Below are positions 1-32,000 of a stretch of DNA of 32,000 nt, in pieces (the first letter of the stretch is position 1; each line of letters starts with the position of its first letter). The stretch comes from Candidatus Electrothrix yaqonensis. Lineage in GTDB: Bacteria > Desulfobacterota > Desulfobulbia > Desulfobulbales > Desulfobulbaceae. The stretch is taken from assembly GCA_047651235.1 (NCBI GenBank), contig CP178758.1, positions 810,001 to 842,000 of the forward strand, read 5' to 3'. The notes under the pieces are model-generated. The model was given only the letters and a program-made list of their open reading frames with translations. It was not told the DNA's origin and ran no database searches. Made by a program: the position numbers and the translations under genes.

Positions 1-2
1 CC

Positions 3-506
3 TTTGATGTGCTGCTTTCCCTGACAGCACTTGTACTGCTCTCCCCCGTCTTTCTGGCAGTGGCCGGTTTTGTGTTTCTGCTGGACGGACGGCCCGTTCT
101 TTCTGTTCAGGAACGTGTCGGGCTGAACAAGCGGCGTTTTAAACTGTTTCAATTCAGAACCACTGTGCGGAATGCCGGAGAATCTGCTCCGAAGATGACA
201 AAAACAGGGAAATTTCTGCTGAGAACCGGGCTGGATAATCTTCCTGAGTTGTGGAATATTCTCAAGGGCGATATGAGTTTTATCGGGCCCCGCCCATTTT
301 CTATAGAACGGTTTAAGCGGATCCAGGAAAATACCCATCTGCGGCGTTTCAGCGTTAAACCCGGCATGACCGGACTGCAGCAGATCAACTGCGGAAATGA
401 CGTAACACTTGAAGAAAAGATGAATATGGATCTTCAGTATATTGCGGAATGGACTCCCTGGGGGGATATCAGGATTCTGCTCAGAACGTTTTTTGCGCCG
501 CTGTAG
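3..506 (+). CDS. Bacterial sugar transferase (undecaprenyl-phosphate glycosyl-1-phosphate transferase family), C-terminal part; the 5' end lies outside the window
   Basis: The frame is open from the window edge (..FDVLLSLTALVLLSPVFL..). It has the membrane hairpin plus 'FQFRTT' and 'DNLPELWNILKGDMSFIGPRP' motifs typical of the Bac_transf (WbaP/PglC) family. Stop codon at 504-506. Confidence 0.85.
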   Translation, partial: FDVLLSLTALVLLSPVFLAVAGFVFLLDGRPVLSVQERVGLNKRRFKLFQFRTTVRNAGESAPKMTKTGKFLLRTGLDNLPELWNILKGDMSFIGPRPFSIERFKRIQENTHLRRFSVKPGMTGLQQINCGNDVTLEEKMNMDLQYIAEWTPWGDIRILLRTFFAPL

Positions 507-581
507 TTTATGGAATAATTCCTGCGTGTCCTGAAAAAGGTGCATGCAGGAGAGAAGCAGAGCAAGAAACGGCCTGTCCCG

Positions 582-2825
582 CTACCCCAGCACGGTCTGG
601 AGTACTTCCCGTTCCAGCGGGGTGTCAAAAACAAAATGAAGGGTATACCGGTTGGTCTTTTCGTCCGCCTGACTGATTGACATGACAGTCCCCTGGACGT
701 TCAGCTGCGGAGGAACGCCTGCGACCGGAACAGTGATGTGCAGCCGTCGGCCGAAAAGTACTCTGATGTGTTTTTTCTGGGCAAGGTGGAAATTCATGGC
801 AAGGCCGCCCTGGGAAATATCCGAGAGCCTGCCTTTGAAACGCTGCCCCATAGCGTGCCCCAGATTGTTGATGATCTGAAATTCTATCTTGCGGGCAAGA
901 CGGTAGCGTTCAAACATCCGTCGGTTCAGCCCCTTGCGCAGAAGCAGGCCGTGCACATCATTCGAGCGGTTGTAGAAATCGCGCAGTTTGGTTTCCAGAC
1001 CGGGAAATGCCTCCTGCCAGCGGGCAAAGCTGGAGCGCTTGAGGATCGATATGCGGCTTTCCGTCTGCGCACTCATACCGACGGTCCAGACAGAAGCCTC
1101 AAAAAAGTTTTCACCGGCCAGATCCCCCTCGCTGAGGGTTTTTACGTAGAATTTCCGGTCATTTTTCCGGTAGAACACCCGTATCATGCCCTGATTGACA
1201 AAAAACAGCTCGTCGTTTCTGTCTCCCTGATGAACCAGTATTTCTTCCGGTTCCAGCTGACGGTTTTCCAGTTCATGGTAAATCGCGCTGAACTCCTCTG
1301 CGGTAAGTTCATGGAGAAGGTTTGACCAGATATCAAGATAACTGCGTACCCGGACGCCGCTTTTTTTCTGCTCGATCAGCTCGGAGGACTGAATGATTTC
1401 CGTCAGCGCATTGGGATTGATTTCATTAAAACGTTCTTTGAGCCGTTCTGCATTATGTAAATCGTTACTTTCCATACATTCGACAATAAGATCAAAAAGC
1501 CGGTGTGTGGCTTCCGCCTGATTACCGGCCATGGCAATCCGCAGGATATTGGTTTCTCTGGCCGCAACAGGATTATTCTTCACAGGGACATGCAGTGCCT
1601 CAGCAGATGAACGGTGCAGCTTGTGTTTTCCGCCGTGGTTGATGTTCCGGACAGCCTGTTCCGCTGCCTGCAGGAGCTTTTTCACCGAAACAGTGCTGTC
1701 ATTATCGTCCGTTGTATTGGAGGCGATAATTTTTTTCAGGGAGGGCAACGCCTTGACGGAACCGATCTTGCCAAGTGTTCTGCAGATCGTGGTCTGCAGC
1801 TGATATCCGGCTTTGGTACGGATCAGACATGCTTCGTCCAGCAGGTCCACCAGCGGCGTGACCAGACTGTTGTCCGGGATATCCCCGAGCAGAGCAACAA
1901 CAGGTTCTTTCAGTTCCCGGGGGACAGTCTGTAATGCATGGAGAAAAAAAGATTTTTTTTCATGTGCATCAATTCTGCTGGCTGCTCTCAGCACCTCCCC
2001 CTTGACCCGGAGATCTTTATGCTCCAGGAGCGCAGTTACCGGCCCGAAACAAAAGGGAGAACCTATTTCTCCAAGGAGTTTTATCGTGTTCCTGAGAAGG
2101 TACCAGTCCTGTGTCTGCTGCAGCAGAGCACACAGGCTGTTTTCCGCAGACGGCCCGATATTCTCGAAAAGTTTGAGCAGTGCATCCGGTTTATCCTTAC
2201 TTTGCTGCAGACTCTGTTCTTGAATAAGAAATTCAGCAGCAGCTTCACCGAAGAGAACAAGCAGGCGGCCGGCATCATCGCTTTTATCTTTGTCGTATAG
2301 GTATTCGATAAGCAGCAGTTCCATTAACGGTCTGGTCGCTAGGTCACGGGTAAGATGCCCGGCCTGCTTCCGAATTTTCTTGCTGGCGGCAGCCAGTCCG
2401 TCAGATTCGCTGAATATCATCAACGCCTTCCGGGCAGCGGCATATCTGCCGATCTCAATCTGATAGGCTGCAAAAATAGAAAGCGCTGTAATCAGCTGCC
2501 AGGAAAGGGGATCATTCTCTGCAGCAAGGCTGAGGGCCCTGTCAACAGCTGGCAGCAATTTTTCCATGCGCTGCCATTCCCGGTGGGCAATCAGCAGCTC
2601 CAGGGTGTCTGTCAGACGGACAGCAGCCTTGGCATGCAATTTCGGTTTACCGCTGTGGAGCCAGGATGTCAGCTGGTTCAGCAGGATATCCAGCTGTCTC
2701 TCCTCCTGTTCCACAAGCAGTCCCGAAAGGGTTTCCGAGAACATTTTTTCGTTTTTATCAGCTGCTGGCCGATTATGTACGTATCGGGGAGATTCTTTCC
2801 CGGTATAGGTCTTCATAGAAATCAT
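582..2825 (-). CDS. Multidomain signalling protein: HEAT-like repeats, a cyclic-nucleotide-binding (CAP-type) domain and a C-terminal PilZ (c-di-GMP receptor) domain
   Basis: 747-aa ORF. HEAT-like repeats include 'LLGEIGSPFCFGPVTALLEHKDLRVKGEVLRAASRI' and 'ICRTLGKIGSVKALPSLKKII'. A cNMP-type beta-barrel is seen in 'ILVHQGDRNDELFFVNQGMIRVFY...LSEGDLAGENFF'. PilZ motifs 'RRMFER' (RxxxR) and 'DISQGG' (DxSxxG) lie near the C-terminus. Confidence 0.8.
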   Translation of the reverse strand: MISMKTYTGKESPRYVHNRPAADKNEKMFSETLSGLLVEQEERQLDILLNQLTSWLHSGKPKLHAKAAVRLTDTLELLIAHREWQRMEKLLPAVDRALSLAAENDPLSWQLITALSIFAAYQIEIGRYAAARKALMIFSESDGLAAASKKIRKQAGHLTRDLATRPLMELLLIEYLYDKDKSDDAGRLLVLFGEAAAEFLIQEQSLQQSKDKPDALLKLFENIGPSAENSLCALLQQTQDWYLLRNTIKLLGEIGSPFCFGPVTALLEHKDLRVKGEVLRAASRIDAHEKKSFFLHALQTVPRELKEPVVALLGDIPDNSLVTPLVDLLDEACLIRTKAGYQLQTTICRTLGKIGSVKALPSLKKIIASNTTDDNDSTVSVKKLLQAAEQAVRNINHGGKHKLHRSSAEALHVPVKNNPVAARETNILRIAMAGNQAEATHRLFDLIVECMESNDLHNAERLKERFNEINPNALTEIIQSSELIEQKKSGVRVRSYLDIWSNLLHELTAEEFSAIYHELENRQLEPEEILVHQGDRNDELFFVNQGMIRVFYRKNDRKFYVKTLSEGDLAGENFFEASVWTVGMSAQTESRISILKRSSFARWQEAFPGLETKLRDFYNRSNDVHGLLLRKGLNRRMFERYRLARKIEFQIINNLGHAMGQRFKGRLSDISQGGLAMNFHLAQKKHIRVLFGRRLHITVPVAGVPPQLNVQGTVMSISQADEKTNRYTLHFVFDTPLEREVLQTVLG

Positions 2826-3019
2826 CTTGGCCGGGTGGACAGAATATTGAGCCGGATACGGAGTAAGAAACTCCGGAACAGCAGAATACAGGCATAACCG
2901 GTGCTGACGGGTACACGGCAGGCAGAACCGGGCCTGTTGTTCTGGTTTTCTGCAGACCTTTCAGGAACTCTGAAAGAAAATACAGGAGAAAGGATAACAG
3001 TTCAATAATGAATATGCCA

Positions 3020-3622
3020 TCATTTTTTTTGCTGTACCGGTGTAATGATATTGCACTGCAGGAGAAGAGAGATGCAGGTACTGAGCGGCAGCCCGATCAC
3101 GTTTGTACATGATCCTGTAATACTGCGGACCAGAAAGCCGCCTTTTGCTTGGATGCCGTAGGCTCCTGCCTTGTCCAGAGGCTCTCCGGTGCGGATATAG
3201 GCGGAGAGCACTGCGTCAGGGACATCAGCAAAACTGACCTCGGTGGTACGGGTCAGACTTTCCTGCCGGTTCTTGTCCATGCAGGCAAGAGCGAGGCCGG
3301 TGATCACCTGATGCGTTCTGCCCCGCAGGCTGCGCAGCATTTTCAGAGCATGTGCCGCATCAGCCGGTTTACCCAGAATCCTACCGTCAAAAGTGACCAC
3401 GGTATCTGCACCGATTACCCAGGCTGCCGGATGCTGTCGGGCGATACATGCTGTTTTTTCTTCAGCCATGCGCAGGGCAAAGCCTGCAGAGGTCTCTCCG
3501 GCCTGCGGGGTCTCGTTAATATCGGCTGGCAGCACGGTGAAATCTATACCGAGATCCCTCAGGAGCTGTTGACGTCTTGGTGAGGCAGAGGCCAGAATGA
3601 GCGGTTTTCGGGTCAAGAACAT
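3020..3622 (-). CDS. maf: Maf-like nucleoside-triphosphate pyrophosphatase / septum formation protein
   Basis: 200 aa with Maf family signatures 'LILASASPRRQQLLRDLGIDF' and 'AGAYGIQ'. Confidence 0.9.
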   Translation of the reverse strand: MFLTRKPLILASASPRRQQLLRDLGIDFTVLPADINETPQAGETSAGFALRMAEEKTACIARQHPAAWVIGADTVVTFDGRILGKPADAAHALKMLRSLRGRTHQVITGLALACMDKNRQESLTRTTEVSFADVPDAVLSAYIRTGEPLDKAGAYGIQAKGGFLVRSITGSCTNVIGLPLSTCISLLLQCNIITPVQQKK

Positions 3623-3677
3623 GGGGTCAAAGGTGAGAAGGTGACGTGGTATTCATGAGGCGTTCTTCTTCCGGTGG

Positions 3678-3703
3678 AAAAAAGGCGGTACTGAGGTACC
3701 GCC
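3678..3703 (-). terminator. Rho-independent terminator downstream of dapL
   Basis: Read on the minus strand: 8-bp stem GGCGGTAC / GTACCGCC with a 4-nt loop, followed by TTTTTT (the A-run at 3678-3683 on the plus strand). Confidence 0.6.
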
Positions 3704-3733
3704 CTGTGCGGTGCAGAAAGAAAGATAAAGCGG

Positions 3734-4957
3734 TCAGGCAAGCGCCTGCTTTATCCGCTCCATTGCCCGGTCCACATTTTCACGGGAATTGAAGGCGGAA
3801 AGCCGGATATATCCCTGGCCGCATTTGCCGAATCCTTCGCCCGGTGTGCAGACCACTCCGGCCTCGTTCAGCAGCATATCAAAAAACTCCCAGGAATCGC
3901 GGTTCCCCCATATCCAGACATAAGGAGCATTGGCCGCTCCGGCATACGTAAAGCCCAGTTCTCCGACTGCCCGGGCAATCAGGTCGGCGTTTTCCAGATA
4001 CGAGGCCACCAGTTCTCCTGTCTGCGCCTTGCCCTCCTCGGAATAGACAGCCTCGGCAGCCCGCTGCACCGGATAGGAGACTCCGTTGAACTTGGTGCAG
4101 TGACGGCGGTTCCAGAGGGGATGGACAGCCTGCCGGTTGCCGTCCCCGTCATAGGCCGTGCATTCCTTCGGCACCACAGTATAGGCGCAGCGGGTTCCGG
4201 TGAAACCGGCATTTTTGGAAAAAGAACGGAATTCAATAGCTACCTCTTTGGCACCCTCGATTTCAAAAATGGAATGGGGCAGTGATTCATCCCGGATAAA
4301 GGCTTCATAGGCAGCATCAAAGAGGATCAACGCCTTGTTCTCTTTTGCATAGTCTACCCAGGCTTTCAGTTCCTCTCTGGTAGCAGTCGAGCCGGTCGGA
4401 TTGTTGGGAAAACAGAGATAGATCAGGTCAACCGGCTCTGCAGGCAGGTCCGGCACATAGTTGTTTTCTGCTGTAGAATCAAGATAGACCAGCCCCTGGT
4501 AACGGCCGTCGGCAAATGCGCCTGTCCGCCCGGCCATGACATTGGTATCCAGATAGACCGGATACACCGGATCGGGAATGGCAACTCTGGCATCTGTGCT
4601 GAACAGCTCCTGGATATTGCCGGTATCGCATTTTGCCCCGTCAGAAACAAAAATCTCATCCGGACTGATATCCGCTCCTCTGGCCTGAAAATCGTTTTGA
4701 GCTATGGCCTCACGCAGGAAGGAATAGCCCTGTTCCGGACCATAGCCGCGGAAAGTGCTGTCTTGCGCCATTTCATCGATGGCCCGGTGAAATGCGGCAA
4801 TACAGGCAGGCGGCAGTGCCCTAGTCACGTCACCAATCCCTAAACGGATGATTTCTTTTTCCGGGTTGGCCTCCTGAAAGGCTGCCACCCGCTTGGCGAT
4901 ATCGGAAAACAGGTACGAGGCCTGCAGTTTCTGGTAATGTTCATTGATTTTCAGCAT
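3734..4957 (-). CDS. dapL: LL-diaminopimelate aminotransferase (DapL-type)
   Basis: 407 aa. The N-terminus '[21 protein letters not shown]' and the PLP-lysine context '[15 protein letters not shown]' match DapL-type class I aminotransferases as I remember them. Confidence 0.88.
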
Positions 4958-5085
4958 GATGTCTCTTTGTAACAGTTATATTTTTTTGATTTTACGGCTT
5001 ACCCGTTCCGGGAAATCATTCATCCTGTTCATCAGCTCCGGAAACTATACCGGATAACGAATAACAGCAGAACCGGATTTTTTTA

Positions 5086-5113
5086 TTGCAAAAAGCTGTA
5101 CATATGGTATAAA
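5086..5113 (+). promoter_or_regulatory. Sigma70-like promoter candidate (TTGCAA-N16-TATAAA)
   Basis: -35 TTGCAA at 5086-5091 and -10 TATAAA at 5108-5113, in the AT-rich intergenic region between dapL and the amidase gene. Confidence 0.3.
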
Positions 5114-5212
5114 AAATTGTACTATAAAGATAAGAGAGGACTTTTTCTTCCCTTTCCCACACGAAGGGGAGGTTATACTATACATGTCGTGCAAAAAATC
5201 AAGGTACATACA

Positions 5213-5338
5213 ATGACTCCCCGTGATGCCGTCCGGATTCTGATACTCAGCCCGATTTATTTCCGTCTGACACCGCCTCAACGTCTTGCGCTGGTGAAGG
5301 AATATTGCCGTTCAATCAACAGACCTCAGCATAACTGA
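5213..5338 (+). CDS. Hypothetical small protein (41 aa), very uncertain
   Basis: ATG at 5213 (MTPRDAVRILILSPIYFRLTPPQRLALVKEYCRSINRPQHN) lies downstream of the promoter candidate. The RBS is weak (AAGG) and I recognise no family. Confidence 0.2.
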   Translation: MTPRDAVRILILSPIYFRLTPPQRLALVKEYCRSINRPQHN

Positions 5339-5394
5339 TTCTCCGGTTCGTCTGGCCTGAGCTGAATGCCTGCATTCCGGCTGCCTGTCTGCTT

Positions 5395-7782
5395 TCACTG
5401 CAGGGTCGCAGTCCGCTGATGCTCGGCATAGGAAAGCACCCCGGCGACAATCTGCTCGGCAAGGGTCTGCAGATATTGCTCATCTTTGAGTAAACGTGCT
5501 TCTTCCGGGTTGGTGATAAAGGAAATTTCAGCCAGAACAGCTGGCATCTCAGCTCCGATAAGCACATAAAACGGCGCCTGTTTCACCCCCAGATCCTTAA
5601 CCCTGTACCTTTTCTCTTTCAGTCCCCTGACTACATTGCCCTGAACAAATTCAGCAAGCTGGGAAGACTCGCTGATCTTTTCGTTCTGCATCAGCTCGGA
5701 GAGAATGTCCTGCATCTCACTCATATTATGGGTTGAGGTGGCGTTTTCAAAGGCCGCAACCCGCATGGCCTCGGTCTGGGTGGCAAGGTTCAGGTAGAAT
5801 GTTTCCACGCCCCTGACAGCATCTTCCGGGTGAGCATTGACGTGGATGGACAGAAAGAGATCCGCTTCTTTTGTATTGGCAACAGCTGTACGTTCTTCAA
5901 GGGACAATGAGGTATCTCCCTCTCTGGTCAGGATCACTTCATAATTATATTCTGTCTCCAGAATTTTTCGGATCTTTTTGGCCACGTTCAGGACAATATC
6001 TTTTTCCTGCAGGCCGAAGGCAGTAGCGCCGGGATCTTTTCCCCCGTGCCCCGGATCGATAACGATCCGCCGGATCCCGAGGCCAAGCTGCTGGGCGAGC
6101 GTAAAATTTTCTTCTGTCCGCCGGGATCGGGATGCCCTGCCAGCGACAGCCCTTTTTCGTTCCTTCGGGGTGATAATCTTTTCTGTCTCTTTCTCCGGTT
6201 CTGCAGTTTCTTTTTCCTTCAGTGCAAGATTTTTTGCGGCGGTTTCCTTCAGTTCCTTTCCTGCTTCCGCAGATTCTGCGGGTTGTCGTACATCTGTTCT
6301 GAGATCCGGCGGCCTTTTCTTCGGCGGGACTCTCACTGCCATTCCCTTCATGCCGCGGACATCCACCACGACCCGAAACGGATCTTTGAGATTGAACACC
6401 TTGTAGTCGGCAATGGATCGTGTTTCAAGATAGACCCGGACCGTTTCCGCATCAAGCTGGTCCGTGTAAATACGTTTGAGCAGACCGTCCTCAATGGATA
6501 CCGGAGAACGGTATTTCGGCGGGATATAGCTCTTTTTAAAATCAATGGACAGGTATTTCGGCATTCGGCCCGTTTTATCAAGCAGGTTGGCCCGATAATC
6601 CACCGGCTGTGAGGCCTTGATCACCACCCGGGTATAATTGTCCGAAGACCAGTATTGAACCGGCAGCACCTTGACTGTTCCCTGCGGCTGGAAGAGGTAT
6701 TTTTTTGTGGGGTCCACCTTTTTTCGGGGAGAGGGCGGGTGGATGACGGTTTTTTCCGGAGCACCGGCCTGCTGTTCAGCAGTATTTTCTGTGCCGCTGT
6801 TTTGTTCGCTGTGCTCCGCATCGGTCTTCTTCACAGAGTTATCTGTGTCATCTGCGGAAAGGTTGCCGACAGTTTTTTCTTTTTGCTCCCGATCGGCTGC
6901 TGCCGCTGCTGCCAGTGCCTGCTTGACAGCTTTCTGTTCAGGTACCTGTTCCTGTTTCTTTGCCTTGGAATCAGTCGCCCCCTCTTCTCTGCCTGAGTCT
7001 ATTTCTTTTAAAGCGGACAGAACGATTTTCGTTTTCGGCACAGATTGTGTCGGCTGTTCAACCGGTCGGGGCGGCGGGTCGGGATTGTCCTGCCTGTGCG
7101 AAACAATGTCCTCTCCGGAATCCGTTTTTTTTTTCAGAAGAATCAGCAACTCCTGCAGCTCCCTGTCTGCCAGTTTTCGTTGACTGCTGTCAGGATAGTT
7201 GCGGATCAGCCTGTAATAATAGTTTGCAGCCCGTTTAAAATTCTTCCGTTCCTCCTGTTCAATCCGGGCAAGGGCATAGAGCGCATTGTCCGCTTTTTTT
7301 CCCTGCGGGAAAAGAGAAAAAACATCCGTATAAAAAGAGACTGCTTTGTCAAGATCTGCCGAACTGCCGAACTGTTGATACATTTTGCGGTACATCCGTG
7401 CTACTGTATATAAGCAGGAAGATGCAATGTCACTTTCCGGATCTATCCGATAAATACGCTGTAATTCGTGAATACCGGTCAGCCAGTTTTCCCGTTCTGC
7501 AGCAAGAGCCGGAGTGCCCTTCAGCTTGTAATAATAATCGCTCGCCCGCTTGTACTGCCATTCCACAGTCTCTTTATAGGCAAGTTCTGAAGAGGCTGCC
7601 CTTGCCGTCAGTCCGGCAGAAAAGGACAGGATCAGAAGAGGGATGATCAGGAGGAGAAAATGAATATTGCCGCAGCGCTGAAACTTGTTGTAAAACCGGC
7701 AGGCACAGGACATGCTGACAAATAAACGGGAGTCTGGGGGTAATAGAGCAGCAATGCTGGAGTACGTACAACAGTACAACAA
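5395..7782 (-). CDS. N-acetylmuramoyl-L-alanine amidase (AmiC-like) with TPR/YbgF-like and AMIN-like N-terminal regions
   Basis: 795-aa ORF. It has a signal/TM segment 'IHFLLLIIPLLILSFSAGLTARA', K/E/P-rich linkers and an AMIN-like region 'YTRVVIKASQPVDY...FRVVVDVRG'. The C-terminal Amidase_3 domain shows 'IVIDPGHGGKDPGA...LSIHVNA'. The start is uncertain (M at 7782 or at 7713). Confidence 0.85.
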   Translation of the reverse strand: MLYCCTYSSIAALLPPDSRLFVSMSCACRFYNKFQRCGNIHFLLLIIPLLILSFSAGLTARAASSELAYKETVEWQYKRASDYYYKLKGTPALAAERENWLTGIHELQRIYRIDPESDIASSCLYTVARMYRKMYQQFGSSADLDKAVSFYTDVFSLFPQGKKADNALYALARIEQEERKNFKRAANYYYRLIRNYPDSSQRKLADRELQELLILLKKKTDSGEDIVSHRQDNPDPPPRPVEQPTQSVPKTKIVLSALKEIDSGREEGATDSKAKKQEQVPEQKAVKQALAAAAAADREQKEKTVGNLSADDTDNSVKKTDAEHSEQNSGTENTAEQQAGAPEKTVIHPPSPRKKVDPTKKYLFQPQGTVKVLPVQYWSSDNYTRVVIKASQPVDYRANLLDKTGRMPKYLSIDFKKSYIPPKYRSPVSIEDGLLKRIYTDQLDAETVRVYLETRSIADYKVFNLKDPFRVVVDVRGMKGMAVRVPPKKRPPDLRTDVRQPAESAEAGKELKETAAKNLALKEKETAEPEKETEKIITPKERKRAVAGRASRSRRTEENFTLAQQLGLGIRRIVIDPGHGGKDPGATAFGLQEKDIVLNVAKKIRKILETEYNYEVILTREGDTSLSLEERTAVANTKEADLFLSIHVNAHPEDAVRGVETFYLNLATQTEAMRVAAFENATSTHNMSEMQDILSELMQNEKISESSQLAEFVQGNVVRGLKEKRYRVKDLGVKQAPFYVLIGAEMPAVLAEISFITNPEEARLLKDEQYLQTLAEQIVAGVLSYAEHQRTATLQ

Positions 7783-7893
7783 TACAGTCAGGCACGGAAA
7801 ATTTCGGAGGCTGATGATCAGGACACTGATGCACCGCAGTCATGACCTCTTCTATCTGTCGGAACAAGCTCTGCTGATTATACTCCATTCCGG

Positions 7894-8136
7894 TTAATTC
7901 GCAAACAGATTAGACTTAAACTGACAGTCCGAAAAAAACGCCCGGCAGTCGCTGCGCTTCGGATCATCGGATATGGGCACCCGCTCACTCACCTTCAGGC
8001 CCTGGAAGCTGCTGTTGATTTTCCGTAGAGTGAGCATAATCACGGTGAGGTAGACCTTGCGCTTCGTGCCGGAGACCGCGATGTGGATACGTCGGGCCTC
8101 GTTGTCCGCCCGAATCAGGGCCTCTGCATCGAGCAT
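7894..8136 (-). CDS. Hypothetical 80-aa ORF in a GC-rich orphan segment (possible gene remnant)
   Basis: Only an open frame (MLDAEALIRADNEARRIHIAVSGTKRKVYLTV...). I recognise no motif. An in-frame stop lies directly upstream and an adjacent start-less ORF sits in another frame. Confidence 0.25.
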   Translation of the reverse strand: MLDAEALIRADNEARRIHIAVSGTKRKVYLTVIMLTLRKINSSFQGLKVSERVPISDDPKRSDCRAFFSDCQFKSNLFAN

Positions 8137-8341
8137 GGGATGGCACTACCCCTGTTCGTTTTCCTGGTCCGGATCGCCGAGTGCTGTTAATTCGGGTTCG
8201 GACTCCGGCGAGACCAACAGCAGTAATTGCAGCTCCCTTGCGGTTCGGTTGATGCGCGGCGGACAGTGACTTTGTGTTTTATTTTGCAGGCGAAAACATC
8301 AAAGTGTTGCAAAAAAAGGAGAAGGTATTTAAGGCTATCTG

Positions 8342-8378
8342 AAAAAAGGGGCCACCGTGAGTATGTCTGGCGGCCCCT
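8342..8378 (-). terminator. Rho-independent terminator downstream of the mepK-like gene
   Basis: Read on the minus strand: 10-bp stem AGGGGCCGCC / GGTGGCCCCT (one G-U pair) with a 12-nt loop, followed by TTTTTT. Confidence 0.75.
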
Positions 8379-8390
8379 GCGGGAAAAAGA

Positions 8391-8939
8391 TTACCAAGTC
8401 CTGACCCGACCGGTATCAATGTGCACAAAATTTGATTTGGCGTAATAGCCCACGCCGCCGGATTTGAGGGCAATGGCGCAGTCCCGGACATCCCGGGTTT
8501 TTTTGCCGGTAAGCCGGATATCAATAGCCATGCCCTTCATATGCAGGCTGCGTCTGGCCACTCCTCTGCTTCTTCTGCGCAGCAGTCTGTTGGTTTTCGG
8601 GGAACGGTAGCCGGAGATCACCTGATAGGTACTGCTGCAGCACATCTCCTGCTGGATGCCCCAAAGAATATCCAAAACGGCAGGGTCAATGGGATACTCT
8701 TCTGCAGTGCGGAAATCACGGAGGTAAGTTGTGATTTTTTTCAGCGCCGCAGGATTATATTTCCCGCCTTTTGCATAGGTGATCTCAAGACATTTCTGTG
8801 TATGGGTGTGATAAAATGACAATGTTTTTTCCTCATCGCCGGGGGAGGAAGGAATAGCTGCCCAAGTCGGAGTAACCTGAGCAAGAACAAGCCCGACAGC
8901 AGTTTTTGCTCCCAGGGCCAGAAAAGAACGTCGATCCAT
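8391..8939 (-). CDS. mepK: Tat-exported DUF882 / YcbK(MepK)-type peptidase M15 murein endopeptidase
   Basis: 182 aa. Twin-arginine signal 'MDRRSFLALG...PTWA'. Motifs 'ISGYRSPKTN', 'SLHMKGMAIDI' and 'FVHIDTG'. Confidence 0.8.
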   Translation of the reverse strand: MDRRSFLALGAKTAVGLVLAQVTPTWAAIPSSPGDEEKTLSFYHTHTQKCLEITYAKGGKYNPAALKKITTYLRDFRTAEEYPIDPAVLDILWGIQQEMCCSSTYQVISGYRSPKTNRLLRRRSRGVARRSLHMKGMAIDIRLTGKKTRDVRDCAIALKSGGVGYYAKSNFVHIDTGRVRTW

Positions 8940-9228
8940 AGCCCACTCCTTGTATTGTTTCTCTCTGTAAACAGATTATTCCATGTGTCTTACCGGTTTT
9001 TTGACCGGATAGAACAAGAAATAATAATAACAAGTAATATAGATACATTAAACGGTATAATTTTTTTTCTGTCAATAGGATTCCCCAATAAAAATCAGCA
9101 GGGCTTCTTCCGGCTTCTCTCCGGTATGACTGTTTTGCGGTTCTTTGGATTCATTACAGAAAGCCATATGGCCAGCTATACGGCCGGTACCGGCTATCGG
9201 TACGGAAAAATCTTTTTAATATTAATTA

Positions 9229-9258
9229 TTGACAACAGGATATTTGTTCCTGTACAAT
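9229..9258 (+). promoter_or_regulatory. Sigma70-like promoter (TTGACA-N18-TACAAT) for the AAA+ gene
   Basis: Consensus -35 at 9229-9234 and near-consensus -10 at 9253-9258. It would give a leader of about 150 nt that begins with a perfect 9-bp hairpin (9263-9271 / 9289-9297). Confidence 0.5.
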
Positions 9259-9415
9259 AAAAGGTCGCTGACTGTCAATTACTTCCATTCAGCGACCGGA
9301 CAGAAACCCGGATCTGAATGTCTCTGCATGTTGCCTGCAAAAAATCTTTTTTCATCCGCTGTAATCTGTTATTATCTCCTGCTCCGACGCATTTTCTTTT
9401 TTCTACAGGCAAGAT

Positions 9416-11770
9416 ATGATCGATAGCAATTCAAAAATTCTTATTCTCGGTTCCAATGTCAGGATAACCAATCTGCCGGTCAAGGAGGTCAGTCTGCTGC
9501 AGGAGGGAAGTCTGCCTGCCTACGGGTATAATCCCGGCGATAATATTGAGCTGCTGGCCGGACCGGCAAGTGTGGAACATGGGAGACTTGAACAGTGCCT
9601 GACCTGGCTGAATGCCTATCTTGCTGAGTCCGGTCTGACACCCAGGGTCGATACACTGGCCTACGGCACAGAAAAAGAAGTCTATCAGATTTTCAAAAAG
9701 CGGTCCGGCGGCAGGAGGAAGGCTGATGCGGATTACGGCTGGTTTATGGTTAACCAGCTGCTCCCTTCTGCAAAACGCCTAAAAAAATCTCCCCCTTTTG
9801 TCCTTGCTGAGCATGAGTGTTCTGTTGTGGGCAACAATACGGGCATGGTCCTGATTGATGATTCAGGCATCCCGCCACGGGTCTGCGACGATATGCTGGC
9901 CCTGAATCCGGATATGTGGTGCATTGCTATGGGGATATCCGTGGCTCACTGGCAGGAGTGGGCCCAACGCCTCGGCAAGCGCTTCACCCTGTTCTGCCGT
10001 CTTTCTGATCTGGAAACCACCCGGATGGAGATGGATTCCGCTGTCACCTGGGAAAGTATTGTGGCCATGTGCCTGCGGGCTCTGCGGACCAGCGAGGTGG
10101 GGCTCTGGGATCCGGAAAGCAATCGTTTTCTCTGTCATATTGTCGTGGAGATGTTCCCCCATGCCATCCTCTACGTCGGGCCGGACGGTACCTTTTTCCG
10201 ATACCGCAAAGGAATGCTGCCGAAAAAAAGTCCGTCGGGTCAGCGCGGTTCCGTGCCCTGCTACGACACTATGGTCACTGCCATGCTGACCATGAATGTT
10301 TTCCGCTTCAACTGCCTTGATTTCTGCCGGAACTGCTTTTTTGCCTTTTCCAACCAGGTTCTGGTCAACTGGAAAGTGCTGCATGAGCATGGCTACCATT
10401 TTAACGGTCAGCTGCAGCTGCCCAAGCTGGACTTCAGTTCCGTGTGTCCGGCTGATTGGCCCTGTTCGGCCACTGAAACACCCGGAGGGCGACCAAAACA
10501 GCGACTTGCCGGACTGCAGCGTGCCACAGTCTGTGAAGAGGACTGCCCCTGTGTTTCCTCCGATGAAATTACCCATGATCCGAATTTTATCGAGCTGCCG
10601 GACTTTTCCGTTGATTTTTCCAGAACCTTGGATCTGGTGGCCTCCCAGTCCTGGGATGAGGAAAAGAAAAAGGCCCTGCGCTCTTTTTTTCACCGGAGAT
10701 ATGCGCCGTACTATCCGCTGAAAAAGGATATTGCCCGACCTTCCGGCTGTATAGAGACGATTGTTTCTGTCCTCCATTATCTTAAGGAAGAGGTGAACCG
10801 GGGCACCGGGTTTGAGCAGCTGCCCATGTTTCAGATCGGTCATCTCCGCACCACGGACCCGGCCGAGATTGATCCGGTGATCACCCTGCATCAGGTCATG
10901 GATTCCTATGTCTCCAAGGATGCCGTTCTGCGGCCCCTGTGTATCGGCGTCTTCGGCCCGCCCGGTTCCGGAAAATCCTTTGCAGTCAAGCAGGTGGCCA
11001 CTGAGATCGCCCGGCATTACCGGGACGACCCCTTTGACTTTTTTGAGTTTAATCTGACCCAGTTTGCCAGTCCGGAGGAGATCAATTCGGCTATTGATCC
11101 GGTCAGGGCTTCGGTTGCCCAGGGCAGGCTGCCCATTGCCTTCTGGGACGAGTTCGACTGCCGGTACAACGGGGATGAATTCGGCTATCTCCGTTTTTTC
11201 CTACCCTCCATGCAGGACGGCGTCACCTATGTGCAGGGTATTCCCTACCATATAGGCCGGGCCATCTTTGTCTTTGCCGGCGGGGTCAAGGCAAGCTGGG
11301 AAGGTATGGAAAAACTGCTCTCGTCCGGCAATCTGAAAGGGGTGCAGCAGGTCCGTACCCTGAAAATACCGGACTTCATGAGCCGGCTGCGGGTGGTCCT
11401 GGATATTGACGGCATTGAGATACCGGAACACCTGCTCAAGGATTCCGCCTCCAGCGAAGAGCTGGAAGAGCTGCGCCGTATCCTCCATAAACGCTCCCTG
11501 ATCATTGCCCATCAGATGCAGACCCACTGGAAAAAGGCGGCCCGGAAGAGTTCCGGTCTGCTGCTCCGGCTCCTGCTTGCAGAGTACAAATTCGGGGCCC
11601 GCTCCATTGAGGCCGTGATCGAAGCCAGCCGGGCGGCTGATCGGCTGGTGTACGGCCTTCCGGAACTGATCGCACCGTCCGCTGCCCGTATCCACGCTAA
11701 CTGGCGGGTGGAGCTGGAGCGAAAAATTGACCGGGTCCGCAAGTCAACCGGGTTACGGGCTATCTGGTAA
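9416..11770 (+). CDS. AAA+ ATPase with a large uncharacterised N-terminal region
   Basis: 784-aa ORF. Walker A 'GPPGSGKS' and Walker B-like 'IAFWDEFD' sit in the C-terminal half. The N-terminal ~500 aa has no motif I recognise and includes Cys-rich stretches ('CLDFCRNCFF', 'VCEEDCPCV'). Confidence 0.8.
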   Translation: MIDSNSKILILGSNVRITNLPVKEVSLLQEGSLPAYGYNPGDNIELLAGPASVEHGRLEQCLTWLNAYLAESGLTPRVDTLAYGTEKEVYQIFKKRSGGRRKADADYGWFMVNQLLPSAKRLKKSPPFVLAEHECSVVGNNTGMVLIDDSGIPPRVCDDMLALNPDMWCIAMGISVAHWQEWAQRLGKRFTLFCRLSDLETTRMEMDSAVTWESIVAMCLRALRTSEVGLWDPESNRFLCHIVVEMFPHAILYVGPDGTFFRYRKGMLPKKSPSGQRGSVPCYDTMVTAMLTMNVFRFNCLDFCRNCFFAFSNQVLVNWKVLHEHGYHFNGQLQLPKLDFSSVCPADWPCSATETPGGRPKQRLAGLQRATVCEEDCPCVSSDEITHDPNFIELPDFSVDFSRTLDLVASQSWDEEKKKALRSFFHRRYAPYYPLKKDIARPSGCIETIVSVLHYLKEEVNRGTGFEQLPMFQIGHLRTTDPAEIDPVITLHQVMDSYVSKDAVLRPLCIGVFGPPGSGKSFAVKQVATEIARHYRDDPFDFFEFNLTQFASPEEINSAIDPVRASVAQGRLPIAFWDEFDCRYNGDEFGYLRFFLPSMQDGVTYVQGIPYHIGRAIFVFAGGVKASWEGMEKLLSSGNLKGVQQVRTLKIPDFMSRLRVVLDIDGIEIPEHLLKDSASSEELEELRRILHKRSLIIAHQMQTHWKKAARKSSGLLLRLLLAEYKFGARSIEAVIEASRAADRLVYGLPELIAPSAARIHANWRVELERKIDRVRKSTGLRAIW

Positions 11771-11771
11771 T

Positions 11772-11794
11772 CCGGGACCCTGCCCGGTGCTTTT
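11772..11794 (+). terminator. Weak terminator-like hairpin after the AAA+ gene
   Basis: CCGGG-ACCCTG-CCCGG, then TGC and TTTT. The stem is only 5 bp. Confidence 0.35.
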
Positions 11795-11991
11795 CTCTTG
11801 ATTTCTTCTTGCACTGTATCAAAGGAATTTGTTACCTTCCCGCTGTCTGAGTTCTCCTGCAGCATTCCGGGCTGAGCAGATTTTATCGATTGCCGGAGGA
11901 TTGCTGAAGAAGTCATCTCGCTGTCAGTGCCGATCCTCTGACCGAAAAGAGGCAGAGGTCGTTCCTCCTTTACTTATCACCAGAAAGAACT

Positions 11992-13089
11992 ATGGGTTTT
12001 CAGTGCGGTATTGTCGGTCTGCCCAATGTGGGCAAATCCACTATTTTTAATGCGTTGACCGCTGCGGCAATTGAAGCGGAAAATTATCCCTTCTGCACCA
12101 TCGAACCCAATGTGGGGGTGGTGCCGGTGCCGGACAAGCGGCTTGATCTGCTGGCGGACCTGGCAAAAACCCGCAGCAAGGTGCCCACCCAGATGGAATT
12201 TGTCGATATTGCCGGACTGGTCAAAGGGGCCTGTCAGGGCGAGGGGCTGGGCAATCAGTTTCTCGGCCATATCCGGCAGGTGGACGCCATCCTCCATGTT
12301 GTCCGCTGTTTTGAGGACGACAATATCGTCCATGTGGACGGCTCCATTGACCCGATCCGGGATCTGGAAGTGATCACTATGGAACTGGTGATGGCTGATC
12401 TGGAAACCGTGGGCAAGCGCCTGAAAAAGGCTGCAAGTCAGGCAAAATCAGGGGACAAGAAATTCATTGCTGAAGCCACTTTTCTGGAGCAGCTGCAGGG
12501 GGTGCTGGATGAGGGCAGACCGGCTAGGATGCTGGAGTCGGAGAATAACCAGCAGCGGGAAATCCTGCGGGAACTCTGTCTGCTCACCACCAAGCCGGTC
12601 CTCTATGTGGCCAATGTCAGTGAGGAAGATATTGCCCAAGGTAATGATTTTGTTGATCTTCTGAAGGAGGTCGCAGCCCAGGAGGGCGCCTCCTTGGTTA
12701 TGATTGCCGGGGCCATTGAGCAGGAACTCAGCCTGTTAGATGCGGAAGAGCAGCAGGAATTTCTTACCGACATGGGCATGGAGGAACCGGGCCTGCACCG
12801 CCTGATTCATGCCGGGTACGACCTGCTTGGGCTGATCACCTATTTCACCGTCGGCGAAAAGGAAACTAGGGCCTGGACCATCACCAGGGGGACAACCGCT
12901 CCCGGGGCAGCCGGAAAGATTCATACGGATTTTCAGCGCGGCTTTATCCGGGCCGAGGTCATTGCCTACGAAGACTACATCGCCTGCGGTTCCGAGGCCG
13001 CAGCCCGTGACAAGGGGCTGATGCGGTCAGAAGGGAAAGAATATGTGGTCAAGGACGGGGACTGTATCCTGTTCCGGTTTAATGTGTAA
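11992..13089 (+). CDS. ychF: Ribosome-binding/redox-regulated ATPase YchF
   Basis: 365 aa. G1 motif 'GIVGLPNVGKSTIFNALT' and a conserved C-terminal 'DFQRGFIRAEV' region. Confidence 0.95.
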   Translation: MGFQCGIVGLPNVGKSTIFNALTAAAIEAENYPFCTIEPNVGVVPVPDKRLDLLADLAKTRSKVPTQMEFVDIAGLVKGACQGEGLGNQFLGHIRQVDAILHVVRCFEDDNIVHVDGSIDPIRDLEVITMELVMADLETVGKRLKKAASQAKSGDKKFIAEATFLEQLQGVLDEGRPARMLESENNQQREILRELCLLTTKPVLYVANVSEEDIAQGNDFVDLLKEVAAQEGASLVMIAGAIEQELSLLDAEEQQEFLTDMGMEEPGLHRLIHAGYDLLGLITYFTVGEKETRAWTITRGTTAPGAAGKIHTDFQRGFIRAEVIAYEDYIACGSEAAARDKGLMRSEGKEYVVKDGDCILFRFNV

Positions 13090-13160
13090 AGTCGTGAAAG
13101 TATCAAGCCCCGCATGATGCAGGGCTGTGACGAAACTTCTTCGTACCCGTTCAGGGACGA

Positions 13161-14573
13161 TCAGTTATCCTTCCTGTACTTAGTCCAGGTACCGCTGCCG
13201 CTGTCAATCTGGGTCCAATCGCCGGTATTGGTGTAGTTTGTATCACCGATCTCAAAACTCACCGTCATGTTTCCAGGGAGGAGATTATCCAGAGCTTCTC
13301 CGTCAAAATCCACATATCTGATTTTAACGGTACAGATTTCCTTGCTGAAGATACACCGCACCATATTGCCTTCGTCATCACTGTAGATCATCCGGTTGCC
13401 TGCCGCATCAAAACCGGTTCCCGTGAAGCTGTATCCCGGAAACTCGAAGCTCAGGGGAGTTCCGGCTGCTGCGGCATCCTTGGCTACCGTTTCAATATCC
13501 GTCACTCCTGTCATTCTAAACGAGGCAACATCTCTGTGGTCCGCCATAGGTTTGTCAATAATCAGGCCGGTGGCATCGACATTTATGACAGATGATGGGG
13601 GATGCATAGCGAGATCTTGCAGTATCGTGGATTCTTCAAGCAGGCTGCCTATACGAACACCAAAATTTGAGCCACCGGTAACGCTGCATCCACCATTAGT
13701 ATGAACGCCGACGATTTTTCCGCTAGGCGAATGCCAAAGAGCGGAACCTGAATTTCCACCCAATGTGTCAATGTCATTATAACGGATTCTATCTTCCTCG
13801 AAAGAAGTCACTGGACCTGCCTCAATCCGTTTTGGCTCACCAGCAGGGTGGCCGATGATAGCGATCATGTCGCCTACTTCAGCATCTTCTTGAGCTAAAA
13901 TTCCGATTCCGAAAATCTCACCGGGCGAATCTGCCAAGCGTACGATGGAAAAATCTAAGTCGCCAAGACGATACTCCACCAACTCATCAATATCATATTT
14001 AATTTCTTGTCGAAGGTTGTCGTCCTGATCAACTTGATAGTTGAAATTGACGTGCATATTGGTAGCAATTTCCTCCGGCGAAATCACATCATCCGTGCCA
14101 TCGATTTTTGGTCTTTGCCAACCTCCTCCAGACTGATCAAAACAGTGACCGGCCGTTAAAAATAAATCGGCACTGATCAGCGTTCCTGTGCACCATCTTA
14201 CACCAGAAATATTCCCCGGCTCATCATAGAGATCGCTCAGATTGTCATTCCATTGAATCTGCCCGACTTTCTGTTCATGCGTATCAACAAATTGTTTTGT
14301 TACGCCAAGAGTACCATCGTACTGTTCCACCGGTTGCGAATCGTCAGTTGCTCCACATATCGTCCTCAAAAGAGCATCATATGGGTCGTCCGAACCGATA
14401 AAATCCGGTGTACTTCTTAGCGTCATGTTATATTCATTGGGCATCGGGGGATACATTCCGGTTGCATCAAATGAAATTGTATCACCTAATGACTGACCAG
14501 CTAATCCGAGCAGCAGCAGAATACTGACAGCCGAGTATATAGCTGGTTTATTAAGCAACTTCCTCATTTTCAC
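13161..14573 (-). CDS. Secreted trypsin-fold serine protease with an extra C-terminal domain
   Basis: 470 aa with an N-terminal signal peptide. Catalytic contexts are 'LTAGHCF' (His), 'DFSIVRL' (Asp) and 'GGNSGSALW' (Ser). An unassigned C-terminal region of about 140 aa follows. Confidence 0.8.
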   Translation of the reverse strand: MKMRKLLNKPAIYSAVSILLLLGLAGQSLGDTISFDATGMYPPMPNEYNMTLRSTPDFIGSDDPYDALLRTICGATDDSQPVEQYDGTLGVTKQFVDTHEQKVGQIQWNDNLSDLYDEPGNISGVRWCTGTLISADLFLTAGHCFDQSGGGWQRPKIDGTDDVISPEEIATNMHVNFNYQVDQDDNLRQEIKYDIDELVEYRLGDLDFSIVRLADSPGEIFGIGILAQEDAEVGDMIAIIGHPAGEPKRIEAGPVTSFEEDRIRYNDIDTLGGNSGSALWHSPSGKIVGVHTNGGCSVTGGSNFGVRIGSLLEESTILQDLAMHPPSSVINVDATGLIIDKPMADHRDVASFRMTGVTDIETVAKDAAAAGTPLSFEFPGYSFTGTGFDAAGNRMIYSDDEGNMVRCIFSKEICTVKIRYVDFDGEALDNLLPGNMTVSFEIGDTNYTNTGDWTQIDSGSGTWTKYRKDN

Positions 14574-14850
14574 TCCTCCTTTTCGTAAAGGTTAACCTGT
14601 CTCTAAAAACAGGTTCTTGTTTCTCTCTATACATTCTTATTTTCCGCAAGAATTTTTTCAACTCTAACCTGTTGAATAATCGTGAATAATTATCAATCCC
14701 GAAGCGGATGAACATCATCGTCCCGCCCTGAATCGCTGCCTCAGCCCGCCTTTGGGCAGGATACAGAGTGGTATATTTTCCCCTCGCCCTGCAAAAATTT
14801 CCCTTTTTCCTCTTCATAAAAAAAATATCCTGTCCGCGCACCCCCTCTTA

Positions 14851-15743
14851 GAGCCTGTTTAAAAACTATTTGAAGCTTTACTGCTGAAGCGCTTCATACC
14901 ATAATTTCCTTTTCAACGGCAACAAACAACGAAAGGGAAAACAACATGGTACGAGCTGGCTACAGCACAGATCTTACTGACAGACAATTTGAAATTATTC
15001 AGAAATATCTTCCGTTGCCTTCGAAGATGGGCAGACCGCGACTTTATGCTCTCAGGGAGATTCTCAATGCCATCTTTGCCATCTTTTATCTGGTTCACAC
15101 CGGGTGTCAATGGCGGGAGCTTCCGCATGATTTTCCGAAATGGGCCAGTGTTTACTCTTATTTCCGTAAATGGAAACAGGATGAAACCTGGTTCCTTATA
15201 AAGCAGGCAGTCCACACGGATTTGCGACAGGACCAGGGAAAAAACGCTGAGCCTTCTGCCGTCATGATTGACAGTCAATCCGTCAAAGCTTCGCAGATGG
15301 CCGAGACCCGGGGGGTTGACGGCAACAAGAAAGTGAAAGGGCGAAAACGCCACATGGTTACGGATACCCTTGGTTTCCCGCTGATCGTTAAAGTTCATGA
15401 CGCCAATCTGTCGGATGGAAAACAGTCTGTTTCTATCTTTCAGACTCTTTTTTTGTGGTTTGCTTCCATTAAACTGGTCTGGGCCGCCGCTTACCGAGGT
15501 GATCTGGCCGACTATTTATGGTGCGCCTTTCAATGCCGGCTGGAAATCGCTCCCACTTTGAAAAGCAAAGGGTTTCAAGTAGTGCCGAAACGTTGGATCA
15601 TTGAAAGAACTTTCGGCTGGTTTCAATGGGACCGAAGATTGATGATTGACTATGAACGACAGGCGCAATTAGCTGAAACCATGGTCTATATAGCATCAAT
15701 CAGGAAAATGCTGAATCGATATAAATAGTTTTTAAACAGGCTC
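14851..15743 (+). mobile_element. Intact IS5-family insertion sequence (IS1031-group-like: GAG ends, 3-bp target duplication)
   Basis: 893 bp. Perfect 20-bp terminal inverted repeats GAGCCTGTTTAAAAACTATT at 14851-14870 and, as reverse complement, 15724-15743. Flanked by the direct repeat TTA (14848-14850 and 15744-15746). Carries one transposase ORF. Confidence 0.9.
14946..15728 (+). CDS. IS5-family DDE transposase
   Basis: 260 aa. The N-terminal 'LTDRQFEIIQKYLP...HTGCQWRELPHDFPKW' (DUF4096-type) region plus a DDE region are typical of the IS5 family. The stop codon lies inside the right inverted repeat. Confidence 0.9.
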   Translation: MVRAGYSTDLTDRQFEIIQKYLPLPSKMGRPRLYALREILNAIFAIFYLVHTGCQWRELPHDFPKWASVYSYFRKWKQDETWFLIKQAVHTDLRQDQGKNAEPSAVMIDSQSVKASQMAETRGVDGNKKVKGRKRHMVTDTLGFPLIVKVHDANLSDGKQSVSIFQTLFLWFASIKLVWAAAYRGDLADYLWCAFQCRLEIAPTLKSKGFQVVPKRWIIERTFGWFQWDRRLMIDYERQAQLAETMVYIASIRKMLNRYK

Positions 15744-15899
15744 TTAGGAACCTGTGGAAAAAAAGTGAAAACAACAGTACATTACTGCTGAACAGCAATA
15801 ACGTATCGACCGGAAAAAAACAAGGGAATTAACAGGCTTGATTCCTGCTTAAATAGAGGACGGGGCAGCGGGACGCAGCGGTTTACACGTCAAACAAGG

Positions 15900-16478
15900 A
15901 TGGGAAAGATGTGGTATATTATACTGTTCGCAGCTGTCGGCTCCTGGTTTGCCGGGGCCAAAGGATTGGTTGCCGGAGCCTTTCTGGGGTTTGCCTATCA
16001 CAGGATACAGGAGGCGTTCAGCGCTATAGAACGATTAAACGATCGATTAAACCGCTCAGTAGATGCTCTGCAGAAAAAGCTCGCCTCAATCCCGGACCAA
16101 TCAAAGGGGAACCGGTCTGAAAAACCGGAACATGCTGAGAAGGAAATTCCGTCTCCGCCGCAGACCGCAGAGGAACACGTACCGGAACAGGAAAGTGTTC
16201 CTTCATCAACACCTCTGCCTGAAGAACCTGTGCCGTCCTCGCCCCCGCTTCCGGCCGCTCCGGTGCTGCAGACCGCTGACGGTATCTATATAGATACGGA
16301 CAATTTTTTCAGGAATCTCGCCAAACAGCTCCACAAAACCAGCACTGTGGTGCAGACCGGCATCGTAGTGCTGCTGTTCGGGCTTGTTTTTCTGGTCAGA
16401 TATGCGGCCAGAAATCAGCAATTCACCGTCGAAACAGCTCTGATGGCGACAATAGCGGTCGGCATACGTGAGCGATAG
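15900..16478 (+). CDS. DUF2339-like membrane protein, N-terminal fragment only (probably truncated)
   Basis: 192 aa: an N-terminal TM helix, a coiled coil, a Pro-rich linker, then 'GIVVLLFGLVFLVRYAA', which resembles the first helix of the DUF2339 multi-TM body. The ORF stops there, whereas family members as I recall them are several hundred aa longer. Confidence 0.5.
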   Translation: MGKMWYIILFAAVGSWFAGAKGLVAGAFLGFAYHRIQEAFSAIERLNDRLNRSVDALQKKLASIPDQSKGNRSEKPEHAEKEIPSPPQTAEEHVPEQESVPSSTPLPEEPVPSSPPLPAAPVLQTADGIYIDTDNFFRNLAKQLHKTSTVVQTGIVVLLFGLVFLVRYAARNQQFTVETALMATIAVGIRER

Positions 16479-16522
16479 ATAGGTCTGCCATAGAGGAGAT
16501 AAAAGATCGGCCTTTCCCTCCC

Positions 16523-16551
16523 TTGACAGAGGATTTCTCCATACTTATTGT
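16523..16551 (+). promoter_or_regulatory. Promoter candidate upstream of grpE (TTGACA-N17-TATTGT)
   Basis: Consensus -35 at 16523-16528 and -10-like TATTGT at 16546-16551. The 'CCCTTGAC' context is also loosely sigma32-like. Confidence 0.4.
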
Positions 16552-16649
16552 TGCCCCCAGAATTGAATTGATTGTTCCGGATGCATGCCGTTTTTTGCGC
16601 AATGCTGTTCGGTTAAGCGGATTGACCACTCAACATATGGAGATCATAC

Positions 16650-17291
16650 GTGAGCGAAGAACATATAATTGAAGAAGAAAAACTGGATGATGAGCAGCAG
16701 AACGGGGAGAGTGCGGAGCAGGTTTCCCCGGAGGCTTCAGGAGAGGCAGGAACAGCCGAAGAGGCTGCTGCGGAAAACGGAGCGGAAGAAGAGCAGGGGC
16801 CGGACATCAAGGCCCTGCAGCAGGAGCTTGAGGAGACCCGGAACAAGATGCTGCGGATTGCCGCTGATGCGGAGAACTTCAAAAAACGGATGGAGCGGGA
16901 AAAGGAGAAGCTGGTCAAATATGCCGGTGAAAACATTCTGCGTGAGCTGCTGGTCACCGTGGACAATCTGGACCGTGCTCTGGAGCAGGGCGGTGCGGAA
17001 GGCGGTGACCCGGAGCAGAAACTGGAAGCCCTGTTGTCCGGAGTGGAGCTGACCAGAAAGGGACTGCACACCATGCTGGAGCGCTTTGACGTCAGTCCGC
17101 TTGACTCTGCGGGCAAGGCATTTAATCCGGATGAAATGGATGCCCTGACTATGGAAGCCAGCGACGAGATCCCGGTCAATCATGTGGTAACCGAGTTCGC
17201 CAAAGGGTATGTATTCAAGGACAGGGTGCTGCGTCATGCCCAGGTGGTGGTATCCAGCGGCCCGGGTAAAGAGGAAGCACAGGCAGAATAA
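16650..17291 (+). CDS. grpE: Nucleotide exchange factor GrpE
   Basis: 213 aa. GTG start preceded by GGAGA. Acidic N-terminus, 'RIAADAENFKKRMEREKE' and C-terminal 'GYVFKDRVLRHAQVVV'. Confidence 0.95.
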   Translation: MSEEHIIEEEKLDDEQQNGESAEQVSPEASGEAGTAEEAAAENGAEEEQGPDIKALQQELEETRNKMLRIAADAENFKKRMEREKEKLVKYAGENILRELLVTVDNLDRALEQGGAEGGDPEQKLEALLSGVELTRKGLHTMLERFDVSPLDSAGKAFNPDEMDALTMEASDEIPVNHVVTEFAKGYVFKDRVLRHAQVVVSSGPGKEEAQAE

Positions 17292-17425
17292 TCCTGTTGA
17301 GGGAATAACTTCCTTGACATTTTTTTTTTGATGCACATTGTAAAGAAAGAACGAACAATACCGGCTGCAGACGCGGCGGCCTGCAGGTTGGTTAGACGAA
17401 TATACTGAACCAAGGAGAATAAGTA

Positions 17426-19351
17426 ATGGGCAAAATAATAGGTATCGATCTCGGCACCACCAATTCTTGTGTGGCCATCATGGACGGTGGTGATCCCAAG
17501 GTCATTGAAAACAGCGAAGGCAACCGGACAACGCCGTCCATTGTCGCCTTTTCCGACAGCGGGGAGCGCCTGGTCGGGCAGGTGGCCAAACGTCAGGCCG
17601 TAACCAATCCCACCAAGACGCTGTTCGCCATCAAGCGACTGATCGGGCGGAAGTTCACTGATCCTGAGGTCGAAAAATCCATTGAACTCAGCCCGTTTAA
17701 AATAGTGAAAGGCCCGAACGGTGACGCAGTGGTTGAGGTGGACGGCAAAACCTATTCTGCTGCCGAGATCTCCGCTATGACCTTGGGCAAGATGAAAAAG
17801 ACTGCTGAAGAGTACCTAGGGGAAAGCATCACTGAGGCTGTGGTCACGGTACCGGCCTATTTTAATGATGCCCAGCGCCAAGCCACCAAGGACGCCGGTA
17901 AGATTGCCGGACTGAACGTGCAGCGCATCATCAACGAGCCTACGGCGGCTTCTTTGGCCTACGGGCTGGACAAGAAGGGTGAAGAAAAGATCGCGGTGTT
18001 CGACTTGGGCGGCGGTACCTTTGACGTCTCCATTCTGGAGATCGGCGACGGCGTGTTTGAGGTCAAGTCTACCAACGGCGACACCTTTCTGGGTGGCGAA
18101 GATTTTGATATGCGCATCGTCAACTGGCTGGCTGATGAATTCAAGCGGGATCAGGGCGTGGATCTGCGCAACGATAAAATGGCCCTGCAGCGCCTCAAGG
18201 AAGAGGCGGAAAAGGCCAAGAAGGAGCTCTCCTCCTCTATGGAGACAGACATCAACCTTCCCTTTATCACGGCGGATGCCACCGGTCCCAAGCATCTGAA
18301 CATCAAGCTGTCCAGAGCCAAACTGGAAGCTCTGGTCGCGGATCTGATCGACCGCTGCGCAGGCCCCTGCCAGACCGCACTCAAGGATGCCGGACTGGGT
18401 GCTTCAGACATTGACGAGGTCATTCTGGTGGGCGGTATGACCAGGATGCCCAAGGTGCAGGAAAAAGTAAAACAGATCTTCGGCAAAGATCCGCACAAAG
18501 GTGTCAATCCGGACGAGGTGGTGGCCATCGGTGCGGCCATCCAGGGTGGTGTGCTCAAGGGCGATGTAAAAGATGTGCTGCTGCTGGATGTTACCCCTCT
18601 GTCTCTGGGTATTGAAACCTTGGGCGGAGTCATGACCAAGCTGATCGAGAAGAACACCACGGTGCCGACCAAGAAGAGTCAGGTTTTCTCCACTGCAGCG
18701 GATAACCAGCCAGCCGTGTCCATCCATGTGCTTCAGGGTGAGCGGGAGATGGCAGGGGACAACAAGACCATCGGTCGTTTTGATCTGGCCGATATTCCGC
18801 CTGCACCGCGCGGCGTACCGCAGATCGAAGTCACTTTTGACCTGGACGCCAACGGCATCCTCCATGTCTCTGCCAAGGATATGAGCACGGGCAAGGAACA
18901 GTCCATCCGCATCACCGCCTCTTCCGGCCTGAGCGAGGAAGAGATTGAACGGATGCAGAAGGATGCGGAACTGCACGCAGACGAAGACAAGAAGCGTAAA
19001 GAGCTGGTTGAAGCCAGGAATAATGCCGACTCTATGGTCCATATGACCGAAAAGAGCCTGAGCGATCTGGGCGACAAAGTCGATGCCGAGACCAAGGCCA
19101 ATGTGGAGCGGGAAATCGAAAATGTGAAAAAGGTCAAAGACGGGGATGACCTTGAAGCCATTAAGCAGGCCACGGAAGCCCTGACCCAGGCTTCCCATAA
19201 GCTGGCCGAGCTCATGTATGCTCAGGCTTCACAGAATCAGGGCGGCGACGCAGGTGCGGCAGGCGGAACTGCAGGTTCCGGTGATGCCGGCAAGGCGTCA
19301 AGCAACGATGATGACGATGTTGTGGATGCGGATTTTGAGGAAGTGAAGTAG
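17426..19351 (+). CDS. dnaK: Molecular chaperone DnaK (HSP70)
   Basis: 641 aa with '[12 protein letters not shown]' and 'DLGGGTFD' signatures. AAGGAG RBS. Confidence 0.98.
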
Positions 19352-19419
19352 GGTTTATCGTGGGTATCTCTCACTGCATTCCGCAGTGACCGTACCATCG
19401 TGCCATACTCAGTACAGTA

Positions 19420-19452
19420 AGGGAGAGCAGGGGAACTGGCTCTCCCTTTTTT
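19420..19452 (+). terminator. Rho-independent terminator after dnaK
   Basis: 9-bp stem AGGGAGAGC / GCTCTCCCT with a 10-nt loop, followed by a T-run (19447-19452). Confidence 0.8.
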
Positions 19453-19514
19453 GATGGGCCTGGTGGGCGGTTCAGCGGATTCTGCAGAGAGAAAGTAGTT
19501 CCTTTTATTTTGAC

Positions 19515-20579
19515 TTGAGACCGGAAAAACAGCAGAAAAAGGAGGCGGCTCTGAAGAAACAGCAGTTCTCTTCTCCCGGTGCAGGAAAATATCTGCAGCT
19601 TTTTTCCCTGCTCGTGCTGGCTGCAGCTGTCGGATACATCGTCGGATACTCTATTTTTCATAATGACAGGAAGGCTTCCCGTCAGGGACTGAAGCAGATG
19701 CAGGAGACGGAAAAGCAGGCGGTATCCGCTGCTTCAGCTGCAGAAGCGGGTACTGCGTCCATGTCCGCTTTATCCCCTGTTGAACGGGCAAAGTTGGCAA
19801 CAGTTGCCGTTGCAACGCCGTGGGGCACAGGATCGGGATTTTTTATCAGCGAAAACTATATTGTCACCAACAGGCATCAGGTTGAGTTTGATAGGAAAAA
19901 GTTTGATGAATTTGTGCAGAATGTCGAACGGAACAGAAAACAACTGGACCGTGCGGAAGAAAAATTGACCGAATACCGTGCACGACTGAAAAAAATATCT
20001 AAAACTTCTTCCAGGAATCAGCTGAAGATACTGATCAGTGAACGGGAGGACGCTCTTCAGGAGCTGCGGAATGAGCAGGAAAGGGACGAGCAACGGGTTG
20101 CCGAACAGAAGCAGGCGCTGCAGGAACCGGAAATAAAAATCATTCTGGCTGACGGTTCTGAACATAGTGCAGGGCAGCCCATGATCAGCCAGCGGTATGA
20201 TCTGGCGCTCCTGCCTCTGTTTTCCCATAACGGCGTCTACCTGAACAGGCCCCCGCGCGATCTTCCTCTCAGGCGGGGAGACAAGGTCTATACGGTGGGC
20301 AGTCCGGTCGGACTGCGCCATAACCATGATACAGTGACCTCCGGTATTTTTTCCGGCTATCGGAGGTGGACGGATAATCAGCTACTTCTGCAGACCAATG
20401 CGCCGATCAGTCCCGGCAACAGCGGTGGCCCCCTTGTAGATGAGCACGGCTATGTCCTCGGGGTAAACACCACGATTCTGCGTGATACCGAAGGGATCGG
20501 CTTTGCAGTGCCCATTGACAAAGTATTTGATGAATTCGCATCGACCATCCAGCAACCATCCTCTGATTCAGCAGACTGA
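19515..20579 (+). CDS. Membrane-anchored HtrA/S1C-like serine protease without PDZ, carrying a coiled-coil insertion
   Basis: 'GSGFFISENYIVTNRH' (His), 'YDLALLPL' (Asp) and 'GNSGGPLV' (Ser), with an N-terminal TM helix. The start is uncertain: TTG at 19515, or an in-frame CTG after AAGGAGG. Confidence 0.8.
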   Translation: MRPEKQQKKEAALKKQQFSSPGAGKYLQLFSLLVLAAAVGYIVGYSIFHNDRKASRQGLKQMQETEKQAVSAASAAEAGTASMSALSPVERAKLATVAVATPWGTGSGFFISENYIVTNRHQVEFDRKKFDEFVQNVERNRKQLDRAEEKLTEYRARLKKISKTSSRNQLKILISEREDALQELRNEQERDEQRVAEQKQALQEPEIKIILADGSEHSAGQPMISQRYDLALLPLFSHNGVYLNRPPRDLPLRRGDKVYTVGSPVGLRHNHDTVTSGIFSGYRRWTDNQLLLQTNAPISPGNSGGPLVDEHGYVLGVNTTILRDTEGIGFAVPIDKVFDEFASTIQQPSSDSAD

Positions 20580-20581
20580 TT

Positions 20582-20890
20582 GTGACAACCGAGCAGAACA
20601 CTGCAGAAAAGCCGTCCCAAAAACGCAGTCCCCGCAAAAAACGGCGACCTGCCGGAAAAAAACAGCCGCAGTATGATCATGTGCCGATCATTATTTTTCT
20701 GCTGATTATCTTCAGCTTTGCCTTGCTGTGTATCGGCCTCGCCCTGACGCCGTTTCTTGCTCCGGATGCACCCAAGGTTCCGGCAGCGGGCAGCCTAAAA
20801 CGGAACAGGGCTGCGGAACTCCAGCCGTTTGCCGGTTGCAGAAAGGAGAGCTTGGCCGCATGGAGGAACATGGGGGCAAACAGCTTCTAA
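20582..20890 (+). CDS. Hypothetical small membrane protein
   Basis: GTG start 2 nt after the protease stop. Basic N-terminus plus one TM helix ('VPIIIFLLIIFSFALLCIGLAL'). No family recognised. Confidence 0.35.
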   Translation: MTTEQNTAEKPSQKRSPRKKRRPAGKKQPQYDHVPIIIFLLIIFSFALLCIGLALTPFLAPDAPKVPAAGSLKRNRAAELQPFAGCRKESLAAWRNMGANSF

Positions 20891-20900
20891 ATTCTGATTT

Positions 20901-22640
20901 TTACAGCCTGCCGTGCCGGAGAATGGAAATCAGCAGCCAGAAACCCATTACCCCGGCGAACAGAAAGCCGATCAGGCCGATAACAGGGATGCCGTGCCAG
21001 TGGGGTTTGATGCCGGAAAGAACAATCAGGGAGGAGCCGATAATCAGGGCGGCCAAGACAATAGCAAAGGCAATCCGGTTTGAGACCTGGTACAGGGCCC
21101 TTTCCAGGGGACGCAGGCCGCGGTGCTTGAATTCCAGCTTCATCCTGCCCTGACGGAGCAGCGAAAGAATGGCACGGGTTTCTCCGGGCAGATCATGAAA
21201 CAGGCTTAGGTACTGATAGGCGGTCTCGGAAAACTCATCAGCCAGACGACGCGGATGAATCCTGCCGAGTCTGATCTTTTTCATAAACGGCTTGGCCAGA
21301 GAGAGAAGCTCAAGATCCGGGGAAAGCATCAGGCCGACCCCCTCCACCGTGCCCATAGCCTTGAACATCAGATACAGATTCGGTTTGAAAAAAAGCTGAT
21401 GGGAGCTTAGTAGTTTCAGCATTTCACGATGTATTTTACCCACTTCCAGCTCGCCGATAGATAAATGCATATAGCGGCTCATCAGGTCGCTGATGTCCAG
21501 AGTCAGCCGGTCCCGGTCCGGTTCCCTGCGCTGCACAGTCATCTTCAGAATCCCGTTGACCACCCTGTTTTCATCCCCTGAAGCGATATTGAGAATAAGA
21601 TCGGTGAACTCCTCCCGTTCCTTCAGCAGCAGTCTGCCCATCTGGCCGAAATCTATAAAACAGATCATATTGCCGGGCAGAACAAACAGATTACCGGGAT
21701 GAGGATCCGCATGAAAAAAACCGTGCGCAAAGATCTGTTCCATCATCACCCGGGCACCGCGTTCAGCAAGCAGGGACAGATCATACCCCTGTTCTCTGAG
21801 TTCGTGCACATGAGATGCCTTGATGCCGTCAACCTCCTCCATGACCAGAATCCGTTCCGTACACAGAGCAGGAAATACTTCCGGCACATAAACATGGGGA
21901 TGGCTGTCAAACAGACGGGCAAAATGCTGGATATTGGCCAGCTCGATATGAAAATTAATCTCTCTGGACAGACTGAGGGCAAATTCGTGCACAATGGCCA
22001 TGGGCTGATGGCCCTGCACCTCCTCAAAATGCTCTTCCATCAGCCGGGCGATCTGGGAAAGAATTTCCAGATCCACTGCAATGATGCGTTCAAGTCCGGG
22101 GCGCTGCACTTTGACCACTACATTGCGTTCCGGTACCTGTATGCTTTTTCCTGAACCGGCATGCTTGGGGGACAGGGCGACTCTGGCCCGGTGAACTTGA
22201 CTGATGGAGGCGGCCGCCAGAGGTTCCTGTGAAAAATCAAGAAAAATATCCAATGGATGTTTTTTCCAGTCCTCCTGAAAAATCTGCTGTACCTCCTGAT
22301 AGGAAAACGGTGGCACTTTATCCTGGAGTTTCTCCAGTTCTTCAATATAATCAGGCGGGATAAAATCAGGGCGGGTGGACAGCAGCTGTCCGAGTTTGAT
22401 AAAGGTGGGGCCCAGCTCTTCCAAGGCCATACGCAGGCGTTCCGCTCTGGAATGACGGAATATCTGCTCACGGGGACTGCGGTTGATCATCTGCAGGCCG
22501 GTTTCCAGATACTGGTCAATATGCAGATAATCAACCAGATCATGAAAACCGTATTTAAACAGAACCCGCAGAATCTGGCGGTACCGGTTCAGATGCCGGT
22601 AGGTGCGGTTGATGACCCCGAACGGCCAGATACCGGCCAT
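20901..22640 (-). CDS. ubiB: UbiB/ABC1-family atypical kinase-like protein
   Basis: 579 aa. N-terminus 'RYRQILRVLFKYGF', ABC1 kinase-like core and two C-terminal TM helices. Confidence 0.9.
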   Translation of the reverse strand: MAGIWPFGVINRTYRHLNRYRQILRVLFKYGFHDLVDYLHIDQYLETGLQMINRSPREQIFRHSRAERLRMALEELGPTFIKLGQLLSTRPDFIPPDYIEELEKLQDKVPPFSYQEVQQIFQEDWKKHPLDIFLDFSQEPLAAASISQVHRARVALSPKHAGSGKSIQVPERNVVVKVQRPGLERIIAVDLEILSQIARLMEEHFEEVQGHQPMAIVHEFALSLSREINFHIELANIQHFARLFDSHPHVYVPEVFPALCTERILVMEEVDGIKASHVHELREQGYDLSLLAERGARVMMEQIFAHGFFHADPHPGNLFVLPGNMICFIDFGQMGRLLLKEREEFTDLILNIASGDENRVVNGILKMTVQRREPDRDRLTLDISDLMSRYMHLSIGELEVGKIHREMLKLLSSHQLFFKPNLYLMFKAMGTVEGVGLMLSPDLELLSLAKPFMKKIRLGRIHPRRLADEFSETAYQYLSLFHDLPGETRAILSLLRQGRMKLEFKHRGLRPLERALYQVSNRIAFAIVLAALIIGSSLIVLSGIKPHWHGIPVIGLIGFLFAGVMGFWLLISILRHGRL

Positions 22641-22643
22641 CAG

Positions 22644-23015
22644 TTATTCGCTGTCCTGCGCGGAATTTTTCTCTTCGGCCTCGCAGTTTTCCTCTGTTTT
22701 CTTTGTTCTCTCTGTTTCCTCTTCCTCCAGAGCACCCTGCAGCTCTTCGACTTTTTGGCGCAGTTCGGCAACCTCATCTGCTGTGGCAAGATTGAGCTGC
22801 CTGACGCGCTCCTCCACCTGACGGTGCAGCCAGATTTCCAGCTGGTCTTTCGCGCCTGTTGATCTTTTCAGCAGCTCATCAACAAATTCTTTACCTTCCT
22901 CTCTGGTCAGGTTGCCCCGTTCCACTAACTCCTGCCGCATTTCTTCCAGTTTTTCACGGGTAAGAAAGGCTGCTCCAACCCCGGTGTACAGTAAATTTTT
23001 CAGTAAATCTTTCAT
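22644..23015 (-). CDS. Phasin-like coiled-coil protein (PHA-granule regulator family-like)
   Basis: ATG at 23015 preceded by GGGAGGA. 123 aa: 'MKDLLKNLLYTGVGAAFLTREKLEEMRQELVERG...' with an acidic tail. I treat the longer 260-aa ORF in the track as a non-coding 5' extension. Confidence 0.6.
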   Translation of the reverse strand: MKDLLKNLLYTGVGAAFLTREKLEEMRQELVERGNLTREEGKEFVDELLKRSTGAKDQLEIWLHRQVEERVRQLNLATADEVAELRQKVEELQGALEEEETERTKKTEENCEAEEKNSAQDSE

Positions 23016-23142
23016 GCCGCATTCCTCCCTGTTCAGACAAAGTACTGTAGAGATGAACCTGGACATCCGTCTGTTCTTTCTTCGCCAAACTGGGCAATGC
23101 AGACATTCAGGTCCGTTCTTTTTCCTTTTTTTTATTAAACTG

Positions 23143-23520
23143 TCAAACCTTATCAATATCCCGATGATACACGGCAGACTCATCGCCGCTGTCCAGATAC
23201 TCCGACAAAAAATGCCGCAGATGCTCGATGACAGCCACAGAACGGTGCCGCCCGCCGGTACAGCCCACAGCAAAACGGAGTTCCTCCCGGCCCGCCTGTT
23301 GATGCCTGTGCACGGTAAACGCGACCAACGGTTCAAAATGCTGAAGAAACTGCCAGCCGATTTCATTGCTGAGCACATAGGCGGCCACTGGTTCTTCAAG
23401 ACCGCTATGCTCCCGTAGCTGCGCATCCCAGTAGGGATTGGGCAGAAAACGGACGTCCCAGATCATATTCGCCTGCGGACAGCCGTGTTTGAATCCGAAG
23501 GAAAAAAGAGTGAGCTTCAT
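23143..23520 (-). CDS. Stand-alone RapZ/YvcJ C-terminal-domain protein
   Basis: 125 aa with 'FGFKHG', 'DVRFLPNPYW' and 'GCTGGRHRSV', matching the C-terminal domain of RapZ. The P-loop N-domain is absent, and the ClC gene ends only 16 nt upstream. Confidence 0.7.
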   Translation of the reverse strand: MKLTLFSFGFKHGCPQANMIWDVRFLPNPYWDAQLREHSGLEEPVAAYVLSNEIGWQFLQHFEPLVAFTVHRHQQAGREELRFAVGCTGGRHRSVAVIEHLRHFLSEYLDSGDESAVYHRDIDKV

Positions 23521-23535
23521 ATAAAGTATCTCCTC

Positions 23536-25317
23536 TTATGATGAGGAACAGAGCAGCCGGATATCTTCGGCTTTCTCACTGATTCCACGTTTCAGAACTT
23601 CGTGATTATAGGCTGAAATAACATCCCTCCGTTTGAGTTTTCCCACGACCCAGCGGTGCTCCATGCTTTCGACCACCGGGATCTCCTCAATCCCCTTGAT
23701 ATCGAAAAGTTTCATGGCATGAAACAGATTATGATCCGGGGTCAGGGTCATTACATCGCGGCTGCAGATCGAACCGACCAGATGGCAGCACCGTTGCTCC
23801 TCATCGTGCAGGATTGTTTTCACATCCTGCATGGACACCACCCCGACCATTTTTCCCTCATGATCAACAACGGGAAAATACAGGGAATCCTGGGCAATGG
23901 CAAACAGTTCCAGCAGGTGGTTGATATTGGCGGTCTCGCTGATAAAATCAACATCTTCGGTAATCGCCTTGCCCACCCGGATGGACCTGAGGATGGCGAC
24001 CTCCCGGCCTTCATGAATATTAATCCCTTCCCTGGTAAAATCCACCGTATCAATGGAATCCCCATAAAATTTATGGGCGGTCATGGTCCCCAGAATGGCC
24101 GTCAGCATAACCGGCACGATGATCATATAGTTTCCGGTCATCTCAAAAAGCAGAAAGATGGCGGTCATGGGCGCATGAGTGGAAGCAGCCAGAAAAGCAC
24201 CGATCCCGATGGTGGCATAGGCACCCGGCGTGGCGGTGAAGTTCGGCAGAAGGTTGTGGACGATCCCGCCGAAAGCCCCTCCGATCACCGCGCCGATAAA
24301 CAGGGCCGGGGCAAATATACCGCCTGCACCGCCGGAACCCAAGGTCACAGCGGTAGCGATGGATTTCAGGGCAATCAGGGCCAGCATGACCCAGACTATC
24401 CCGTCTCCGGCCAGCACCTCTCCAATATACTCGTACCCGTCTCCCATAACATCAGGAAAAAGAATCCCGATGCTGCCCACGATAAAGGCGCCGACAATCG
24501 GTTTGACCTGTGCATGGATGTGCAGTTTGCCGAACCAGTCCCGGACCAGATAAAAAAAACGGATATGAGCCACAGCCAACAGGCCGATGAGCAGGGCCAT
24601 GACGGCATACAGGGGGATCTCCACAAAGGGGTTGACCATGTGATAATCCGGGATGGGAAAAGCAGTCACTTCTCCGTACTTGTGCCGTGAGACCACCGTG
24701 GCCATAGCCGAAGCCACCACCAGTGCGGAAAACGAAGAGATCTTGTAGGTGCCGAGCAGAATAATTTCAGCGGCAAAAAAAACACCGGCAATAGGTGCAT
24801 TAAAGATACCGGCAATGGCCCCGGCACTGCCTGCGGCAATATAGACCTTCAGTCTTGTTCCTGAAACCCGCAGACGCTGGCCGAACTGGGAACCGAGGGC
24901 GCCGCCGATCTGAGCGGTGGGCCCTTCTACTCCGGCGGAGTTCCCTGATCCGATGGTGATGGCGGTCGCCACAATCTTGATAAAAATATTCCTGGCATTC
25001 AGCACCCCGTTCTCCAGGTTGACCCGGCGCAGAAACTTGGTAAAGCCGTATCCATTGACCTCGCCCGGAAAAAGCAGAGAAAGAGGAATGAGCAGCAGCA
25101 TGCCGAACATGGGAATCAGAGGGAGCAGGAGCCTGTGCCATCCGCCCTCATGAATATGGAGCAGTTCAGAGCCGTACTCAAAAATATACTCATGGACAAA
25201 CTCGACAGATTCCCTGAAAACGATAATCACAACACCGGCCAGCAGGCCGATAAGAGCAGCAGTAACAAGAAGCACTGCATTTTCACCCGGCAAAAAAGGT
25301 TTTACTTTATTATACAT
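23536..25317 (-). CDS. ClC-family chloride channel/antiporter with a C-terminal CBS pair
   Basis: 593 aa. Multi-TM body with 'GSGNSAGVEGP' and 'GIFAPALFIG', followed by two CBS-like repeats. Confidence 0.9.
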   Translation of the reverse strand: MYNKVKPFLPGENAVLLVTAALIGLLAGVVIIVFRESVEFVHEYIFEYGSELLHIHEGGWHRLLLPLIPMFGMLLLIPLSLLFPGEVNGYGFTKFLRRVNLENGVLNARNIFIKIVATAITIGSGNSAGVEGPTAQIGGALGSQFGQRLRVSGTRLKVYIAAGSAGAIAGIFNAPIAGVFFAAEIILLGTYKISSFSALVVASAMATVVSRHKYGEVTAFPIPDYHMVNPFVEIPLYAVMALLIGLLAVAHIRFFYLVRDWFGKLHIHAQVKPIVGAFIVGSIGILFPDVMGDGYEYIGEVLAGDGIVWVMLALIALKSIATAVTLGSGGAGGIFAPALFIGAVIGGAFGGIVHNLLPNFTATPGAYATIGIGAFLAASTHAPMTAIFLLFEMTGNYMIIVPVMLTAILGTMTAHKFYGDSIDTVDFTREGINIHEGREVAILRSIRVGKAITEDVDFISETANINHLLELFAIAQDSLYFPVVDHEGKMVGVVSMQDVKTILHDEEQRCCHLVGSICSRDVMTLTPDHNLFHAMKLFDIKGIEEIPVVESMEHRWVVGKLKRRDVISAYNHEVLKRGISEKAEDIRLLCSSS

Positions 25318-25670
25318 TTCTTCTCCGGCATGACATTTCCCCTGTCCGAAAAATTAATCTTTTATCTCACCAAGTTAATCTGAAAAAAGCGTCTGCGATA
25401 ACCTGCCGGCAGTAAAAGAAGTTCCGACAACGCAGTCTACTCTATCAGAAAACCTGTTTCGTGCAAGCCGGTTTTTCGATATCCTCCTCCTGAGCCAGGA
25501 AGAAGTACAGAAGGGTTGCGGTGGCAATAGCATCAGATTCGATTTTATATCTGATTGGGCCGTCTCACTGATAAGTCAACTTCAATCCCGCGCTGATGGG
25601 AAGTCTGAGGCTGCATCAACGGATTTGAGCCACTACCGAAAAATTGGTCTGATGATCTTGAAGATAGGGG

Positions 25671-25692
25671 AAAAGCTCCAGACAGTCTGGAG
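25671..25692 (-). terminator. Terminator closing the minus-strand module array
   Basis: Read on the minus strand: CTCCAGA-CTG-TCTGGAG (7-bp stem), then C and TTTT. Confidence 0.55.
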
Positions 25693-25759
25693 AGAAATGC
25701 CTGTTTTTTTGACGGGTGCAGCTTTTGTAGCTTTTGCCGGAGTATTTTTCTTTGGTGCG

Positions 25760-25877
25760 TCAACGGGCGCGGAGAAATATTCCCGCTGCAAGGGCCGCAT
25801 CAACTATCAGTACTGCAGATTCTTTTTCAGGGTTTCTACAGCCCCGCAACCGCAGAAGAATACGGACGGGGCTTCAT
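25760..25877 (-). pseudogene. Decayed copy of the small TM-protein gene (unit 0)
   Basis: The minus strand reads ATG AAG CCC.. then a stop after 13 codons. The homologous C-terminal part ('VLIVDAALAAGIFLRAR*', compare 'SILAVDAALTAEMFLRDL' in unit B) is in another frame, and this copy is about 23 nt shorter than unit B. Confidence 0.4.
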
Positions 25878-26002
25878 ACCTTTGCGGACAACACACTTCA
25901 ACCTGTGCAGTTGTCCCGGCTGATCCGGTTACCTTTTCAGAGCCGGTTTTATAGGCGGTCAGTTCAACCTGAATATGACTGTCTTTATTTGTTATGATTC
26001 AT

Positions 26003-26026
26003 ACGGAGCGATGTATACCGTTCCGT
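26003..26026 (-). repeat. Module hairpin, copy A (ACGGAGCG-N8-CGTTCCGT) next to ATGAATCATAACAAAT
   Basis: Same position and shape as the hairpins at 28274-28296 and 28780-28801. The stem sequence differs but pairing is kept, including one G-U pair. Confidence 0.6.
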
Positions 26027-26113
26027 TCTGCAGCCTGAGCTGAGAAAAGGAGGAGAAAAACTGAACTGGCCCACTCCCCTCCCCCGAAATATGGCAAGTC
26101 TTGTCAAGTCATG

Positions 26114-26437
26114 TCAGTCTATTACCCTGCGGGCACTTGCCTTTACGCCCAAAAGGGCGCAGAGAAATATTTCCCCTGCCAGCGGCAACATATCTCCGTT
26201 GCCGGAAAGCAAACCAACTGCCAATAACATCAAGTAAAAGAGGGAGAAATCAGTCAACAAACTGAAGAATATCCGGATATTGTCGCGGATTGGCGGAGTG
26301 TTTTTTTCTTTTCCTGCGCCTTTCTCTTTTTGCTTGAAACCAGTACCCGGTACTGCGCGCAAGCCCGAAGGTGACGGCAGTCCGAGCGACCTGTCGAGAC
26401 GACTGGAGAGCAGACTTGAATAGAATAAGGATCTCAT
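26114..26437 (-). CDS. Small membrane protein, family copy A (107 aa)
   Basis: GGGAGG lies 6 nt upstream of the ATG. 'MRSLF...LSSR' and the core 'RDNIRIFFSLLTDFSLFY' are homologous to copy B. Codon differences in the core include several synonymous changes (ttc/ttt, ttg/ctg, ttg/tta, tac/tat). Confidence 0.55.
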   Translation of the reverse strand: MRSLFYSSLLSSRLDRSLGLPSPSGLRAVPGTGFKQKEKGAGKEKNTPPIRDNIRIFFSLLTDFSLFYLMLLAVGLLSGNGDMLPLAGEIFLCALLGVKASARRVID

Positions 26438-26600
26438 AACATACCTCCCGGTATAACGGTAATAGGTAGAAGCAGGGAACCCGGCTGTCTCCTCCCTGGA
26501 GACCCGTGGCTTTCCGACACCGCCTTGCGACGGCTGTGGCTTTATCAGCTTCCGGTTTCCGCCGGAAAGCAGAGCACCCGCTTAGTTTAATTCAACTAAG
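26438..26600 (-). promoter_or_regulatory. Conserved structured 5' leader, copy A (riboswitch-like; GEMM-I-like features)
   Basis: Minus-sense: CUUAGU..ACUAAG hairpin, CUUUCCGG..CCGGAAG hairpin, AUAAAGCCAC, ACAGCCGUC-GCAA-GGCGGUGU hairpin, GGAAAGCCAC, CGG-GUCUCC-AGGGA-GGAGAC-AG-CCG, then the SD and ATG. Confidence 0.6.
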
Positions 26601-26664
26601 GATTGCCGATTGTTATAATGATAGACAGTTGAAGAAATCCCGACCGACATAAGTCACTCTGTCC

Positions 26665-27927
26665 CTATTTTATTCGGCGATTATAATCTATAATTAATTC
26701 ATACGTATCATCTGTCCGTGCCTTATCGCCAAATAACAGGTCTGAGAGATAATCCGTATCAATATCTTCATTATCGCTGACATTATCCAGAATTCTTTTG
26801 ACAAGCATTCTGTAAATTCTTTCTTCAAGATCACTGCAGGTCTTCACATCATCCACTAACGAAACCGATTTGTTCTCAGAATTTACCTTAAAGCAAAATG
26901 CTTTATATATCAGGTCTTTAATCTTCGCAGCATCAGTATCCTGAATATCCGGGATTGTTTTTTTAAGCCGTATCAGGAGGTTATTCCTATAATCTCTATA
27001 CGATGAAAATATTTTTTCTTCATGGAAGATATCAAAAGTATCTTTTATCCCCTGCTTCATAATTTCCGGCCTGACGAGTCGTATTTTCTGCTTCTTAAGA
27101 ATTATTTCATACAGATGCGGAACCTGCACAGAAGGAGTCTCAACATGTTTAGAAGAACTTCTGAGTGATACAGTTACATCTTTGTCAGATTCTTTAATTA
27201 CGATACTCTCCTGACATTGATTTAAAAATTCTGTAAAATTACTACAACCGTAATTATTTTCATCAAATGACGGATCAAGCCGCAGCATAACCGGTTTTAT
27301 GCTGACGCGAGGTGCGCTGCTGCTGCCTGATTCGGAAAAAATTATCTTCAATGCCTTTATAAGCAGATTCTTTGCATCATCAAAATCTTCTTGACTGCCA
27401 TTTTCTGATATATCGTCCTCCTTTATAAGGGCGGAATAAAATTTAAATTTATTACATGCTTTGATCCAGAACTGATTCGTCGTTTCCTGAACTCCAATTC
27501 CAATTATTCTTTTTCCCCTCTGTCGTACTTTTTGAGCAATTGATATATAATCACTATCTCCGCTGATCAACACAATAGTGTCTAAATGCGGTTGCTGAAT
27601 GCAGTCATCTAAAATATCAATGGCTATTCTTATATCAGAACCATTCTTTCCGTATTTCCCGCAATGATACATTTGAATCAGATCAATAGAATAATTCTGC
27701 AATTCAAAACTGTAAGCATGAAAAAAACTCCAGTTTGCATAAGATTTATTAATATTCACTTCTCCAATACTTGATATATAATCCATTATTTTTCTGATAT
27801 CAATAAAAGCAGGTTGCTTTGAATACATGTTGTCCTTATACCAGGACTCTCCCATTTTTAATGAGGAGAGAGATATATGGATATTTTCAAAGTCCCAATA
27901 TACAGCTACATTACACTCTGTGTTCAT
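26665..27927 (-). CDS. NYN-domain (PIN-like) ribonuclease with an OST-HTH/LOTUS domain and an unassigned C-terminal region
   Basis: 420 aa. NYN acidic motifs 'VAVYWDFENI', 'KNGSDIRIAIDILDD' and 'LISGDSDY'. LOTUS-like 'RLDPSFDENNYGCSNFTEFLNQC'. The gene is visibly AT-rich compared with its flanks. Confidence 0.85.
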   Translation of the reverse strand: MNTECNVAVYWDFENIHISLSSLKMGESWYKDNMYSKQPAFIDIRKIMDYISSIGEVNINKSYANWSFFHAYSFELQNYSIDLIQMYHCGKYGKNGSDIRIAIDILDDCIQQPHLDTIVLISGDSDYISIAQKVRQRGKRIIGIGVQETTNQFWIKACNKFKFYSALIKEDDISENGSQEDFDDAKNLLIKALKIIFSESGSSSAPRVSIKPVMLRLDPSFDENNYGCSNFTEFLNQCQESIVIKESDKDVTVSLRSSSKHVETPSVQVPHLYEIILKKQKIRLVRPEIMKQGIKDTFDIFHEEKIFSSYRDYRNNLLIRLKKTIPDIQDTDAAKIKDLIYKAFCFKVNSENKSVSLVDDVKTCSDLEERIYRMLVKRILDNVSDNEDIDTDYLSDLLFGDKARTDDTYELIIDYNRRIK

Positions 27928-28022
27928 TGATTACGCTCCGTTTCCTTTAGCTAACGACCCAACATGCAACGTTTTAGTGCACCTTGATCAATCTATAGGA
28001 AATCCATAGGAAATGCTACCCG

Positions 28023-28054
28023 AAAAAAAGATACGGCAGCCCATCCGGCTACCG
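28023..28054 (-). terminator. Intrinsic terminator forming the 3' end of the NYN-copy leader (candidate expression platform)
   Basis: Minus-sense: CGGUAGC-CGGAUGG-GCUGCCG (7-bp stem with one U-G pair), then UAUC and UUUUUUU. It lies 95 nt upstream of the NYN ATG. Confidence 0.65.
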
Positions 28055-28145
28055 GTGGCTTTTTGACACCGCCTCGCGACGGCTGTGGCTTTATCAGCTT
28101 CCGGTTTCCTCCGGAAAGCAGAGCGCCCGCTTAGTTTAAACTAAG
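28023..28145 (-). promoter_or_regulatory. Conserved structured 5' leader, copy N (upstream of the NYN gene)
   Basis: Its ~80-nt core differs from copy A at about 6 positions by eye. The GNRA loop is GCGA rather than GCAA. The 3' part is replaced by CCGG-UAG-CCGG plus the terminator. Confidence 0.6.
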
Positions 28146-28147
28146 GA

Positions 28148-28242
28148 ACGGGAATTAAATAACTGCCGCATTTCGTGGAAGCGATGCCCGTCATCATGTG
28201 CATCTCGATCAGGCAAACGTACCAGTTATTAAATCCTCATTC
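28148..28242. repeat. 95-nt insertion between the module motif and leader N, flanked by a 7-nt duplication (CTAAGGA)
   Basis: CTAAGGA at 28141-28147 and 28243-28249. In units A and B the sequences on either side are contiguous. The insert has an imperfect inverted repeat GGAATTAAATAACTG (28151-28165) / CAGTTATTAAATCC (28223-28236). Confidence 0.4.
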
Positions 28243-28273
28243 CTAAGGATTGCTTTATTTGTTATGATTCATG

Positions 28274-28296
28274 CGGAACGATTTGTGGCCGTTCCG
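28274..28296 (-). repeat. Module hairpin, copy N (CGGAACG-N9-CGTTCCG) next to ATGAATCATAACAAAT
   Basis: Perfect 7-bp stem, preceded (minus-sense) by TTTTCTCAGGCTGCGGAA and followed by CATGAATCATAACAAATAAAGCAATCCTTAG. Confidence 0.6.
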
Positions 28297-28388
28297 ATTC
28301 CGCAGCCTGAGAAAACGCGGCAAAGAACTGAACCGGTTCAGCCCTCTTTTCCCGAAACCCGTTCAGTTCTTCAAATCATGTCAAAGGA

Positions 28389-28598
28389 TTATCCCGCTGC
28401 CGGAGCAGTCTCCTCTGTGCCGGAAAGATCGCGGAGAAACATTTCCGCAGTCAGGGCCGCATCAACGGCTAAGATGGAATAAAAGAGGACAACATCAGGT
28501 AACAGGCCGAAAAACAGTTGGATATTACCGCGAACTGCCGGGCTGTTTGACTTGCTGAAACGGCTGGAGAGAAAGTTTGGATGGAATAAGGATTTCAT
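28389..28598 (-). CDS. Small membrane protein, family copy B (69 aa)
   Basis: ATG at 28598 with GGGAGG 6 nt upstream, the same arrangement as copy A: 'MKSLFHPNFLSSRF...VRGNIQLFFGLLPDVVLFYSILAV'. The 96-aa ORF in the track is a 5' extension into the leader. Confidence 0.55.
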   Translation of the reverse strand: MKSLFHPNFLSSRFSKSNSPAVRGNIQLFFGLLPDVVLFYSILAVDAALTAEMFLRDLSGTEETAPAAG

Positions 28599-28755
28599 AA
28601 CATACCTCCCGGTATAATAACGGTTAGAAGCAGGGAGCCCGGCTGTCTCTTCCTTTGGAGACCCGTGGTTTTCCGACACCGCCTTGCGACGGCTGTGGCT
28701 TTATCAGCTTTCCGTTTCCGTCCGGAAAGCAAGGCGCCCGCTTAGGTTAACTAAG
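28599..28755 (-). promoter_or_regulatory. Conserved structured 5' leader, copy B
   Basis: Collinear with copy A down to the SD. The second hairpin changes to CUUUCCG..CGGAAAG with pairing kept. The second junction is AAAACCAC. Confidence 0.6.
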
Positions 28756-28779
28756 GATTGCCATTTGTTATGATGCATA

Positions 28780-28801
28780 CGGAACGATCTGGGCCGTTCC
28801 G
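28780..28801 (-). repeat. Module hairpin, copy B (CGGAACG-N8-CGTTCCG) next to ATGCATCATAACAAAT
   Basis: Perfect 7-bp stem, followed (minus-sense) by TATGCATCATAACAAATGGCAATCCTTAG, which leads into leader B. Confidence 0.6.
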
Positions 28802-28949
28802 GCTCTGCAGCCGGAGAAAAAGCCGCAGAAAATTGAAGCAGCGTTTTCTTCTTTTTTGACGGGCGATAGAACATCGCCTGCACCCGATAAGAAATGCACA
28901 AAATGCATTCGGGTACGGACAGTCAGTTGCTGCTTCAAATATAAAAATG

Positions 28950-28978
28950 AACTTACCGTTTTTCGACTGCTCTGTCAA
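28950..28978 (-). promoter_or_regulatory. Sigma70-like promoter reading into the module array (TTGACA-N17-TAAGTT)
   Basis: Read on the minus strand: -35 TTGACA (28978-28973) and -10 TAAGTT (28955-28950), in the AT-rich tract upstream of the array. Confidence 0.4.
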
Positions 28979-29314
28979 CGGAAAAACAATGAAAAAATCT
29001 TTCAAATCAATATGATATATAGAAATAGGTATCATTCCCGAATCAATACTGAGCCGACTCTCATTTTAACATAGTTATTATAGTAAAATACATATGTTTC
29101 AATAATGAGAAAAAGTAAATTTGCTGTTCAATAACAGCGGAAAAAATAAGCAGTCCTGCATGAAAAAACTAATCCGACTGCGGCAGAGAAGGCCATGCTT
29201 GTCAAACATCTTCTGATCCGGTATGTTTGTTGTTCTCACAGCAACTGTGAAACCGGGGCGGCAGCAGCCTGCTCCACTTTTTATTTTTGGACAAACGGCC
29301 CAAGAAATATCGAC

Positions 29315-30973
29315 ATGGAAACACAACCGAGCAGAAAAACAAAATTTATTTTTATCACCGGCGGCGTTCTTTCGTCCTTGGGCAAAGGGCTGGCAGCGGC
29401 CTCCATCGGCGCTTTGCTGGAAAGCCGGGGCATGACCGTCACCTTTCAGAAGCTCGACCCCTATATCAATGTCGATCCCGGGACCATGAATCCCTTTCAG
29501 CACGGCGAGGTCTACGTCACTGATGACGGGGCTGAGACCGACTTGGACATGGGCCATTATGAGCGCTACACAGATGCAGTCATGGCCCAGATCAACAACT
29601 ACACCTCCGGCAGGATCTACTATTCGGTGATCATGAAGGAGCGCCGGGGTGAGTATCTGGGCGGTACTGTGCAGATGATCCCCCATATCACCGATGAGAT
29701 CAAACGTGCTGTGATGCAGCTTGACGGTACGGCAGACGTGGCAATCATCGAGATCGGCGGCACAGTCGGGGATATTGAGGGCCTGCCTTTTATCGAGGCC
29801 ATCCGCCAGCTGCGCGGCGATCTCGGCCATGAATACTCCCTGTATATCCATCTGACCTTGGTGCCGTTTATCAAGACTGCCGGGGAAATTAAAACCAAGC
29901 CCACCCAGCATTCGGTCAAGGAGCTGCTGGCCTCCGGAATCCAGCCGGATATCCTGATCTGCCGGACAGAAGTGCCGCTGGAGCAGTCAATCAAAAAGAA
30001 AATCGGTTTGTTTTGCAATATCGATGCCCGCTCCGTAATCACGGCCATTGATGTGAAGACCATCTACGAGCTGCCCCTGCGGCTGCATGAAGAAGATGCT
30101 GATGACCGGATTCTGGAAAAACTGGGGATCTGGACCGGTGCCCCCAATATCCGGCCCTGGCAGGATCTGGTCAGCAAAATTAATAATCCCAAACATACCG
30201 TCATGATCGGCATTACCGGAAAATATGTGGACCTGAAAGAGGCCTACAAGAGCCTGCATGAGTCCCTGATCCACGGCGGTATTGCCAATGAGACCAAGGT
30301 GGAGCTGAAATACATTGCTGCGGATAATCTGGAGGACGGACAGGATATCGGCGATTCCGTGGCTGAGCTTGCCCAGTGCGACGGTATTCTGGTGCCGGGC
30401 GGCTTCGGCAGCCGGGGGACTGAGGGGAAAATCAGGGCCATTACCTATGCACGGGAAAACAAAGTGCCTTTCTTCGGAATATGCCTGGGAATGCAGCTGG
30501 CTGTGGTGGAATTCTCCCGGGCAGTCGCCGGTATGGAAGAAGCAGATTCCAAAGAGCTGAACCCGGCAACCGATGATCCGGTCATCTACCTGATGAAGGA
30601 ATGGTATGATTTCCGCAGCGGCAGGACTGAAGTGCGGGATGAAAATTCCGATATGGGCGGCACCCTGCGCCTCGGAGCCTATCCCTGCAGGCTGCGCCGG
30701 GATACTCTGGCCCATGCTGCCTATCAGCAGGAGGAAATCAGCGAGCGGCACCGGCACCGCTATGAATTCAACAACCAATACAGGGAACGGCTGGAACAGG
30801 CCGGGCTGACAGTTAGCGGTACTTCTCCGGATGACACGCTGGTGGAAATTGTCGAACTGGCAGACCATCCCTGGTTTCTCGGATGCCAATTTCATCCGGA
30901 ATTCAAGTCCAGCCCCATGCAGCCGCATCCGCTGTTCCGGGAGTTCATCAAGGCGGCTCTGCATAATCAGTGA
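29315..30973 (+). CDS. pyrG: CTP synthase
   Basis: ATG at 29315 ('[25 protein letters not shown]'), 552 aa. GATase motifs 'GICLGMQ' and 'HRHRYEFN'. The upstream 40 codons of the 592-aa ORF are rejected. Confidence 0.95.
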
Positions 30974-31090
30974 GACAATAATTAATGAAATATCAGAATA
31001 CTGCCCCGTTCTTGCGGACGGGATAATGTACTTCCTGAATAATTTCTGAATGCATGCTGTACAAAAAAAATTCGGAACCTCTCCTCTTCC

Positions 31091-31948
31091 ATGAAAGATT
31101 TTGCCATTACAGCTCCTCCCGGAGTAAAACCTGTTCAAGTCGGCCCCGGTCACCCTCTTTTGCTTATGGCCGGTCCCTGCGCCCTGGAATCCGGTGAACT
31201 GGGCTGGCAGATTGCCAAGGAAATGAAGGCGATCTGCGAACGCCTGGGCATCTCCTATATCTTTAAAGCCTCATTTGACAAGGCCAACCGGACCTCGCTG
31301 GATTCGTTCCGCGGCCCGGGCCTGCGGAACGGGCTGCGTCAGCTCCAGCGTATCCGGCAGGAGGTGAGCGTGCCGGTGATGTCGGATGTCCATGAAACCA
31401 GCCAGATGGATCTTGCTGCCGATGCGCTGGATATTATCCAGATTCCTGCCTTTCTCTGCCGCCAGACCGACCTGCTGGTGGCGGCGGCTAAATCGGGCCG
31501 GACAGTCAACCTGAAAAAAGGTCAGTTTGTCTCTCCCTGGGACATGCAGCATGCTGTAAAAAAAGTTCGATCAGCAGGCTGTGACCGCATTCTCCTGACG
31601 GAACGGGGGACAAGTTTCGGGTATAATAACCTAGTCGTGGATATGCGCTCTCTGCCGGTCATGCGCTCCTTGGGCTGCCCAGTCATTTTCGACGCCACTC
31701 ATTCGGTGCAGCTGCCCGGTGGGATGGGCGGGAAATCCGGGGGCCAGCGCAAGTTCATCCCTTCCCTGAGCAGGGCTGCAATGGCTGCCGGGATTGATGG
31801 CCTGTTTATGGAAGTACATCCTGACCCGAATCAGGCCCTCTGCGATGGCCCCAACAGTGTTCCCCTGAACAAGGCAGAGCCGCTGCTCAGGCAGCTGCTG
31901 GCAATACGGGAAGCCGTTTGTGCAGTGACGGCAGCGACAGATGAGTAA
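31091..31948 (+). CDS. kdsA: 2-dehydro-3-deoxyphosphooctonate aldolase (KDO8P synthase)
   Basis: 285 aa with '[11 protein letters not shown]', '[11 protein letters not shown]' and '[13 protein letters not shown]'. Confidence 0.95.
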
Positions 31949-32000
31949 CTGTTCCGACTCCTCCGGCTGTTCCGGCTACTCTGACTGCAGCCTGACCCAG

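Follow-up and report, generated by a model that had tools for sequence, protein, structure and literature searches.

Class I c-di-GMP riboswitches and paralogous small-protein genes in a putative birth-and-death array of Candidatus Electrothrix

Helices of class I c-di-GMP riboswitches are named here after Vc2 of Vibrio cholerae: P1 closes the structure, P2 is the hairpin that bears the tetraloop, and P3 is the second hairpin. The junction nucleotides of Vc2 that touch the ligand are G20, A47 and C92 (PMC5888326; PMC4744006). Both polarities, ON and OFF, are known among c-di-GMP-I riboswitches (PMC9262584). In Geobacter sulfurreducens, 12 of the 17 GEMM-I riboswitches bind 3',3'-cGAMP (PMC8835794), and a G20A change confers cGAMP binding (PMC7288161).

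We analysed a 32,000-nt stretch (the window) of the genome of Candidatus Electrothrix sp. YB6, a cable bacterium, positions being counted from the first nucleotide of the stretch. Three minus-strand leaders share an 89-nt block (26502–26590, 28051–28139 and 28661–28749; ungapped identity 76–100%), while the motif CTAAGCGGGYGCYYTGCTTTCCGG on the 5' side and the element GGAACG-N-CGYTCCG-YATGMATCATAACAAAT each occur three times against zero expected; the repeated leaders pointed out in the initial annotation are genuine and well above chance expectation. The uniform module layout described there held in part: repeated elements exist, but the hairpin plus ATGMATCATAACAAAT element is found in modules 1, 2 and 4 alone (28763–28800, 28257–28295 and 25987–26024). 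Module 3 keeps just ATCATTATAACAAT of it, and module 4 has the upstream element and no leader. Similarly, leaders 1 and 3 are near-identical across the whole core, but leader 2 resembles them only in its 5' part (~95 nt), its 3' half having been replaced.

Table 1. Features of the array, listed in the direction of the minus strand.
Feature	Position	Strand	Details and basis
Sigma70-type promoter, module 1 (TTGACA-17-TAAGTT)	28950–28978	-	Sequence; conserved in 5 Electrothrix species
Upstream leader elements, module 1	28763–28826	-	Hairpins GCGGC..GCTGC (28807–28826) and CGGAACG-N8-CGTTCCG (28780–28801); motif ATGCATCATAACAAAT (28763–28778)
5' extension, riboswitch 1	28707–28756	-	Hairpin 1, CCTTAG..CTAAG (28741–28756); 'up' strand AAGCGGG (28737–28743); P0, GCTTTCCG-loop-CGGAAAGC (28707–28730)
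c-di-GMP-I aptamer 1	28630–28709	-	Rfam RF01051, 52.6 bits, threshold 35, E = 9.8e-8; presumed equivalents of Vc2 G20, A47, C92: 28699, 28672, 28634
Shine-Dalgarno region CCGGGAGGT of 69-aa gene	28604–28612	-	Complementary to P0 5' arm
69-aa small protein ACL93V_03830, one predicted long helix	28389–28598	-	P0021, 100% identity
Long hairpin 3' of 69-aa gene, likely terminator, weak U tract	28323–28371	-	
Module 2 upstream hairpin CGGAACG-N9-CGTTCCG + ATGAATCATAACAAAT	28257–28296	-	
~100-nt insertion in leader 2	28151–28250	-	Flanking CCTTAG direct repeats; inverted ends of 14–15 nt
Relic riboswitch 2	28023–28146	-	Sub-threshold Rfam score, terminator scan, three-way alignment; retained part 28055–28146, terminator-like hairpin 28034–28054, T-run 28023–28033
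NYN + OST-HTH/LOTUS protein, 420 aa, LabA/DUF88 family	26665–27927	-	Pfam, composition, homologs
Module 3 5' parts	26548–26622	-	Remnant ATCATTATAACAAT (26609–26622), hairpin 1 (26581–26601), up strand (26577–26583), P0 (26548–26570)
c-di-GMP-I aptamer 3	26472–26550	-	Rfam RF01051, 56.3 bits, threshold 35, E = 1.3e-8; presumed equivalents of Vc2 G20, A47, C92: 26540, 26513, 26476
Shine-Dalgarno region CCGGGAGGT (26443–26451) and 107-aa gene ACL93V_03820	26114–26451	-	
Module 4, decayed	25671–26025	-	Repeat family D2; hairpin + ATGAATCATAACAAAT (25987–26025), no riboswitch; pseudogene remnant of family C-terminal helix (25760–25804)

The sigma70-like promoter previously placed at the head of the array exists, its -35 box, spacing and TAnnnT -10 box being kept in five Electrothrix species. 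Of the four modules, the first alone shows a promoter that is both recognisable and conserved, and two terminator-like hairpins stand between modules. RNAalifold recovered both hairpins upstream of leader 1 in five species, with a few compensatory changes. The long hairpin behind the 69-aa gene also gives a spurious sub-threshold Rfam match, on both strands. At the other end, the fourth unit is decayed and leaderless, as first described: frame 0 of 25650–25990 (minus strand) includes LIVDAALAAGIFLRAR followed by a stop, and stop codons precede the remnant of the small-protein family's C-terminal helix. The terminator proposed to close the array (25671–25692) consists of a 7-bp hairpin followed by four T only, and was not called by the terminator scan.

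Leaders 1 and 3 exceed the threshold of Rfam c-di-GMP-I (Table 1), and the equivalents of G20, A47 and C92 are all kept, in invariant alignment columns. The leader is thus a class I c-di-GMP riboswitch, a described RNA and not the novel sensor that had been proposed. Scanning 185,579 species genomes for the aptamer pattern returned 30 loci, in Electrothrix or Desulfobulbaceae only, and all 30 score above the gathering threshold of some Rfam model in the c-di-GMP-I clan. Electrothrix genomes carry three to seven copies of this subtype, in front of orphan genes whose products are mostly exported. We are highly confident of the identity of the RNA and of the module architecture of the region. A common RNA sensor gating the downstream genes, as first suggested, is supported for leaders 1 and 3, but not for the third of the leaders, degenerate leader 2 before the NYN gene.

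We believe it probable, taking all parts of the reading together, that the region represents a birth-and-death array in which one module occurs four times in tandem, with c-di-GMP-I switches acting through a 5' anti-Shine-Dalgarno OFF mechanism and with an inserted NYN gene. The components of the module would be a 5' leader, the gene for a small single-helix protein and, between the two, a class I c-di-GMP riboswitch. Modules 1 and 3 would be intact, each having a canonical aptamer and a translational expression platform before an Electrothrix-specific paralog (69 and 107 aa, respectively). Module 2 would have died by a 100-nt leader insertion, loss of pocket-adjacent pairs and most of P3, and truncation of its ORF to four codons, what was left of P3 becoming a hairpin that resembles an intrinsic terminator. 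An AT-rich, horizontally acquired NYN/OST-HTH gene would then have taken the place of what remained of module 2 and of the beginning of module 3, while module 4 would have lost its riboswitch and kept its ORF as a pseudogene.

In the proposed mechanism, without c-di-GMP the P0 hairpin, just 5' of the aptamer, would sequester the pyrimidine strand GCUUUCCGG, and the 3' tail of the aptamer, including the C92 equivalent, would pair with the upstream AAGCGGG, leaving the Shine-Dalgarno sequence more accessible. With c-di-GMP, canonical P1 would form from the P0 3' arm (GAAAGCUG) and the tail (CUGCUUC); this would open P0, whose released 5' arm, the proposed anti-Shine-Dalgarno strand, would pair with CCGGGAGG in the Shine-Dalgarno region. 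Because the 5' arm would mask that region, high c-di-GMP should turn translation of the small protein OFF. The stretch GCUUUCCG lies within P0. We somewhat favour the existence of a 5' anti-Shine-Dalgarno switch; that it acts in the OFF direction at high c-di-GMP we would call an even chance, judged from nearest-neighbour energies, the P1 assignment, and the Vc2 sequence and numbering.

Folds were compared across 26 aligned leaders. Two mutually exclusive folds are each about 93% pairable, with covariation in both, and average out to the same predicted energy (mean difference 0.2 kcal/mol, with a 13/13 split), so that energy alone cannot decide polarity. P0 pairs in 93.2% of cells, the upstream strand with the tail (up:tail) in 87.7% and the aptamer helices in 95–100%. 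Pairing of the P0 5' arm with the Shine-Dalgarno region reaches 93.6%, with a U-A/C-G covariation (alignment columns 73/235) that essentially parts two clades and therefore represents few independent events. Any GGAGG is trivially complementary to a pyrimidine-rich strand; the YCR extension before GGAGG is rare elsewhere in these genomes (2 of 22 other genes). When only P1 and the aptamer are enforced, the Shine-Dalgarno sequence is predicted to pair with the P0 5' arm with a mean probability of 0.88 and to be unpaired with one of 0.05, as compared with 0.32 when P0 is enforced, a shift seen in 24 of the 26 leaders; unpaired probability in the P0-enforced state thus averages only 0.32.

The same riboswitches might work with the reverse polarity, c-di-GMP stabilising the fold in which up:tail serves as P1 and P0 becomes an additional hairpin of the junction; the Shine-Dalgarno sequence would then be free, giving ON. 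The extent of up:tail pairing, which includes one fully compensatory C-G to U-A change, the isoenergetic folds and the precedent for both polarities are consistent with this arrangement. We nevertheless consider it rather unlikely: the invariant C92 equivalent (column 195, paired in fold X) would be buried in a helix, the 3' joiner would be absent, and a hairpin would lie inside the 5' joiner, contrary to the Rfam consensus. The Rfam P1 of RF03167 has the a':tail register, that is, P0 3' arm with tail, with canonical joiners of 6 nt and 2 nt.

Recognition of cGAMP in place of c-di-GMP, as by most Geobacter GEMM-I copies, could be suspected from the position of Electrothrix within Desulfobacterota sensu lato, the old 'Deltaproteobacteria' grouping with Geobacter, and from the predominance of cGAMP binders in G. 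sulfurreducens. It is very unlikely here, as the G20-aligned position, at which change to A confers cGAMP binding, is G in 33 of 33 copies; matches to variant Rfam models stem from general resemblance, and the U that marks the UAU model has G opposite it in these leaders. The G at position 20 predicts specificity for c-di-GMP.

Relic riboswitch 2 retains the 5' extension and hairpin P2. Beyond these, GG has become AA, disrupting pairs adjoining the pocket, the bulged AG is gone, and P3 is deleted; a terminator-like hairpin of 8 bp, six of them GC, followed by a T-run, now overlaps the former P3 (terminator scan). The three-way alignment identifies a remnant Shine-Dalgarno sequence and a 4-codon ORF as products of decay. 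Leader 2 was not reported at Rfam gathering thresholds, scoring 28.4 bits against the related variant model c-di-GMP-I-GGC (threshold 59). No second copy of its ~100-nt insertion was found in the window or in loci L001–L031. The intact hairpin 1, P0 and P2, and the strong hairpin over the former P3, would also be expected of a working variant riboswitch that placed the NYN gene under ligand-dependent termination through a short P3 and U-tract terminator. Such a variant is quite improbable in view of the low scores, the altered pocket pairing, the missing P3 helix and bulged AG, the insertion, the decayed Shine-Dalgarno sequence and ORF, and the occurrence of NYN homologs without riboswitches.

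The 420-aa ORF was correctly annotated as an AT-rich NYN/LOTUS gene: it matches NYN (PF01936, 1e-27) and, at a borderline 24.5 bits against 23.8, OST-HTH/LOTUS, and its GC content is 0.29–0.39 against about 0.5. Its protein product is 100% identical to one of Electrothrix sp. YB6. DxxN and SGDSD-type acidic motifs are visible, and PADLOC NYN models show weak partial similarity (E about 1e-6). More than 150 full-length homologs exist, in unrelated surroundings (PIN, HSDR_N, McrB/EVE), and no riboswitch was found near the closest of them elsewhere. Since its composition is foreign and those homologs lack the riboswitch, the NYN gene appears to be an insertion, a later arrival behind a broken leader copy and not a gated cargo, and would lie outside riboswitch control. 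The suggestion that it is a cargo of the leader does not fit its position: the half-aptamer before it is degenerate and runs into a terminator-like hairpin.

The 69-aa and 107-aa proteins (the latter P0004) are paralogs with 43% identity and belong to an Electrothrix-only family of membrane type with one predicted long helix. AlphaFold2 places the helix of the 69-aa protein at residues 20–60 (mean pLDDT of 10-residue blocks 80–93 over residues 31–60); its KD19 maximum is 1.87. The family has 26 members, from Electrothrix or metagenomes only, with nine representatives among 1.84 billion cluster representatives; the C-terminal helix is conserved. At each locus for which sequence upstream is available (L011, L031, L036, L037, L039, L040 and L041), a riboswitch lies 5' of the family gene; at L039, from another species, three modules stand in tandem, of which one has decayed. 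In other genomes the family includes some short or frameshifted members (33–46 aa), which suggests that certain copies may be leader peptides or pseudogenes. The initial annotation envisaged cargos exchanged under a constant leader; the paralogy of the two small cargos instead points to tandem duplication of the whole module, without cargo exchange.

That annotation also proposed a new class of RNA sensor gating toxic effectors, with the logic of toxin-antitoxin or abortive-infection systems. Repeated leaders before small hydrophobic proteins, and nearby genes of mobile or defence type (NYN here, an AAA_15/OLD-like ATPase in L039, a transposase in L036), might suggest as much. We regard this as highly improbable: the new RNA class is refuted by the Rfam match, an antitoxin-like partner gene is absent, and the small proteins match nothing in PADLOC, Pfam or NCBIfam. 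Furthermore, a CxxCxxCC-domain gene lies directly upstream of the family gene in E. laxa and in both complete genomes examined, so that the family gene resembles a lineage core gene and not a mobile defence cassette. That the repeats are merely a mobile family (MITE, REP or IS remnant) with no regulatory role, as several copies per genome and the one inverted-end insertion with its CCTTAG duplication might hint, is scarcely credible, because the leaders lack terminal inverted repeats and target duplications, keep their helices across species, and lie in sense orientation upstream of the adjacent ORF wherever one was identified (26 aligned leaders, with about 100–116 nt from aptamer start to ATG, and five farther upstream of a substrate-binding-protein gene).

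The 420-aa protein shares the two-domain architecture of LabA/DUF88 NYN + OST-HTH/LOTUS proteins (PF01936 + PF12872), but has no linkage to riboswitches elsewhere. Type I toxins such as Hok and TisB are likewise small hydrophobic proteins with a single helix, and the structure of the mRNA near the Shine-Dalgarno sequence governs their translation, as may also be the case here, a resemblance of logic only; in contrast to those systems, the array has no antisense RNA gene or antitoxin, its control is by a metabolite-type riboswitch, and its protein helix bears conserved acidic residues. Like the cGAMP-responsive GEMM-I/GEMM-Ib regulons of Geobacter, another electroactive former deltaproteobacterium, with 17 copies in G. 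sulfurreducens (PMC8835794), the Electrothrix riboswitches occur in many copies per genome before poorly characterised, often exported proteins; they differ in having G at position 20, cargos of different, Electrothrix-specific families, and whole modules in tandem arrays. With Vc2 and RF01051, leaders 1 and 3 have in common a junction of three helices, a first hairpin capped by a GNRA-type tetraloop (GCAA in Electrothrix), the equivalents of G20, A47 and C92, and placement in the 5' UTR. Unlike Vc2, the Electrothrix subtype has the pair adjacent to G20 flipped (C-G for G-C), a conserved P0 hairpin abutting the 5' side of the aptamer, an upstream strand that can pair with the 3' tail, and a putative anti-Shine-Dalgarno strand located 5' of the aptamer.

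Leaders 1 and 3 are, by every sequence-level feature of the class, members of the known c-di-GMP-I riboswitch class rather than the novel leader RNA proposed in the initial annotation. Their aptamers exceed the RF01051 (c-di-GMP-I) gathering threshold of 35, at 52.6 bits (leader 1) and 56.3 bits (leader 3). Minimum-free-energy folds of single leaders were uninformative, with z-scores only −1.1 to −2.1, and comparative analysis across leaders replaced single-sequence folding. Among 26 leaders, the aptamer helices were paired in 100%, 100% and 94.7% of cells, with three pairs changed on both sides, and the three-helix junction with its two hairpins is maintained in relatives. The ligand contacts of Vc2, the Vibrio cholerae prototype, are G20, A47 and C92 (PMC5888326; PMC4744006). 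The positions aligned to them are G, A and C, and all three are invariant across leaders 1 and 3 and every relative. C92 is taken to correspond to the 3′ joiner. We attribute near-threshold matches to the ‘UAU’ and ‘GGC’ variant models to overall similarity; where the UAU model has its signature U, the leaders have G. A cGAMP riboswitch (GEMM-Ib) would require A at the equivalent of G20, the G20A change being what confers cGAMP binding (PMC7288161); all copies have G, which argues for c-di-GMP, and not cGAMP, as the favoured ligand. For genome scanning, a striking ‘novel leader’ turned out to be a textbook riboswitch, a matter that a single Rfam search decides.

The three leader copies themselves are real, a repeat finder and reading of the minus strand from 25400 to 29300 having revealed an 89-nt block common to all of them (see the table), but the modules are less regular than had been described. 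Two sequence features number three copies each where 0.00 are expected: a 24-nt 5′ motif, CTAAGCGGGYGCYYTGCTTTCCGG, and the element GGAACG-N6-10-CGYTCCG-YATGMATCATAACAAAT. The element lies upstream of leader 1, leader 2 and the leaderless fourth unit; leader 3 is without this hairpin element and retains only ATCATTATAACAAT. The fourth unit is decayed, as claimed, and contains what is left of the small protein's conserved C-terminus, interrupted by stop codons (...LIVDAALAAGIFLRAR*). Tandem Repeats Finder detected no array, the units having diverged too far and being too long for it. An origin of the leaders as MITE or IS-derived repeats, the alternative raised at the outset, is rejected: they have no terminal inverted repeats, and wherever an adjacent ORF was identified they lie upstream of it in sense orientation. 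The near-perfect hairpin of 11–16 bp after the 69-aa gene is probably a terminator; its sub-threshold Rfam matches to ‘Plastid-psbJ-4’ on both strands (∼30 bits versus a threshold of 55) are spurious and arise from hairpin symmetry. With the ClC and pyrG of the window as queries, tblastn gave no match in the riboswitch loci, and the present site between these genes is, on sequence comparison, not the ancestral location. Elsewhere, a region of the window is 77–81% identical to part of L007, a locus of Electrothrix sp. MFD10219, where the counterpart lies ∼700 nt from a riboswitch-controlled secreted-protein gene; at the equivalent position of the window, Rfam found no riboswitch.

Coordinates of features in the window and in riboswitch or family-gene loci (L) from other Electrothrix/Desulfobulbaceae genomes
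Feature	Sequence	Coordinates	Strand
Leader 1 aptamer	window	28630-28709	-
Leader 2	window	28023-28146	-
Leader 3 aptamer	window	26472-26550	-
89-nt block common to the leaders	window	26502-26590, 28051-28139, 28661-28749	-
Leader 2 insertion	window	28151-28250	-
Hairpin after the 69-aa gene	window	28323-28371	
Start regions, modules 1 and 3	window	28599-28612, 26438-26451	-
Sigma70-like promoter	window	28950-28978	-
Promoter plus ∼190-nt leader	window	28757-28978	-
Promoter plus ∼190-nt leader	L036	4500-4850	
Promoter plus ∼190-nt leader	L037	4500-4850	
Promoter plus ∼190-nt leader	L011	540-890	
Promoter plus ∼190-nt leader	L031	5220-5570	
Triple riboswitch array	L039	480-1898	+
Riboswitch followed by short ORF	L010	6392-7998	
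Riboswitch followed by short ORF	L016	7059-8000	
Riboswitch followed by short ORF	L030	1049-3084	
Cobalamin riboswitch	L008	2906-3090	-
Cobalamin riboswitch	L023	1395-1580	-
Region similar to L007	window	16821-19350	
Counterpart of that region	L007	2823-5370	

Leader 2 went unreported at the RF01051 gathering threshold. Permissive settings gave 28.4 bits to a variant model of the c-di-GMP-I clan (gathering score 59), with broken pairs flagged and 12 nt of the second hairpin (P3) remaining. As read from a three-way alignment of leaders 1–3, a GG to AA change destroys two pocket-adjacent pairs, an internal deletion in P3 takes the bulged AG, and what remains of the ORF, 4 codons, comes after a decayed Shine–Dalgarno sequence, CGGGTAGC. 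Together, the U-rich tail and the shortened P3 have the shape of a good intrinsic terminator, for which a terminator scan gave 8 bp, 6 of them GC, and then TATCTTTTTTT. The leader also carries an insertion of ∼100 nt, with a CCTTAG direct repeat on both sides and 14–15-nt inverted repeats at its ends (GGATTTAATAACTG ... CAGTTATTTAATTCC). These ends are MITE-like, yet a search of the window and L001–L031 gave no second copy, and we do not class the insert as a MITE.

The 420-aa ORF behind leader 2 had been taken for an AT-rich NYN/LOTUS RNase gated by that leader. Its domains and composition were confirmed: PF01936 (NYN) scored 97.8 against a gathering threshold of 24.2 (1e-27), PF12872 (OST-HTH) a borderline 24.5 against 23.8, and GC is 0.29–0.39 as compared with about 0.5. 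The closest solved chain is 2qip_A, a function-unassigned structure (E = 8e-4); the protein is an ordinary member of a widespread family without characterised function, and its ribonuclease role is putative, by domain homology. It is 100% identical to an Electrothrix sp. YB6 entry, and the sole return of a look-up was a 1.5-kb contig that matches the window at full identity and breaks off at the repeats. The AT-rich DNA begins directly after the terminator-like end of leader 2 and stops ∼40 nt before leader 3, removing the hairpin element of module 3. The best homologs among the matches listed (57–69% identity) have cytochrome c, a PIN protein, HSDR_N and McrB/EVE as neighbours, and no c-di-GMP riboswitch was found at their loci; no other named Electrothrix genome occurs among the 120 matches listed. 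Given the AT-rich composition, the unrelated contexts of the homologs and their freedom from riboswitches, the best reading is that the gene was acquired horizontally, inserted into a dying module, and is not riboswitch cargo, the more so as the leader before it is degenerate. The locus illustrates how riboswitch modules duplicate, decay and are overwritten by incoming genes.

In order to examine switching, the 26 leaders with an adjacent start codon were aligned, and two nested, mutually exclusive structures were tested. Fold X contains P0, the hairpin 5′ of the aptamer (GCUUUCYGG/CCRGAAAGY; 93.2% of cells paired), and a helix between the upstream strand AAGCGGGU and the 3′ tail RCCUGCUU (87.7%). 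In fold Y, the 3′ arm of P0 plus UG pairs with the tail CUGCUUUU (92.3%), and the 5′ arm of P0 with YCRGGAGG of the Shine–Dalgarno region (93.6%, a pyrimidine strand being complementary to any Shine–Dalgarno sequence). Slid-partner controls gave 37–52% pairing for both folds, and of 22 other genes from these genomes, 2 have the YCR extension before GGAGG. Covariation, which reflects few independent events, comprises one C-G to U-A double change in the upstream strand–tail helix of fold X and, at one position of the fold Y Shine–Dalgarno helix, 15 U-A and 7 C-G pairs. The two folds are isoenergetic on average (mean difference 0.2 kcal/mol, 13/13 split), which is what a switch needs.

The inner helix of fold Y is the P1 (closing helix) register annotated by Rfam for RF03167, with joiners of 6 nt and 2 nt; fold X pairs the invariant C corresponding to C92. 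When P1 and the aptamer alone were enforced, the Shine–Dalgarno sequence paired with the 5′ arm of P0 at a mean probability of 0.88; its unpaired probability was 0.05, versus 0.32 when P0 was enforced, a shift seen in 24 of the 26 sequences. This register, the pairing of C92 in fold X and the masking of the Shine–Dalgarno sequence favour fold Y as the ligand-bound fold. On these sequence comparisons and energy models, we propose that c-di-GMP turns translation OFF: its binding would promote P1 and fold Y, in which the 5′ arm of P0 would mask the Shine–Dalgarno sequence. If this is true, changing that arm from GCUUUCCG to GCAAACCG should give constitutive ON, and a compensatory change in the CCGGGAGG flank or in the 3′ arm of P0 should restore regulation or lock the switch. 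The 5′ anti-Shine–Dalgarno hairpin proposed here varies expression-platform design in a way that can be tested.

The sigma70-like promoter assigned to the head of the array stands, and is conserved in five Electrothrix species (TTGACA, 17-nt spacing, a TAnnnT box preceded in most cases by TG, and, farther upstream, an A/T tract); the predicted transcription start lies near 28942. The ∼190 nt between it and riboswitch 1 contain two hairpins, both recovered by RNAalifold with a few compensatory changes; they may act as RNA hairpins or as a palindromic protein site. The conserved leader contains a hairpin GYSGC..GCSRC around a CTTTTTCTC loop, a hairpin CAGAACGG..CCGTTCTG and a motif TATGCATCATAACAA, and matches no Rfam family. 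A promoter of the module 1 type is absent from modules 2–4. Inspection by eye gave no convincing match to a sigma54, Bacteroidetes-type or sigma70 promoter within ATGMATCATAACAAAT; in one related locus (L009) a good sigma70 promoter stands upstream of this motif, which is therefore probably transcribed. Leader 3 may act on a co-transcript running from the NYN gene to the 107-aa gene, as translational riboswitches can operate within polycistronic RNA.

Protein searches place the window in Candidatus Electrothrix sp. YB6 and identified the 69-aa and 107-aa proteins as ACL93V_03830 and ACL93V_03820, paralogs with 43% identity; an exact-sequence look-up of the latter returned no record. We detected 26 members of their family, each of Electrothrix or metagenomic origin and without a Pfam domain, and only 9 representatives among 1.84 billion cluster representatives. 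A conserved N-terminus, MKSLFHS, is followed by a variable Ser/Thr/Lys-rich linker and a strongly conserved C-terminal segment, FSPGLLxDYTLFSYILAVDAGLTAExFLRDRL. AlphaFold2 predicts a single long helix at residues 20–60 (10-residue-block mean pLDDT 80–93 over 31–60), and 19-residue hydropathy maxima are 1.5–2.1, compatible with a single membrane helix bearing conserved acidic residues; the proteins may insert into the membrane, any toxicity being conjectural. The toxin–antitoxin or abortive-infection logic once suggested for the array gains nothing from any feature tested: there is no cognate partner ORF, and the small proteins match nothing in Pfam, NCBIfam or PADLOC. The start regions of both genes read GGAGGUAUGUUAUGA, and a 2-codon mini-ORF (AUG UUA UGA) overlaps the true start codon, as in many, not all, related leaders.

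A riboswitch precedes every family gene for which upstream sequence is available (L011, L031, L036, L037, L039, L040 and L041). In E. laxa, GW3-4 and Rat3 there is a single family gene, with a CxxCxxCC-domain gene upstream of it. Three modules of c-di-GMP-I riboswitch and small-family ORF stand in tandem in Electrothrix sp. GM3_4 (L039), one decayed and two intact (95 and 91 aa); taken alongside the window's array, this indicates that tandem duplication followed by decay recurs. An SMC_N/AAA_15/AAA_23 (OLD-like) ATPase gene comes after the triple array, a parallel to the NYN gene inserted in the window's array.

We scanned 185,579 genomes, one for each species, with a pattern derived from the aptamer, whose stringency makes a narrow distribution partly a matter of design, and found 30 loci, all in Candidatus Electrothrix or unclassified Desulfobulbaceae, at 3–7 per genome. 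These loci (L002–L031, from nine genomes) represent one riboswitch subtype, and 30/30 score above an Rfam gathering threshold of the c-di-GMP-I clan. Downstream lie small ‘MKSLFH...’ proteins, families of signal-peptide proteins of 124–329 aa (about 180, 124 and 329 aa) with no Pfam match, 60–77-aa ORFs and, farther downstream, after a long spacer and with a possible small ORF upstream, a phosphonate-type periplasmic binding protein. Together these cargos look like an undescribed c-di-GMP regulon of orphan genes. At three loci (L010, L016 and L030) the riboswitch is followed by a shortened small-family ORF of 33–46 aa with the N-terminal part only, frameshifted in L030, which may be a leader peptide or a pseudogene, and then by two conserved genes of ∼305 and ∼267 aa with a weak PilJ-like match. 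In E. gigas and E. laxa, c-di-GMP riboswitch loci have a cobalamin riboswitch no more than a few kb away (129 bits in L008 and 121 bits in L023).

Our literature search found no paper on riboswitches in cable bacteria or on c-di-GMP riboswitches in Electrothrix. The riboswitches offer a first concrete handle on c-di-GMP signalling in these uncultured bacteria, through a list of controlled genes (3–7 per genome, nearly all for orphan, exported or small membrane proteins) that could be traced in metatranscriptomes. Possibly new, in a modest way, are the Electrothrix-specific 5′ extension with its strand-exchange platform, the lineage-restricted small-protein family with its tandem turnover, and the outline of a c-di-GMP regulon in cable bacteria. 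A bolder reading, which we offer tentatively and think rather doubtful, is that cable bacteria have a lineage-specific c-di-GMP-I subclass in which a hairpin 5′ of the aptamer stores an anti-Shine–Dalgarno strand that four-strand exchange frees upon P1 formation; this subclass would define an undescribed regulon of orphan exported proteins, including acidic single-helix membrane proteins from a tandem family that both expands and decays, possible c-di-GMP-gated membrane effectors in the filament. As in the GEMM-I regulons of Geobacter (PMC8835794), the riboswitches are present in multiple copies; the Electrothrix leaders differ from those of Geobacter in having kept G20.

Follow-up and report, generated by a model that had tools for sequence, protein, structure and literature searches.

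The minus strand of the 32,000-nucleotide stretch of DNA analysed here (the window) carries three leaders with common hairpins, termed A, B and N, and raises the question of what these leaders are, which ligand they would sense, and how they would act on the genes behind them. An earlier note had read them as resembling GEMM-I cyclic-dinucleotide riboswitches, and had left room for a divergent c-di-GMP or cGAMP riboswitch or for a new class of similar architecture. The explanation that we consider likely is that copies A and B are c-di-GMP-I riboswitches whose 5' platform makes them translational OFF switches, and that copy N is a decayed copy. The three copies are joined by an 89-nt repeat family (76-93% identity), and three occurrences of the 17-mer AAAGCCACAGCCGTCGC in the window compare with 0.08 expected by chance. 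The product of ORF A is 100% identical to ACL93V_03820, a hypothetical protein of Candidatus Electrothrix sp. YB6, and, judged by this identity, the host genome is that of this cable bacterium. At least 40 related leaders come from Electrothrix genomes and sediment metagenomes; comparisons of relatives took in 23-37 leaders, according to the helix, and the relatives, retrieved via an exact pattern in P2, are closely related in sequence.

Table 1. Features of the three leaders and their genes, in window coordinates.
Feature	Position	Strand	Basis and details
Copy A hairpin 1 domain	26573..26607	-	GGCA .. CUUAG-loop-CUAAG .. UGCU
Copy A hairpin 2 (H2)	26546..26572	-	92.6% paired in 37 relatives; P1 overlap by sequence
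Copy A extended P1	26553-26546 with 26475-26468	-	
Copy A aptamer	26472..26550	-	RF01051, 56.3 bits, and column mapping on alignment A2; G20 equivalent 26540, C92 equivalent 26476
Copy A ribosome-binding region	26435..26451	-	CCGGGAGG at 26451-26444, then UAUGUU, AUG at 26437-26435
Small ORF A, 107 aa, putative regulated gene	26114..26437	-	identical to ACL93V_03820
Copy B 5' extension	28705..28762	-	hairpin 1 domain 28762-28733, hairpin 2 28732-28705
Copy B aptamer	28630..28709	-	RF01051, 52.6 bits; G20 equivalent 28699, C92 equivalent 28634; P1 3' strand 28633-28626
Copy B ribosome-binding region	28596..28612	-	CCGGGAGG at 28612-28605, AUG at 28598-28596
Small ORF B, 69 aa, paralogue of ORF A	28389..28598	-	BLASTP E 6e-10 and family alignment
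Copy N hairpins 1 and 2, intact	28095..28152	-	93% identical to copy A
Copy N degenerate aptamer	28023..28098	-	best clan score 28.4 bits, under all gathering scores
NYN + OST-HTH (LabA/DUF88-type) gene downstream of copy N	26665..27927	-	Pfam; 35% GC vs. ~50% around

The individual hairpins are as the earlier note described them. Hairpin 1, CUUAG..CUAAG, lies at 26600-26581 (A), 28755-28741 (B) and 28145-28131 (N), with differing loops; hairpin 2 pairs CUUUCCGG with CCGGAAG in A and N, and CUUUCCG with CGGAAAG in B; P2 is ACAGCCGUC-GNRA-GGCGGUGU, its loop being GCAA except in N, where it is GCGA; and P3 is CGG-GUCUCC-AGGGA-GGAGAC-AG-CCG in A, GUCUC..GAGAC in B and CCGG-UAG-CCGG in N. Two details need revision: of the two junction motifs taken to be shared, AUAAAGCCAC occurs in all three copies but the second reads GGAAAGCCAC in A only, GGAAAACCAC in B and CAAAAAGCCAC in N, and the outer pairing AGCC/GGUU is present but is simply the base of P3, not a separate element. 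The assignment of minus as the functional strand holds: G-U pairs (for example G.U and U.G in P2 and G.U in P3) arise only in the minus-sense RNA, and Rfam matches fall on the minus strand only. The compensatory variation said to support the hairpins is thin among the three copies alone, but the helices hold across 23-37 relatives.

The covariance-model check against Rfam bears out the GEMM-I resemblance for copies A and B, which score 56.3 and 52.6 bits with RF01051 (c-di-GMP-I; gathering score 35); all related leaders with a complete aptamer also match the c-di-GMP-I clan. Of the hairpins that had been likened to GEMM-I, P2 and P3 belong to the aptamer, but hairpins 1 and 2 are a lineage-specific 5' extension outside it. 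Pairing in 37 relatives is 100% for P2 (fixed by the retrieval pattern), 94.7% for P3 and 83% for P1; P1 and P3 each contain one pair in which both partners have changed. The P2 tetraloop, which in the class docks into a P3 receptor, is GCAA, GCGA or GUGA, and the receptor segment of RF01051 is deleted in the alignment; members with a GYRA loop often lack the 11-nt receptor.

Alignment to the model places the equivalents of V. cholerae Vc2 G20, A47, C92 and the C44-G83 pair in both A and B, and none of 37 relatives departs from the G20, C44, A47, G83 and C92 equivalents; because the retrieval pattern does not cover columns 90, 120 and 129, these are informative on invariance. The G20 equivalent is G26540 in A, G28699 in B and G28089 in N. 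The A47 equivalent, the first J2/3 nucleotide, is A in A, B and 37/37 relatives (column 90), and the C92 equivalent is C26476 in A, C28634 in B and C in 37/37 relatives (column 129). The C of the GUC bulge in P2 and the G of the AG bulge in P3, equivalents of C44 and G83, occur in A, B and N, are invariant in the relatives, and are predicted to form the tertiary pair. In Vc2, G20 recognises G-alpha (PMC5888326, PMC6140456), C92 makes a Watson-Crick pair with G-beta, and C44-G83 is an interhelical Watson-Crick pair of the P2 bulge C with the P3 bulge G (PMC4744006); the roles of ligand-contact and tertiary nucleotides are taken from these three papers. We conclude, from the computed family membership and binding-site nucleotides, that copies A and B are, on sequence criteria, canonical c-di-GMP-I (GEMM-I) riboswitches, each in the leader 5' of a gene for a small protein restricted to the lineage, and we infer that they bind c-di-GMP, their predicted ligand.

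Two other readings of the aptamers have to be weighed against this assignment. It is scarcely credible that the leaders are a new riboswitch class that merely resembles GEMM-I: J1/2-P2 is unusual (AAAG-CC-ACA-GCC vs. consensus AAAG-GC-AAA-CC) and P3 lacks the 11-nt tetraloop receptor, but the full-length RF01051 matches of A and B lie about 20 bits over gathering with all binding-site and tertiary-pair nucleotides in place, so that the covariance model already refutes both a new class and the label of a divergent member. A second reading, that the aptamers sense 3'3'-cGAMP, as GEMM-Ib riboswitches do, or some other dinucleotide instead of c-di-GMP, strikes us as highly improbable. GEMM-Ib (Geobacter Gs1761) has the same fold and clan and a deltaproteobacterial-type host, and is used by deltaproteobacterial relatives such as Geobacter; the position-20 equivalent, however, is A in GEMM-Ib and other cGAMP riboswitches (PMC6140456) and G in all three copies and all relatives here. 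The highest raw scores in the E-value scan came from the variant models RF03167 (GGC) and RF03168 (UAU), and several relatives pass the RF03167 gathering score; the window copies, with 52.6 bits (<59) and 59.9 bits (<65.9), stay below gathering. The nucleotides that define the variants, as judged by comparing three Rfam consensus lines, are likewise absent: the position-47 equivalent is A, not the G that the GGC consensus has at the first J2/3 position, and the position-20 and position-92 equivalents are G and C, not the U of the UAU consensus. Ligand-contact positions that read G/A/C, and neither G/G/C nor U/A/U, point to c-di-GMP (PMC6140456) and away from the cGAMP option of the earlier note.

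The canonical c-di-GMP-I aptamer, in the mechanism that we propose, would be a P1/P2/P3 three-way junction that binds c-di-GMP, and the expression platform would lie largely 5' of it. Within H2, an anti-Shine-Dalgarno (anti-SD) strand, CUGCUUUCYGG, would pair with GGAAAGYUG, which would also serve as the P1 5' strand; in copy A, the 5' arm is CUGCUUUCCGG (proposed anti-SD) and the 3' arm CCGGAAGCUG (anti-anti-SD, also the P1 5' strand). With ligand absent, H2 would form and the ribosome-binding site would be comparatively open. With c-di-GMP present, the 3' strand CUGCUUUY, a near-repeat of the H2 5' arm, would draw GGAAAGYUG into P1, and the freed H2 5' arm would then pair with CCRGGAGG, repressing translation: that is, an OFF switch.

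Both hairpins of the extension are conserved. H1 is 80% paired in relatives vs. 23-44% when slid, with five pairs changed on both sides, as determined by manual pair counting because RNAalifold returned no structure for this region, owing to loop-length gaps. Hairpin 1 is a conserved 5'-terminal stem. H2 is found in 37 leaders (Table 1), and a structure of H2, P2 and P3 is 95.6% paired in relatives. The H2 3' arm overlaps the P1 5' strand, P1 columns 50-57 reusing H2 columns 47-54, and H2 and P1 are unable to coexist because both use the same nucleotides. CCRGGAGG, within the ribosome-binding site, is the complement of the H2 5' arm (CUUUCYGG). In 14 relatives, sigma70-like promoters are so placed that the transcript includes H1 and H2; directly upstream of H1 in the window copies there is no convincing sigma70 site. 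By eye, a candidate promoter, TTGACA-N17-TAAGTT, lies ~170 nt upstream of copy B.

In relatives, a structure of aptamer plus anti-SD is 93% paired vs. 39-54% when slid, and anti-SD:SD itself (columns 4-12 with 155-162) is 94% paired; the covariation within anti-SD:SD is that of a single pair, 10-157 (U-A 13, C-G 11, U.G 5), and covariation of the whole structure exceeds shuffles only marginally in these closely related, P2-pattern-retrieved sequences. The mean H2 arm:SD duplex energy is -9.8 kcal/mol, vs. -5.6 with the arms shuffled and -4.2 at unrelated gene starts, and the SD duplex with the H2 5' arm of copy A reaches -14.0 kcal/mol vs. -4.5 +/- 2.5 for 16 unrelated gene starts. A CUUUC run pairs to some degree with any GGAGG. 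Median energies are -11.9 kcal/mol for H2, -9.3 for anti-SD:SD and -5.2 for P1, and the ensemble with the aptamer forced lies a median of 1.2 kcal/mol from that with H2 forced. Forcing the aptamer instead of H2 takes the modelled probability that the SD is unpaired from 0.37 to 0.08; a decrease is seen in 34/37 leaders, the effect being absent in 3/37, and in copies A and B the contrast is about 0.3 vs. 0.0, not fully open vs. closed. In the free state the SD of A and B is partly paired, as by CUCCC:GGGAG in the minimum-free-energy (MFE) structure of copy B. A terminator scan found no terminator between aptamer and ORF in A or B. From the strand overlap, the complementarity with its conservation and the modelled accessibility change, we infer that the leaders act on translation and in the OFF direction: modelling suggests that they are probably translational OFF switches in which an anti-SD strand 5' of the aptamer lets c-di-GMP shut off translation. 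A long-range UCAUAACA:UGUUAUGA pairing over the start codon, with UCAUAACA on the 5' side, was considered and rejected: its duplex energies are no better than shuffled (mean z -0.2), and the motif tracks the subfamily. This pairing is present in the MFE structures of A and B and gives a C-G, U.G, U-A series across the window, L010 and L001.

Copy N, which the earlier note took as the main illustration of the GEMM-I match, is a poor representative, at 28.4 bits under every gathering score. Its P2 is kept with two foot pairs broken (GG to AA, 28065-28064), the distal part of P3 is deleted and the P1 3' strand is absent. In the terminator scan, positions 28054-28034 make up an intrinsic terminator, CGGUAGCC-GGAUG-GGCUGCCG with a U7 run behind it, and this terminator is formed in both the MFE and the centroid structure. 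The NYN gene downstream is probably horizontally acquired. The four loci of its three closest homologues gave no c-di-GMP-I match even at E 0.1, and their flanks do not align. We conclude that copy N is probably a relic, a decayed copy that its intrinsic terminator cuts short, and not a sensor; the locus is then an example of module duplication, decay and interruption by an acquired gene.

Two rivals concern function in place of class. One accepts A and B as c-di-GMP-I riboswitches but makes H2 only a structural or stabilising 5' helix ('P0'), with regulation by other means: an ON switch, Rho or RNase access, or pairing of the SD with the J3/1-P1 3' segment. We regard it as unlikely. It would account for the MFE structure of copy B, in which H2 stands alongside CUCCC:GGGAG and the SD is masked without ligand, and it agrees with an H2-structure covariation not above shuffles (123/500) and with a modelled P1 that is weak (~-5 kcal/mol, with its invariant U.U mismatch). 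H2 and P1, however, share nucleotides and exclude each other, the CCRG flank of the SD, which covaries with the arm, is kept in front of unrelated genes, CUCCC is confined to window copies A and B, with UUGCC or UUACC in its place in the relatives, and the modelling favours OFF in nearly all leaders. In the other rival, copy N still works as a compact ON switch that controls the NYN gene, with ligand-stabilised AGCC:GGCU blocking the overlapping terminator CGGUAGCC/GGCUGCCG; this is very unlikely. H1, H2 and P2 are intact, and the terminator 3' half reuses the P3 3' strand and J3/1 (GGCU-GC-CG), matching the Rfam consensus. Against it stand the sub-gathering score and the missing P1 3' strand, two former C-G pairs at the P2 base by the binding pocket that are now C.A mismatches, the dominance of the terminator in the predicted structures, the lack of GEMM-I at the four homologue loci, and the finding that 0/36 metagenome matches are N-like under a pattern that N itself satisfies.

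Comparison with known systems places the predicted OFF switch more closely. With RF01051 and Vc2 the leaders share the three-helix junction, the GNRA-capped P2 and the G20/A47/C92 and C44-G83 equivalents, and, as usual for the class, their relatives precede genes for surface and secreted proteins; Vc2, too, reportedly represses translation, through the masking of a ribosome-binding site that lies at a distance (Inuzuka et al. 2018, cited in PMC11705072). They differ in a P2 base of CC/GG with an ACA bulge (GC/GC with AAA in RF01051), a GYRA tetraloop with a short P3 without the 11-nt receptor, a U.U mismatch in P1, and a conserved 5' extension (H1 and H2) that puts the proposed anti-SD strand upstream of the aptamer. 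In the E. coli thiM TPP riboswitch, a ligand-stabilised P1 captures the anti-anti-SD strand and frees the anti-SD strand to mask the SD, the same three-strand logic as proposed here; the switching strands of thiM, however, lie 3' of or within the aptamer, whereas here the proposed anti-SD strand and its decoy make up a single hairpin that is transcribed ahead of it.

The sequences suggest that the genes controlled by the switch would encode a small protein family found only in cable bacteria and, in the relatives, adhesin-like secreted proteins. The small ORFs and several secreted proteins encoded downstream were run against Pfam and NCBIfam, and most of them fell into no family. The related leaders point to a c-di-GMP regulon of secreted TSP3/GON and SdrD-like domain proteins, several unannotated secreted families and a tiny orphan protein family. 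A broader proposal, towards which we lean neither way, is that cable bacteria (Electrothrix and other Desulfobulbaceae) expanded one c-di-GMP-I sub-lineage with an inverted platform, in which an anti-SD/decoy hairpin before the aptamer exchanges strands with P1 as a reversible translational OFF switch, placed before the genes of a regulon made up of adhesin-like secreted proteins and a small membrane protein specific to cable bacteria. If true, this would tie c-di-GMP to the surface biology of cable-bacteria filaments. To our knowledge, cable bacteria cannot yet be grown in pure culture, and a cis-regulatory map is therefore one of few handles on their signalling. The literature searched contained no account of riboswitches in cable bacteria or of an upstream-located c-di-GMP platform. 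The class assignment itself is routine, as annotation with Rfam would pick up the aptamer in any case; the one unusual feature is the conserved hairpin 5' of the sensor, a compact case in which a proposed platform upstream of its aptamer can be tested. A weak Plastid-psbJ-4 match at 28372-28323 proved to be simply a long perfect hairpin after ORF B.

The earlier note had proposed, subject to a covariance-model search, that three related minus-strand leaders (copies A, B and N, the last preceding an NYN gene) resemble GEMM-I riboswitches. Searching Rfam 15 with the entire window bears this out for copies A and B: exactly two matches exceed gathering, both on the minus strand and both to c-di-GMP-I (RF01051; gathering score 35 bits; scores in the table). 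The motifs that the note had placed in the leaders lie where it put them, except that the second junction motif is GGAAAGCCAC in copy A only. Residue-level alignment to RF01051 locates all elements of the class: that is, a G as last nucleotide of J1/2 (equivalent to G20 of Vc2, the V. cholerae prototype), a GNRA loop capping P2, an interhelical-pair C from a GUC bulge, a J2/3 of AA holding the A47 equivalent, an AG bulge in P3 holding the G83 equivalent, and a J3/1 of xC holding the C92 equivalent (functions of G20, A47, C92 and the tertiary C-G pair as given in PMC5888326, PMC4744006, PMC6140456). Compared with the model, P3 is without the 11-nt tetraloop-receptor segment. Since cGAMP-specific GEMM-Ib RNAs have A at the G20 position (PMC6140456), whereas G is present here, c-di-GMP is the predicted ligand. 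Top raw scores in the E-value scan came from the variant models RF03168 and RF03167; both are below their own gathering scores, and the positions separating their consensus from RF01051 are canonical here (G/A/C). We are highly confident that the aptamers belong to c-di-GMP-I, which is a well-known class. Six related loci (L003, L006, L024, L031, L038, L040) exceed the gathering score of RF03167 (c-di-GMP-I-GGC), yet have A at the position-47 equivalent; automatic annotation would probably mislabel them as c-di-GMP-I-GGC.

Two hairpins lie 5' of the aptamer, and sigma70-like promoters (TTGACA-N17/18-TAnnnT) in 14 relatives end 62-91 nt upstream of it, indicating that both hairpins are transcribed in those relatives. 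Hairpin 1, flanked by GGCA..UGCC, shows 80% pairing in 23 leaders vs. 23-44% with the partner slid, with five pairs changed on both sides; hairpin 2 is 92.6% paired in 37 aligned leaders, its pair 10-49 being C-G in 15, U.G in 14 and U-A in 5. The 3' arm of hairpin 2 plus the next three nucleotides (GGAAAGYUG; columns 47-57 of A2, an alignment of related leaders) doubles as the 5' strand of P1, which pairs with CUGCUUUY (columns 130-137); P1 is 83% paired, one of its pairs alternates between A-U and G-C, and its U.U mismatch is invariant. Because these nucleotides, used even in Rfam's minimal P1, are common to both helices, hairpin 2 and P1 are mutually exclusive. The 5' arm of hairpin 2, CUUUCYGG, is a near-repeat of the P1 3' strand (median 6 of 8 positions identical) and complements CCRGGAGG of the ribosome-binding site, where the CCRG flank of the Shine-Dalgarno sequence (SD) is kept while the preceding linker and following genes vary. 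The arm:SD helix is 94% paired (pair 10-157: U-A 13, C-G 11, U.G 5, other 6, with one C.A only), and its mean duplex energy is −9.8 kcal/mol vs. −5.6 for shuffled arms and −4.2 for unrelated gene starts, pyrimidine-rich arms pairing somewhat with any SD; in copies A and B it is −14.0 kcal/mol.

Constrained partition-function folding of 37 leaders gave an SD unpaired probability of 0.37 with hairpin 2 forced vs. 0.08 with the aptamer helices forced (lower with the aptamer in 34 leaders), and the median gap between the two ensembles was only 1.2 kcal/mol, which ligand binding could plausibly bridge. The shared strand, the arm:SD complementarity and the modelled SD accessibility together point to a translational OFF switch, with the anti-SD element 5' of the aptamer and the hairpin-2 3' arm swapping between hairpin 2 and P1, as the most likely mechanism, at somewhat better than even chances. 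A terminator scan found no terminator between aptamer and ORF in copy A or B. In the ligand-free fold of these copies the SD can also be covered by a CUCCC segment. Covariation among the relatives, which are closely related and were retrieved by exact patterns in P2, is sparse: the whole structure beats shuffles on some measures only, and that of hairpin 2 is not above shuffles. In its logic the platform follows the well-known anti-SD/anti-anti-SD scheme, and an anti-SD upstream of the aptamer is possibly an architectural variant of c-di-GMP-I; the searchable literature yielded neither a cable-bacterial riboswitch nor a c-di-GMP-I platform 5' of the aptamer. Vc2 is reported to repress translation (Inuzuka et al. 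2018, cited in PMC11705072). A 5' U(C/U)AUAACA is complementary to UGUUAUGA, which spans the start codon, in copies A and B and in relatives L001 and L010, with a C-G, U.G (L010), U-A (L001) series; the duplex energies are no better than those of shuffled controls (mean z −0.2).

Copy N reaches a top score of only 28.4 bits in the Rfam E-value scan. Both P2-closing G's are replaced by A's, giving C.A mismatches adjoining the pocket; the distal P3 is short by ~16 nt; and CGUAUCUU stands where the P1 3' strand (CUGCUUCU) is expected. Past its intact part, the copy diverges into an intrinsic terminator, CGGUAGCC-GGAUG-GGCUGCCG plus U7, found by the terminator scan and in the MFE and centroid structures, and then into the NYN gene. 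A reading of copy N as an ON switch, with P3 and this terminator in competition, is unlikely. A pattern satisfied by copy N retrieved 36 metagenome matches, all of them free of the lesions of N, and at four loci with the three closest NYN homologues (57-69% identity) a c-di-GMP-I match is absent even at E 0.1. We are confident that copy N was disrupted recently and does not act as a sensor. The NYN gene has 35% GC vs. ~50% around it, which suggests that it was probably acquired horizontally. One NYN homologue (L044) adjoins a McrB/EVE-type gene and another (L041) is near a PIN-domain gene. The copy N leader also carries a ~107-nt insertion, MITE-like or a long hairpin, with 25-nt inverted arms (80% complementary) and CCTTAG on both sides.

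The interval 28840-25750 contains a tandem array of one module, in decay. The module runs from an upstream element of ~80-90 nt (U-element) through hairpins 1 and 2, a structured core of ~80 nt and a ribosome-binding site to a small ORF, and a 17-mer common to the copies occurs three times vs. 0.08 expected. A C-terminal small-ORF relic (..LIVDAALAAGIFLRAR*), 3' of a U-element and without riboswitch, is the trace of a decayed fourth module.

Features of the module array and its borders (window positions)
Feature	Position	Strand	Remarks
Module array	28840-25750	minus	between CLC-channel gene and pyrG/kdsA
CLC-channel gene	25317-23536		array border
pyrG/kdsA		plus	other array border
Copy B	leader 28762-28599; ORF 28598-28389	minus	complete
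Copy B aptamer	28709-28630	minus	RF01051, 52.6 bits
Copy N	28152-28031	minus	hairpins 1 and 2, first half of core intact
Copy N insertion	28247-28141	minus	~107 nt
NYN + OST-HTH (LabA/DUF88-type) gene	27927-26665	minus	420 aa
Copy A	leader 26607-26438; ORF 26437-26114	minus	leader and ORF intact
Copy A aptamer	26550-26472	minus	RF01051, 56.3 bits
U-elements	28840-28763; 28347-28257	minus	module junctions
Fourth upstream element (U-element)	26080-25987	minus	followed only by small-ORF C-terminus relic
Small-ORF relic	25830-25755	minus	
Long hairpin	28372-28323		directly after ORF B
Start-codon pairing, copy A	26617-26610 with 26442-26435		
Start-codon pairing, copy B	28773-28766 with 28603-28596		

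The U-element, conserved at every module junction, occurs also at L002-L004, L010, L016, L018 and L031. It contains two short stem-loops, GYCGCC-UUUUCUC-GGCKGC and C(A/G)GAAC-N8-GUUC(U/C)G (the second showing an exchange of A-U for G-C), with AUCAUAACAAAUGGCAA after them, and may be a specialised promoter, a 3' UTR/terminator or additional leader RNA. The near-perfect long hairpin GAAGAACUGAAC..GUUCAGUUCUU is a possible ORF B terminator; a weak Plastid-psbJ-4 match there, on both strands, is spurious and caused by the hairpin.

A hypothetical protein of Candidatus Electrothrix sp. YB6 matches ORF A at 100% identity. The exact leader pattern retrieved four loci, in Ca. Electrothrix marina, Ca. 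E. gigas and one Desulfobulbaceae MAG, each with a c-di-GMP-I match followed by an ORF starting M[RK][ST]LFHS; an aptamer pattern search retrieved 36 metagenome contigs, and every tested relative with a complete aptamer matched the c-di-GMP-I clan. The small-ORF family (including P0122-P0129), which accounts for only 9 of 1.8 billion cluster representatives, conserves an M-SLFHS N-terminus and a hydrophobic C-terminal block, FFGLLxDFxLFYxILAVDAALTAExFLR, and has no match in Pfam or NCBIfam; it is probably a cable-bacteria-specific small membrane protein. The other downstream groups are thrombospondin-3/GON (TSP3 + GON) and SdrD-B/prealbumin-like signal-peptide proteins and several unannotated secreted families. 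Leaders preceding signal-peptide genes (L006, L009, L015, L026, L027, L029, L040 and others) may together define a c-di-GMP regulon of surface proteins in Desulfobulbaceae. Several of the unannotated signal-peptide families share the motif ECxxLIAGQxIEAGEVCV.
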